DNA from: Okamejei kenojei
Taxonomy: Eukaryota
Reading direction: 5' to 3'
Length of the DNA: 64,000 nucleotides
Assembly: GCA_035221665.1 (NCBI GenBank)
Contig: CM069134.1
Span: forward strand, 89,466,001 to 89,530,000
Shown here: one piece after another, positions 1-64,000 of the stretch
Numbering within the stretch: position 1 is the stretch's first letter
How the letters are laid out: each line of letters begins with the position of its first letter
Made by a program: the position numbers and the translations under genes
The notes under the pieces: model-generated
Seen by the model: the letters and a program-made list of their open reading frames with translations, nothing else
Databases searched by the model: none
Told to the model about the DNA's origin: nothing

Positions 1-886
1 GATTAACTTTTCACTGCTGTTGGGCGGAAGGTGAGATGGAGCAGGAAACCTCTTTTTCCTGATGCTCCAAATTGCCCTGTGCTGTGGATAAAGGCCACCT
101 CTCTCAATCAGAGCTCAGACACCTCAGCTGTTGGGGAGAGCACAGCTCATTCTCCCCTCTATAGCTGGAGATTGGTATTGCTCTCTGTGTCCCCACCCCA
201 CCATCAGCTGGAATACTGAGTAGGATTCATTGGTAAAAACTATAAGATAAGTTATTCATTTCAAAGACTAATATTGTCTCCGGCTGTGAATTAGCGAGGT
301 ACGGAGTTCGGCCTCAGGGCCAGTGATAGGGTTGACCCTTTTCTCTCATCAACAGAATCTCACCTTCCAACCCCTCCACTCCCACCCCCATTCCAACACA
401 CAGCACAGGACAGTAAACAGCAAACAAAAATAACATTGCAACCTGATACTTCTAGACAATTGTTCATACACCAAAGGGTGTTGTTATACATGTTTAACCT
501 GTTGCTAATAAATTATAAAACATTATTACAACACTCCAAAGTCATGGGCCTCGTTTTGTTGAGGCAGGCTAACTTACACGATCTGCCAGTCATGTCCTTG
601 TCATTTTGAGTTTCTAATTTTATGACTGGGAAGGGGTGGATATGGGATTTGACAGTGTTGTTGGGTTGGCCAGTGGAAACAAGAAACCACGCACCTCAAT
701 GAAGAGGCCAGGCAACTGTACATCTTAATCAGATAGGTGGTTTGCGCAAGAAGGGGGGAATGTTAAATGACAGTAACTTGCATTCAATATACAATCAAAT
801 GCAGATAGAGGATTAAAAAGAGAAAGAAAGATGGGATTAAGACAGAAAAAAAATGAAAAGCATGTTAACCCGTATGTTAACACAGT

Positions 887-2000
887 TAACATAGAAACAT
901 AGAAAATAGGTGCAGGAGTAGGCCATCCGGCCCTTTGAGCCTGCACCGCCATTCAATATGATCATAGCTGATCATCCAACTCAGTATTCTGTACCTGCCT
1001 TCTCTCCATACCCCCTGATCCCTTCAGCCACAAGGGTCACATCTAACTCCCTCTTAAATGTAGCCAATGAACTGGCCTCAACTACCTTCTGTGGCAAAGA
1101 ATTCCACAGATTCACCACTCTGTGTGAAAAATGATATACTCATCTCGGTCCTAAAAGACTTCCCCGTTATCCTTAAATTGTGACCCCTTGTTCTGGACTT
1201 CCCCAAAATCGGGAACAATCTTCCTGCATCTAGCCCGTCTAACCCATTAAGAATTTTGTAAGTTTCTATAAGATTCCCCCTCAATCTTCTAAATTCTAGT
1301 GAGTACAAGCTGAGTCTATCCAGTCTTTCTTCATATGAAAGTCCTGCCATCCCAGGAATCAGTCTGGTGAACCTTCTCTGTACTCCCTCTATGGCAAGAA
1401 TGTATTTCCTCAGATTAGGAGACCAAATCCAGGTGTGGCCTCACCAAGACCCTGTACAACTGCAGTAGAACCTCCCTGCTCTTATACTCAAATCCTTTTG
1501 CTATGAATGCTAACATACCATTCGCTTTCTTCACTGCCTGCTGCACCTGCATGCCTACTTTCAATGACTGGTGTACCATGACACCCAGGTCTCGTTGCAT
1601 CTCCCCTCTTCCTAATCGGCCACCATTCAGATAATAGTCTACTTTCCTGTTTTTGCTGCCAAAGGGGATAACCTCACACTTATCCACATTATACTGCATC
1701 TGCCATGCATTTGCCCACTCACCCAACCTATCCAAGTCACCTTGCAGCCTCCTAGCATCCTCCTCACAGCTAACACTGCCCCCCAGCTTCGTGTCATCCA
1801 CAAACTTGAAGATGTTGCATTCAATTCCCTCATCCAGATCATTAATATATATTGTAAATAGCTGGGGTCCCAGTACCCCACTAGTCACTGCCTGCCATTC
1901 TGAAAAGGACCCATTTATTCCTATTCTTTGCTTCCTGTCTGCCAGCCAGTTCTCTATCCACATCAACACTGAACCCCCAATACCATGTGCTTTAAGTTTG
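887..2000 (-). mobile_element. CR1-clade LINE, 5'-truncated 3' portion (RT C-terminus plus 3' UTR)
   Basis: Minus-strand ORFs 1415-1969 (WIENWL..RKQR, LFTIYINDL, FVDDTKL) and 1078-1350 (SYEERLDRL..YSLE.RRLRG). Ends in a (TTTCTATG)n tail at about 887-907. Confidence 0.95.
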
Positions 2001-2014
2001 CAAAACCTTTTATA

Positions 2015-2285
2015 GAGTGATACAGTGTGGAAACAGTCCCTTCAGCCCAACTTGCCCAAGTCCCAGCTACACTAGTCCCACCTGCCCACATTTGGTCCAT
2101 ATCCCTCCAAGCCTGTCCTATCCATGTACCTGTCTAACTGATTCTGAAATGTTGGGAGAGTTCCAGCCTCAACTACCTCCTCTGGCAGCTTGTTCCATAA
2201 ACCCACCACCCTTTGTGTGAAAAATGTTACCCCTCAGATTTCTATTAAATCTTTTCCCCTTCATCTTAAACCTATGTCCTCTCGT
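2015..2285 (-). mobile_element. Degraded CR1/SINE 3' tail fragment
   Basis: gatacagtgtggaaacagtcccttcagccca...acccaccaccctttgtgtgaaaa matches the reverse complement of the CR1 3' ends elsewhere in the window. Confidence 0.65.
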
Positions 2286-2487
2286 CTTCCAGCCTGTTGG
2301 AATAATATTGAATTTATAATGGTTAGTTTTCAGCGCTAGAGAAGTCATACGGCTTGGAAACAGGACCTAATCAGGCAATGATAGGAACTGGTGCTGATAG
2401 TAAACCATCCAGTTTTTCACCAATCATACCCGATCCCATTTTATTCTCCCAGCTATCCCCTAGATTCCATCCTTTACTTGCTCGGAG

Positions 2488-2650
2488 CAGTTTACATTGG
2501 CCAATTAACCTGCAAATTTTTGTAATGTGGGAAGAAACCAGAGCACCTGGAGGAAAACCCCACAGTCACAGGGAGAACACGCAAGGTCAGGATTAAACCA
2601 GGGCCTCTGACACCATGAGGCAGTGGCTCTACCAGCTGTGCCACAATGGT
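2488..2650 (-). mobile_element. tRNA-derived SINE (HE1/V-SINE-like), partial
   Basis: Minus strand reads GTGGCACAGCTGGTAGAG (A box) ... GGTTTAATCCTGACC (B box) ... AGGTTAATTGGCC. Shared with the copies at 4513, 9626, 13770 and 52466. Confidence 0.75.
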
Positions 2651-4512
2651 GCACATTGACTGGTGGTTGATTGGCAGCAATTAATAGCTAGCATGGGGTT
2701 GAAAAGGGACTTAAGAGGTTAAATGTACGGCACCTCTCTGTAACCAGCTCAATATTGCCAAGCAAATACATCAACCATGCCATTCAATGCATTTCAGCTG
2801 TGAAGCAGACAATTCTGTTTTCACAAAGCTAAAAAAGGAACAATGCACCTTGGACAGTAACTTTTGGACCACTGATTATCCATGTATTTTCTCTAATTTG
2901 AAGATGCTGTTCTATCTGTGCAGAAATGTCAGTATTGTGGCCCTTCCTTTGTATTTCTATAATGTAAAACAGTTGAGCTGCTCAAATGGGGACAAACATC
3001 TCAGCGTGGTACTAGTGTGAAGATGGGACAAGCAGTTATGTTACCAGAAGACCAGTGGTTGGATGGAGTGAGTATGGCACGAGTTAGAGTGTATACAGAT
3101 CTTGGAATGGTTTTGAAATGAGGCCTGAGATCCTGAGATAATTTCTGATCAGAGGAATTTTATCAAATAGGGCAATAAAATGGTGAATTTATTGACGCAA
3201 TTCATCACTACTAACCCTGAAACATGTCCCTACCAACAATAAAATTAATTAATTTGCTAGGTCTAAACCAAAGCTGAAAGTTGAAGAAAAATATGTGATT
3301 ACACATGTGGAATTTTTCACAAAAAAATATTAATGATATTAGTTCACATTGAGCCAAACTTCTGCTCCTCCAAAGAGAGATTCACAAACTAATTAATGGG
3401 GGTAGAATCATTTTAGTTATAGTAACCCAGAATCACAAATGGAATGTCCCACTCTCAACTAGTTCAATTGAAAAAAACAAATTGCTGGAGGAACTCAGCA
3501 GGTCAAGCAGTATCTATAGGGGGTGTGAGGAATTGTTGATGTTTTGATTGCACTTTGAAAAATGCATGTTTAGTGACAAGATGGGTTTAGTCAATAGAAA
3601 TTGAACCTTATTGCTGTTCTATAGGTTTTTAACCAAGAAGTGCATTATTCATGACTGCTGCTGATTTTGCTTTTCTAAATGAAGACATGGTGAAAATAGT
3701 ATTTGATCACAAGGCGTATTAGTTTAATGATCTTTAAGGCTCATGGGTGGGATGGACTTTAAAATTTTCCCCTGTGAAGCCTACTGCCTAACTGACAGAG
3801 CTCACAATCACCCGCCCTCTCTTCAGAAAAAACTGTACCTACAACAGACCTTGATGGTGTTGCAAATGTGTCCGGAACTGCCAGCTCTCCGTGGTCAGAA
3901 CTCCACACTATTCTTTCCATGGATAAGGAACAGGGATGGTCATCATCAGCCTGTCGCTGGTTTGCGCAACACATCTCCTCTGCTGCTGATGAAAAAAGAA
4001 CACCCAATGTTCTGGATGAAGATTGTCCTCCTTCGACCCAAAGTGGGGAGCCTTGGGTTTCCCCACATTACATCTCCCACACCTACAGTATCTTCCCAAC
4101 ATCCCTACATACACTCACTTTGGGGCCTCAGCAGAAGTGGTATACTTACAGATTTAACTGCTCTACCTCTGAGTTGCTGAGCTGCAATCATCATTGTAAA
4201 CACCATGGTTGTTACTGCTGTTCTGACGCTAAACTGCTTGTGTTGACAATCAGTCCTCCAGTGTATTGCTTTAAGTGATGTTATGCACATCTGGATTTGC
4301 TATCTTGAAATATCCAAAACTACATAAAGATTGGCCAGACATCACATAGTTTGGAGGAGTATTTAGTTTAGTCTAGCCAACTAATTCTGTTGGAGAATTG
4401 CAAGAGTGATCCATCAGTAACCAGTCCAAAGCTACCTCCACATTATAAGCATGCCCATATCTGTCTCATTCTTGCAGTCACTTGACCATTTAAATTATCA
4501 TTTTATTTCAAT

Positions 4513-4811
4513 CTTAGTTTAATTTGGAGATACAGTGCAGAAATAGGCCCTTCAGCTTACTGCATCCTTGCCAACCAGTAATCCCCGCACATTAACACTA
4601 TCTACACACCCTAGGGACAATTTACAATTTTACCAAGCCAATTAACCGACAAACTTGCACATCTTTGGCGTGTGGGAGGAAACCGGGGAAAACCTGCGCA
4701 GGTCACGGGAGAACTTACAAACTCCATGCAGCCAAGCACTCGTGGTCAGGATCAAACCCGGCTCTCTGGTGCTGTAAGGTAGCAACTCTACCGCTGCGCC
4801 ACCATGCCACC
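4513..4811 (-). mobile_element. tRNA-derived SINE, near full length, with CR1-like tail
   Basis: A box GGTGGCGCAGCGGTAGAG, B box GGTTTGATCC, central GGTTAATTGGCTTGGTAAA, tail TATCTCCAAATTAAACTAA. Confidence 0.85.
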
Positions 4812-5499
4812 TTTATCTTAGAGTGGAAATGTCAAATGTCAAAGCAGAGCTTTAAGGTCAGAGGTGGATAGTTTAAAGGAAAGGTTAGAGGTTATTTGTA
4901 AAAGTTCCACAATGAGGTGAACAACCAAGTTATCTGTTGTTGGATGACAGATAAATATTCACCTGAGCACCAGATCTTCTGAGCTCAATTCTGAAATGTT
5001 TGAGAATTTTCCAAACGATGAAGTCTCCTGCAATGTACCATTTTGTCTGATCTTAAGGCTCCTCAGAGCAGATGAATTACATAAAATTTATCATCAGAGT
5101 AAAGCAAATGAATTTCATGACAAATACCAAGTCTGAATTGGGCACACGCACAACCATGTGATCACAAACTTTATTGGCACTGAATTTGAGAATCTCTGGA
5201 TTTCTTTAACTTGGCTCTATTAACTTCTAAAACCAATAGCATAGGCATTGGCATGTCGAAAGAGATAAATCATAAAGAAGAAAGTTAGAAAAAAGAAAGG
5301 GAAAGACAGTTGGAATAGTGCAGCCTAGTGGGAAGGTGATCAGCAGATGAGCCCTGGACATAGGACCTAGGATATGACCTGGTCAGAAGCTCTTTGAACA
5401 TAGATAAATGAAATGTGCCAATATGCAGAAAGTGTGTTCTCTGTGTTGTGCCTCAGTGCAGCAGATAGTACATTTTTGTGTATCTAAGCATGTTTTTAC

Positions 5500-5690
5500 A
5501 CAAAGCACTGGACGAACTCAGTGGGTCAGGCAGCATCTGAGAAGGGAATGGTCAGACAGTGTTTCGGGTCAGGACCCTTCTTCAGACTGCGTCTGTCCAT
5601 TCCCTCCACAGATCTTACCTGATCCACTGAGTTCCTCCAGTATGTTATGTTCAACTCAAGATTCCATAAACTGCTGTTCCTTTTGTAAGT
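5500..5690. mobile_element. Penelope-terminus (pLTR) derived fold-back repeat, old copy
   Basis: actcagtgggtcaggcagcatct...tttcgggtcaggacccttcttcagac is followed by the inverted agatcttacctgatccactgagttcctccag. Confidence 0.7.
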
Positions 5691-6194
5691 ATATTTTTAA
5701 TTGTCCCGTTGCTTGCTTTTCCAAGCTCCAGTACACAATTACTAGTTATGGAGTCGTAGTTGAATATCGCAGCAATGCAACACATAGAATAACTTGATTA
5801 CCTTCCACCAGTATCAAGTCTTTGCTGTCTCTGAAAATTTAGTTTTGGAGAAGGATCTACATTTGCCTTTTTGTATATTATTAACATTTCTCTTGACGTG
5901 TCTTCCTATAAAGTGTCAGTGCTGGCTTTAAGAAGAGTGATAATATTGAGACAGATTGAGCTAATTCATGGAAATTACTTCTTGCATTGATTCTTTTTAG
6001 GTTAGATGTATTGCCGTTCACAATACATGCATAGAAATATAAGTGTGCTAATATATAATTGCATTTGATATGAATGGCCAATGATAATAAGTTAGAGACG
6101 TGTCCAACCCGTTTGCAATGGCAATATGTTGGATAATATCGAAAACATTACCTTGTCCATATCTCGCTGTTTTGCCATTCTGTATTCAGAAAAA

Positions 6195-6430
6195 GGCATC
6201 CGCCTACCACACAGCACCAACACATGGAGAACCACGGGGGGGGGAAATGGAGGAGGACTGACTGTACTTTTGTGCCTTCCACCACTGAGAAGAATGCTGT
6301 GGTGGATGTTTGTGTTAAATTTTTATTGTGTGTTGTTTTTCTTTTTTGATTGTACCGCTGCTGGCAAATTCATTTCACTGCACTTTATTGTGTATGCGAT
6401 TAATAAATCTGATTGATTGATTGATTGATT
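6195..6430 (+). mobile_element. Retroposon 3' end with AATAAA and (GATT)n tail
   Basis: ...atttcactgcac...aataaatctgattgattgattgattgatt. A microsatellite tail is typical of non-LTR 3' ends; family not identified. Confidence 0.45.
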
Positions 6431-7244
6431 GTATATTGTAATGAAAAGTATCAAGCCCCATTTCAACAATTGAATCACAGATTCATTCATCCATGTGTTA
6501 TAAACATTTCAGATGGACCTGCAAATCAGCAGGTGAGTCTGCTTCCCCATCCACACCTCAGCCCCTGATTATAGACATATTATGTTCATATTAATGATTG
6601 GAGGGTGGAGTTACGCGCTATAGGCTAGACAACTTTATTTTGCAGTCTGCTTTTGAAAAGTGTCTCTCTTTAATCCTAGGCAACCAACACCTGTCTCTCC
6701 TCTGCTCAGTTGGGAGATGAGGCAGCAGATGTTTGGAGCATATGCCATCTGGAGCAACTGCCCTCTTCCTCTCAATCCTGGTGCTCTCCAGGCTCTGCCC
6801 AACAGGCTCCAGATCTCCTTGCTCCTCTTCCTCTGGCACCGGCTCTAATCAGTGATTGGCAAGATCATACAGCCAGTGATGAAGTCTCCCCTCGGACTAA
6901 TGTCATGTTCTGAGGACCTATGCTGTTTTCCACCAATATCCTGATTTGTGTATGGCTCTCCTTGTAGCTGTTTTGATGGAGAGGTATGGCTCAGATCTTC
7001 CTGCACATTGCTGACAGCTTTGAAAACCCAAGTTTGGGAATATAATGTTCACAAGAGAATTCCAGGAAGACGTGGTGCCTTGGGTTCAGCATCAGACACC
7101 ATTGTTAGAGCATTTCAGCAGCTAGGCAAAGCTTTCACAGCTTGATTTAAACACACTCCCACAGACTCTGGGAGGTACCAGAGTAGCCTGCAGTGAGTTA
7201 TGAAACTTCCAAGGCACCACTCTATTACTTGGTTGGCATTGCAC

Positions 7245-7770
7245 AGGGTAGGGAAATCAAGATCTAGGCGTAAGTTTAAGGTAAGAGAGAAAAGATTTAG
7301 TAGAAATGTAAGAGGCAACTTTTTCTCACAGAGGGGTAGTGGGCATATGTAATCAGCTGCCTGATTAAGCAGTGAGGGCAGGTGCAATAATAGCATTTAA
7401 AAGTAATTTGGACAGGTGCATGAATAGGGAAAGTTTAGAGAGATATGGGTCAGGTGTGGGCAAATGGAACTTGCTTGGATTGGGCATATTGGTCAGAATG
7501 GATGATTTGGGCCGAACGGCCTGTTTCAATGCTGTATGACTCAACGACCTTCGGGACCTCATGGGCATCTTATTTACTCAGAGGATAGACCGTGTCTGGA
7601 ATGAACTGCCAGAGGAAGCTACAGAATACTTGGACAGATTTGTGGATAGGAAGGGTTTAGAGGGCAAGGGTACAGATACAGGCAACTGGGATGAGCCCAG
7701 TATGCCAATTTTGTCAGCAAGACAAGATGGACTGAAGGGTCTGTTTCTATGCTGTATAACTCTATGATTC
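7245..7770 (+). mobile_element. Two tandem degraded CR1 3' fragments
   Basis: Two repeats of the CR1 3' motifs (ttcacacagag..tggaatgaactgccag..ggataggaagggtttagag..ggcctgtttc..ctgtatgactc). Confidence 0.75.
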
Positions 7771-8224
7771 CATAACCCTTAAGAGAGCTATCCCAGTATT
7801 GAATTGAGGTATCAGCCTAGATATTTTTGCTAAGGCATCCAGCATGGGATTAGAACCTAAACCCTCTGAATAAGCACACCTCTGAACCCTCTTGTATAAT
7901 TTATAGAAGCACTTAATTATGCTTCTCTTATTCACCCTGGAGTGATTCATGTATTTACACACCCTGCTCTTTTTTCCATCATAGCATTAAATAAGTTCAC
8001 ATGACATACAAAATTGCTTCTCAATAGTTTAAAAAATGTTAAAGAATTATTATTATAAGTGCAATGTGATTGCCTATTTCTTTTATTTATTGTTGTGTAC
8101 AACCTTCTTGCAGGTGCTTAATTTTTGTTTAACTTGCTAACTCGTGATCCTCAAAAAGGGCTTCTTAATTTATATGTGTGAATTCTGGAGCTATAACGTT
8201 AGAACTTAATGCAACACTGCAGCA

Positions 8225-9540
8225 GCTGCTAATCTCATTTGAGCATGAGGGAGGAGCTGGCCAAAGATGACTGGAAAGATACCCTAGCAGGGATGACAGT
8301 GGAACAACAATGGCAGGTATTTCTCGGAATAATGTAGACAGTGCAGGATCAGTTCATTCCAAAGAAGAAGAAAGATTGCAAGGGAAGTAAGGGGCGACCG
8401 TGGCTGACAAGAAAGTCAAGGAGAGTATAAAAATAAAATAAAAGTATAACATAGCAAAGATGAGCGGGAAGCCAGAAGATTGGTAAACTTTTAAAGAGCA
8501 ACAGAAGATAACTAAAAAGACAATACGGGGAGAAAAGTTGAGGTACGAAGATTAGCTAGCCAAGAGGATAGTAAAGGCAGTGACTAGTGGGGTACTGCAA
8601 GGCTCGGTGCTGGAGCCGCAGCGATTTACAATATACATCAATGATTTAGATGAAGGGATTCAAAGTAACATCAGCAAATTTGCAGATGACACAAAGCTGG
8701 ATGGCAATGTGAACTGCGAGGAGGATGTTATGAGGATGCAGGCTCGGACAGGTTGGGTGAGTGGGCAGTTGCATGGCAGTTGCAGTATAATGTGAATAAA
8801 TGTGAGGTTATCCACTTTGGTGGCAAAAACAGGAAAGCAGAATATTATCTGAATGGTGTCAAGCAGGGAAAGGGTGAAGTACAAAGAGAAATGGGGTACA
8901 GCAGGCAGTGAAGAAAGCTAATGGCATGTTGGCCTTCAAAACAAGAGGAGCAAATAGGTCCTTCTGCAGTTGTACAGGCCCCTTTTGAGACTACACCTGG
9001 AGTATTGTGTGCAGCTTTGGTCTCCAAAATTGAGGAAGGACATTCTTGCTGTTGAGGGAGTGCAGTGTAGGTTCACAAGATTAATTCCTTGGATGTCATA
9101 TGTTGATAGAATGGAATGGCTGGGCTTGTACACCCTGGAATTTAGAAGGATGAGAGGGGATCTTATTGAAACATATAAGATTATTAAGGGAATGGACATG
9201 CTAGAGGCAGGAAACAAGTTCCCTATTTTGGGGGAGTCCAGAACCAGGGGCCACAGTTTAAGAATAAGGGGTAGGCCATTTAGAACGGAGATGAAGAAAA
9301 ACTTTTCAACCTAGAGTATTGTGAATCTGTGGAATTCTCTGCCTCAGAAGGCAGTGGAGGCCGATTCTCTGGATGCTTTCAAGAGAGAGTTAGATAGAGC
9401 TCTTTAAGATAGCGGTCAGGGAATATGGTGAGAAGGCAGGAACGGAGTACTGAATCTGGATGATCAGCCATGATCACAGTGAATGGCGATGCTAGCTCGA
9501 AGGGCCGAATGGCCTACTCCTACACCTATTGTCTAATGTC
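8225..9540 (+). mobile_element. CR1-clade LINE fragment with internal deletions
   Basis: ORFs 8580-8795 (SGVLQGSVL..YINDL..FADDTKL) and 8970-9314 (HLEYCVQLWSP..RRMRGDLIETYKI). An upstream ORF2 piece (8225-8575) is joined directly to the RT; 3' hairpin aagggccgaatggcct. Confidence 0.92.
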
Positions 9541-9625
9541 TCACACAAGGATGGTTAGAGTGAGAATGGGAAACAACTTTTTGAAAGTGTGCTTATTGCT
9601 TGTGGGTTCTTGTTCTGCCTTCAGT

Positions 9626-9915
9626 TTACCATCCAGTTTAGAGATACAGCGCAGAAGCAGGCCCTTCAGCCCTCCGAGTCCATGCCGACTAGCGATCAGG
9701 GCACAGTAGCACTGTCCTAGACACACCAGGGGCAATTTACTATTTTACCAAGCCAATTAACCTACAAACCTGTACGTCTTTGGAGTGTGGGAAGAAACTG
9801 GAGCTCCCAGGGAAAACCCACGGAGGTCACGGGAGAACATACAAACTCCATAGTCAGGATCGAACCTGGGTCTCTGCCGCTCTATAGCAGCAACTCTACT
9901 GCTGCACCACCTTGC
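9626..9915 (-). mobile_element. tRNA-derived SINE
   Basis: Same family as 4513-4811: GGTGCAGCAGTAGAGTTGCT, GGTTCGATCCTGAC, tail TATCTCTAAACT. Confidence 0.85.
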
Positions 9916-10084
9916 CAACTATCTGCTTTTCACCAGAGAATGGTTGATAATAAATTAGGCTCTGTGCTCCACTACTGAAATCTTCCTCCTTGACATAATA
10001 AAGCAAAATTTAAAAATATTACTGTGGACAGAATTATACAAACCACCAGCACCTTGCCACACACACAATTATCTTTAGGCTGAT

Positions 10085-10690
10085 AAACCACGGGACAAGG
10101 AACTTGTTGATATCACCTTAGCCTTGAGTCAGAAGATGATGGGTTAAAGGCTCAATTGAGGAATGTGCAGATAAAATCTACAATGAGATGTGCTGTCTTT
10201 TCAAATGAAATGTTAAATTGAGTGTCTGTCCTTCAAGGTGGTAGTTTAAAACATACCATGACACTCATTGAAGGAGCACATTGATGGGCAAAAAGCAAAC
10301 TGCTGCATGAACTCAGCACGCCAGGTAGCATGAGTGGAAGAAAATGGACAAACAATGTTTTGGGTCGGCACGCTTCTCCATACTAATTGCCAATTTTTCC
10401 AATCAACCTGCAGTATCAAATCATCAGTATAAATGTGATCGTGTTAGCTAACTGCACAATAAAGATGTAAGGAATGGAATTTTGGAAGTGGGACACAATG
10501 TATCATCAGAATTGGGCTGCTGAAAACATATTTGAATAATTGTTTAATTCACTGCTGATTATGAGACCTTGCAGTGTAGATATTGTCAGCTGCATTATTA
10601 CACAGTACAACAGCGACCATACTCAGAAATACTTCCTTGGTACGATGCTCTTCACCGGAGAAAGAACTATATAAATATAAGCTCTTTCTC
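10085..10690 (+). mobile_element. Ancient Deu-domain SINE-like relic interrupted by a Penelope-terminus fragment (about 10290-10385)
   Basis: gtgctgtcttttcaaatgaaatgttaaattgag..aggtgg...ccatgacact resembles the Deu domain of AmnSINE/SacSINE1 as I recall it; tail ctatataaatataagctctttc. Confidence 0.55.
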
Positions 10691-12196
10691 TCCCTCTGTA
10701 AACCTATGATGGTGTCAATTGATCAACTAATTTGTTCATCAGAAAATCATCCTCAATCTACCACTTATGTCAGACTTCCCGAATTAAATTAAATATTACC
10801 ATTACCTAACACTTCTGAACCTTGGCTGAATTGGTTTAGTAGAGTTGATTAATGTGGAATATCAGACCTTATAGTTTGTAATTGCATTAATCCCCAAAAG
10901 GGTGATTGTAAGAACACAGGAATGAAAGGGGCCAGGAAAGGTATGCTTTCTCCCAGCACTGCAGAAGTATCATATCGAAAATAATGCTCATAACCCTCTA
11001 TCAATATTTTCAGCAGGTACTTAGCCAATTCTCTCTTGACATAATAAATACAATCAGTCCTTGTGTATTTTCAAGACCATGAATTACATGGGATGATTTC
11101 AACTGCCTTTTCTCCTTCTTCTAAAAATATGGGTAATACAGTACTGCAGAATCTTTGTATTCGACCATTTTTGTGGGTCTTTTTGGTGCAAAGATGATGC
11201 GTTTCTGGTTTACGAGGGCACCATAAATTGACTAGTGAGCCCAAAGTAAGTAACCCCAGCAAGTGTTGCTTTGACTGCATTTGTCTACATTATATATCTT
11301 AATCTCAAATATTTTCCTGTCCTTCAAAATTGGAATAGTTGGCATTGTCTCTTAACTGGCATATTTTTGCAAACCCAAAATTTTATTTTTGTGCACAAGC
11401 CACTAACTGCAAATTGTCCTCGATAAAGAAGGATGTTTAAGGGAGCCTTAACTTTTCTATTGCTACATGTACACATGCATTCCACAGACATGGGTTTACA
11501 GTGATGAAAGCTGATCAATTGTATAAATATATTTGGCATAATATGTTCTATAAATTCCTTCGGCTGTAGTTTAATAGCTTATGCAAAAACCTAGGCCCCC
11601 AAGTCATTCTATGGGAAACTGCAGTTTGAACATTTGCCACCTTCAGCTGAAAATCCCCTCTGTTATTTCAGCAGAGGCATTAACCCACTCAAAATAAATA
11701 GTAGAGCAAAGAATTTGAAACACCCAAAGATTGATATTTTGCTCATTGACAGGAAGGTGAGTGCCACACGTCGCTTTGAACCTGCCATAACTTCAAACCT
11801 ATTTTGAGGCCTGTTGTCTGTTTTGCCATATAGAGCAAGATACTGGCAGGATCCCCTCCAGTGCTTTCCTGAACGATTCCTGAGAGTGGTGCAGTGAGAT
11901 CACCTATACAGCAGCAAAGGCAGCTGAGTGCATTTAAAGGCAACAAGCTTCAAAAAGGATGACAGATTTTTGTTTTAATCCTCAAGGCAGTCTCTTATAA
12001 GCTGTGTTTAAACCTAATGTACAGTGAAGTACTTGGTGAAGAGAGATGTCATTTTATTGAATTATAATATGGGAACTAGTATATCTCATCACAAACCTTT
12101 TCCTCAAGCATCTAGGTTACATTGCATTTTGACAGAGTTTTTGTTTAAAGTGAAATATTTTCGATCAGCTGTTCGATCTGTAACCACTATAAGCTA

Positions 12197-12500
12197 CAGG
12201 CGGTCCACAGGTAATGAACTGATTCATTTTTAGAAACTTCCATAAATTAATTTTGTCCGTAAGTTGGAAAACGCACCAAAATCACTTGTTACGGTAATCA
12301 TATCCACACAGTATCAAAACACTTAAGTCCAATAAACAAGAAAAAATAGTAAAAGTGGAGAGAGAGAGAGAGAGGAAATCAGCTCTGCCAGTAGGAATAC
12401 ATACTTATGTCATTCTTTTGAATTTAATAATTTAATAAACATGCTCGATTTAATGTAGGAGTATCCATAAGTTCAATGTTCGTAACCCGGGGATGGTCTG
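12197..12500. mobile_element. Tigger/pogo-like non-autonomous DNA transposon (MITE)
   Basis: TA|CAGGCGGTCCACAGGTAATGAAC ... GTTCGTAACCCGGGGATGGTCTG|TA: imperfect TIRs with TA duplication. Second copy at 26597. Confidence 0.8.
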
Positions 12501-13769
12501 TAGTTGGCAAAACAAACTGAGAGGAGATGGGAAGGAACACTTTACATACATTAGGTTGTAGCCTTTCACTGTTGAAAGGCAAATGGAAATACATTTCATA
12601 GTCACTTGCAAAAAGAATTGGATGAGTAATTGAAAAATAAAATGTTGTACAGTGAGTATATGAGGGACTGAGATAAGGTAAAGATTAGGACGCTTTTTAA
12701 CACAGCTTGGGTGTCTAAAGCAAAGAGATTAGAAGTTTATGTTAAGGGATAAAACGTTTAGAAGAGATCTAAAGGATTTTCTTTCACCCGATAAGTGGTT
12801 GGAATCTCGAGTGCACTGCTAAGATCGGTTTAGTGAGTACATACATAATGGTCAACATGGACATGGTGGACTGTGGGCCCTGTTTCTCTGCTATATGATT
12901 CCATGAAGGGTGAGAGTAGGAATAATTGTATCGATGTTTCAGTGACATGGCACAGGCAAGATGGACCACATTGCCATCTTTGTGCTTGAGAATTTTATCA
13001 GACAAAAGTAACCGCTCATATGTTGCCACATTTCACCAATTTAGGTGTTATAACATTTGGCACAACATTTATCCGCCTGATCCTTGAATTCTGCACGACA
13101 TTTATTTTGCAACATGATTGCAACCAAATGTAATGCCGCTGAAAGGTATTACCAATGCATTTTAATAATTGTTGTTTTATCAACTGTGGTAAATTCTATA
13201 TACCAAGGAGAGAATTGTAGTAATGCAATTTCAAGATTCCAAAAAGGGTTTCAAAACCATTTGACCTCATCTGAATCTCTCAGTTGGTTTACAGCGTGGA
13301 AACTCTCTTCCGATTGCCTTTTATTTTGTATGTCACTGTTCAACAGAGAGACGGAGCTCTTTCCTGATGAATTAAATAAAGCAGCAAAGTGCTTTCTTTC
13401 AGCAGAAGATAAGGGTGAATTTGAAAACATTCAGTAAGAGATTTTATTAACTGAAACCTTATTAAAGAAGTATTGGTTGAAAATAATGTGATATTGTTTC
13501 CTGGTAAAGCAATATAATGCTTATTACCAAATGCTCTATCCCATAATTTCTCAAAATATTTTAATTGTCTGAGTTAAGGTTATTTGAAAAATAAAAACTC
13601 GCACATCCCTGACTTCTTCCGCAATCCGGGTATCCATAAACAGTTCCCATGTTTCCTTAACACTGAAGGAGGCCATTCTGCCAAGCCGGGATGGGAATGT
13701 GCTTCAGGCTCCCTAAGCAATCATATCCCCCCCCACTAATTTTTTCCTGTAAACTATTCTCCCTATAAG

Positions 13770-13965
13770 TCAACTGCCCATCTTCACCCGAGGCAATATA
13801 CAATGACCAATTAACCTATAAACCAGCAAATCTTTAGGATTTGTAAGGAAAGACATCCACATTAGCACAGGGAGGACATGCAAACTCCACACAGACAGCA
13901 ACAAAAGATTATATTGGCCCAGGTCATTTGAGCTGTGAGGCTGCAGCCCAACCAGTTGCATGACC
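13770..13965 (-). mobile_element. Degraded tRNA-derived SINE
   Basis: ccaattaaccta...cacagggaggacatgcaaactccacacagacagca...gagctgtgaggctgcagc. Confidence 0.7.
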
Positions 13966-14739
13966 GTACCAACTCCAACCTACTTGCAAACCATGGTTAT
14001 CATTGTAATGCAGAAAGGAGCAGCATCTGATTTGGAAACGGGCCACCCCCTTATCTAACGGTGAGATTAGGGTCAGTAATCTGTCCAAAGGCATTAATGG
14101 ATACAATAATTAGCATGCTTTCAATTTTTCTTTGAATAAGGCTGAACATACATGTCAGAGCAGAAGAAACCTTGGTTTAGTCTTTCCATTTATTATTTTC
14201 GCATTTTGGATTACTCAGTAACAAAACTAATCTTTGATTACCTTCTTGATTATTAGTCACTGAACTTTGTCTCTGCCATTTCTGGTGCACATAGGCATGG
14301 TACTATACTTTTAACTCTTCGTTAGAAATACAGAGCTGCTTACCTTTCAGAAAACTATCTTGTCATCTTTTCAAGCCTGAAAACCAATGTGTTAGCCTGA
14401 AGGCGACCAATGTAGAAATTTGTCCTCTCTTACATGCACATTGCACATTTTAACTTTGCTTTGAACGTACTCTAAAATACAGTTGCAGTGACTTAATTGA
14501 AAGTAATATTCAGAAGCAGAGTTCATCGCCAGCAATGTGCATTTTATTCATACCACTGAAGACAAACAAATGCCCATGTATTATTTTGCACAAAAAGTGT
14601 GCATTAAAACAACATTAATTCGCAAATTATGTTATATTTGGGTTGTGGTGTTGCATTTAAAAAAAGTCAAGCTGGAGAAAGATCTTTACAGTGTGCGATC
14701 GGTACCTAGGGAAGAGGAAGAGGAGGCTAGGAGTACAAG

Positions 14740-15375
14740 TGCATGGTTCGTTAAAGTAGTGTCACAAGTAGACAGTGTTTTGAAGAAGCATTTGGCAGCA
14801 GGCCTTGGGTTAGGGCATTGAGTACAGGAGTTGGGATGGTATGTTGTAGATATACAAGGTGTTGGTGAAGCCACACTTAAAGTATTGTGCACAGTTTTGG
14901 TTAACATGTTGCAGAAACGGGCACCGGAAAACTGTAAAGGGCGTAGAGAAAATTTACGAGATCGTTGCCGAGACTCAAAGACTCGAGTTATAGTGAAAAT
15001 TTGGTCAGGCTAGGCCTTTATTCCCTGAGGGACAAGGGACTGAGGAGGTGATTGTACAGCGGTGCACAAAATCATGAGTATCATAGATAAGGTGAATGCA
15101 CACAGCTTTCTTCCCCAGGGAAGGGGAATAAAGAACTAGAGGGCATAGGTTTAAGGGGAAAGATTTAAACGGGACCCGAGGGGCAAATTCTTCAGAGAGT
15201 GGGTGGTATGTCTATGGAATAAGTGGCCAGGCAAAGTGGTTAAGACATGTACAGAAGCATGGATCAAAAAGGTTTAGAGGGATATGGGCCAGGTGCGGGC
15301 AAATGGGATTAGTTCAGATGGGCATGTTAGTCAGCATGGGTGTGCAGTCCAAAGGGCCTATTTCCGTGGTATAGC
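14740..15375 (+). mobile_element. Degraded CR1 LINE 3' portion
   Basis: gagtacaggagttggga..gagtattgtgcacagttttgg..agaactagagggcataggtttaagg..aagggcctatttcc. Confidence 0.75.
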
Positions 15376-16149
15376 ATCAATAATCAACACACATAATAAT
15401 ATGAGCAGTTTTTTGTCAATATATTTAATAAATGCATTTGTGAATCAACTTCAGTATTGTGGCCTCTCAGCCATCAAAATGTGTTTCCTTAAAATTGCAT
15501 GTGCCAGATATCAAAAACAATGACTTCTGATATCCCTTCCCCAGGGGGAGATCACAAAGCTCTGATTCAGTGCAGCTAGGTTCAAAAATACTGAAGGAGA
15601 AAACTTTGAATAGCAGTTTTGTATTAAGTCATTCTTAAAAGGAGACTTGAATTTACACCACAAAACATCACAGTGAACAGATTTTCAATTATTGCTATTG
15701 TGACATATTTAAGTAAAAAGCAAATCTATTGCTCAATCTGAAACTCTCCTAGAAACATGCCCAGGCTCATCGAAATGCATACAGTTATCTGCACAGTGTT
15801 ATCCGTGGATTGTGTGCTGACTATAGTCCAGTTAGTCATTAGCTTTGCAGAGATCTTTCAATTTTTGTACATATTGATCACCCATGAAGGACACGCTGCC
15901 TCGGTGCTCTCTCCTTTATAGTGATGGCCCCAGTGGATTTTATGAGCTTCTTACCAGGAGGACTAGCTCACAGCCGGTTCCCAGACTTCGGCTAATGGTC
16001 TTTACTGCTGGCTGCTGTGAGGTGGAGTCATGACAACGTGACAGCAGTTTCATTAATCTGATATCGCATCCCTGCAGGGACACCGCAAGGCTTTGATTCA
16101 GCTTGGCATGTAGAGGGTCATCATTTGTTCAATGTGGAAAAGCACCATA

Positions 16150-16440
16150 CCCACACGCACACAATCGAACAAGACAGGCTGGGTGGCAAGGAACAGCAAC
16201 CTTGATTGATTTCCTTTATTCCCCACTCCACAACCCAGCTAGAAGGACCAGGGCACTGTAAGCTTTGAAACACCATCGCCTGGAAGTTGCCCTCCCTAAC
16301 AGCATCGTGAGTGTGCTGACATCTTGAATCACTACAGTGATTCAAGATGTCAGCACACCACAACCTTCTCAAGGTCAATTAGGGGATGGAGGATTAAATG
16401 CTGACTCAGCTGGCTCGGCCCTCATCCCTTGGATGAATAA
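16150..16440 (+). mobile_element. Old CR1/L2-group LINE 3' end
   Basis: ctagaaggaccagggc..ctccctaacagc..accttctcaaggtcaattagggatgg..taaatgctg. The same tail occurs at about 52760-52790. Confidence 0.55.
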
Positions 16441-16449
16441 AGTAAAATT

Positions 16450-16900
16450 TCCGCCTCTCCCACCCTCCTCCCACTGGATCCCTTCCCATCCCTCCACTGC
16501 TCACCCCTCGCCTCTCTCTTGCTTCCATCTGCCACCACCCGTCATCCAGTTCCATTTTTCCTCTCCCTTTTCACTCAGGTTCCAGAATCTATAGCCTTTT
16601 GTTCTCTGCTTATTTCATCCCCCCCCCCCCCCCCCCCCCCCCCCCCACCTCTGTAACTTTCTCCACCCTTCTTCCTCCACCTGACCAACCATCATCTGTA
16701 TCCATCTATCCCATTCTAGCACTTCTCCCACCGCTTCCTCTACCTCTTTATACTGGCTATTTTCCCTCTACTCTGTCAGTCTAGATGAAGGGTCACTAAT
16801 CAAAACATGTGCTGTCCTTTCCTCCACACAGGCTGCCTGACCCACTGAGTTCCTCCAACTGCTGGCCTTTTTTTTTGCTACAGATTCCACCATCACCCGT
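16450..16900 (+). mobile_element. Penelope-like 3' UTR plus terminus, degraded, containing a poly-C run
   Basis: Pyrimidine-rich UTR followed by gtcagtctagatgaagggtc..aaaacatg..gctgcctgacccactgagttcctcca. Confidence 0.65.
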
Positions 16901-17739
16901 AGTCTAAAAAAGTTATTGTTTCTCATTTGTTTAACATTGAGTTACCAAGACAGGAGGCAGATGAATCAATGTTTCCTGAAATTAAAGAAACATGAGCAGG
17001 AATAGGCCATAGATTTGCCCAGTCTGTTCGCTTTCAGTAAAATTCGAACTCACTTTCTACATCTGCATTGTCTTGATAATTTAAGTGACCAAAACTTTCA
17101 CTTTGAATACACTCAACAGCCACCCTCACAGATGAAGAATTTCCAAATTCCAATACCTCCAATTAACTAAATTTCCCATCATCTTGGTTCTCAATGCTGC
17201 CTGATGTTCCTGGAACCATGCTCTCCAAGACTTGATACTCCGGCCACAACAATTTAGCACCTGTCCTGCCAATCACTCACAGAATCTTATACATTTCAAT
17301 GCCATCACTTCGCCTTCCCTAGCACTCCAGAGGGTTTGGGCCAATCTCACTCGCAAGACAGTTCTTCAAGCAAGTAGGTTAATTGGCAACTATCATTGTG
17401 TCTCGTGGGCAAGGTAGAATCTGGAGGAAGTTGGTCTAAATGTGGGGAAAATAAAATAGGATTAATGTAAATGGGTGCTTGAATCAGTCCAAACTTGATG
17501 GGTTAAAGGGGCTGTTTAATTGCCTCTAATGGCAATCAGCAATGTTTTACAATTGGAGGAAAACACATGATATAGTTGCAAGCAATTATCAATCAATTAA
17601 TCCAGTGAATCTTCACTGCACCACCTCCTAAGGCAAACATATTAATATTTAATTTTTTTAAAACCTCAACTTAAATAGCATCTTTCATATTGTTTTCAGA
17701 AAGTGCGAGAGCCCAATGGAGCAATTTTGATATGTAGCC

Positions 17740-18035
17740 ATTGTTATCATGGAGAAAATGACAGCAGATAGATTGGCCACATGAAAAGCCAAGTGTTTCC
17801 GATTAGGTACTCTACTGGGTGAGTGATAAAGACTTGCCATTATCACTGTGGATAACCCCACTGTTCTTCTTCAAAGCATTATTGTGGGGTCTTTTATCTC
17901 CATATGAGAGCACAGGAAGCCTTGCTTTAATTTTTCAGCTCAAAGAGTGCTCCCAAAACCATGGAGCTCTGACCCAGTACCAAAGTTATGTGCTCTCGTC
18001 ACAGCCCTGAGACTTAAACCCAAAGGCTTTCAACA
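17740..18035 (-). mobile_element. Ancient Deu-domain SINE-like relic
   Basis: ctgttcttcttcaaag..gggtcttttatctcca..gagagcacagg..ccttgctttaatttt resembles the reverse complement of the 10085 element. Confidence 0.5.
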
Positions 18036-19766
18036 GAATGGTAAGAATTATTTTAACTGTGCAAAAACTACACCAAGGCAATATTTGGTGCATAGAACAA
18101 AACTTTGAGAGTGGCCCTGGCTGAGATCACCTTGTGCACCATTGGACCAGATCTGGCTGCAGGGACTAATTCCTGTGCACAAGATGGGAAGGTTATATTG
18201 AGTCTCTCCACGATCAAGCAAGCCAAGTAGCATTACCCATTGCCGATCAAGCAGCCTACTGTCAAAAGAGAAAAGCAAATACACACTACACCACCGGTGA
18301 GCTAACCCCATAATTACAATGGCACTACACTGCCCTCACCAACTGGACAGCTGAAGGAAAACCTTTCCTTGTACAAAATGCAGCAAAACACCAACAGGTT
18401 TACATTTTCTTTTATTTTAGACAGGTTCAATGCCAACCAATATTGCAGAATAGTTGAATGTGGATAAAATAATAAATGACCTCAATTGGCACAATGGTAC
18501 CTAATAATACTGTGATAATAAACAAAAGTAAACTTTAACTTGGCTTATAAATCTGCTTAGTTGATCAGGTGCCCATTAGAATTCTATTTCTTAAATTTCA
18601 TGCATTGTTTAGCACATTGGTAGCAGGATCAGTCCAGAGAAGTGACAACATACAGTGGCAATTAAGCACGTGTAACCAATTTGTAATTTTCCTTTTCCTG
18701 GCACAAACAATCACTAAGACATTACTTGAGCACAGATAAGTCGATGTTCGAGAATTCTCTTGTAAAAAATAGGTATCAAACTGCCTTGAATGTTGACTAA
18801 CTCAGTGTTTTAAGGCACTTTATTGGAATGCAAGGGTATAAAAGACTGAAGGCAGTGTATAAATATATATGAAGGTCTCATTGAGGATCATAAAAATATT
18901 TTGCAGCCAAAATAAGTCTAAATTCTGGCACTTTTCACAACAGTGATGGTTTCAGTTTTGTTCAGTGGAGAAATTACCTCACATAATATGGCCTTCTGTT
19001 ATTCAAAGTTTTAATGGATTGGGTCTATATCAACAACTTTTAATAGATACAGCACAGTCTTTGTTTTTTTTTTACAAGTAGCACAGGAAATAATTAATTT
19101 AGCTAAATTCCACAGAGCTCTGAAAGGTACAGCGCCCTCGTTAATGCTTCAGGGTGCATTGCTCTCCAGGTTTCTGAAGCAACTAAAGATACGGTCATTG
19201 ATTTAAGACAATATATAGACTAGCATTAAATCTATACTGCCTTGATGCTGTATAAAGATAATAAATCTGGTCAGACCAACGCCATATTTGAGTAACAGAG
19301 GACCAGTTTGTCCTGTCAGGTACTGATTTGAGCCAGAAAGGTTACAGATTAGTTTGGTCATGTCAAGTGAACTGACAAAGACTTCTCTAATTCTGTTGGA
19401 AATGAGGAAACCTGATGGCAAAGGGGAAGCCTAATGAGTCCATCAAAGGCTTGATTTGTACGCAACAGACAAGGCAGCTGTGAATTGTATGAAAATATTG
19501 GAAATCAATAACTTCTATGGAATTTCATTAAGCAGCGGTATCCACAATTGATAGGGTTTCATAATTTGATGGATTGTGCAAAGAAAATGATTAGCTAGGC
19601 AGAATGAGTGATAGAATACGCACAGAGGGACCTGAGATGTATTGAAGTGAGGTAATTTGTACAAAATAAAAAAATATTGATTTTAGTTATGTGCAAAAAC
19701 TTGAAATTGGAGGGAGGGGTTGTCCGGTAAGTCATTGCTTGATGTGTCCCTTTCATTTCCTTGTAG

Positions 19767-22700
19767 TCCCAAGGGAAGGACCGGATGATGCTGATAGTGG
19801 GAATGAAAGTAGAAGTGGAAGTGAAGAAACGCACATCTGTGAGAAATGCTGTGCAGAATTCTTCAAGTGGTCTGACTTCATGGAGCATCAGAAGAACTGC
19901 ACAAAGAACCCGCTCGTCTTAATCGTCAACGACGAGGAGGCAGCGCGCTCAGAGGATTTGCCCGAGGCTTCCCCTGCCAGCAGCCCGAGCGACCAAGTGG
20001 AGAGCGAAGCTGGTGAGGACAATGTTCCGTTAGAGGGGAATGACTGCTCTGAGGTAAAGAGTACCGAGCAAGAGGAGCCGATGGAGGTGGACGCATCCAC
20101 TGACAAAGGTTACCAGAATCAAGGAGCCACTGGCACTGCTACTTTGCTACCTCAGATCTCCGAATCATCTTCCATGACCAGTTATAACATGCCAAACACT
20201 AACGTGACTTTAGAGACTTTGCAGAGCACAAAGGTGGCAGTGGCACAGTTTTCACAAGACACCCGGTCTAACAGCCCCACTTCAATTCATACAATACCCA
20301 CCATGGCTATTCCTATGATTCTAGAGCAGTTAGTGGCTCTGCAGCAGCAGCAGCTGCACCAGCTTCAACTCATTGAACAAATCCGGAACCAGGTAGCGAT
20401 GATGAACCCGCAGACAATGCTCCCTCTAAACCCTTCTGCATCCTCCCAGGTTACACCAGTATCTGCTGCTAGCCAGCACGCCTCCTTCAGTGACCATTCT
20501 TCTAACCCCTTGTCAGGCGTCATTTCAGCCTCGGGCACAGTGCAGGCGCCCAACGTCCACACTTCAGCTTTCGATGCCTCCCAGAAAATCGGTCCGCCCA
20601 CCTCGGGGGCTAGTACTCCTGTTCTACCCAGTGGTGGATCACCGCGATTGGAGTCCACTTTGCCTCCATCCACAAGTGGAATTGCATCTTCCCTGACTCC
20701 AAGTTCCAGTGCAAACACAGATAACTCTTCCTCCCAATTGCAGTATTCAACGTCATCTCTTGCACACGGTAGTCTCCTCAGTCCATCTTCCAGCATGCCT
20801 AATCCACTGCTACCTCAGAATTCCTCAAGTGGTGTGATATTCCCAAACCCCTTGGTCAGCATTGCTGCCACAACCAATGCCCTGGACCCACTGGCTGCCC
20901 TTATGAAGCATCGGAAAGGGAAACCACCCAATGTGTCTGTGTTCGACCCTAAAACAAGTTCAGAAGATCCTTTTTTCAAGCATAAGTGTAGGTTTTGTGC
21001 TAAGGTCTTCGGGAGTGACAGTGCATTACAGATTCACCTTCGTTCTCACACTGGGGAGAGACCATTCAAGTGTAATATTTGCGGAAACCGGTTTTCCACC
21101 AAAGGTAATCTCAAAGTACACTTCCAGAGGCATAAAGAAAAATACCCTCACATCCAGATGAATCCATATCCAGTACCCGAATACCTGGATAATGTACCCA
21201 CTAGCAGTGGTATTCCATACGGGATGTCCTTGCCACCTGAAAAGCCAGTGACAACCTGGCTGGACACCAAACCTGTGCTGTCAACCATACCAACATCAGT
21301 TGGATTACAGTTGCCTCCAACTCTATCAAGTATTACAAGTGAGTCCCCAACAGTGACTCCATTAAGCAGGTCACCCCAAAGACCATCACCTCCATCCAGC
21401 GAATGTGCTTCTTTGTCACCAAACATGAACAAGAATGATTCTAGCATTCCAATAACTGCAGAGTCTCCACAGTCAGTTTCTGGCAGTACTATCGTTTCCA
21501 TGGTCCAAGGTTCAAATGCATCAGCTTCAGGTTTCAAGGTGGTAGAAGGCTGTGCATCCACGCAGTCCATCTCCTCAGCTGCGTGCTCCACCACCTTTTC
21601 TACATGTGGAGAGAGTGAAGTGAACAGCGTTCCCACAACCCTTCCCAGTCCTCTGCTCCCCATTATATCTGATCAGTTCAAGGCAAAGTTTCCCTTTGGC
21701 GGTCTGCTGGATTCTATGCAAACATCTGAGACCTCAAAACTGCAACAGTTGGTGGAGAACATAGACAAAAAGATGACAGACCCCAACCAGTGTGTTATCT
21801 GTCACCGTGTACTCAGTTGTCAGAGTGCTCTGAAAATGCATTACCGCACACACACAGGCGAGAGGCCATTTAAGTGTAAGATCTGTGGACGCGCCTTTAC
21901 CACCAAGGGGAACTTAAAGACACACTTCGGAGTTCACCGTGCAAAGCCACCCCTTCGAGTACAGCATTCTTGTCCCATTTGCCAGAAGAAATTTACAAAT
22001 GCTGTAGTCTTACAGCAGCATATCCGAATGCACATGGGGGGACAGATTCCCAACACTCCATTGCCAGAAGATTTCTCAGATAGCCTGGACAGAGACTTAT
22101 CTTGTGATGAAATGAATGCAGAACTAATGAGCGACTATCCTGACGATGAAATGATGGATGAAAATTCAATGGACGAGGAGGCAGAATTAAACATTGCCAC
22201 GATGGAGTCTTCAAAACAGTTGTTCTGCTACTCTGGTTCATCACCAAACTCACCGCCTTCGGTGATTTCCAACATTGCCGCACTGGAGAATCAGATGAAG
22301 ATAATAGATTGTGCTTTGGGCACACAGCAGCGATCCAACGTGAAATCTGTTGAAAACGGATCCATGGAAAGCGATCGCTTAACAAATGACTCTTCCTCTG
22401 CTGTGGGTGATCTGGAAAGTCAAAGTGCTGGTAGCCCTGCACTGTCTGAGTGCTCTTCTTCAATGCAGGCATTGTCGCCCGTACCCAGCAATGCTGGGAG
22501 TCAAACGTCAAAGTCACCAGGCTTTGGCAACCATGAAGAGCCACATGAAACACCGGTGAAACTAGAAAAAGTGGAATGTCCATCAACTCAACGGGAGAAT
22601 GGAGGTGCACTTGATCTGACAGCCACCAACCTGAGCCGGCCGATCATCAAAGAAGAGGCTTTTAGTATGCTGTTCCCCAACCAAGAATGTGGTAAGTTGA

Positions 22701-23248
22701 AAAGTACTGTTTGTAGTATCTGTGGGAAACCTTTTGCTTGTAAAAGTGCGTTGGAAATTCACTACCGCAGCCATACTAAAGAGCGTCCATTCCTTTGCAC
22801 AATCTGCAATCGTGGTTGCTCCACTATGGGTAATTTAAAACAGCACTTACTGACTCACAAGATGAAAGAACTTCCTTCTCAGTTATTTGAACCCAACTCC
22901 ACTCTAGGTCCCACCCAAAGTACTCCTAGCCTGGTCACCAGCACTGCACCAACCGTGGTCAAAATGGAAGTCAATGGTCACAGCAAGCCGATCTCCCTAG
23001 GTGATGGCACGCAGGTTCCAGTTGGTATACAGGCTCCATCTGCACCACAGACAGCTCTGAGTCCAGGTATGACACCCATTCTGGCACCACCACCTCGTCG
23101 GACTCCCAAGCAGCATAACTGTCCGTCCTGTGGGAAGACCTTTTCTTCTGCAAGTGCTCTTCAGATCCATGAGCGCACTCACACTGGTGAAAAGCCTTTT
23201 GGCTGCACAATCTGTGGCAGAGCTTTTACAACAAAAGGGAATCTTAAG
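19767..23248 (+). CDS. SALL3: Sal-like protein 3, large coding exon 2 (C2HC finger, Q-rich region, C2H2 zinc-finger clusters 1-3 and most of cluster 4)
   Basis: ORF 19691-23263. Acceptor ttcatttccttgtAG ends at 19766 (phase 1); donor AAG|GTAAGA starts at 23249 (phase 0). The peptide [31 protein letters not shown]...[10 protein letters not shown] resembles the SALL3 N-terminus. Also [16 protein letters not shown] and double C2H2 fingers with the SAL box F(T/S)TKGNLK. Confidence 0.96.
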
Positions 23249-23409
23249 GTAAGATCATTTTGATGTATAAATTAGTGATAAGAATGTATTGACTGTTTTT
23301 CTTTTAACCATGAATCTGCAAATATAAATGTGATGAATGGTTGAAAATAGTGACCATGTTGCAGCTATTGTTTGTCTTCACTTTGAGATTCTAGTCTTCA
23401 TACAGTGTC

Positions 23410-23695
23410 AGTCACACACAGACACACNNNNNNNNNNNNNNNNNNNNNNNNNNNNNNNNNNNNNNNNNNNNNNNNNNNNNNNNNNNNNNNNNNNNNNNNN
23501 NNNNNNNNNNNNNNNNNNNNNNNNNNNNNNNNNNNNNNNNNNNNNNNNNNNNNNNNNNAGACAAACACACTCACAGACAGACAAACACACTCACAGACAG
23601 ACAGATACACTCACATACAGACACAGACAGACATACTCACACACAGACATCCACACACCACATTACAGCCTTACACCAACACAGTAACATACACA
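23410..23695. repeat. (CA)/(CAGA)-rich microsatellite spanning an assembly gap
   Basis: Degenerate cacacagacaga repeats on both sides of an N run at 23428-23558. Confidence 0.95.
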
Positions 23696-26596
23696 TACTT
23701 AATTTTCAGAACTTAATAGGGCAAAGATTCCGTCATTATCAAATAATATTTAAAAATAACAAATTAAATATGATAGATTGTTTTTTACTGAACATTACAT
23801 TTCACATTGCAGAGGAATATTTAAATTAATAAAAACAATAATTTTATATGAATTTTATTTATGATTGAATTGCAAATGTTGCTGAGTATTGTAATAAAGA
23901 GAACAGGTTTGACATTGAATACTGAAATGTCTTTCCTTTTTTACAGTTCATTTGTTTACCCCATATTTCTTATCTGCTTTTGTCAGTCAATTTGTCACTA
24001 GAATTTATCTGAACTGCATTGTCTTATAGAAATATGCTACATTCAAATCAGCAAGTGGGGTGGTGGAGTTTCCCCTTAAAAAAAGGCCTTTGTTTTCAAT
24101 TTAATCAGAAAAGTCTGCTATTTTTATAGCATCACGACTGAAAGAATATTTGCCTAAACTAAACTTTCCAAATTTGTACATTCTCCTTATAGACTAGAGA
24201 TATCCAAGAGAGGTTTACTACATCATACAAAATTAGAAAACTTTAGTTCTGAAATTCCTGCCTTTCATTCTGGACTCCATAATATACCAAATTCTATACG
24301 ATAAATTGAGGATCTCAAGTTACATAAAATATTACATGCACCACCCTGGAGTCACATGAACTTTTAATTGACCAAGAACAAACATAAAAGTCCATTCTAT
24401 TTCAAGTTTTGGCTTCTGCTATAATTATTAAATAGATAAACTCAGGAAGGCATTTAATAAGAATGAATACAAGATGACCTTCCAACAATACTTGAAATTG
24501 ACTGCTTGTGTGGTGTACAGTTACAGTCAAAATATTTCTAACCAATGACAATCTTATAAGTGTCACGGAACAGTAATACTGTCAACAAAAATCAAGAAAA
24601 TGGCAGATGCTTGAAATCTGACATAAAAACAGAATGTGGAAATGAGTTTGAGACGAATAATGCAGGCAGGCAAATAAAATAGTTGCGCTGATTTTCCCTT
24701 TAACAATAAAACAATTATGCTTGAGAATTATTTGCCAATAGGTTGAGCTGGAGCAGCATCAGCAGATTGCACTCCACCTCTGCAAATCAGTGCATTGAAC
24801 TTATGAGAACTGAATTTTGAAGGCAGATTTCAATTGGCTGATGCTGTTCTCCTAGCTCCTTGAACTCAGCCAGGCAGTAACAAATTTTGAGCCATTATCT
24901 TTTTAAACTGATGTCTCCTCTAGTAAATTAGTAATAAATTGTGCATTGTAACTGAATGTTGATGTGCTGTACTCAAGTAACATACCTTTCCTTCTCAGAT
25001 ATAATAACCCAAATACTTTTAACCTGTGATGTCTCAGCTTTCCACTTCTTGACCATTCTTTAGACTAATTGCATTTGGAGAGATTGTAGGTATAAACCGA
25101 TTGGAGTTAATTCTTGAAAATCCATCAATGCAATTAAAGCATTGCATTTACAGCTTGGAACAAATTTACATTTGTGGTTTATTCGCAAATGTTAAAGACT
25201 GCTTTTGAACCAGACAGCCAGGATATAATGTTAAAGGTGCATTATATTATTGCTCAACTTCCCACTCCAATTTAGGTCATTTGTAATGGGAGATTCAATG
25301 TTGGCTGAGGGCCTGTTTATTTTCTCTGCCCATCTCGGTTATGATTTCATAATGATAAGGTTCCAAGGAATTGAAATTCATATTTAGCAGTTTGCGCTAA
25401 TTGAGTAGACACTGCATTGGAATCATTGGAGCCAAATTTTGTAAATGGTGTACAACTGCAGATATTATTGTGTCACAAGTGACTAAGGACATCTTTCCAT
25501 CTGCCCTCTGTTTTTATACCAGTTGAAACCCAGTTGAAAAGTGTCTGGAGAAAGAAGAAGGAATGACAACTATGATTAATACTTTTCTTTGAATGTTCAA
25601 GGATAAAAAGATTGGAATAGCAAGAATTACAATGCATAGGTTGGTTGTTAATGCCGTGCTGCTGTCATGTTTATTAGAAGGGCAAATTAATCTTGCGAAG
25701 CAGAGGGAAACAGCATCAGATCCTGATTTCTTGTTAGCATACTGTTACACTGTTTAAACACAACATTCGCATAAGTGTAAAGTCTCTTTTTATTATCACT
25801 GTTAATATTTGCAAACAAAGTAACATTGTGGAATTTCTCTTGCCAGAAAGAAAGTTGCAGTTAATCACAGCAATTTATTTTGTGAATTAATTTTTCTCAT
25901 TACTTATGTCCAAAATCATTAGATATCATTGTAACTTCCACAGAATCATGTAGACAGAATATGATCAAAATTAGAAAAAGATTTGAATTCCATAATTAGT
26001 TCTTCCTTGAAGAGATTTGTAATTATAACTTCATCATACTAAAGATGGATGGAAAATAATTGTATTTAAGCATTTTTCTTTACAATTTCTGGATATCCTT
26101 GGTGCCTTTTATTTTTATTTGTATTGGTGTGAATATAAAGGGGGCAACGACAATGCAAGAACATGTTCACTCATGCAGAGTTCACAGCTTATATCACTTT
26201 GGACATGAAAGTATTGATAGCATAGGTATAGCTGACAAGGAGATCAACAGTATCATATAAATGGAGGAATAACAATAAGGTTCCACAAAACTAACACATT
26301 TTTATACCCTGCACTGCAAGCACTCCCATTCTTGTCCTTCTTCAGGAACCCATATTGGATAGTGTAGATATGGATGTCAAGTGACTGGCGACTCTCTTGA
26401 CAGTACTGATCCCATAGTTAGAGAGAATGATGAAACCTTCAGATGCTTGACATCTGAACTACAAACAGAAACTCAGTAGATCGGGCAGCAAGACTTACTC
26501 AATTTGATGAAGGACATTCGACTTAAACATTAACTGTATCTCTTTCCACAGACAATTTCTGACCTGCTAAGTTTTCCCGTATTTTATAATCCTATA

Positions 26597-26896
26597 CAGG
26601 TCATCGCTGGGTTATGAACATCAGACTTGCAGACGCCCCTGCATAAAAACAAAGTCCCATAACATTATTAAATTTAAAAGTCCAATATCTTACAAATGGC
26701 AGAAACTAAATTCCTCTCCCTCTCCACTTTTAATAATTGTTCCTTCTTATTAATCCAATCTGCTTTTGATGCTATTCATTACTATCCTATGGAGATATGG
26801 TTACTGTATCAAATATTTTTTTTGTATTTTACGATTTATGAACAAAAATGACTTGGGGGCATTGGTAAAAACCTATTCATTACCTGGGTTGACCTG
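26597..26896. mobile_element. Tigger/pogo-like MITE, second copy, opposite orientation to 12197
   Basis: TA|CAGGTCATCGCTGGGTTATGAAC ... TTCATTACCTGGGTTGACCTG|TA. The interior resembles the reverse complement of 12197-12500. Confidence 0.75.
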
Positions 26897-28254
26897 TAAT
26901 TAATTAGATGGCTGGCACTGAGTCTTCATGTATGACAATGTAAAATGGTAATGTAACTTATTTGTTATTTTGCTTTACTTACACTCATGATTGATATTAT
27001 CAGTAGGAGGAGGGATGCAAATGGTTCATCTCTCTCAGTTATTCAGGTCAATGGGACCAAATGGGAGTTAAGGGAACAACTAACTGATGCTCCCATAAAC
27101 ATCAGACAACCGAGTACATATTATACCCCAGATATTCTGCCGATAACCATGTGCACAATTTAAGCTCCCCCCACCGTTAATGCTAATCAGAGGTAAAAAT
27201 AACAAATTGTAATAAGTTATGTCAACATTTTTTCATGGACAAATCGTGAGATGTAATACCACCAGTTCATGTAATTATAGGATTAATACATTGAAGAACC
27301 CATCACTTGACATCTACGTCTACCCCATCCGATAAGGGTTAATAAATAGGGATTAAAAAATGGGAGACCCAGAGTTGATCTCTCATTTCACTTTAGTCTA
27401 TCAACCTAGGTTCTTCCCTCACACTCTCAGCTCCAGTAACATCTTTTTGAAGGAAGCACCCTCTTCACCAATAGAATTTCCTCCTTCAACATGATTCTCT
27501 TCTGCATACCACATCACACTGCAGTCCAAGATATTTGTTGTTGATGTGCAGTGTTCCTTTGAAATAACAGTGATTAGCTTCATCGTTTCTGTTGTTGCTA
27601 TTTAATTTGCAGAATCAAATTTCCCAGAAATTGGAGGCAGCAAATATTAGCTGAGAGCTTAAATTATAATTGTTGCTTCTCACTTCACAGTTAATGCACA
27701 CTGTGATGCATACTTAAAACTTTGACCGGCCACACAGGCAAAGGTTAAAACAATTGCACAAACCAGTTCAATAGAATGATATTAAATTTGTTCATTTATA
27801 TATATATCTATATTTGTGATTACCTTGTTAAAACCCGATTATTATATTTTTAGACATTCGGTTCTAGTTGGTAATGCTTAACGTGCTATAAAGTAGTGAT
27901 ATCCATGCTGAGAGTTTGAAATTCAGTTCCACTTATTTCAATGGGACTGAATTTTAAAAGTCGAGTCTAGTGCAACACAGTTACTATGTAATGCATTCAA
28001 GATTACCAATGAACAACAGATATCATTTCTGTCTTTCAGTATTCTGTCAAAGCTTGACATGTCAATTGTCCTCGATTCTAATTTTTTACATATTGGGGGT
28101 TTTAAACCGAGGACTTGTTCTAGTTCAAATAAAAGTTACCAGGGCAGATGAATTGCATCTCACTGGTGTTTGTGGGAACTTGTGTGGCACAAAACATCTC
28201 CTTCATCTTCCTCATTTACCCAACAACAGTCAAAATAATCAATTAACATTGAAC

Positions 28255-28930
28255 ACAGAACACAAGAGGAATAGGCACTTTGGCCCACAATGACCATCCC
28301 AAACATGATGCCAAGTTAAGCTAAACTAAACTGCAGGTGACTCATATCTCTCCATTCCCTGCATATCAATGTGCCCATTTAAAAGCCCCTTAAATGACAC
28401 TGCTGTATCTGCCTGCATCACCCGCAACGCCCGAGCAGGTGTTCCAGGCACCCACCACTCTCTGTGTAATAAAGCCCTCGCACATCTCTTTTAAACTTTG
28501 CCCCTATCATCTTAAAGCTATGCCTTGTTTTTGACTTGTGTATAGGCACATGGAAATGCAGGGAATAGAGGTGTATGGATCATGTGCATGCAGAAGAAAT
28601 CAGTTTGGTTAGGCAATATGTTTGGCACAAATATTATGGGCAGAAGGGCCCATTCCTGTGCTGCACTGCTCTGTGTTCTATGTTCTATTTCCACCTTGAG
28701 GAAAGGGTTCTGAGTATCTATCCAATATATGCCTCTCATAATTTATATTATCCCATTGGATCTCCCTTCAGTTTCCAACACTCCAGAGAAAACAATCCAT
28801 GTTTGTCCAATCTCTCCTTTTTGCTAATCTAGGCAGCATTCTGATAAGCCTCTTCTGCACCCTCTCCAAAGCCTCCATATCCTTACTGTAATGGGGTAAC
28901 CAGAACTGCACACAACACTCCAAATGAGCA
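28255..28930 (-). mobile_element. Degraded CR1 3' fragment with an opposite-orientation CR1 tail nested at about 28545-28688
   Basis: Minus-strand CR1 motifs (ccagaactgcacacaacactcca, ctgcaccctctccaaagcc) are interrupted by the plus-strand tail gaagggcccattcctgtgctg..ttctatgttcta. Confidence 0.75.
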
Positions 28931-30184
28931 GAAGCATAATTGGCAGAGGTTTTCTCAGCATGCCTGTCATAATAGCTTTACCAGAAGTTTTTTTACATAT
29001 TCAATTTGCATGGGAAACCTGGTTTCCTCCAAAGTTATGAGATTCTAAGCTTCAGCATTCCAAAACATCTGTGCTGATTAGAATAAGACATGGTAAGAAT
29101 GCATTATTTTCAAAATGTAAATGATGACAAATATACTTTCAGAATGTTTTCTCTCCAAAGCCTCTGGATTCAGACCTGCTAATTTGCTGAGTGGGATATG
29201 TAATTTTCCTCATCTCCATTTTCAATGTCATTCCATGCTTAACCTTACAACTATAAGACATTGCCACTCTGCCATCGTTCTTGCTAACCCAATCAAAACC
29301 AGCGAACCTCCTTTGAAAGAAAATCAGCGTCCAAAGACATCCGTTTAAAGTCCCTAGTGTCCTGTATTCAGTAGAAATTAGTTTTCAATAAACTGAAAAT
29401 AACGTGATTGTTTAAAGTCTTAAGCCCACATTCAGACCAGCAAGAATTCTGTAGCTAACACTATGAATGATGAATTATGCTGCGCAAAATCAATACAGCG
29501 ATTTGATAACATGAATGTATTTTAAAACATTTCAGTACAGAGGAGCAATAATTGATTTTATAAATGAGAAATCATGCCTTAAAAAATTATTCCAAATATA
29601 GAGACCCAACTCAGTCATTCAAACCTGTTAAAAATTAATTTGTTTTCTCAGACCATTTTTTTCTCTGTTAATCTATCTTTTGAATTTATTCAAATGAGGT
29701 GGCAGTATCTACCGACAGCGCACTTCAAATGACATACATCTCTAAACCTGCAAAAACATCTAGACTGCAAAGTAAAACTAAGCAGTTCATTCAAATGCAG
29801 CTCTCTTTGGTCATATGGCAATTGTATTCTGAGTGCGCTTTAGCCATGTGTGCTTACCAATAAGCAGACTTTGTGGCCTGAAGATCACAAACTGCTTAAG
29901 CACAACTCAAACTCAGAAACAAGAATAATTTAACCATGTGTAAAGTGATCTCAACGTGTCATGACAAAAGTACCGGTAAAGCCACAGAATCTAGTTTGAG
30001 AAGATGCTGGATGGAAAAACACAAAAATAGGTCACCACATGGTATGTGCTGAATTCCCGCATTAACATGCATTTATATGGTGGCTTTTAACATTAAGGTG
30101 TTTCACGGGAATATTTCACTTTGGAAATGTAAATCAAGGCTGTTCTATGTTCCAAAACATGCATCAAAACAGCTCTATAATATT

Positions 30185-31095
30185 CATAGCACATGGAACA
30201 GTAGACCACAGGAACATCTGTGCTGAAGATGATGCCAAGTTAAACTAATCTTCTCTGCCTGCCTTGATCTACAACCCTCCATTCCCTGCATATCCATATG
30301 CCTATCTAAAAGCCTCTTGAACACCACTATCATTATTGCCTTCCACCACCACACCTGGAAACGCAATCCAGACACCCACCACTGTGTGTGTGTGTGTGTA
30401 AAAAAAGCCTCATGTGTCTCCTTTAAACTATCCCCCTCTGACCTAAGAAAAAGGTTCTGTCTACACAAGTTCCCACAAACACCTATGCCTCTCATAATTT
30501 TATATATTCCATCAGATCTGCCCTCAACTGCTGATGCTCCAGAGAATACAACCAAAGTTTATCTAATCTCTCACTATAGCTAATTCGCTCTAATCCAGGC
30601 AGCATTGCAGCAAACCTCTTATGCACCCTCTCCAAAGCCTCCTCAACCTTCCCCCAGCAGGCTGACCAGAATCCACACTAAACTCTACATGCAGTGTATC
30701 CAAACTTTGATGAAGCTGCAACATGACTTTCTGACTCTTGTACTCAATGCCCCGACTGATTAAGGCAAGCATGCCATATGCTTTCTTTTGTGTCGCATTT
30801 TCATGGAACTATGAATGTGGACCCCAAGATCCCACCATACATCAATGCTGCTAAATGTCTTGCTGTTAACTGTATATTTTTTTCTATATTTGATCTCACA
30901 AAGTGTAACACTTCACATTTATTTGGATGAAACTCATCCTACCATTTCTCACCCCATTTCCGTCATACCTAGCTGATCACAAAGCTGTCACATAGTTGAT
31001 CATAGTTGATCCCCGCTGAATCATTTGACATCCTTCCTTACTGTCCTCAACTCCATCAATTTTGGTATCATCTGCATACTAGTCAACCCATCCAT
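30185..31095 (-). mobile_element. Degraded CR1 LINE 3' portion
   Basis: ORF 30590-30772 (LALISRGIEYKSQKVMLQL); tatcatctgcatact encodes the YADD motif on the minus strand at about 31070. Confidence 0.8.
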
Positions 31096-33136
31096 ATTTA
31101 CCTCCAAGTCAATTATATTCATAATAATAATAAACCTGCTGTGATAATATTCCTTTCCTGGTGTTGGATGGTCCTAATTATCTCCTTTGGTGACACTTAG
31201 CTCTACATCCATCCTTGTGTTTGGCCGCACCATTGAAATGTGCTCTGATGACATTGAATAAAATCTTAGAATTAAAATAATTGTTTTTAATCTCACCAGC
31301 CTCATTTCCCTAACTATTGACTGACATTTTTCTCTCTTTGGAAAACCAATGAGCCACAAAAGGAGATAGAGAGTGGTGACCAAAAATTACTTGATAAAAC
31401 AGATTTTGCAGGAGGACAGTGAACTCGCGAGGTTTCAGGTGTGGCAGTTGGAGTGCTGGGAATTAGAGCAATTATAGCCTTCATTGTCTTTATCTCGATC
31501 ACATAATTTCCCAAACATATTTTACTCAGAGAGTGGTCCTAATCTAGAATTCACTGCTTTTGAAGGTGGTGGAATCAATTTGTATATACAACTGGATAGG
31601 CAGCAGAGGAAACCATTTGCTAGTTTTGAGGAAAGAAGGGAAAATTGGTTTGATTGCTCTATTCATAGATGCTATGAACTCAATGAGCTCAACTGTCGCC
31701 TCTGTGCCATAATAAATCTGTGATTCAGTAAAAATTAGTCTTGCAGAGCTGGGCCGAATGGAAGTTCTCAGTTCAAGTCCACATTTTGTCGCCAATGATA
31801 AAACATGGCAGGCAAGCATGCAAAACTGATAGAGTGCAATGATCTCAAAGGCTGGTAGAGCAGAGGATGTTTTGGAAGCAGAGAGCAGAAAAGCCATAGA
31901 AGGAATTGAAAACAGTAATGATTTATTGGTGTATAGAATTAAACATAGTCTACTGCTCATAGTTTCGTGTTTTTGTCCACTCGATACAAATTGTGGCACT
32001 GACATTATTTAACGTTACCTTCCTGATTGTTCCCATTGTGTCCAGCAGTGAGTTTTCATTCAACCCCCACACTCCGGTCTCCTGAATCCTACAAGCATCT
32101 ATTGTTAATCGTCCTCTTCCTCCTCAACACATGCCAGAATAGATTTATAATTTACAGTACAGGAGTAAAACTAGCTTGGCATTTGGCCATTGCTATGAGA
32201 GCTAACTTTCGCTTTTTTTAAAAAGAAAATTTGTTTTTCCCCTCTATTGCGAAACATGAACTGAGCAGTTTATGTAAGAGGCAGCCAAGTGGCTGCACAA
32301 GATTTATATTCAAGTGGCAAGTTGTAAATCTGAAATAATACCCCCTTTCCTGGTGTGAGATTATGTTCCGTTCACCTATATTGATGACACTTGGCTTTAC
32401 ATCCATCAAGGCATTGAAGGAGCCACAATTAACATTGTGGGGACTCAAATCATTATTTTAAATCTCATCAACCCCTCTGGCCAAACCTTCTGTTGATTTT
32501 CCTAGTTCTCATTTTTCCCTTTTCTCTGTGTTAATATTGTTTGATTAGCCTCCACAAATCACTTTGGAATTTTTGAATTCATGTGAATGCAATTTATTTT
32601 CGAACAAGTCAGCAATTGACATGAAGTAGCACAAATAAAAAGATGAAAACATTACTTGAAAAAAAATTGCCACATCTTAAATTATAAACTTTCAGCTCAG
32701 TGGAGTGAACTGTAATTGTGTTTCACATGTTCAACTTGATGCATTTGAAATGGCCATGACCAGCATAAATAATGTGAGTCAAAGTTAATGAAAGCTTGAA
32801 ACCTGAAATGAACAGACAAGCTGCTAAAAATGTTGAACAGGTTGATTTGTCGCTGGCAAAGAATGCTTAATTACTGTTTTGATAAAGGTCACATCCAAAT
32901 TATAAGCCTCTCCCCTTTCGGATATTCATCAACCCTGCTCCACATTTCCTGCATCCTGTGGTTGTATTTCAGAGTTGTATTTGCTGTCCATCACTATTAT
33001 CAGCTTCTCCAGTCAGAAGGAATCTGTACAGACGGTCATAATGGGGTGATTGCATATCAAAGTGTGTCCTGTTTGAAAACTGTATTCTATTTAATAGTAC
33101 ATTTTCTTTTTGTTACTATTTTATGTTTCTCGTTAG

Positions 33137-33568
33137 GTTCACATGGGAACCCATATGTGGAATAACTCTCCAGCAAGACGAGGACGTCGTTTGTCAGTAG
33201 AGAACCCAATGGCTTTACTAGGCGGTGATGCTGTGAAGTTCTCAGAGATGTTTCAAAAGGACTTGGCAGCTCGGGCAATGAATGTTGACGCAACATTCTG
33301 GAACCAATACGCTGCGGCCATCACGAATGGCCTAGCCATGAAAAATAACGAGATTTCTGTTATACAGAATGGAGGCATCCCTCAGCTCCCTGTTAGCCTA
33401 GGAGCCAGCAGTATCCCAGCTTTAACTAGTCTGGCCAGCGGAATGGACAGGGTTCGTACAGGGAGCAGTCCACCTGTTGCTAGTCTGGAGAAACAAAGCA
33501 CAGAAGGAGGTGCAAGTCGCCCATTCGCTAGATTTATCGAAGATGGCAAAGAAATTGGCATTAACTAA
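33137..33568 (+). CDS. SALL3: Sal-like protein 3, last coding exon
   Basis: Acceptor tttatgtttctcgttAG ends at 33136. [23 protein letters not shown] completes the finger begun in exon 2 (...KGNLK|VHMGTH). The C-terminus KEIGIN* is SALL3-type rather than SALL1-type. Confidence 0.96.
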
Positions 33569-36500
33569 AACATGGCACTCTCAAACACAAGTAACAAATG
33601 AACCATTTTACCATTGGAATCTTGTACTATATTGTGTACAGTTTTTGGAGCATACCTTCAATAGTTGTTAAGATATGACTTCAACTCCAAATACTCAGAT
33701 GTTGTGTTTTTCTTGCTCCTTTACTCATAGCCAGAATCACGAAAGTTTCATATTCTGGTTATGGTTTGAGTTGTCTTGCAAGATTTGCATGGTACTACTT
33801 GTTTCAATAGTAAATTTTACCGAAAAGTACTTCAAAATTTTTTAGAAAAATTGTACATTCAGAAAATTAATAGGCCCTAGGTTACAGTAAAAGGACAAAC
33901 TGTGGGTTGGAAACGGGGAGAGGCCAGGGTTCTAACTTAGTTCCTTGACAATGGTTCTGAGAGTGAACTGCTAAAGGGCCTAGAAAGCATAAACTGACTG
34001 GAGTATGGATGGACAAGTGTGCTAATTGTCTTCACATGAAGTAGAAACTTGAAATTATATATTTTTTCTTTGAAGATGTCCTGCTCTGTTTAAAAAAAAA
34101 GGTGATTTTTGTGTCCCCAGAGGTGTGTTCTATGATAAATGTGCTCATCTGTACTATTTATGATGTCAAGATTATGCGGGTCAGAAATAGTATCCAGTCC
34201 CACGGTTATTGTTTTGTCATTTGCATAAATATATGCAGAGTTATATACAAACGAATACATGTTTCTCAGACAAAAAAATTAAGGGTCTGTTACTGACAGC
34301 TTTGTAAGAACCATAGTAATTTAAATTGAACCCAGATACTTTGGTGAAGTCTGGAAGTCTCTTTTCTCATCTTTAGGAAGAATACGAGTTTGCAAACCTG
34401 TCATTTTTCCCTTTTTTTTCCCAAACGCAAGTGATTGCTATTGTAACTGCTTTTTTGAGGGGTGGGCAGTGGGAATGAGAACAAATTAAATGTTTTTGAA
34501 GCTGCTATCTATCCCTTTTAAGTCAGAGATGTATTTCAGATTAAAGAGGATAAAGTTTTGTGTGAGGAAGTAAAATCTCCATTAAATAACATTTTTTTAA
34601 ACCTTAGCATGTGACTTGCTCTAGATGCATTCACTTCCAACTTCAGTTACCATAAGATCCAGTGTATAAGTTGCACCGGTGTCCAAGTCATCTTTACATG
34701 CACACCCTATCAAAATTACTCAAAAATAGACATCTACACCAGATTTCACAGTATTTTGAGATAACACTCTAATTCTTTCTGAAGTCATATGTATGGAATT
34801 TTATAAAATAAGCTATCTCCGCCCAGGAAATAATTTTCATTTCATTTAAACATGTTGTGTTAAAGCATTATTTTCACAGACCTCATGACAACCTAAGTTC
34901 CCAACCAACTACCCTTCCTCTCCCAAGCTTTGTGACTGTTACTCTCTATTAATTATTAATACTAAACTGATCAGCTGGTACATACTAATTGATAACCCAA
35001 CTCAGCACACTGATAAAGATTATTAAATGGCATGCAATTTTGTGTCTTGAGGATGTGCATGGTGCTATTGAACTTCAAATAGGTCAAAACATACATAACA
35101 TACATATAAAGACAATAATCCTCAGATTCATTCAAAACTTTTTTTCGTACAATTAACATATTCTGGAAACAAAATTCAGTCTGAGTACTTTTAGCAAAGC
35201 TCAATTATTTTGAATGGCTTTGGAGTCCACATTAAAATGGCATGGACAGGAATTTATGCAAACGTGTTAATGGGTGTGTTAAAGCTGCAGAAAGGAAACT
35301 GAAACCACCAGAGTCCAATTTTGTTTAATTGGTTAGAAATTGACCATTTTATTTGTCCCCTAAAGTAGGTGTCAACATGAAATCTTTTATTGTTATTTTC
35401 TCTAATGAAAAATAATTTTTACATGCTGCAGCTCATGGGAAAGTTACTCTGGATCTGGCAGGCTCAACTTTTATTGTCCTGTTTCCATTGTTTTCAGTAA
35501 AACAGATGCCAAGATGTGAGGTGCAAAGAGATTTTATTTTATTTCACATGCCAGTATGAATCTGGCTTTGCTCCATTTTTATAGTGACCTAGATGAGGGG
35601 CATTTGTACACTGGAGCACAAGTTTTCTGCCCCATGCTTTCAGAGTCGCTTATATTTTGCACACTTCATGGAGCTTTTGCATAGGATGAATAAGAAAAGA
35701 GCCCATGAAGAGACTTTAAAACACCCTCCCCATCCACCCATACTCCCGCTATGTACATGCCATTATTTACTGCAAGTTAGAGAAGAAAGTCTTGTTTCAA
35801 TTTCATTAAACTTGTTAAGTTAGGATTTCCTTCAACTGGAACCCTCTTCACTTGACTATAATTGTAATTCCACATCTGAAAAGTTTGCTGCAAAGCATGA
35901 CTGAAGTGCTGTGAAAATGCACATCACATGTATTTGTCCGCTTCAATTGTTGGCGGTAGGTCCCGGCTCTGAAGTACTGCTTGGTTACCTGTAGCAATGC
36001 CTGGTATAGATGTGCCCATTTGTCCTGAAGCAACTGTTAGCCATGTGCACAGAGAGGTGAGAGTGAAGACAGTTATAAACATGTTCTCAACTCATGGAGC
36101 AGAGCACATCTTTGCTTATGTACTAATCTATTATTCTGATTGTCAAGATGTTCTTCCTAGAACAAGATGATAATACCACCCCATTCTTTGTGAGTCTTAA
36201 TTTTGTTGCATAACACAACAGAAGGGAGAAAATGCAGACCTGAAAATGAAGCAAAATGAGTAACCGTTTTTTGTTTCTGAAGGTTCTCTTGATATTGTTG
36301 TAGGTCTGACCTTCCTGCCACTTGCTCTTTAGGAGTGTGAACCTCCTCCTCTGAACAGTTTTACTGAATATTATCAACGTGGGGAATTGCTTTTTGCATT
36401 TCATCAAATTATCAACTGGAGGATTTTCACACTGAGTTAATTCTGAAATGAAGCTGGGATTAATTAAATACCTTGCACCTTATCATATGGCTGAGATGAG

Positions 36501-37920
36501 TAAAAGAGGACTTTGACCTTCTTAAACCCAGCAAATTTAAGGTTGAACAAAATTTCCATAATATAAAGGCAAGTATTATATGTATGATAAGCAGGCCGAT
36601 CTTCTGAATCTAATAAAAGTGTTGTAAACTTTTTTTTAATCTTTAAAATGCTGGAAATGCCATTCAACCTGGCTACTCTTTGCCGTGACATACTTTGGAA
36701 ACAAATGGTAAAAGAGTGACATGACAAGTGATCGTTTATTAATGGTACACCATAGTAAGAGTTTGACAGTGCTTTGAATCTGCATTATTATTAAGTAAGC
36801 TAGCAAATTGGGATGGGTGGAGCTTAATCAAAACTTGAACTAACAGTAACCGTTTCGTGTACAGTACTACCTCATTTTTATTTGCATTGAAAGCACGGTG
36901 GATGGTGGTGTAAAAACTGCTAATTGTTTGAAACTGTTTTTGAAGAGATATTGCAATATGAATTGGGCAAAAGACGTGGTGGAGTTTGCACAGCAGGTAT
37001 ATTGAATGGACTAAAGTGGGACAATCTGCTCATGGAAAAGAAAAATATTAGGACTCCTATTATAAAGAATCACTTTACTGGTTGTTTCTGCCATCTTGTT
37101 ATGATCAACCAACATGAAATGTCAAGATCGATCGTAGAAGAGCTGTTTTGCCCCCCTCTAAAATTGTATTTACTGCAAGGGGATTTGTTCCTACAGTGAG
37201 AACAATGTGTCAATCCTGTGGTACTTCCACCTTTTTAGCACTAAGTGTGGGTGATTATGGGAACCTTTCAAGAGCATAAATAAAATGAAACAAAACAAGT
37301 TGTAAGGTGGCTTAACGTTGCTGTATTTTCAGCAGTTGAATGTTTTATTTATCTGTGTCATTTTCAGTGTGAATTTTTTTGTTATCCAAATGATAGCATT
37401 TGGTACCATGTAGTGTTCTATCCATAAGGATCTGTAACTTAAGACTTCTAAAGCAATGTAAATAGGGCAGTAGGTAGACGGAACCCTTTTGCATTCAGAT
37501 GCTGGTTGTTCCTCTCTACATGGTGAAGAGAGACACTATTTTTATACTGCGATACCATGTGGGGCTGGGAAACCAACCTGAATGACTTGGGAATTGTTAC
37601 CTATATCCAATATTTTTATTAAACCTTGTTGGCTTGACACATCTACTGACTGAAATGGATGTCTTAGTCTAGGTTACTATTTTGTCATATGGAATAAATA
37701 AAAAAAATGCAGGATATGATTTTCAAGGTAAAAATGTGTTTTTTTCTTTCCTAACTTGTCAATTTTCAAAGAAAAAACAGAATACTGGCAATAGGAGTTT
37801 GTGGTTTATGATGATGTCCTTCTATAGAACCTGTTAATGAGAGTATTTAACACTGCAGTATCCTTTTTGAACGGAACTTGATGTAAGTGTTATCTAATTT
37901 AAAATAAACTATTAAATGTG
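33569..37920 (+). other. SALL3: Putative long SALL3 3' UTR; end uncertain
   Basis: AT-rich stretch after the stop codon with no TE that I recognise. AATAAA occurs at 36612, 37279, 37693 and 37903 (the last followed by ATTAAA at 37911). LINE debris resumes near 38100. Confidence 0.45.
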
Positions 37921-38099
37921 ACTTATTAAATGACCTGCTGGGGGTTAAAATGGGAGCATCATTCATTGGCTAATTTCTTAATATGAAGTGGAATATTACT
38001 TCCAAAACTGAGATACAATATTTTATTTAATCGTTGTTTATTACATAACATTTATTTAAGGGAATATATAAGAAATGATAGAACACTATAAAACAAAAA

Positions 38100-38735
38100 G
38101 AAACAGTAGGATCTTGGAGTGTATACCAAAAATGCCTGAAATGGCAGAACAGGAAGATAAAATATTAGGAATGCATACTCTTAATTGCTTGTGGAATAGA
38201 TGCAAGGTTGTGCTGTTAAAATACCACTCAGGCCACAATTAGACTAGGCACGTCACACATCACATTCACCATATACACATCACAGAAACAAACCTGTTTG
38301 CATTCAATACAGGTCTTTCCTCGCTACACGGTGAAGAGACACTACCATTGGGGAAGGTGCAAAAGGGATTTGAGACAACATTGTTTTTAACTATTCAGGG
38401 AAACTCGCCAGGTTGGTTAAAGGGAGAGTCAATTGAGCAGCATGAAGTTATGAGAGATCTACTCAAGCTGAACATGAAGATCCATTTCCCTTAGCAGGGA
38501 GGTCAATACTGGAAGGCACACATATAAGCTCATTCGTAAAGTTTTGGAGGAGGACATTCACCAAAAGAGTGCAATAGTCCAGGACTCACTGTCAGAAATG
38601 GGTAATGGAGGTAGAAAGTCTTAGCATAATTGATACTATTGAGCATCGTAACTATCATTATGCACTAATGACCAAGAATGGGAAGAAGGGAGAGGAAAAC
38701 AAATAGATCCTTCTTTGACATGATGGGCGTCATAG
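38100..38735 (+). mobile_element. Highly degraded CR1 fragment
   Basis: Residual motifs ggatcttggagt, tcaggccacaattaga, gaaggtgcaaaagggattt, ttcaccaaaagagtg. Confidence 0.5.
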
Positions 38736-41291
38736 AATTCTTGTCTAACTGTTCCAAAGAGCTACTTAGATCAGAGGAAGCAAAGCATCAACGATTAAAA
38801 TCATAACACACCTTTTCACTGATTCTCTTATCGATATTAAACATATACTCCATTGCACAACTACATATTTCTTTCTTCAACCTTTCTTCAACCTTCCCAT
38901 TACCCTTAAGTGATGTACAAACTTTGTAAAATAGATTTTTTTTTAAATCAGCCTAAATCCCCCCAACACTGTTTGAAGCAAGATAAAATTCCCTCTTGTA
39001 AAAACTGCTGTACAAAAAATGATTTTGTTCTTGTTGCCTCATTTCTTGTTGCACGTTAGAACAATGATCTGACTTTCTATAAATTGGACTTGCCTATTAA
39101 GTGATATTCCACTTAGCTTTGAGCAGAAAATAAAAACACAGATGTGACTAATCCTTGCAGTTTTTTTATGATGCGAATTGCACACAACACTGACAACATA
39201 ATTTCATTTTATTTCATCTTCTCAACCATTGAAATAAATGGCAGACCAAAGAAAGCGCAGGCAACATCAGCAAGGAAAGCATTATTTACATTTCAGTTCT
39301 GTGCTGGAATGCACTAATATATCTAAAATGCAAGACTGGATATGTCATACCACACAGCTTCAATCATAAAACAAAGAAAATAAATATGAACAGAAACAAG
39401 TTTGCATCATTTTGTTACTGTGATAGTTTATAAATATATGTTTCAAAAGGTTTATGGGTTTGCAGTGCTGAGTTACAACGATAAAGACTCTGGAGTGAAG
39501 AGCAACTCCTCCATCCAGGATGCACCCACCAACATCCAAATACATCAGTTAAACTTTTAGTATAAATAAAGAATTAACCAGACATTTGCTTATGCTGAAG
39601 ATCAAAATGTTCCTTCACAAGGTGACCTTCGCAGCATTTGGCAGAATTTTCTGCTCTGATTAGTTGCTGACTTTATTCCAGTTATGCAGTTAATTTCTAT
39701 CAAAATGACACATGAACTATATCACGCCAGAGTTCTACAGTAAATAATTTTCACCCTAATCAATCATACCACCAATTTGGCATATGACCTCAGATTGCCA
39801 ATATAATGGTATCATAATTTTTGATCGAGATATCACTGAGTAAATGTCAATTATTGATTCAATACACTTGATATAATACACTGTATTTAAAGATACAAAA
39901 CAGTTTAAACCAGATCAAACTAAAGCAAAATGTGCAGCTGTTCAAAATAGGATTTAACAATGAATAGATTTATTACTAAAAATATTTTATCCAGTTTTTT
40001 TTTAAAATGCCAGTGTAAGTTAAAGTATCACCAATTTTAAGATTCCACACCAGAAACATTAGTGTGTAAATCGAATGAAGCAGTTGAAATGGTTCAGCAT
40101 CACTACATCCAATGCAGAATGCTAAAATACCCTTGCAATGGTTTGTAAAACTCAGATGTTTATATTTGATGCAGACAGAGGGAAGGGTGGGAATTCCGGG
40201 AAACCCTACACTTATTGTGGTTCAGTGTGGTTTTTCAGAGGAAACAGCCAGATTTTGTAAGATTGACGAAAATTTGATTTATGACCACGTCCAAGGCGCA
40301 AATCACAGGTGAAGTCATCCATTAAAATCAAAATGATAAAAGTAGACCACAAGAAGCATACGTTCCCAACCTCAACTCTCACCCGCTGTAAAATCAAAAC
40401 CATTTTACTGAATATTCAACACATTGTTAAAGTGAGGAATATTAAACAAAGACCGGAAGGGCACTAGTGAAAAATATCACAACAATGTACATTATTCGAA
40501 GATTAAAGGATGAAATATTGACCCATAAAGGGGAGGAGAGCACGGGGACGAGGAGAGGACCAAACAAAATATTCAGGAAGGGGTGAATCAAGGATACGGT
40601 AAGTGCCAAGTCGAGCGAGTTTAATTACATTTGTCAGCCCCAGGACCGACAGTCAAAATCTAACATTAAGGTTTAGAAACAATTTAGCTGTTTATTCAAA
40701 ATTAGTAACAATCGGTAACTGTTTCCATTGCCCATCCACACAGAACTCCAGCATAACACTCCTGAGCTCAGTTGCGATTTCCATCCTATAGCCTCACTTA
40801 ATCCCCATTTCCCCCATATAGCCCCACATTATTCACATGTATTCATCCAAAGAAGGATCCAAAGAAGGAAAATGGGTATGAAAAATATATCTTGAGAGCG
40901 TTTGAAGTTAACATTCCTGTTAAATCGGAACTATTTTTCAAACCACCTGAAACTAGATAATAATGGTATAGCAATTCCACGCGATCAGGTTACACTTCTA
41001 CACGTACTATTTATACGCAAATCTGATGTGATGGCTTCTCGTTCTTCGTCGTTCAGTTTCTCATTTATAACTGCGTGTTCAGCCACAGGAGCCTACAGCA
41101 CAGTAACAGGCCCTTCGACCGAACTCATCCACGCCAACCAAGATGCCCCATCTAAGCTAGTCCCATTTGATAGAGTCATAACAGAGTCCAGTTGGAGCAG
41201 TCTTTTCCTAATGCAAGACCGAAACGTCGCGGAAATCTTGCAGAACATGTTGGGCAATCTCGGCAATTGTTGAGACAGAATATGTTAATGT

Positions 41292-41410
41292 GAATCTCGA
41301 CCCGAAACGTCGCCTATCTCCTTCGCTCCTTAGATGCTGCTGCACCCGCTGAGTTTCTCCAGTCTTTTGTGTACCCTCGATTCTCCAGCATCTGCAGTTC
41401 CTTCTTTAAC
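41292..41410 (+). mobile_element. Young Penelope-terminus insertion, 5'-truncated inside the hammerhead-like motif
   Basis: tctcgacccgaaacgtcgcctatctcc...catctgcagttccttcttt is nearly identical to 63193-63310 (reverse). Flanked by ATGTTAATGT at 41282-41291 and 41414-41423. Confidence 0.85.
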
Positions 41411-44400
41411 AACATGTTAATGTTTCACTCTGGTGATCTCCCAAGCCACGTGCCCTTGTCCTATAAGTGTTATATTTAATATATCGGCCATCAATGTTGA
41501 CTCCGGACTCCGTATAAGGACTCCGGTAAATACATGGGGAGGGTTTTGAATTCACAGACATTGAATAGCAGTAGCGATTATTTTTCAACAGTATTTGTGC
41601 TTTAACACTTTTTAAATATAAAAAGTATTTTTTCAAACAATCCAGTTTCCAATTCTTTTTTAATGCGATCTCGAATTTTTGCCAATCAGATTATTCAATA
41701 ACAATATACAAACAGAAAATGATGAAAACATTCAGCAGGTCGGGTGGTTTCTGCAAAGAGTTCACGTTTCAGGCTGGGGACCCTTCATCACATTATCCCA
41801 TGTGTAGACTACCTCGGGAAATGTTCAACTTGCAACTAAACAGATCCCGTTGTGTAAAAAGGTTAACCCTGGTAGCAACGTGTAGAATACTCAATGGGTA
41901 ATTGCTGGAATCCATTCCACTGGGTGACAACAGTTGTCAACATTTCAGCCTTGTCCCGAGAGCTCACTTGCACTTGAGGCATACGGAGTAAAATTAACGC
42001 ATTGGACGTTTTGCAGGTTTGGGACTGCGTGCAAACTTAACGCCGTTTAAGAGCCAGCCACATCGAAATACCGTGTGCACAAATATGCGGATGGATTATC
42101 ATCATTCTTAATCTCCACCAAATAATATGCACGTTTTTCGAAAGACTCAACATTTCAGTTTCAGCTTTTGTCTGGAAACGACTCTGTATTCAATGAGTTA
42201 ATTTTTTTTTAATCCTTATTTGTAAATGTGAAGGTTTTATTTTACCCCCTCCCCTCCTCCGGAACCGTTTACAACGAGTTGTAAATTACACTGGTGTGCA
42301 GGCACACGTGAGCCGGAGGTCATCGTTCTACACAGCTCCAACAGGTCGCAAAAGAATTGAGTCATTGAAATGTGTTACAAATGTCTGTCACGTCCTTCAG
42401 TTCTGCATCTCTATCTCATCCACCCGCCTGCAAATAGGCCGGCAAGTCAAACAAAACACGCTCAGTACCTTGAGCAAAATAAAAACAAACTACTGGAGGA
42501 ACTCAGCGGGTCAAGCAGCATCTGTGGAGGGAAAGGGACAGTCAACGTTTCGCCTCGAGAGAAAGGTCCCCGCGTTCAGCATTGCATTTGTGGCGTTAAA
42601 CCATGAATTTTACGCCTACACGCGGAGATATTATTTTTCTCGGTTAGTTCCTGATTCGCAACTACCCAACAACCTAATGGTTAAAAAACACATTGTCACT
42701 TATTTGCTTCAGCACCGATTTTATTTTAAAGAACTCTTATTTGCAACTTCCTAAGCCATAAATGAGGAAGGTGTAATTGCACTTAAAATTTTATCTTCAA
42801 GTGGTTAGTGTTCCCTTGTAGTAAGTCTATTAAAAAATCACGTTCACAGTCCAGTAAAATAATACATTATCAACACTATACAAAAGTTCGCAGGTTGCAG
42901 AAATGTAAAACAGAAACTGCGAGGCACTCATTTCCTCTCTGAATGTGTGGGTCCATTTAATGACGCGGAAGCTTATCGGTGGCTTATTTGCAACGGTGCG
43001 AGGAATTTTGCAATTGATTTATGACCCATCCCAGTTAGCCCAAATTAGAGTATTTCAGTGAAGAATTACAACCATATTAAACCTTTCCTTTGCAACAGAA
43101 TTCAGTCCCATGTTACAAACAAAAAATGCCGCGTGCACTGGGGGTAGGAATCCGTTGAAATCGGCGTCGGGTATGTTCCCATTTGTCCTCAAAGTCTCAC
43201 TTTCAATTTAAAAAATGCGGCTTCTGTGTTAAATATGTTTTTAAATTCCTTACGCTGTCCTCGGTGTTTCTGTCGATAGTGATTTAAAGAGGGACCTCCA
43301 CCTCCACGATGTTACGTTAAGTCTAAATAAACGTTCGGTTTATGTTACTCCCTGGTTGGTGATTTTAATTGCTCCCCGGGTTTACGACTTATGGAAGACA
43401 TTTCCTTCTTTTCAAGTTGCATTTGGTTTCTTTATCCCGGCAGCGGTGTCCGCGATCGCTGACTGCATGGGGTACATGAGACAGATTGTCAGGTAACGCG
43501 AACAATTCGAGTGTAACATCTTCCAAAACTAATCATCATCACCGAGATACTAGTTTATTCATAAGATAAATAAGATAAATATCAACTATAATGCAACATG
43601 AAATGCAGTTTAATAGTCCTATTATTTACACCGCATAATCAATATTCAGTGCATTAATATTATTTCTTAATTTATTACAGGACCTTGGCGGACAGCATCC
43701 CAGGTATTTTTAAAAAAACTTATTTTGAGCAGACCAATCTTTAAAGTTGCTTGGTGCTCCCTGTAACTGCAGGGTCAAGAGGCAACATTTTAACGTATTT
43801 CTCGTTAGACTTCTATCCCTTCATATTGCCACGTTTATAAGGGACTTGTAAGTCTCCAGTTTTATTATTTTATTATTGCAGGGGAGATGACCGCTCACTA
43901 GATTACAACGAGCACGGCATTAATTGTTAATAAATCAATTATATCTGAATGTCGGATCCACGTAAAGGGCAATTTAACAGGAGCCAATGAACTGTCAAAA
44001 AAGATTGCTTGCTAATGTGCAAACAGGTGAGTTTTTGAATGCAAGTGTCGGAGGAATAGAACAGAATAGGGTTATCTGTACAAATTAAATATCATTGGGA
44101 GCATCTGTGAAGTTTAACAGCTGCCTCAGACTCCCACCGGTGTGAGTACTAAGTATAAGGTGCCTCAATGGGTCGGCGCTTTCTGGCTGTGATTTGCCCG
44201 TGAAATTACTGTAATCGTGAAGGTTAATCACGCCCAATAATTAACCTCACTGTTCATGGGCGCTCCTACGAAGATGCCACACATCATTCTACTTCTAGTG
44301 AACTGGGAATATTTTATACCGCGGGTTTCGCTGTGAGATCAGCACGATCCGTTTACTAGAGGGTTATAGGGGTAAGATACCAAAACCGCAAACGTTTATG

Positions 44401-47400
44401 CGTGTGTGAGACTGACGGACAATGGGTTTGTAAAATTTTCGTTTCTTTGTATTGCAAATTATTACCACCGAAATCAGCCCATTATGAAATCATCACAATT
44501 CCCAGATATCGGAACACAATTCATAAAATGACAAGGTTATCTTGAAGCAGACAGTAACGAAGTGGGGGCTTAATTCATAACAGGCGCCAAGAGTTCTTTC
44601 TGACTGTATATTCATCTTTCTCACAGATGAAAAGGTGCCGTTCCTCTCATGAAAATCTGGAGATATCGGCCAGCTACGTCTAGTCAAGCACTGCTGCAAT
44701 AGAAATCAATTAATTGCACAAGTGTACGGTTACTGGAATAGGGTGGGCAATATGAAACGGGTTTCCGAGATTTATTTTAACTCTAACACGGGGACCCAAT
44801 AAAGAGCTTCTAGGTTTGAATGTTTAAAATGTTTTGCATTTCTTTAGCTCGCTTCTGCAGCCCGAACTTGCTTCACTGTAAGGGAACCGAGACGGGTCGC
44901 CGTTGTGCTGATGGCAACCAGATAGACAGCGGCGATGGCGACCTGACCTGTGCGTTAGCGCTGGGAGTTCATCTCCTAATCAGTACAAGAAAAGTATAGA
45001 ATGTACACCAGGCGGCAATATCACGAATATAAAAGCTTTTTTTTCTGAAACGCTCTGGAATTCGCCCCAATGAACGCGAATGCACATTAAACAAATATGT
45101 TTTTTTAAGGATCCATCAACAGTTCAGTTTACTATTTTTCATTTAAAATTGCAGGAAATTACTTTGGCTACCTGCTGGGAGATTTATAGCGGTTTCATTA
45201 CCTTGGTAAATTAGTCACCGTTTTATTCTTGTGTTATGATTTAATGAACGCACTTAAAACGTGGCTTGTGGCTGTAATATATGTTCTTTATTTCCAACCG
45301 TAACAGCAATATCAAATTATTTAGACTGTATTTTGTTAAAGACATCAATTATAATTTAAATGCTAATGTATGCATTCCCCTGGGTATCATCACGGATTCC
45401 TTCCTATAAATTACACGTAAGACGAGCGATATTTAATAAAATAAAGTACATTCGAGCCTTGTTTCTTTTTTTTTAATGTTAAGCTATTAATGTGAAGTCT
45501 TGTAGCCATTCCTCAATTGTCTCATGCGGCGTGAGGTGGAATTGGTCAGCGGGCAAATAACAACAGTGGTCGCATGAAACAATGTCAGCATTGATATGGC
45601 GCTGGTATCAGTTAGGTGCCTGAATAATTCACGCACGGTGAACAGAAATAAAGCGGGTACTTTCATAAGATGTGTGGTGGGGGGGGGGGGGGGTTAAATA
45701 TTATCACTTGCTAATGATGGTTGGAAGTTTCAGCGATGTAGCGGATTAATACCCGAACTTTAATCATCATAGTTATAGAGCAGAACGCGAGGTGTTGGCA
45801 GCTTTTACTGCTACATTAAATCTAAGTCTTTACGAATATGATAAAAAACGATTGGCACTCGTCTACGCCTGTAGTTCTATATAATGTAGGCCATTACGTG
45901 CTGGTATAAATAATTCTCACTAAATGAAACGGTTCTGGGTATTTTAGCACGAACATCCACGGCCAGTAATGATGTGGTTATGTACAACTCCATTACAAAA
46001 TAACAAGGGACTACTTACAGTGCAAGTACAGAGTTAACACATGTTTGAATTTCTATCAATTATTCCTTGGTATTTGAACACAATACTAATATATGTGCAG
46101 GATTTATCATTAGCATGGAACAGTTGGTTGAAGGAGACTAAATGACGTGGCTACAAGGTCATAGCCCGATGTGGCTGAAAACAAATGATCAAGCATTGTG
46201 GCTGAGAAAATAAAAACATGTTTTATAATATAAATTGGCTTTGGTTTATTTCTTATTGCATACATACACTTCTTATTGTCACCCATGTAGTCCATTGTGG
46301 AACTGAATTACTGGAGTACAACTGAATTAATTGGATCTCATAGATAATATATTTATGGAAAGATAAATATTTCCCCAGGTTATTGAAGTTGAAATGGCAT
46401 TATCAAAGCTGAATAAACTCCCTATTTGGGTGTTCTTTGTAATCTATCATGGTGATAGGGTGCATCTGGGACGGCTTTTATTTGCTCCATCAGAAGCCCA
46501 CGGTGTATTTATTCCATGGGCAATCAATTCAGTTAGCAAAGGGCCCCGATTTGAGGTAAAAGCAGAGAACAAAGACAATTATTTTATGCACAACTAGTTG
46601 GGAGCTGGGCTCCTTTTCCCTGAAAGACTGGTGCTAGCTGATTTAATCGTATCAAAAAAATGGGTAAACGTTTGGAGGGGAATATTGGCAAAGCTGCATG
46701 TAAATGAAGAGACTTTCGAATCTAGTGCCTAAAAAAAGGAAAACCGCTCTCATCAGAAGATTACACTCTTCACCGTGCTTTCCCATCAGATTCCACAATC
46801 TATAGCCTTTTGTTCTCCACTTGTCATATCCCAGCCTCTATTACTATCTCCATCCTTCCTTCCCCACCTGATTCCTATCTGCAAACATACTCCATTGGGT
46901 ACCCCACCCCCTTACCTGTTTCCACCTATTGTTTGCTAGCTCTTGCAAATCTCCTACGCTAGTAAATTCCCTCTAATCTTTCAGTCCAGATGAAGGGTCT
47001 AGACCTGAAGCATCAAGCATTAATTTCTTTCCACAGATGCAGCCTGATCCAGAGTTTCTCCAGCAGATTTTCTTCCTTTTACTCATATGTAAATATCATT
47101 AATCTGACAGCTCGTTCCAAAACGGCAGCAAAAACACAACTGAACCGAATGGACTCCCCATCTGCTGTAATGACACTAAATAGGGGTATGCCCCAAAATG
47201 TTGTCATCAGTCATACTTGGGGCAAAAGTGCTCAGAATGGATGTTCATGCATGCACCTCACCTACTGTTGAGACATTGAGACAGAGGCAAACAGTCAAAC
47301 ACAACCAGAATGTTACCTCAAAACACGAGGGAGCACTGAATTACAGAAACGTCTTTGATATTTCCACTGACAAAGTTCTGTGCAGAAAAGATGAATTTTC

Positions 47401-48204
47401 TTCCTGCCTTGGCATTTTTCTTGGCAGCGGGTGTCTAACTTGTGAAAGGAAGTGTTGCCAAAGATATCAAGCATAGTCCACAGAACTCAAAGGTTCGGTG
47501 ATTTAAAATATTAGGATTAAATAACCCTATACCAATTTCTTAAACTTTACCATCTATAAATCCGGTCATTGAAGAGAGGTCTGCAAAAGGCAGACGGGGA
47601 CTTAAATAGTTCGCCTGTGTGGTTAAAGCAGTGCAACTTAAATTTAAGAGTGGGAGGATGGTGGCAATCCAAGGCAGAAATTGTCAAGTCTAAAGGCTAC
47701 TACTAGAAATCTGTCCTTTTAGTCCTCCTTTATAGGCCAGGATCAGCAACAAGCACTTATTCCAGGTCTCCCAATGAATTTCCCCAGCCCAGAATACCAT
47801 ACCTTGTCTCCTACTCCTGGGCATTTTGTTTTCCAAGCAACCTGCAGTCCAAGCAGTCTTTCAAGTGTCACAGATCCCAATTCACTCCCAGTTGATGAGC
47901 AGGAGTTGGCCATTAGTGTTCCAACAGTGACCTGTCACTATTAGCGTCCCTGAATTTGGTGAGTCCTTTGACCTCTTCCATGCCTTCTTCTGCTGCCTGT
48001 TAATATCAGGTCGGTAATGCATGAATCAGCTGCTGCGTTAGGAGTGATGTCCAGAGGTTGAAGTATAGTTGAAAATGATTGTATAAAGCACAGCCTCCTC
48101 CAGATTAGTGTGGCAGTGCAGCAGATAAATTATTTCACACAAATAAGCTACTGTACTCATTTCAGAAATAAAAGTGTTGTATGAAGAGAGATTGGAAATG
48201 GCCC

Positions 48205-48785
48205 CTAACCATTGGAATTTTAAGGAGATAGAGGTGATCTCATTGAGACTGCAATCAATTGACAGGTTATTGCCTCAGGCTGCAGTGTCTAAAATTTAGG
48301 GGCAAAGTCTCAGAATAAGCAGTTGGCCATTTAGGAGTATGAAGCGATTCATTCCTTTATGATAATTTTAAATGCATGTGGTCATTCCCTGGACAGTTGC
48401 GAATGCTTAATTATTGAGTGTTTTCATGACTGCAATTAATAAAGGAATTGAGGGAGTTGGTGATTTGGTATCGTGCCATATGGACATTTCAAAAACTAGA
48501 GAGCTTTCGGGTAGAGGGGAAAAGTTTAAAAGAAGTGTGCAGGGCGAGTTTTTTGCACAGTTTGCAGTAAATGCCTGGAATGAGTTGCCAGGGGTGGTGG
48601 TGGTGGCTGATAAAATGGTAGCGTTTTAGAGATTTTTAGAATGGCCGATGGATATGCAGGGAATAAATTGGATATCAATCACATAAAGGCAGTGGACATT
48701 AGTTTAACTCGACATATTTTGGCACGGGCATTGTGAGCTGATGGGCCTTCCCCAGGGCTGCGCTGTTGTAAATCCTATGTTCTAG
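48205..48785 (+). mobile_element. Two degraded CR1 3' fragments
   Basis: ttggaatttt..gaggtgatctcattgaga; gcctggaatgagttgccaggggtggtggtg; tail ctatgttcta. Confidence 0.7.
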
Positions 48786-50298
48786 GTAGGTTTCTATTTC
48801 TTACATGTGTATGCAAACACAGCCATCAACTTACTCACCCACGGACACCCCTCTGTCTCCTTCCAGAGCACCAAAGCGAATATCAAAGGCTCTTTTTTTG
48901 GTCTTCAAGAGGAATAAACTCTGAAATAAATCTGATAATCTAGATTGTATTCCAATATCCCTCATTTAAGCACTGAACACCAATCTGGAAGCCATTTAAA
49001 CATGAACTTGCTACAAGTGTGCTGTTACTTTTTAACAATAACACAATCTATTAAAATAAACATTGTAGCAGAGGCCTGTCAGCTTAGGGGAGCATGTTGG
49101 GCAGGCATTTGGATAATGAAGCTCTTAGTCACAGGGTGTTTAGCCATGTCTTGTTATTTTCCAGTATTGTGAGAAATTAATCGCAGTTGATGAATATACC
49201 TAAAAGAAAACTGATGTTTAGAAGTTTATTTGAGAAATATATTCAGATGGGATCTCAATGCTTGATTTGTGTGTAAACTCACCAGAAAGCTGACATTAAT
49301 TGAAACATTTCCAAGTTTTCAGCCAGAACAGGAAGAGCTGAAATAAAGGCCTCTTGCAATCCAGATTTGCACAGGGGCTTGGGGAGTGTCAGAGTATCTA
49401 AATGAAAGATCCTGTAGGAGCTGGCAAGTCAAATTAAGATGATGTTAGTTGATTTTGAAGTGCCCAACTACAGTTATTGTGTGGTGGTGGAGGAATGCCA
49501 GGCAGCTAAGCCAGGCAGCTCAAATACTATGCTGCCAGCTATATTTACAGATCCTAGCACACCAACCTTCTAATAATTATAGGAATTGTGCGGCAGACTT
49601 CATAGCAGCATGGGACAGTTGGAGAACTATGTCACTAACTACAAGAAATCCTGTAGCAACCGCAGCCCTTAAAAGCTTCCAGAAGTGAGAGTCAGAAAAG
49701 TCTTAGGGAGGGTCTTTTTGGGAGGGAATTAAGTAATATAGTCTCAGGTTAAGAGACCTGCTATTTATGATGATGCTATGAAATTTATTGGGGATAGGGA
49801 TGGTGGTTATATATCTATATGCTCAACAATTGACCATCTACAACACTCTCCACTTCAAAAGAAGCCAACCCTTTCGGTAATCTGGAAAAGGTCGTGGCTG
49901 AGTAAATTGAAATTGAAAGCTGGGTTTACATTGAAACAAAGACGAAGGCTGGAGCTCTTTGAATCCATTCCACCATTCAATACGATCATGGCTGATGCTC
50001 CATCTTAATACCAATTTCCTGCTCATGAGTACACAATGGCAGTCAGCATCATTTCTTCTTCTTGCTTCCTCTACTTCATTGTTCAAATCATATGAAGAAG
50101 GTAGCCAATATAGAAATCACAATGTGTAGGAAGGAACTGCAGATGCTGGTTTAAACCAAAGATAGACACAAAAAGCTGGAGGAACTCAGAGGGTTAGACA
50201 GCATCTCTGGAGAAAATGAATAGGTGACATTTTGGGTCGAGACCCTTCGTCAGACTGAGTCAGGGGGAAGGAAAACCAGAGATATAGACGGTGATATA

Positions 50299-51938
50299 CA
50301 GTGCCCTCCGTAATGTTTGGGACAAAGACCCATCATTTATTTATTTGCTTCTCTACTCCACAGTTTGAGATTTGTAATAGAAAAAAATCACATGTGGTTA
50401 AAGTGCACATTGTCAGACTTTATTAAAGGGTATTTTTATACATTTTGGTTTCACCATGTAGAAATTGCAGCTGTGTTTATACATAGTCCCCACCATTTCA
50501 GGGCACCATAATGTTTGGGAAACATGGCTTCACAGGCATTTGTAATTGCTCAGGTGTGTTTACATGCCTCCTTAATGCAGGTATAAGAGAGTTATCAGCA
50601 CCCAGTCTTTCCTCCAATCTTTCCATCCTTTGGAAACTTTTATTGCTGACTTTTATCTACATGAGGACCAAAGTTGTGCCAATGAAAGTCAAATAAGCCA
50701 TTATGGGACTGAGAAACAAGAAGAAAACTGTTAGAAACATCAGCCAAATCTTAGGCTTACCAAAATCAACTGTTTGGAACATCATTAAGAAGAAAGAGAG
50801 CACCGGTGAGCTTACTAATCGCAAAGGGACTGGCAGGCCAAGGAAGACCTCCACAGCTGATGACAGAAGAATTCACTCTGTAATAAAGAAAAATCCCCAA
50901 ACACCTATCCAACAGATCAGAAACACTCTTCAGGAGTCGGGTGTGGATTTGTCAATGACCACTGTCCACAAGAGACTTCATGAACAGAAATACAGAGGAT
51001 ACACTGCAAGATGCAAACCACTGGTTAGCCGCAAAAATATGATGGCCAGGTTACAGTTTGCCAAGAAGTACTTAAAAGAGCAACCACCTTTCTGGAATAA
51101 GATCTTGTGGACAGATGAGACAAATATTAAATTATATCAGAGTGATGGCAAGAGCAAAGTATGGAAAAGAGGGGACAGCATACTATCTCATCTGTGAAAC
51201 ATGGTGATGAGGGTGTTATGGCCTGGGCATATATGGCTGCTGAAGGTACTGGCTCACTTATCTTCATTGATGACACAACCGCTGATGGTAGTAGCATAAT
51301 GAATTCTGAAGGGTATAGACACATCCTATCTGCTCAGGTTCAAACAAATACCTGAAACTCATTGGCCGGCAGTTCATTCTACAGCAAGACAATGATCCCA
51401 AACATACTGCTAAAGCAACAAAGGAGTTTTTCAAAGCTGAAAAATGGCCAATTCTTGAGTGGCCAAGTCAATCACCCGATCTGAACCTAATTGCGCATGC
51501 CTTTTATATGTTGAAGAGAAAACTGAAAGGGATTAGCCCCCAAAACAAGCATAAGCTAAAGATGGCTGCAATACAGGCCTGGCAGAGCATCACCAGAGAA
51601 GACACCCAGCAACTGGTGATGACCATGAATCGCAGAATTCAAGCAGTCATTGCAGGCAAAGGATATGCAACAAAATACTAAACATGACTACTTTCATTTA
51701 CTTGACATTGCTGTGTCCCAAACATTATGGTGCCCTGAAATGGGGGGACTATGTATAAACACTGCTGTAATTTCTACATGGAGAAACCAAAATGTATTAA
51801 AATACCCTTTATTAAAATCTGACAATGCGCACTTTAACCACATGAGATTTTTTCTATTACAAATATCAAATTGTGGAGTAGAGAGGCAAATAAATAAATG
51901 ATGGGTCTTTGTCCCAAACATTATGGAGGGCATTACTG
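50299..51938 (+). mobile_element. Full-length Tc1 (DD34E) transposon with long IR/DR-type TIRs; inactive
   Basis: TA|CAGTGCCCTCC...GGAGGGCATTACTG|TA. TIRs of about 225 bp (50299-~50523 and ~51713-51938), each with outer and inner TAATGTTTGGGA repeats. Confidence 0.96.
50661..51681 (+). pseudogene. Tc1 transposase pseudogene
   Basis: HTH ISQILGLPKSTV, GRPRK AT-hook, WTDET, QDNDPKH, WPSQSPDLNLIAH and C-terminal GYATKY*. Premature stops at 50694 and 51353, frameshifts, and the catalytic Glu 34 residues after the second Asp reads Ala (GCG). Confidence 0.93.
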
Positions 51939-52465
51939 TAGAGAGATATAGAACAAATGAACGAAAGATGTGCAAAAAAGTAATGACGATAAGGGAAACA
52001 GGCCGCTGTTAGATAGGGGCTAGATGAAAACGAATTACAGAAAATGAGACTCAACAAGACGACTGAAACTAGTACGACTTGACTGGGGGATGGATGGAGA
52101 GAGAGGGGATGCAGGGGTTATTTGAATTGTAACTCAGCGGGAAAGGCAGCATCACTGGAAAGAAGGAATGGGTGACGTTTCAGGTCGGGACCATCAGCCA
52201 TAGCTTTCATGTGTTCACAGGAAATTATGCAGAACCAATGCTCTAGTGGTTAGATGTTGCACCCAATTCATCAGGACGGGCAATCCATATGCATCTGCAT
52301 CACTCTTGAACCCCATTACAAAATGCTCAATGCTAGAAATTATGTTACCTTGATACAGCATACATTACACATCAAGGATCCACATCACCCTAGCCATCTC
52401 TCATTTCACTCCTGCGATCGGGAAGAAGGTATAGTAGTCCAAAAACTGTAATGTCCAGGTTCAGC

Positions 52466-52730
52466 ACCAGAGCCCCGGGTTCAATCCCGACTATGTGTGC
52501 TGTCTGTACAAAGCGTGTACATTCATGATCAGGTCGGTTTTCTCCGAGATTTTCAGTTTCCCCCCACACTCCAAAGACGTACAGGTTTGTTGGTTAATTG
52601 GCTTGGTAAAATGTAAAAATTGTACCTGGTGTGTGTAGGATGGTGTTAATATGCGGGGATCGCTGGTCGGCGTGGACCCGGTGGGCTGAAGGGCCTGTTG
52701 CCGCGCTGTATCTCTAAACTAAACAAAACA
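52466..52730 (+). mobile_element. tRNA-derived SINE lacking the A box
   Basis: B box GGGTTCAATCCCGAC, GGTTAATTGGCTTGGTAAA, tail tatctctaaactaaacaaaac. Confidence 0.85.
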
Positions 52731-53654
52731 GAATTAACTCCCTGGGGGAAAAAAATCAGGTTCAAGGGCAATTAGAGATGGGCTCTGCAACCCAATCCAC
52801 CCCACCACTGGCATTAATAAAAGACACAATCCTCGGGTAAGTGAGTCAGTTGTAAGTTGCAGCTTGTAAAAGTGCCTGCTAAAATATTGACATTGCCTTC
52901 TAAGCAATGAAAGGATTGTAAGGTTTCATGAAGGTCTGGTGTTTGCAAGGCATGAATGAGAAATTGGTTAACTGGCAACATTTTGAGTCATGTTTCTTGG
53001 ACCACTTCCCTGGTAGATGATCTTGTTGAGTTGTCTAACATGGTATTTTTCTTAAGGAATGCAATTTTCAAAATCTGTCCCAGTTTTATGGTTATTGAAC
53101 AGCGTAGCTCTTGACGATCATCTTGAGATATTCATAAAAAAAGAACTTGAGCATTGTTGCAATGAAGTCATGGAACTTTAGGAATTATTACTTAGCATAT
53201 TACTCTCATCTTGAATTGGGATTTCTAATGTTAAATGTTTAACAATATTAATTATGATGTTATTAATGAACAGCAGTCAAACAATGACCAAGACAGCTTA
53301 TCAATTTGAAACATTAAATCTGTTGCTCTCTGCACAGATGTTGCCTGACTATTCAAGTGTTTCACAATTTCCAGATTTAATTTCAAATGACCAAGAGGAT
53401 GTTACTTTATTATAAGCAGTGTCATTCTGATAGAGTTTAGACAACAAGTGGTTGCACTTTCACAAAGATTTGAAATGTGGCCCAAAAATTTTCCAATAGT
53501 ACTTTTGTTTGCACTTTCTCCAGAATCTTTCATGTGTTTCATTTTGATACTGTTAGCCACAATGAAACCAATGATTCAGGTGCACAGGGTCAGAAAATCT
53601 AAATTCCAGTTTTCAGCACAGAAGCCTAGATTGAATTGTTGTGCGGTACTGTGT

Positions 53655-54305
53655 GTTGAGGGGGGATCTTATAGAAACTTACAAAATTCTTAAGGGTTAA
53701 AGAAGGAACTGCAGATACTGGAGAATCGAGGGTTACACAAAAGGCTGGAGAAACTCAGCGGGTGCAGCAGCATCTAAGGAGCGAAGGAGATAGGCGACGT
53801 TTCGGGTCGAGACCCTCCTTCAGTGACCCTGACCAGTCTGAAGAAGGGTCTCGACCCGAAACATCGCCTATCTCCTTCGCTCCTTAGATGCTGCTGCACC
53901 CGCTGAGTTTCTCCAGCCTTTTGTGTAACCCCCAAAATTCTTAAGGGGTTGGACAGGCTAGATGTAGGAAGATTGATGGGGAGGTCCAGAACAAGGGGTC
54001 ACAGTTTAAGGATAAGGGGGAATTCCTTTAGGACCGAGATGAGGAAAACATTTTTCACACAGAGAGTGGTGAGTCTCTGGAATTCTCTGCCACAGAAGGT
54101 AGTTGAGGCCTGTTCATTGGCTATATTTAAGAGGGAGTTAGATGTGGCCCTTGTGGCTAAAGGGATCAGGGGGTATGGAGAGAAGGCAGATACAGGATAC
54201 TGAGTTGAATGATCAGCCATGATCATATTGAATAGCGGTGCAGGCTCGAAGGGCCAAATGGCCTACTCCTGCACCTATTTTCTATGTTTCTATGTTTCTA
54301 TGTTC
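53655..54305 (+). mobile_element. Short CR1 3' fragment interrupted at 53697-53932
   Basis: gggggatcttatagaaacttacaaaattcttaaggg ... ORF 53949-54203 ... (TTTCTATG)n tail; nearly identical to 55860-56250. Confidence 0.93.
53697..53932. mobile_element. Fold-back (inverted) Penelope-terminus insertion with hammerhead-like motifs
   Basis: 94-bp arms 53730-53823 and 53838-53931 differ at 2 positions. TSD CAAAATTCTTAAGGG at 53682-53696 and 53933-53947. Confidence 0.92.
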
Positions 54306-54444
54306 ATATTGTACCGTTGCAGATGGCACCTGGTACCAAGGCCCTGTTAATTCTTCCTACTCAAAATTAAACAAAATTCCAAGTATCTCTGCCACCATTC
54401 ACCACTCAACCAACATCTCCAAAATCTAATCAGATCTTTAGTGT

Positions 54445-54679
54445 AGGAAGGAACTACATACGATGGTTTATACCAAAGACAGACACAAAATGCCGGCGTA
54501 ACTCAGTGGATCAGGCAGCATTTCTTTAGAAAAGGAATAGGTGACTTTTCGAGTCGGAACTGGAACAGGTGGCGTTCTGAAAAGGAATAGGTGACGTTCC
54601 AACCCGAAACATCACCTATTCCTTTTCTCCAGAGATGCTGCCTGACCCGTTGAGTTACTCCCACATTTTGTATGTATCT
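54445..54679. mobile_element. Second fold-back Penelope-terminus insertion
   Basis: Inverted arms (gacacaaaatg..gtaactcagtggatcaggcagcat / atgctgcctgacccgttgagttac..cattttgt). TSD TCAGATCTTTAGTGT at 54430-54444 and 54680-54694. Confidence 0.85.
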
Positions 54680-55021
54680 TCAGATCTTTAGTGTTGGAAA
54701 TGAGCAGGTCGAGCAGCAGTGATAACGAAAGGTTGTTAATGATAACTACTCTGTTTCTCTCTGACTGATGCTGCTCTTATTCTATTGGTTGTGACGTGTC
54801 TAGAATAGAAAATTAAACACAATATAGAAATGCAACTTTTTTGATATGTCAAGACTGTTTTATTGTCATATGTATCAAAAAGGAACAATGAAATTCTTAC
54901 TTGCAGCAACACAGCGGACTTGTAAACACAATGCACAATTGATAATATAATAGACATACATGAAAAAGTTAAATAAATGAAAAACCCAATGTACTACAAA
55001 AGAAAACAAAGCCCTAAGACC

Positions 55022-56537
55022 CAGAGGTCTGAGGGAATCTGTAGGAGGAGCAATGAGAAAGAGTTTCTTCCTTCAGTGCGGCAGGAGCAAGCAGAGATGA
55101 TGGATCTCCACCATAAAGCATAAGGCATTAGGGGTTCAGTATTGATGTGGATAGAGAACTGGCTGGCAAACAGGAAGCAAAGAGTAGGAGTAAACGGGTC
55201 CTTTTCACAATGGCAGGCAGTGACTAGTGGGGTACCGCAGGGCTTAGTGCTGGGACCCCAGCTATTTACAATATATATTAATGATCTGGATGAGGGAATT
55301 GAAGGCAATATCTCCATGTTTGCGGATGACACTAAGCTGGGGGGCAGTGTTAGCTGTGAGGAGGATGCTAGGAGACTGCAAGGTGACTTGGATAGGCTGG
55401 GTGAGTGGGCAAATGTTTGGCAGATGCAGTATTATGTGGATAAATGTGAGGTTATCCACTTTGGTGGCAAAAACAGGAAAGCAGACTATTATCTAAATGG
55501 TGGCCGATTAGGAAAAGGGGAGATGCAGCGAGACCTGGGTGTCATGGTACACCAGTCATTGAAAGTAGGCATGCAGGTGCAGCAGGCAGTGAAAAAAGTG
55601 AATGGTATGTTAGCTTTCATAGCAAAAGGATTTGAGTATAGGAGCAGGGAGGTTCTACTTCAGTTGTACAGGGTCTTGGTGAGACCACACCTGGAGTATT
55701 GCGTACAGTTTTGGTCTCCAAATCTGAGGAAGGACATTATTGCCATAGAGGGGAGTGCAGAGAAGGTTCACCAGACTGATTCCTGGGATGTCAGGACTGT
55801 CTTATGAAGAAAGATTGGATAGACTCGGTTTATACTCTCTGGAATTTAGGAGATTGAGAGGGGATCTTATAGAAACCTACAAAATTCTTAAGGGGTTGGA
55901 CAGGCTAGATGCAGGAAGATTGTTCCCGATGTTGGGGAAGTGCAGGACAAGGGGTCACAGCTTAAGGATAAGGGGGAAATCCTTTAAGACCGAGATGAGA
56001 AAGACTTTTTTCACACAGAGAGTGGTGATTCTCTGGAACTTTCTGCGACAGAGGGTAGTTGAGGCCAGTTCATTGGCTATATTTAAGAGGGAGTTAGATG
56101 TGGCCCTTGTGGCTAAGGGGATCAGAGTGTATGGAGAGAAGGCAGGTACTGGATACTGAGTTGGATGATCAGCAATGATCATATTGAATGGCGGTGCAGG
56201 CTCGAAGGGCCGAATGGCCTACTCCTGCACCTAATTTCTATGTTTCTATAATGTTTGTGGATTTTGGGAAGGAGATACGTAGGAGCGGGCAATGCAGGGC
56301 TTGGGAATTATAAGGTTGGAGGCTGAGATGGGGAGATTGTCAGAGAGATGAGAGCACAAACCATTTGAGAGATGATGGCCTGGTGTTCATCTGTGTGGTC
56401 ATGGTTATCAGATAGGTATGAGATGGTGAGCTACCACCTGACCTCAAGGGTCTTGGCCTGAAACATCATCTATCCATGTTCTCCAGAAATGCTGCCTGAC
56501 CTGCTGAGTTATTCCAGCACTTTGTGTCCATTTGAAT
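55022..56537 (-). mobile_element. Penelope-like RT fragment (55022-55110 and 56251-56430) plus inverted terminus (about 56445-56530), split by a CR1
   Basis: Minus strand reads DNHDHTDEHQAIISQ ... YLLPKIHK on the right and RSIISACSCRTE on the left; these are consecutive Penelope RT motifs (LPKIHK..GRPIVSAC). Confidence 0.8.
55113..56250 (+). mobile_element. Young CR1-clade LINE, 5'-truncated
   Basis: ORFs 55142-55807 (GVPQGLVLGP..FADDTKL..HLEYCVQFWSP) and 55755-56159, linked by one frameshift; tail atttctatgtttctat. Confidence 0.96.
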
Positions 56538-58019
56538 AAAGCCCTAAGTCCGTAGTGCAACCATGGCAGTTCATAGTTCAGAGTGTAGTTGGAGTTCATA
56601 GTTTTCAATAGCTTGATGGTTGTTGAGAAGAAGCTGTTCCTGAACCTGGACCTTACAGTTTTCAGACTCCTATACATTCTTCCCGATTGCAGGAGTGAAA
56701 TGAGAGCGTGGCCAGTGTGATGTGGATCCTCGATGTGTAATTTATGCTGTATACATGTAAATGTAACAGAATTTCCACCATTGAGCATTTCCTATTGGGG
56801 CTCAAGAGTGATGCAGATGCCTACGGATTGCCTGACCTGATGAAATGGGTGCATCTTCTAACCACTAATGCAATGGTTCTGCATAATTTCCTGTGAACAG
56901 ATGAAAGGTATGGGTGGGGTCGTGACCCGAAAAGTCATCCATTCCTTCTCTCCAGAGATACTGCCTTTCCAGCTGAGTTACTCCAATTTTTTGTGCCTAT
57001 CTTCTGAAAGGTGTACTTTAATGATTGATGTACTTTAATGCTTGGTGTTAAAGATTCTGATAAATCAAAATCTCCTCCTGAAGTATTTGGAGTTGCCTCT
57101 GTTCAGTAGACTCGTGACAGAACGTTTAGCTGGGCCAAAATTTAAGACTGCTCCTTGATCTTCACCACACCATGTAGGAATTAGACTCTATACAATAATA
57201 ATTTCAATAAATCTCATCCTTAAATGTCATTACATCTTATATTGAACCAGTATGTTCATAAAGAACAGGACTGTCACTTACACATCTAAAGTCATGGTCT
57301 TTAAAACAATGGACTGATCATACATGTGAAATACTCCCATGGATTAATGGCTTGACGTCAATGATGTTATGTGCACATGGGAAGTGTACAAGATAGGCCC
57401 TGGTGTTTGGCAATGTTGTTATTTCTGAAATGTATTCATTCACAGGATGTCCTTACATGCCTCTGTACAGAGAAAGCAGACAAGAGTCAGATGGGTCTGG
57501 AGTCAAACATAGGCCAGATTTTCTGTAAGAAGAAACTACAGATGCTGGTTTAAACTGAAGATGGACACAAAGAGCTGGAGTAACTCAGCAGTTCATTTTG
57601 TGTCTATATTGGGCCATATTTCCTTACCTGCAGGATGTTAGTGAATTAGATGAATCCAGTAGTTCCATGTTTACAATAACTGAGACCAATCTGTGAAACA
57701 TAACCTCAGGTTTATTTAATTTCTTGACTTTAAATGCCCCAACAGCCATTGTAAATTTGAACAGCAGCTTTACCGTTGTACTACTGACAAGCTGAAACTC
57801 ACCAGTTTCCCACTCACGGGAAAAGTTATCATACTATTGCATAACATGCAAATAAGTGATAAAGGTATAGGTTAGGATATTAATAAGTAACATCCAATTG
57901 TCTGGAGAATCTGCTAGTCCAGCACTACCTTACCCAATGGGCCAGATTATCACAGGTTTACTGTACTTAAAGACTCAGCCCCATGTCTGAACTCAGTAAT
58001 TTTGAAAATTCACCACCCT

Positions 58020-58375
58020 TTCAGTGAATAAAATCCTCCTTTCCTCAATCTTAAATTGATGACTCTTTACCCTGAAAGGATGTGATCCATTTCTACATAG
58101 AGAGAAATAATCTTTCAGTAACTATTTTGTCAACTCTATCAGAATCTGATGTTTCAATAGGAACATTGCTCATTGGTTTATTATTGTCGAATGTGCCAAG
58201 ATAGGGGAAAATCTTTGTTTTGTAAGCTATCTGGGCAAATCAGACATGAATACTATCAACCTATTTTTGAACTCCAATCCACATAATCTTTCCTCATAAA
58301 ATAAGTCCTTCAAACTGAAATTACTCTATTGAACCTTCTCTGCACTGCCTTCAAGTCAACTGTATCCTTCCTTCC
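58020..58375 (-). mobile_element. Highly degraded CR1 fragment
   Basis: aaattcaccacccttt, ataatctttcctcata, gaaccttctctgcactgccttc. Confidence 0.5.
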
Positions 58376-60489
58376 ACAAGAAAGGAAGATTCTATTCTCT
58401 GGTAAGTTCACCTGAGTTATAGTGGTGATTATTTCTCAAGTGAAACATGCAGGGACTTTACTGTCAGTTCTATTGTCCAAGGCTATGCAGATACACTATT
58501 ACACAAAGACATATAATACATTTTGACCAATGTTTAAATAGGTGCATGGAAAATCAACTTTAATTTAACCAATTTACAAATAGCTGTGCTAACATGGAGT
58601 CCTCCAGAAACTGGGACATCAATGAACAATATACAATAATTTAAATCACCATAAAACGGCACACTATAACAACTTAATTATATCCAAAAGCAAAGTACTG
58701 CAGATGCTGGAAATCTTTATATTGAGGATTTATATTCTGTGTTCATAATTAAATTCGATAGTTTTAAGGTTAATAAAATTTTGATACAGTAATTGGACAA
58801 TGATTTAAAATATGCCATAATCGCAGATTTAATTAAAAATGTAATCAATTTATAAGCATTGGATAATATAGTTTGTGCCAGCAAACTGATTGTTTTATTA
58901 ATGGTTCTGCCTATAAGGTGTGACTAATTATTTTGTATTGGTTTGTAAAATCACAGAATCAACAATTTACAAGGAAGAGTTTATTTGATAAATCAACATG
59001 TCCCAGAGTTCATAAGATATTTTTGCTGGAGAGGGGTGAAATGATTTAAATAAAAGGAGGATAAATGGAATTCAAGTCCACGGTATCTTAATGGTACATG
59101 TGACATTAAACTGACCTTGAAATCTTGAAACCTTGAAACCTTAAATTATTCACGATCTAACTGAAAGGCAGATCAAGCTTGAGGGTGGGAAGAAATTATT
59201 CCTAGTACCATTACAGTTTGCACATTGCAGAGCAAAGTGATCATCTTAGGTAATTCTTTGTGACCAGTCCTCTTTGACCTGAAACATTAACTCTGTTTCT
59301 CTTTCCTCAGATCCTGTCTGATCTGCTGAGTGTTTCCAGAATTTCTTGGCTTTTATTACAGTAGACAGAGGGAAGTGTGAAAGTGTGAAGTGTCCAAGAG
59401 AGGATTCCTAAAAAGTAAGAATGGAGATGATAATTGAAGGTGAAATGAAAAACTTCAAAGGCTCTTTTTTTGCTTTCCTAATCCACATGGCCCACTTATC
59501 TGGAATTTTCTTGGGCAGAAGTTCTTTTTCACGACTAACACTGCCAAAGGCAGTCCATTTATAGGTGCAAAGGGGATCAGGGTATTTAACACTATTCTAC
59601 TTATTAGCACCTCCAGACTTGGCAGTGAAATGCCAAAGTTAAAAATTGCTCTTGATGTTAGCACCTGAATAACCACAACGCAATTTACAACTTCTGTGCC
59701 ACGGAACAATCACCTAGTGTTTGAACCTTTTCTTGTTAAAAATTAGATTTTTTTCCCAGTTATGGTTATGGATATTACTTGAAACATATAAATGGGTGCC
59801 CGGGATTTAATTCAACAAGTAGTTCCAATGTGTTTAATTTAGTCTTTGTTCTGGTGTTTCATTAAGAAGATTATGTGAACTATGCATGTAAGCAAAGCAA
59901 AGGAGGCTGTGTATGAGAACTCTACCGCTGTGCCACCCATTACTTTTGCTGTCATCAAATAGTATCATCCCATTCATGTAGAATTTAAATAATTAAAGAG
60001 AGTTTCTGCTTGAAAACAATCTATATCATGAAGGAAGAGGGGGTTCCTTGGGGTAATTTTAGTTCAGTGTGGCTGGGTTTATCCATATGAATGAGTAATT
60101 CACGAAGTGGAAAGAACATACCACTTTTTATATGACCCCATTCATTTTTGAATCAAGTATCTTTGAACCTTTGTCAAAATGTGTCAGGCAATGTGGGTTG
60201 TCAGAATATTTTGCGTAAACATTCAGGTAGGCTTCTGAGACTTATTATCTCAGTTTAGTTTGGTTTATTGTCACATGTTCTGAGGTATAGTGAAAAGCTT
60301 TTTGTTGCATGCTATCCAATCAGCAGAAAGATTATACATTTTCAGGGCAGTTTTTTCATCCCCAATTGAACACTTGTGAGGGGCAGAAATTTGCCACATA
60401 TTCGTGGAAAACACAGGACTAGGACTTTATTCCTTGGAGCACAGGAGGCTGAGGGATGATCTTATAGAAGATAGTAAACCTCTGCCTCA

Positions 60490-60965
60490 CCTGAAAGCTC
60501 CGTCATGAGTAAAGGGAGGAGGTATAAGGACAGGTGTTGTATCTCCTATGGTTCCATGGGAAGGTACCTGGGGAGGGGATGATTTGGACTGGAAGGGCTG
60601 AGTGAACCAGGGAGCTGTGGAGAGAACGGTTTCTGCGGAAAACAGAAAGTGATGGAGATGGGAAGGTGTGACGTGGTGGGATCCCATTGGAGGTAGAGAA
60701 AATGTCAGAGGATGATGTGTTGTATGCGACGGCTGATGGGGTGAAAGGTGAGGACAAGGGGGACTCTGTTCTTATTGTGACTGGGAGGAGTGGGAGCAAG
60801 AGTCGAACTACGGGATACAGAGGAAACATGTGTGAGGGCCTCATCTGTGATAGAAGATGGGAACCCACATTCCCTAAAGAATGAGGACATCTCAGGTTTC
60901 CTGGTATGGAACTCATCTTGGGAGCAGATGCAGTGGAGATGGAGGAATTGGGAGTAGGGTAGAAG
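60490..60965 (-). mobile_element. Penelope-like ORF fragment (RT thumb to GIY-YIG linker)
   Basis: MSSFFRECGFPSSITDEAL...RVPLVLTFHP..IQHIIL and PGTFPWNHRRYNTCPY (degenerate Cys knuckle); frameshifted. Confidence 0.8.
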
Positions 60966-61617
60966 TGGGTAACAGGAGCAAAGAACTTAAGCAGTGTGTG
61001 GGAGAGGATCAGAGACAGCTGTGACAGTAGAGCGAGCAAGCTCAGAGAGAGTGGCCGCTAGCCGGCCTCACTGACTCAGTGAGTGAGTGAGACTACTCAG
61101 CACTCCAAGCACTGCTCGGCTGCACCCAGCCTCTGGTTGTTGTTACTTGTTTGTATGTAGGAGTATCCATAAACCAAGCATTCGGTAGGGCCGTAGAGAG
61201 GATGGACTGTAAGAGCTGATGGATGGATTGATCCTCACTGTAAAAGTACATTCTTGTTATGGGGAAATAAATTAGTTTGTTGATCTGCAATGGGTCACAT
61301 CTTACTTGCATGCTTATCTGACACCCTTCCATAAAATGAAAATATACATGGCAGCATATGCAAGATCAAGAGCCTAGTGTTTAATTGTCAGATGCATCGA
61401 AAGGGAGCAATAAAATTGTTACTTTGTACCTAATACTGATAAAATGTCTCCTTGGGACAAATTTCAGTTCTAAACAAAGCAATGAGGTAAAAAATGAGGT
61501 GATGCCCTCTTATAAGAGTGGCCTCGAATGTAAAGTAATAAGCATTGCAAAGGTGAGATCTTCAATAACAGTAAAAACAGTAAATGACCTGCAGCCTGAA
61601 GAAGGTTTCCGAGCTGA

Positions 61618-62329
61618 CATGGGTGGAAATCCCGGGGGGTCAGGGGGGGGGGGGGGGGGGGGGGGGGGGTGGGGGGGGGGGGGGGGGGGGGGGGGGACAC
61701 ATTCCCTCCTTGTTTTGAGAGGTAGGGTACAATCCCCTCCATGTTTTGTAATCCGGATTTTGATATACGGTGAAAAAAAATCTCTGCTTTTCGCGAGAGT
61801 GGGGGTGGGACTGGTAATGGGGCGGGGCAGTACATGATGATCCAGTGCGATGACTGGAGGAGGGAGGTTTGGTCAGATGCGGAAGTGGGGGGTGGGGGGG
61901 GTGAGACAGAGGATAGAGCACGGTGATTGGAGGAGGGAGATCCTAGTGGAGCAAAGATCATAGAGCGGAGCTTGAATCGGCCCATACCTGGGGCCTTTCA
62001 TCGACCGGCCCGACACGGCTTAAACTCGGCCGCGGGATCTTCCATAGCCTCACGGTCAAATTGCTGCGTCGAGGCGATCGAGGCTCCCGATATTGAAGCC
62101 CCCTGTCAAGCGATGGAAGATCCGCAGCCGGTTTTAAACTGGGCCAGGCGATGAAAGGCCCCGCGAACTGGCCGATTCAACCCCCATGATTCGTTGCGGA
62201 CGTTGCTGGAGTTCGGAGTCGGTCACCAACCAGGTCAGCTCCCAGTCTCCGAAGCCTCGTGTGTGCGCGTGCGGCCACCAAGAAATTGTGTGTCCCCCCC
62301 CTATGTTTTGACAGGGATTTCCGCTCCTG
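61618..62329. mobile_element. Non-autonomous hAT-type DNA transposon inserted in a Penelope terminus
   Basis: TIRs CATGGGTGGAAATCCC / GGGATTTCCGCTCCTG. 8-bp TSD CGAGCTGA (61610-61617) / CAAGCTGA (62330-62337). Subterminal GGGGGACACA / TGTGTCCCCC. Confidence 0.8.
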
Positions 62330-63192
62330 CAAGCTGATATATCACCTATCCATGTTCTCCAAAGATGTTGCCTGGCCCACTGAGATATTCCATCACTTTA
62401 TGTCTTTTTTGGTAAACCAGTATCTGTAGTTCCTTACATCTCTTCACAGTAAAAGCTGTTAATTTCCAGTGCTGGACAAAAGTAATGAAGTATTATTTGA
62501 TGTTGCATGTGCTTCATTTTGTTTTGAAATGTGGCAGCAAGTCTACCGCTGCGCCACTGTGCCACCCCTTCCTATCCATATATGTGTCAAAATGGCTTTT
62601 GAAATTCGTAATTGTATCTACATTTGTAGGTTCTTCTGGCCGATACAGACCGAGTGAATACGTTGTCCCTGAGGACCCTCTCAATTTAAGCCTGTGCCCT
62701 CTAACTTTAGAATCCTCTACCCTGGGAAAAAGACTGAATATTTGTTTTATTCATGCCCCTCATTATCTTGCCAAGGCACCAGTATCTATAATTCCCACCT
62801 AAAAGCTATCTATCATAGTCATAGTGCTTTACATCATAGAAGTGTCCACATACCCTCAGATCATGGATGTGAAAATAAGCTTTCACCTCAAAATGTGATT
62901 CCCACCCCTCCAACACAAAGACTAGAATCTCTCCCTAAAATAGAAGTGGGTCAAAATTATTTTGGAACTAGGCTCTGCACCAGTGTCTGTTGGGGATAGG
63001 GGCTTGCCCACTGATGCCCATGACTGAAATGTAACAAAAGCTACATATTCTTCAGAATCCAGTAGCATACAATCCAATAACCAGGCATGACTAATGAAGC
63101 CAACAGTAGAAACGACAACAGTTGTGCCTTTAACATTGTAGATTCCATAATGCTTCCACAAAGGTTCAGCAAACAAACGTCACATATAGTGT

Positions 63193-63858
63193 AAAAGAAG
63201 GAACTGCAGATGCTGGAGAATCGAGGGTACACAAAAGGCTGGAGAAACTCAGCGGGTGCAGCAGCATCTAAGGAGCGAAGGAGATAGGCGACGTTTCGGG
63301 TCGAGACCCTTCTTCAGACTGGTCAGGGATCAGGGAAACGAGAGATATAGACGGTGATGTGGAGAGATAAAGAACAATGAATGAAAGATATGCAAAAAAG
63401 TATCGATGATAAAGGGAACAAGCCATTGTAAGCTGTTTGTGGTGTGAAAATGCAAAACTAGTGTGACTAGGGTGGGGGAGAGAGATAGAGAGAGAGGGAA
63501 TGCCAGGGCCCGAGAGCTGAGGGAGAGGTGGGAAGGGGAGGACACAGCAAGGGTTAACAGAATTGAGAAAATTCAATGTTCAAGCCCAGAGGATGCAGAC
63601 TCCCCAAGCGGAATATGAGGTGCTGTACCTCCAACTTGTGGTGTTGCTCACTCTGGCCGTGGATGAAGCCCAGGACCGAGAGGTCGGATACGGAATGGGA
63701 GGGGGAGTTGAAGTGCTGAGCCACCGGGAGGTCGGGTTGGTTAATGTGGACCGAGCGGAGGTGTTCGGCGAAACGATCGCCAAGCCTCCGCTTGGTCTCA
63801 CCGATATAGATCATCTGGCATCTGGAGCAGCGGATGCAGTAGATGAGGTTGGAGGAGT
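63193..63858 (-). mobile_element. Penelope-like element 3' end: GIY-YIG endonuclease, 3' UTR and terminus
   Basis: Minus strand SSNLIYCIRCSRCQMIYIGETKRRLGDRFAEH...VAQHFN...LGSLHPLGLN, then UTR, then the terminus shared with the copies at 41292 and 53697. Confidence 0.92.
63290..63317 (-). ncRNA. Minimal hammerhead-ribozyme-like motif in the Penelope terminus
   Basis: CUGAAGA-A-GGGUC-UC-GACCC-GAAA-C-GUC: core boxes CUGANGA and GAAA, a stem II and an NUH triplet, on the same strand as the GIY-YIG ORF. Confidence 0.65.
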
Positions 63859-64000
63859 CTGCGGTAGGCCTGAAGCCTCCACGTTGCTAACTCCTTCCAC
63901 CACTCTGTTTTTAACGGCACTGGGTCCAAGTGCCCGTCTCCCCAGCCCCAGTAACCTTAGTGGCTATTCCACTGAGTCTTCCCCATCCCCCCCCCTACCA

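Follow-up and report, generated by a model that had tools for sequence, protein, structure and literature searches.

The third double zinc finger of SALL3 (ZFC3) in the skate Okamejei kenojei is probably subject to a real and ancient three-way splice choice, and the evolutionary link between this choice and an intron of Sall4 is probably unreported. In the explanation that we propose, a donor inside coding exon 2 would have three fates: no use, splicing to an acceptor 216 bases downstream, or splicing to exon 3. Proteins with four, three or two finger clusters would result. The splice sites would have arisen in ancestral coding sequence ahead of the SALL3/SALL4 duplication, and Sall4 would have fixed the optional splice as a permanent intron after genome duplication. 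Taken as a whole, with three-way use of the donor, sites older than the duplication, fixation in Sall4 and inferred roles for the isoforms, we hold this account to be quite probable.

The window (the whole 64,000-nucleotide stretch analysed) contains exons 2 and 3 of sall3, and exon 1 lies outside it. The encoded protein is 97-98% identical to sal-like 3 of Leucoraja, Amblyraja and Rhinoraja, and the matching skate and ray proteins fall within the Sall3 clade of our tree with a support of 100, which identifies the gene as the SALL3 ortholog. Exon 2 lies within a single open reading frame (19670-23263). The features of the locus are as follows.

19768..23248, + strand: sall3 exon 2 in its retained form, encoding the N-terminal finger, Q-rich region, ZFC1, ZFC2, ZFC3 and most of ZFC4 (open reading frame; contigs from the 19767/8 acceptor joined to exon 1 letters)
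22692..22697, + strand: internal 5' splice site G/GTAAGT, phase 1, in Gly-Lys-Leu codons, with two acceptors (contigs; Gly-Lys in 185/185 retained forms)
22692..22907, + strand: exitron of 216 nt, 72 codons (letters, contigs)
22712..22858, + strand: ZFC3, a double C2H2 finger with a divergent SAL box (sequence)
22873..22907, + strand: pyrimidine-rich tract and AG acceptor, CTA G/GT, in Leu-Gly codons (loose-end letters match 22910+)
23120..23248, + strand: exon 2 portion of ZFC4, the rest being encoded at the very start of exon 3 (sequence)
23249..33136, + strand: intron 2, phase 0; skate sall1 and sall4 have their last introns at this same codon (sequence comparison)
33137..33568, + strand: coding part of exon 3, whose acceptor receives the 22692 donor as well (contigs)
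33137..33165, + strand: frameshifted tail GSHGNPYVE* of the truncated isoform, with its stop at 33163-33165 (translation; same ending in P0014, P0161, P0166, P0167 and P0209)

Elsewhere in the window, two open reading frame fragments (1415-2041 and 55124-55807) presumably derive from LINE reverse transcriptase and one (50697-51197) from a Tc1-like transposase, judging by their motifs. On either side of the exitron lie the motifs IKEE (22646-22657) and VKME (about 22959-22970), which we take to resemble SUMO consensus sites; splicing puts them about 33 residues apart, as in Sall4. Intron 2 (23249-33136) contains extra exons or ends in several shark, ray and marsupial models, and the intron 2 variants P0174, P0208, P0220 and P0262 include some with the same frameshifted exon 3 tail.

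A sequence-only reading of this DNA had proposed a frame-preserving exitron of 216 nt bounded by a GTAAGT donor and an AG acceptor, and both sites are found, at 22692-22697 and 22906-22907, with a pyrimidine fraction of 0.73 in the predicted tract before the AG. The segment has coding sequence on both sides within one exon, canonical 5' and 3' sites and no stop when retained; its 72 codons are in phase 1 at both ends and open within the exon 2 reading frame. The anticipated QECG/PTQS product is identical to the short database isoforms of skates (P0003-P0005), and the SAL box that had been called divergent recurs as GCSTMGNLK in 154 of the 160 retained forms. The claim that splicing would excise exactly the third double finger was correct as to the 49-residue finger pair, but 6 residues before it and 16 after it are also removed. 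The GC content of the exitron is 0.41, versus 0.49 in the remainder of exon 2. The GTAAGT motif alone is unremarkable, since synonymous resampling gives an expected 0.63 occurrences per copy of exon 2, and RNA evidence is therefore needed. For the codon choice at the donor P is ~0.08, and ~0.02 when the acceptor is included. No YTNAY branch motif is present in the interval scanned (22861-22907), which holds two further AGs. The reality of the splice rests on the RNA contigs.

Contigs from 4 of 24 listed runs, belonging to three studies (X1, X4, X5 and X6), were examined over 19600-22790; none of the listed entries is registered as RNA, and RNA status was judged by exon-exon joins. The contigs begin at the exon 2 acceptor, and those of X1 and X5 represent spliced RNA because the letters joined to exon 2 on its upstream side encode the last part of exon 1. 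The long X1 contig has 11 differences from the window in 2927 positions; X6 comes from a relative, with 253 differences, and was counted for the break at 22693 only. Contigs are interrupted at this position, the donor, in all four runs, and two loose ends occur there in X1, X4 and X5. The consensus of the loose ends is a letter-by-letter mix of the sequences starting at 22910 and 33139 (27/27 letters in X1, 27/27 in X4 and 30/30 in X5), with a predicted agreement of 0.574 and a reported one of 0.57-0.58, and mixes with retained sequence fail to reproduce it. The donor is therefore joined to both 22908 and exon 3, the acceptors being identified from the loose-end letters, as contig placement ended at 22790.

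The junction from 22691 to 22908, the check that had been suggested along with the exitron, is thus present as contig junction letters in X1, X4 and X5 (three of the four runs); it is in frame and removes 72 residues, including ZFC3. The second junction, from the donor to 33137 in exon 3, is a use of the donor absent from the sequence-only reading; it shifts the frame, meets a stop 9 codons on and removes both ZFC3 and ZFC4. The junction contigs of X1 and X4 are 57 nt long, a length consistent with a graph that branches with 3 letters in common; this geometry implies another path into each acceptor. The interval 22703-22790 is without a contig in all four runs, a hole that carries no evidential weight. 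Since the junctions are seen, a chance motif is ruled out, and an assembly or DNA deletion artefact is ruled out by the GT-AG ends, the two acceptors and the occurrence in other species. At the start of exon 2 (19766-19796), two different short X1 contigs bring in upstream sequence (149 and 60 nt), and the sall3 N-terminus varies among database models, including by one residue, which suggests alternative first exons or a tandem acceptor.

The same choice is found across jawed vertebrates in database isoforms. A Sall3-type anchor is present in 338 of 534 proteins, comprising 185 retained, 134 spliced, 13 truncated and 6 other forms, and these are counts of records rather than species, biased by the search. 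Spliced forms occur in chimaera, sharks, rays, bichir, sturgeon, gar and coelacanth among fishes, and in frog, turtles, lizards, birds, marsupials, elephant, rodent and primates among tetrapods; retained and spliced models together span chimaera to primates. The depth suggested from the skate sequence, to the jawed-vertebrate ancestor, is borne out in that the exitron is common to jawed vertebrates in these records, and the mammalian isoform lacking ZFC3, mentioned in that reading, exists in macaque (X1, 1300 residues; X2, 1228 residues). The truncated form is recorded for 10 species, all of them sharks, rays, bichirs or Xenopus, and for no amniote among the matches listed. Because its tail reads the conserved start of an exon in the +1 frame, the likeness of the tail across species is not independent support.

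The residues at the donor are also telling. Gly-Lys is present in 185/185 retained forms and is followed by Leu, Phe or Cys only, although conservation of the splice letters is read here from residues and gene models, many of them automated and able to copy one another. Codons for Leu, Phe and Cys can all begin with T, as GTAAGT needs; the following position takes 10 residues, and Lys occupies the donor position in 4 of 13 Sall1-like proteins. As far as residues can indicate, such a pattern is as expected if GTAAGT, and not the protein, is under constraint. The exitron spacing is 72 residues in 153 of 160 retained forms and 71 in the other 7.

The paralogs bear on the age of the exitron. Skate sall4 has a 10,027-nt phase-1 intron (G000:C20:36332126-36342152) at ends homologous to those of the exitron (TGC A/GTAAGT ... 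TTA G/GT), and the two genes share their offsets from an upstream KEE motif and to a downstream K-x-E-V motif. The positions of both ends and the phase agree, with the DNA comparison coming from this skate and the comparison in sharks and birds being at the protein level. The chondrichthyan Sall4 representatives have 7 fingers in 6/6 cases, in the alignment their junction shares a column with the one in short Sall3, and bird Sall4 read-throughs (P0499-P0501) stop or start at the same ends. The frame into the sall4 intron closes after 10 codons, and no remnant of ZFC3 was found in this intron (best match E 0.37 by tblastn and 0.25 by blastn). At the corresponding places skate sall1 reads GGC AAG TTG and CTG GCT, with no GT donor and no AG acceptor, and its ZFC3 lies within one uninterrupted open reading frame. 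The comparison with SALL1 and SALL4 introns that had been proposed thus separates the paralogs: the sall4 intron matches both ends and sall1 lacks both sites. Skate sall1 is one synonymous change from a donor, and the donor may have arisen by such a small synonymous change in Gly-Lys-Leu codons (GGC AAG TTG in sall1, GGT AAG TTG in sall3).

An alternative is that Sall4 separately lost ZFC3 and gained an intron, converging on the same latent proto-splice letters. GTAAGT is a plain consensus, even the Gly-Lys codons of sall1 need a single change to make a donor, and teleost sall3 and lamprey gene B (see below) lost ZFC3 at or near the same point. Such convergence would nevertheless have to match both ends and the phase to the base, and the host genes are probably a sister pair left by the second genome duplication (2R), for which a single origin is simpler; we regard independent origins as very improbable. 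The sisterhood comes from Lamb 2021, the consulted part of which assigns SALL4 to quad C, SALL3 to quad D and SALL1 to quad B in the topology ((A,B),(C,D)). Our own trees are compatible with it but fail to settle the order of the paralogs. In AU tests on an LG tree of 15 rows, which left out teleost Sall1, toad Sall2 and others, p was 0.43 for Sall3+Sall4, 0.26 for Sall1+Sall2, 0.08 for Sall1+Sall4 and 0.03 for Sall1+Sall3, the last a weak rejection. A search of the skate's own genome matched sall3, sall1 and sall4; sall2 had no match in assembly G000 at E 1e-25 and may be lost, divergent or unassembled. Given the sall4 intron at homologous ends and the published 2R sisterhood, an exitron older than the SALL3/SALL4 split is likely.

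The direction of change can be read from the ancestry of ZFC3. The suggestion that the segment is a retained ancestral intron that is now coding is contradicted by hemichordate, echinoderm (crinoid and urchin), lamprey gene A, Sall1 and coelacanth Sall2 proteins, in all of which ZFC3 is present as coding sequence. The available text of Lorente-Sorolla et al. 2018 (PMC5892016) likewise treats this pair, there called ZF4, as ancestral, in agreement with our taxon survey. The likely direction is therefore from exon to exitron to intron.

It has also to be considered whether ZFC3 was ancestrally a skippable cassette exon, so that Sall3 lost the flanking introns and was respliced as an exitron from "splicing memory", and Sall4 lost the cassette. 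Intron loss is a route put forward for some exitrons in the part of Marquez et al. 2015 available to us (PMC4484396), a whole domain lies between the exitron borders, and a real intron occupies this place in Sall4. This history, however, requires a precise double loss in Sall3 and again in Sall1, in which ZFC3 is uninterrupted; ZFC3 is present in every one of the 15 Ptychodera isoforms listed, out of 18, and the donor letters are conserved Gly-Lys-Leu codons common to sall1. We consider it improbable. The simplest history is likely to be that a coding exon became an exitron in the Sall3/4 ancestor and then a permanent intron in Sall4.

Lampreys and teleosts bear on other parts of this history. 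Lamprey gene A keeps ZFC3 in 5/5 models and lacks Gly-Lys; in lamprey gene B, 2/2 models are without ZFC3, starting at the same Gly, and the other boundary of this gene does not align, so that the lamprey evidence does not date the origin of the exitron. The ZFC3 SAL box of lamprey gene A (P0331), RRCTTRGNLK, has Cys as in Sall3, where Sall1 has Phe, which hints at an affinity with the Sall3/4 lineage, though without the donor residues. In teleosts, the named full-length sall3 representatives lack ZFC3 (3/3), a mormyrid model carries a 33-residue finger-less filler between the same ends, and an Umbra model ends four residues past the donor Gly; bichir sall3 keeps ZFC3 open. From these gene models, the exitron probably became a true intron again in teleost sall3. 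The unnamed Sall-like protein P0360, in which a half-decayed ZFC3 retains one finger, may be another instance of loss. We lean, if only somewhat, towards a more pointed formulation, namely that Sall4 intron 2 is a fossilised exitron whose alternative ancestor is still alive in Sall3, that teleost sall3 repeats the step, and that a conserved SALL3 without ZFC4, made by use of the same donor, is a natural damper of SALL repressor complexes.

What the isoforms do is inferred. The three-cluster form would have the architecture of Sall4 and keep ZFC4, the main binder of AT-rich DNA and, in the accessible text of one study (PMC7895904), the main targeting domain of SALL4. The four-cluster form would add a second AT-binding module. 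When ZFC4 contact residues, taken from part of another study (PMC9672407), are mapped to ZFC3, the equivalents of I887, T909, N912, R905 and K914 are kept and K910 becomes Met; base contacts would thus be kept and a backbone Lys lost, which predicts a weaker AT binder. The text consulted yielded no ZFC3 binding data, and the on/off switch for a DNA-binding module proposed in the sequence-only reading is a putative one. The two-cluster form would lack ZFC4 and keep the NuRD motif along with the Q-rich multimerisation region. As its stop lies in the last coding exon, it is predicted to escape junction-dependent decay, and as a partner with poor targeting it might damp the other SALL proteins, a role that is a prediction only.

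Another possibility is that the splice is real but has no regulatory role, the short form being the working protein and ZFC3 a tolerated leftover in the process of being lost. ZFC3 is relaxed in placentals (6.2 mean pairwise differences versus 0-0.4 in the other clusters, 21 records), it is gone from Sall4 and teleost sall3 models, and the records of gar (4) and sturgeon (2) are short only. In database records, however, retained models occur in many species with ZFC3 strongly constrained: the domain hardly varies among cartilaginous fishes (a mean of 0.17 pairwise differences over 49 residues, 12 records), shows 0.96 in sauropsids (8 records), and has kept its frame open with very little change in sharks, rays, bichir, coelacanth, amphibians and sauropsids, which is unexpected of a functionless exitron. 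A leftover without function strikes us as unlikely, if less so than the other alternatives; it is a reading of function alone, and the evolutionary history that we favor could hold alongside it. The relaxation in placentals and the lack of missense depletion in human SALL3 ZFC3 (VdVp 1.29, in the portion seen of PMC9838217) fit a dispensable domain.

The isoforms themselves are already known, being in RefSeq. Xenopus Xsal-1 (sall3) was reportedly found by Hollemann and colleagues in 1996 to be alternatively spliced to give four, three or two double fingers; that report is not known to have covered the depth of conservation or a link to Sall4. The database models of Xenopus sall3 comprise exactly the retained, spliced and truncated forms seen in skate. 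Duplicated genes can partition isoforms, one copy fixing one ancestral isoform. In intronization (Irimia 2008, as cited in the accessible part of PMC4484396), point changes make GT/AG borders in coding sequence. Sall3 and Sall4 differ from these known cases in that the alternative state persists in the sister ohnolog throughout jawed vertebrates.

The EIx3 exitrons of Marquez et al. 2015, as described in the available text (PMC4484396), resemble that of skate in being spliced inside a coding exon, in a length that is a multiple of three, in the absence of a stop, in a GC content below that of the host exon and in borders at a domain. The skate exitron differs from that description in its full-consensus donor, which is used for splicing to the next exon too, as an alternative 5' site, and in its inferred route from exon to exitron to intron rather than by intron loss. 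The splicing of exon 2 that gives SALL4A and SALL4B likewise removes SALL finger clusters, according to the consulted parts of PMC9838217 and PMC7895904, with the difference that SALL4B loses ZFC1-2 and keeps ZFC4, whereas skate SALL3 loses ZFC3 or ZFC3 and ZFC4. A figure legend in a 2021 review draws SALL3 with all finger motifs and, within that legend, gives no such isoform (PMC8699250). Our search, with subscription journals and the supplements of Marquez 2015 outside its scope, found no publication on a SALL3 exitron or a Sall3/Sall4 intron link.

The three-way choice also bears on the report, in the part of Lorente-Sorolla et al. 2018 available to us (PMC5892016), that ZF4 (= ZFC3) is absent from chick and murine Sall3 through lineage loss. 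Birds and rodents show both forms in the records that we fetched (e.g., Apodemus, 1322 and 1250 residues), and from these other bird and rodent records the reported absence is likely to be a matter of isoform choice. Reports of chick or mouse Sall3 "lacking" the finger pair may thus reflect which isoform was cloned, and experiments on SALL3 should name which of the three isoforms was used. The splice choice also offers a reason for the missing human constraint on SALL3 ZFC3. The three finger clusters of SALL4 are likely explained as the fixed splice form of the pre-duplication ancestor, and the Sall3/Sall4 pair would provide a traceable intron gain by way of an exitron, with the intermediate state still alive.
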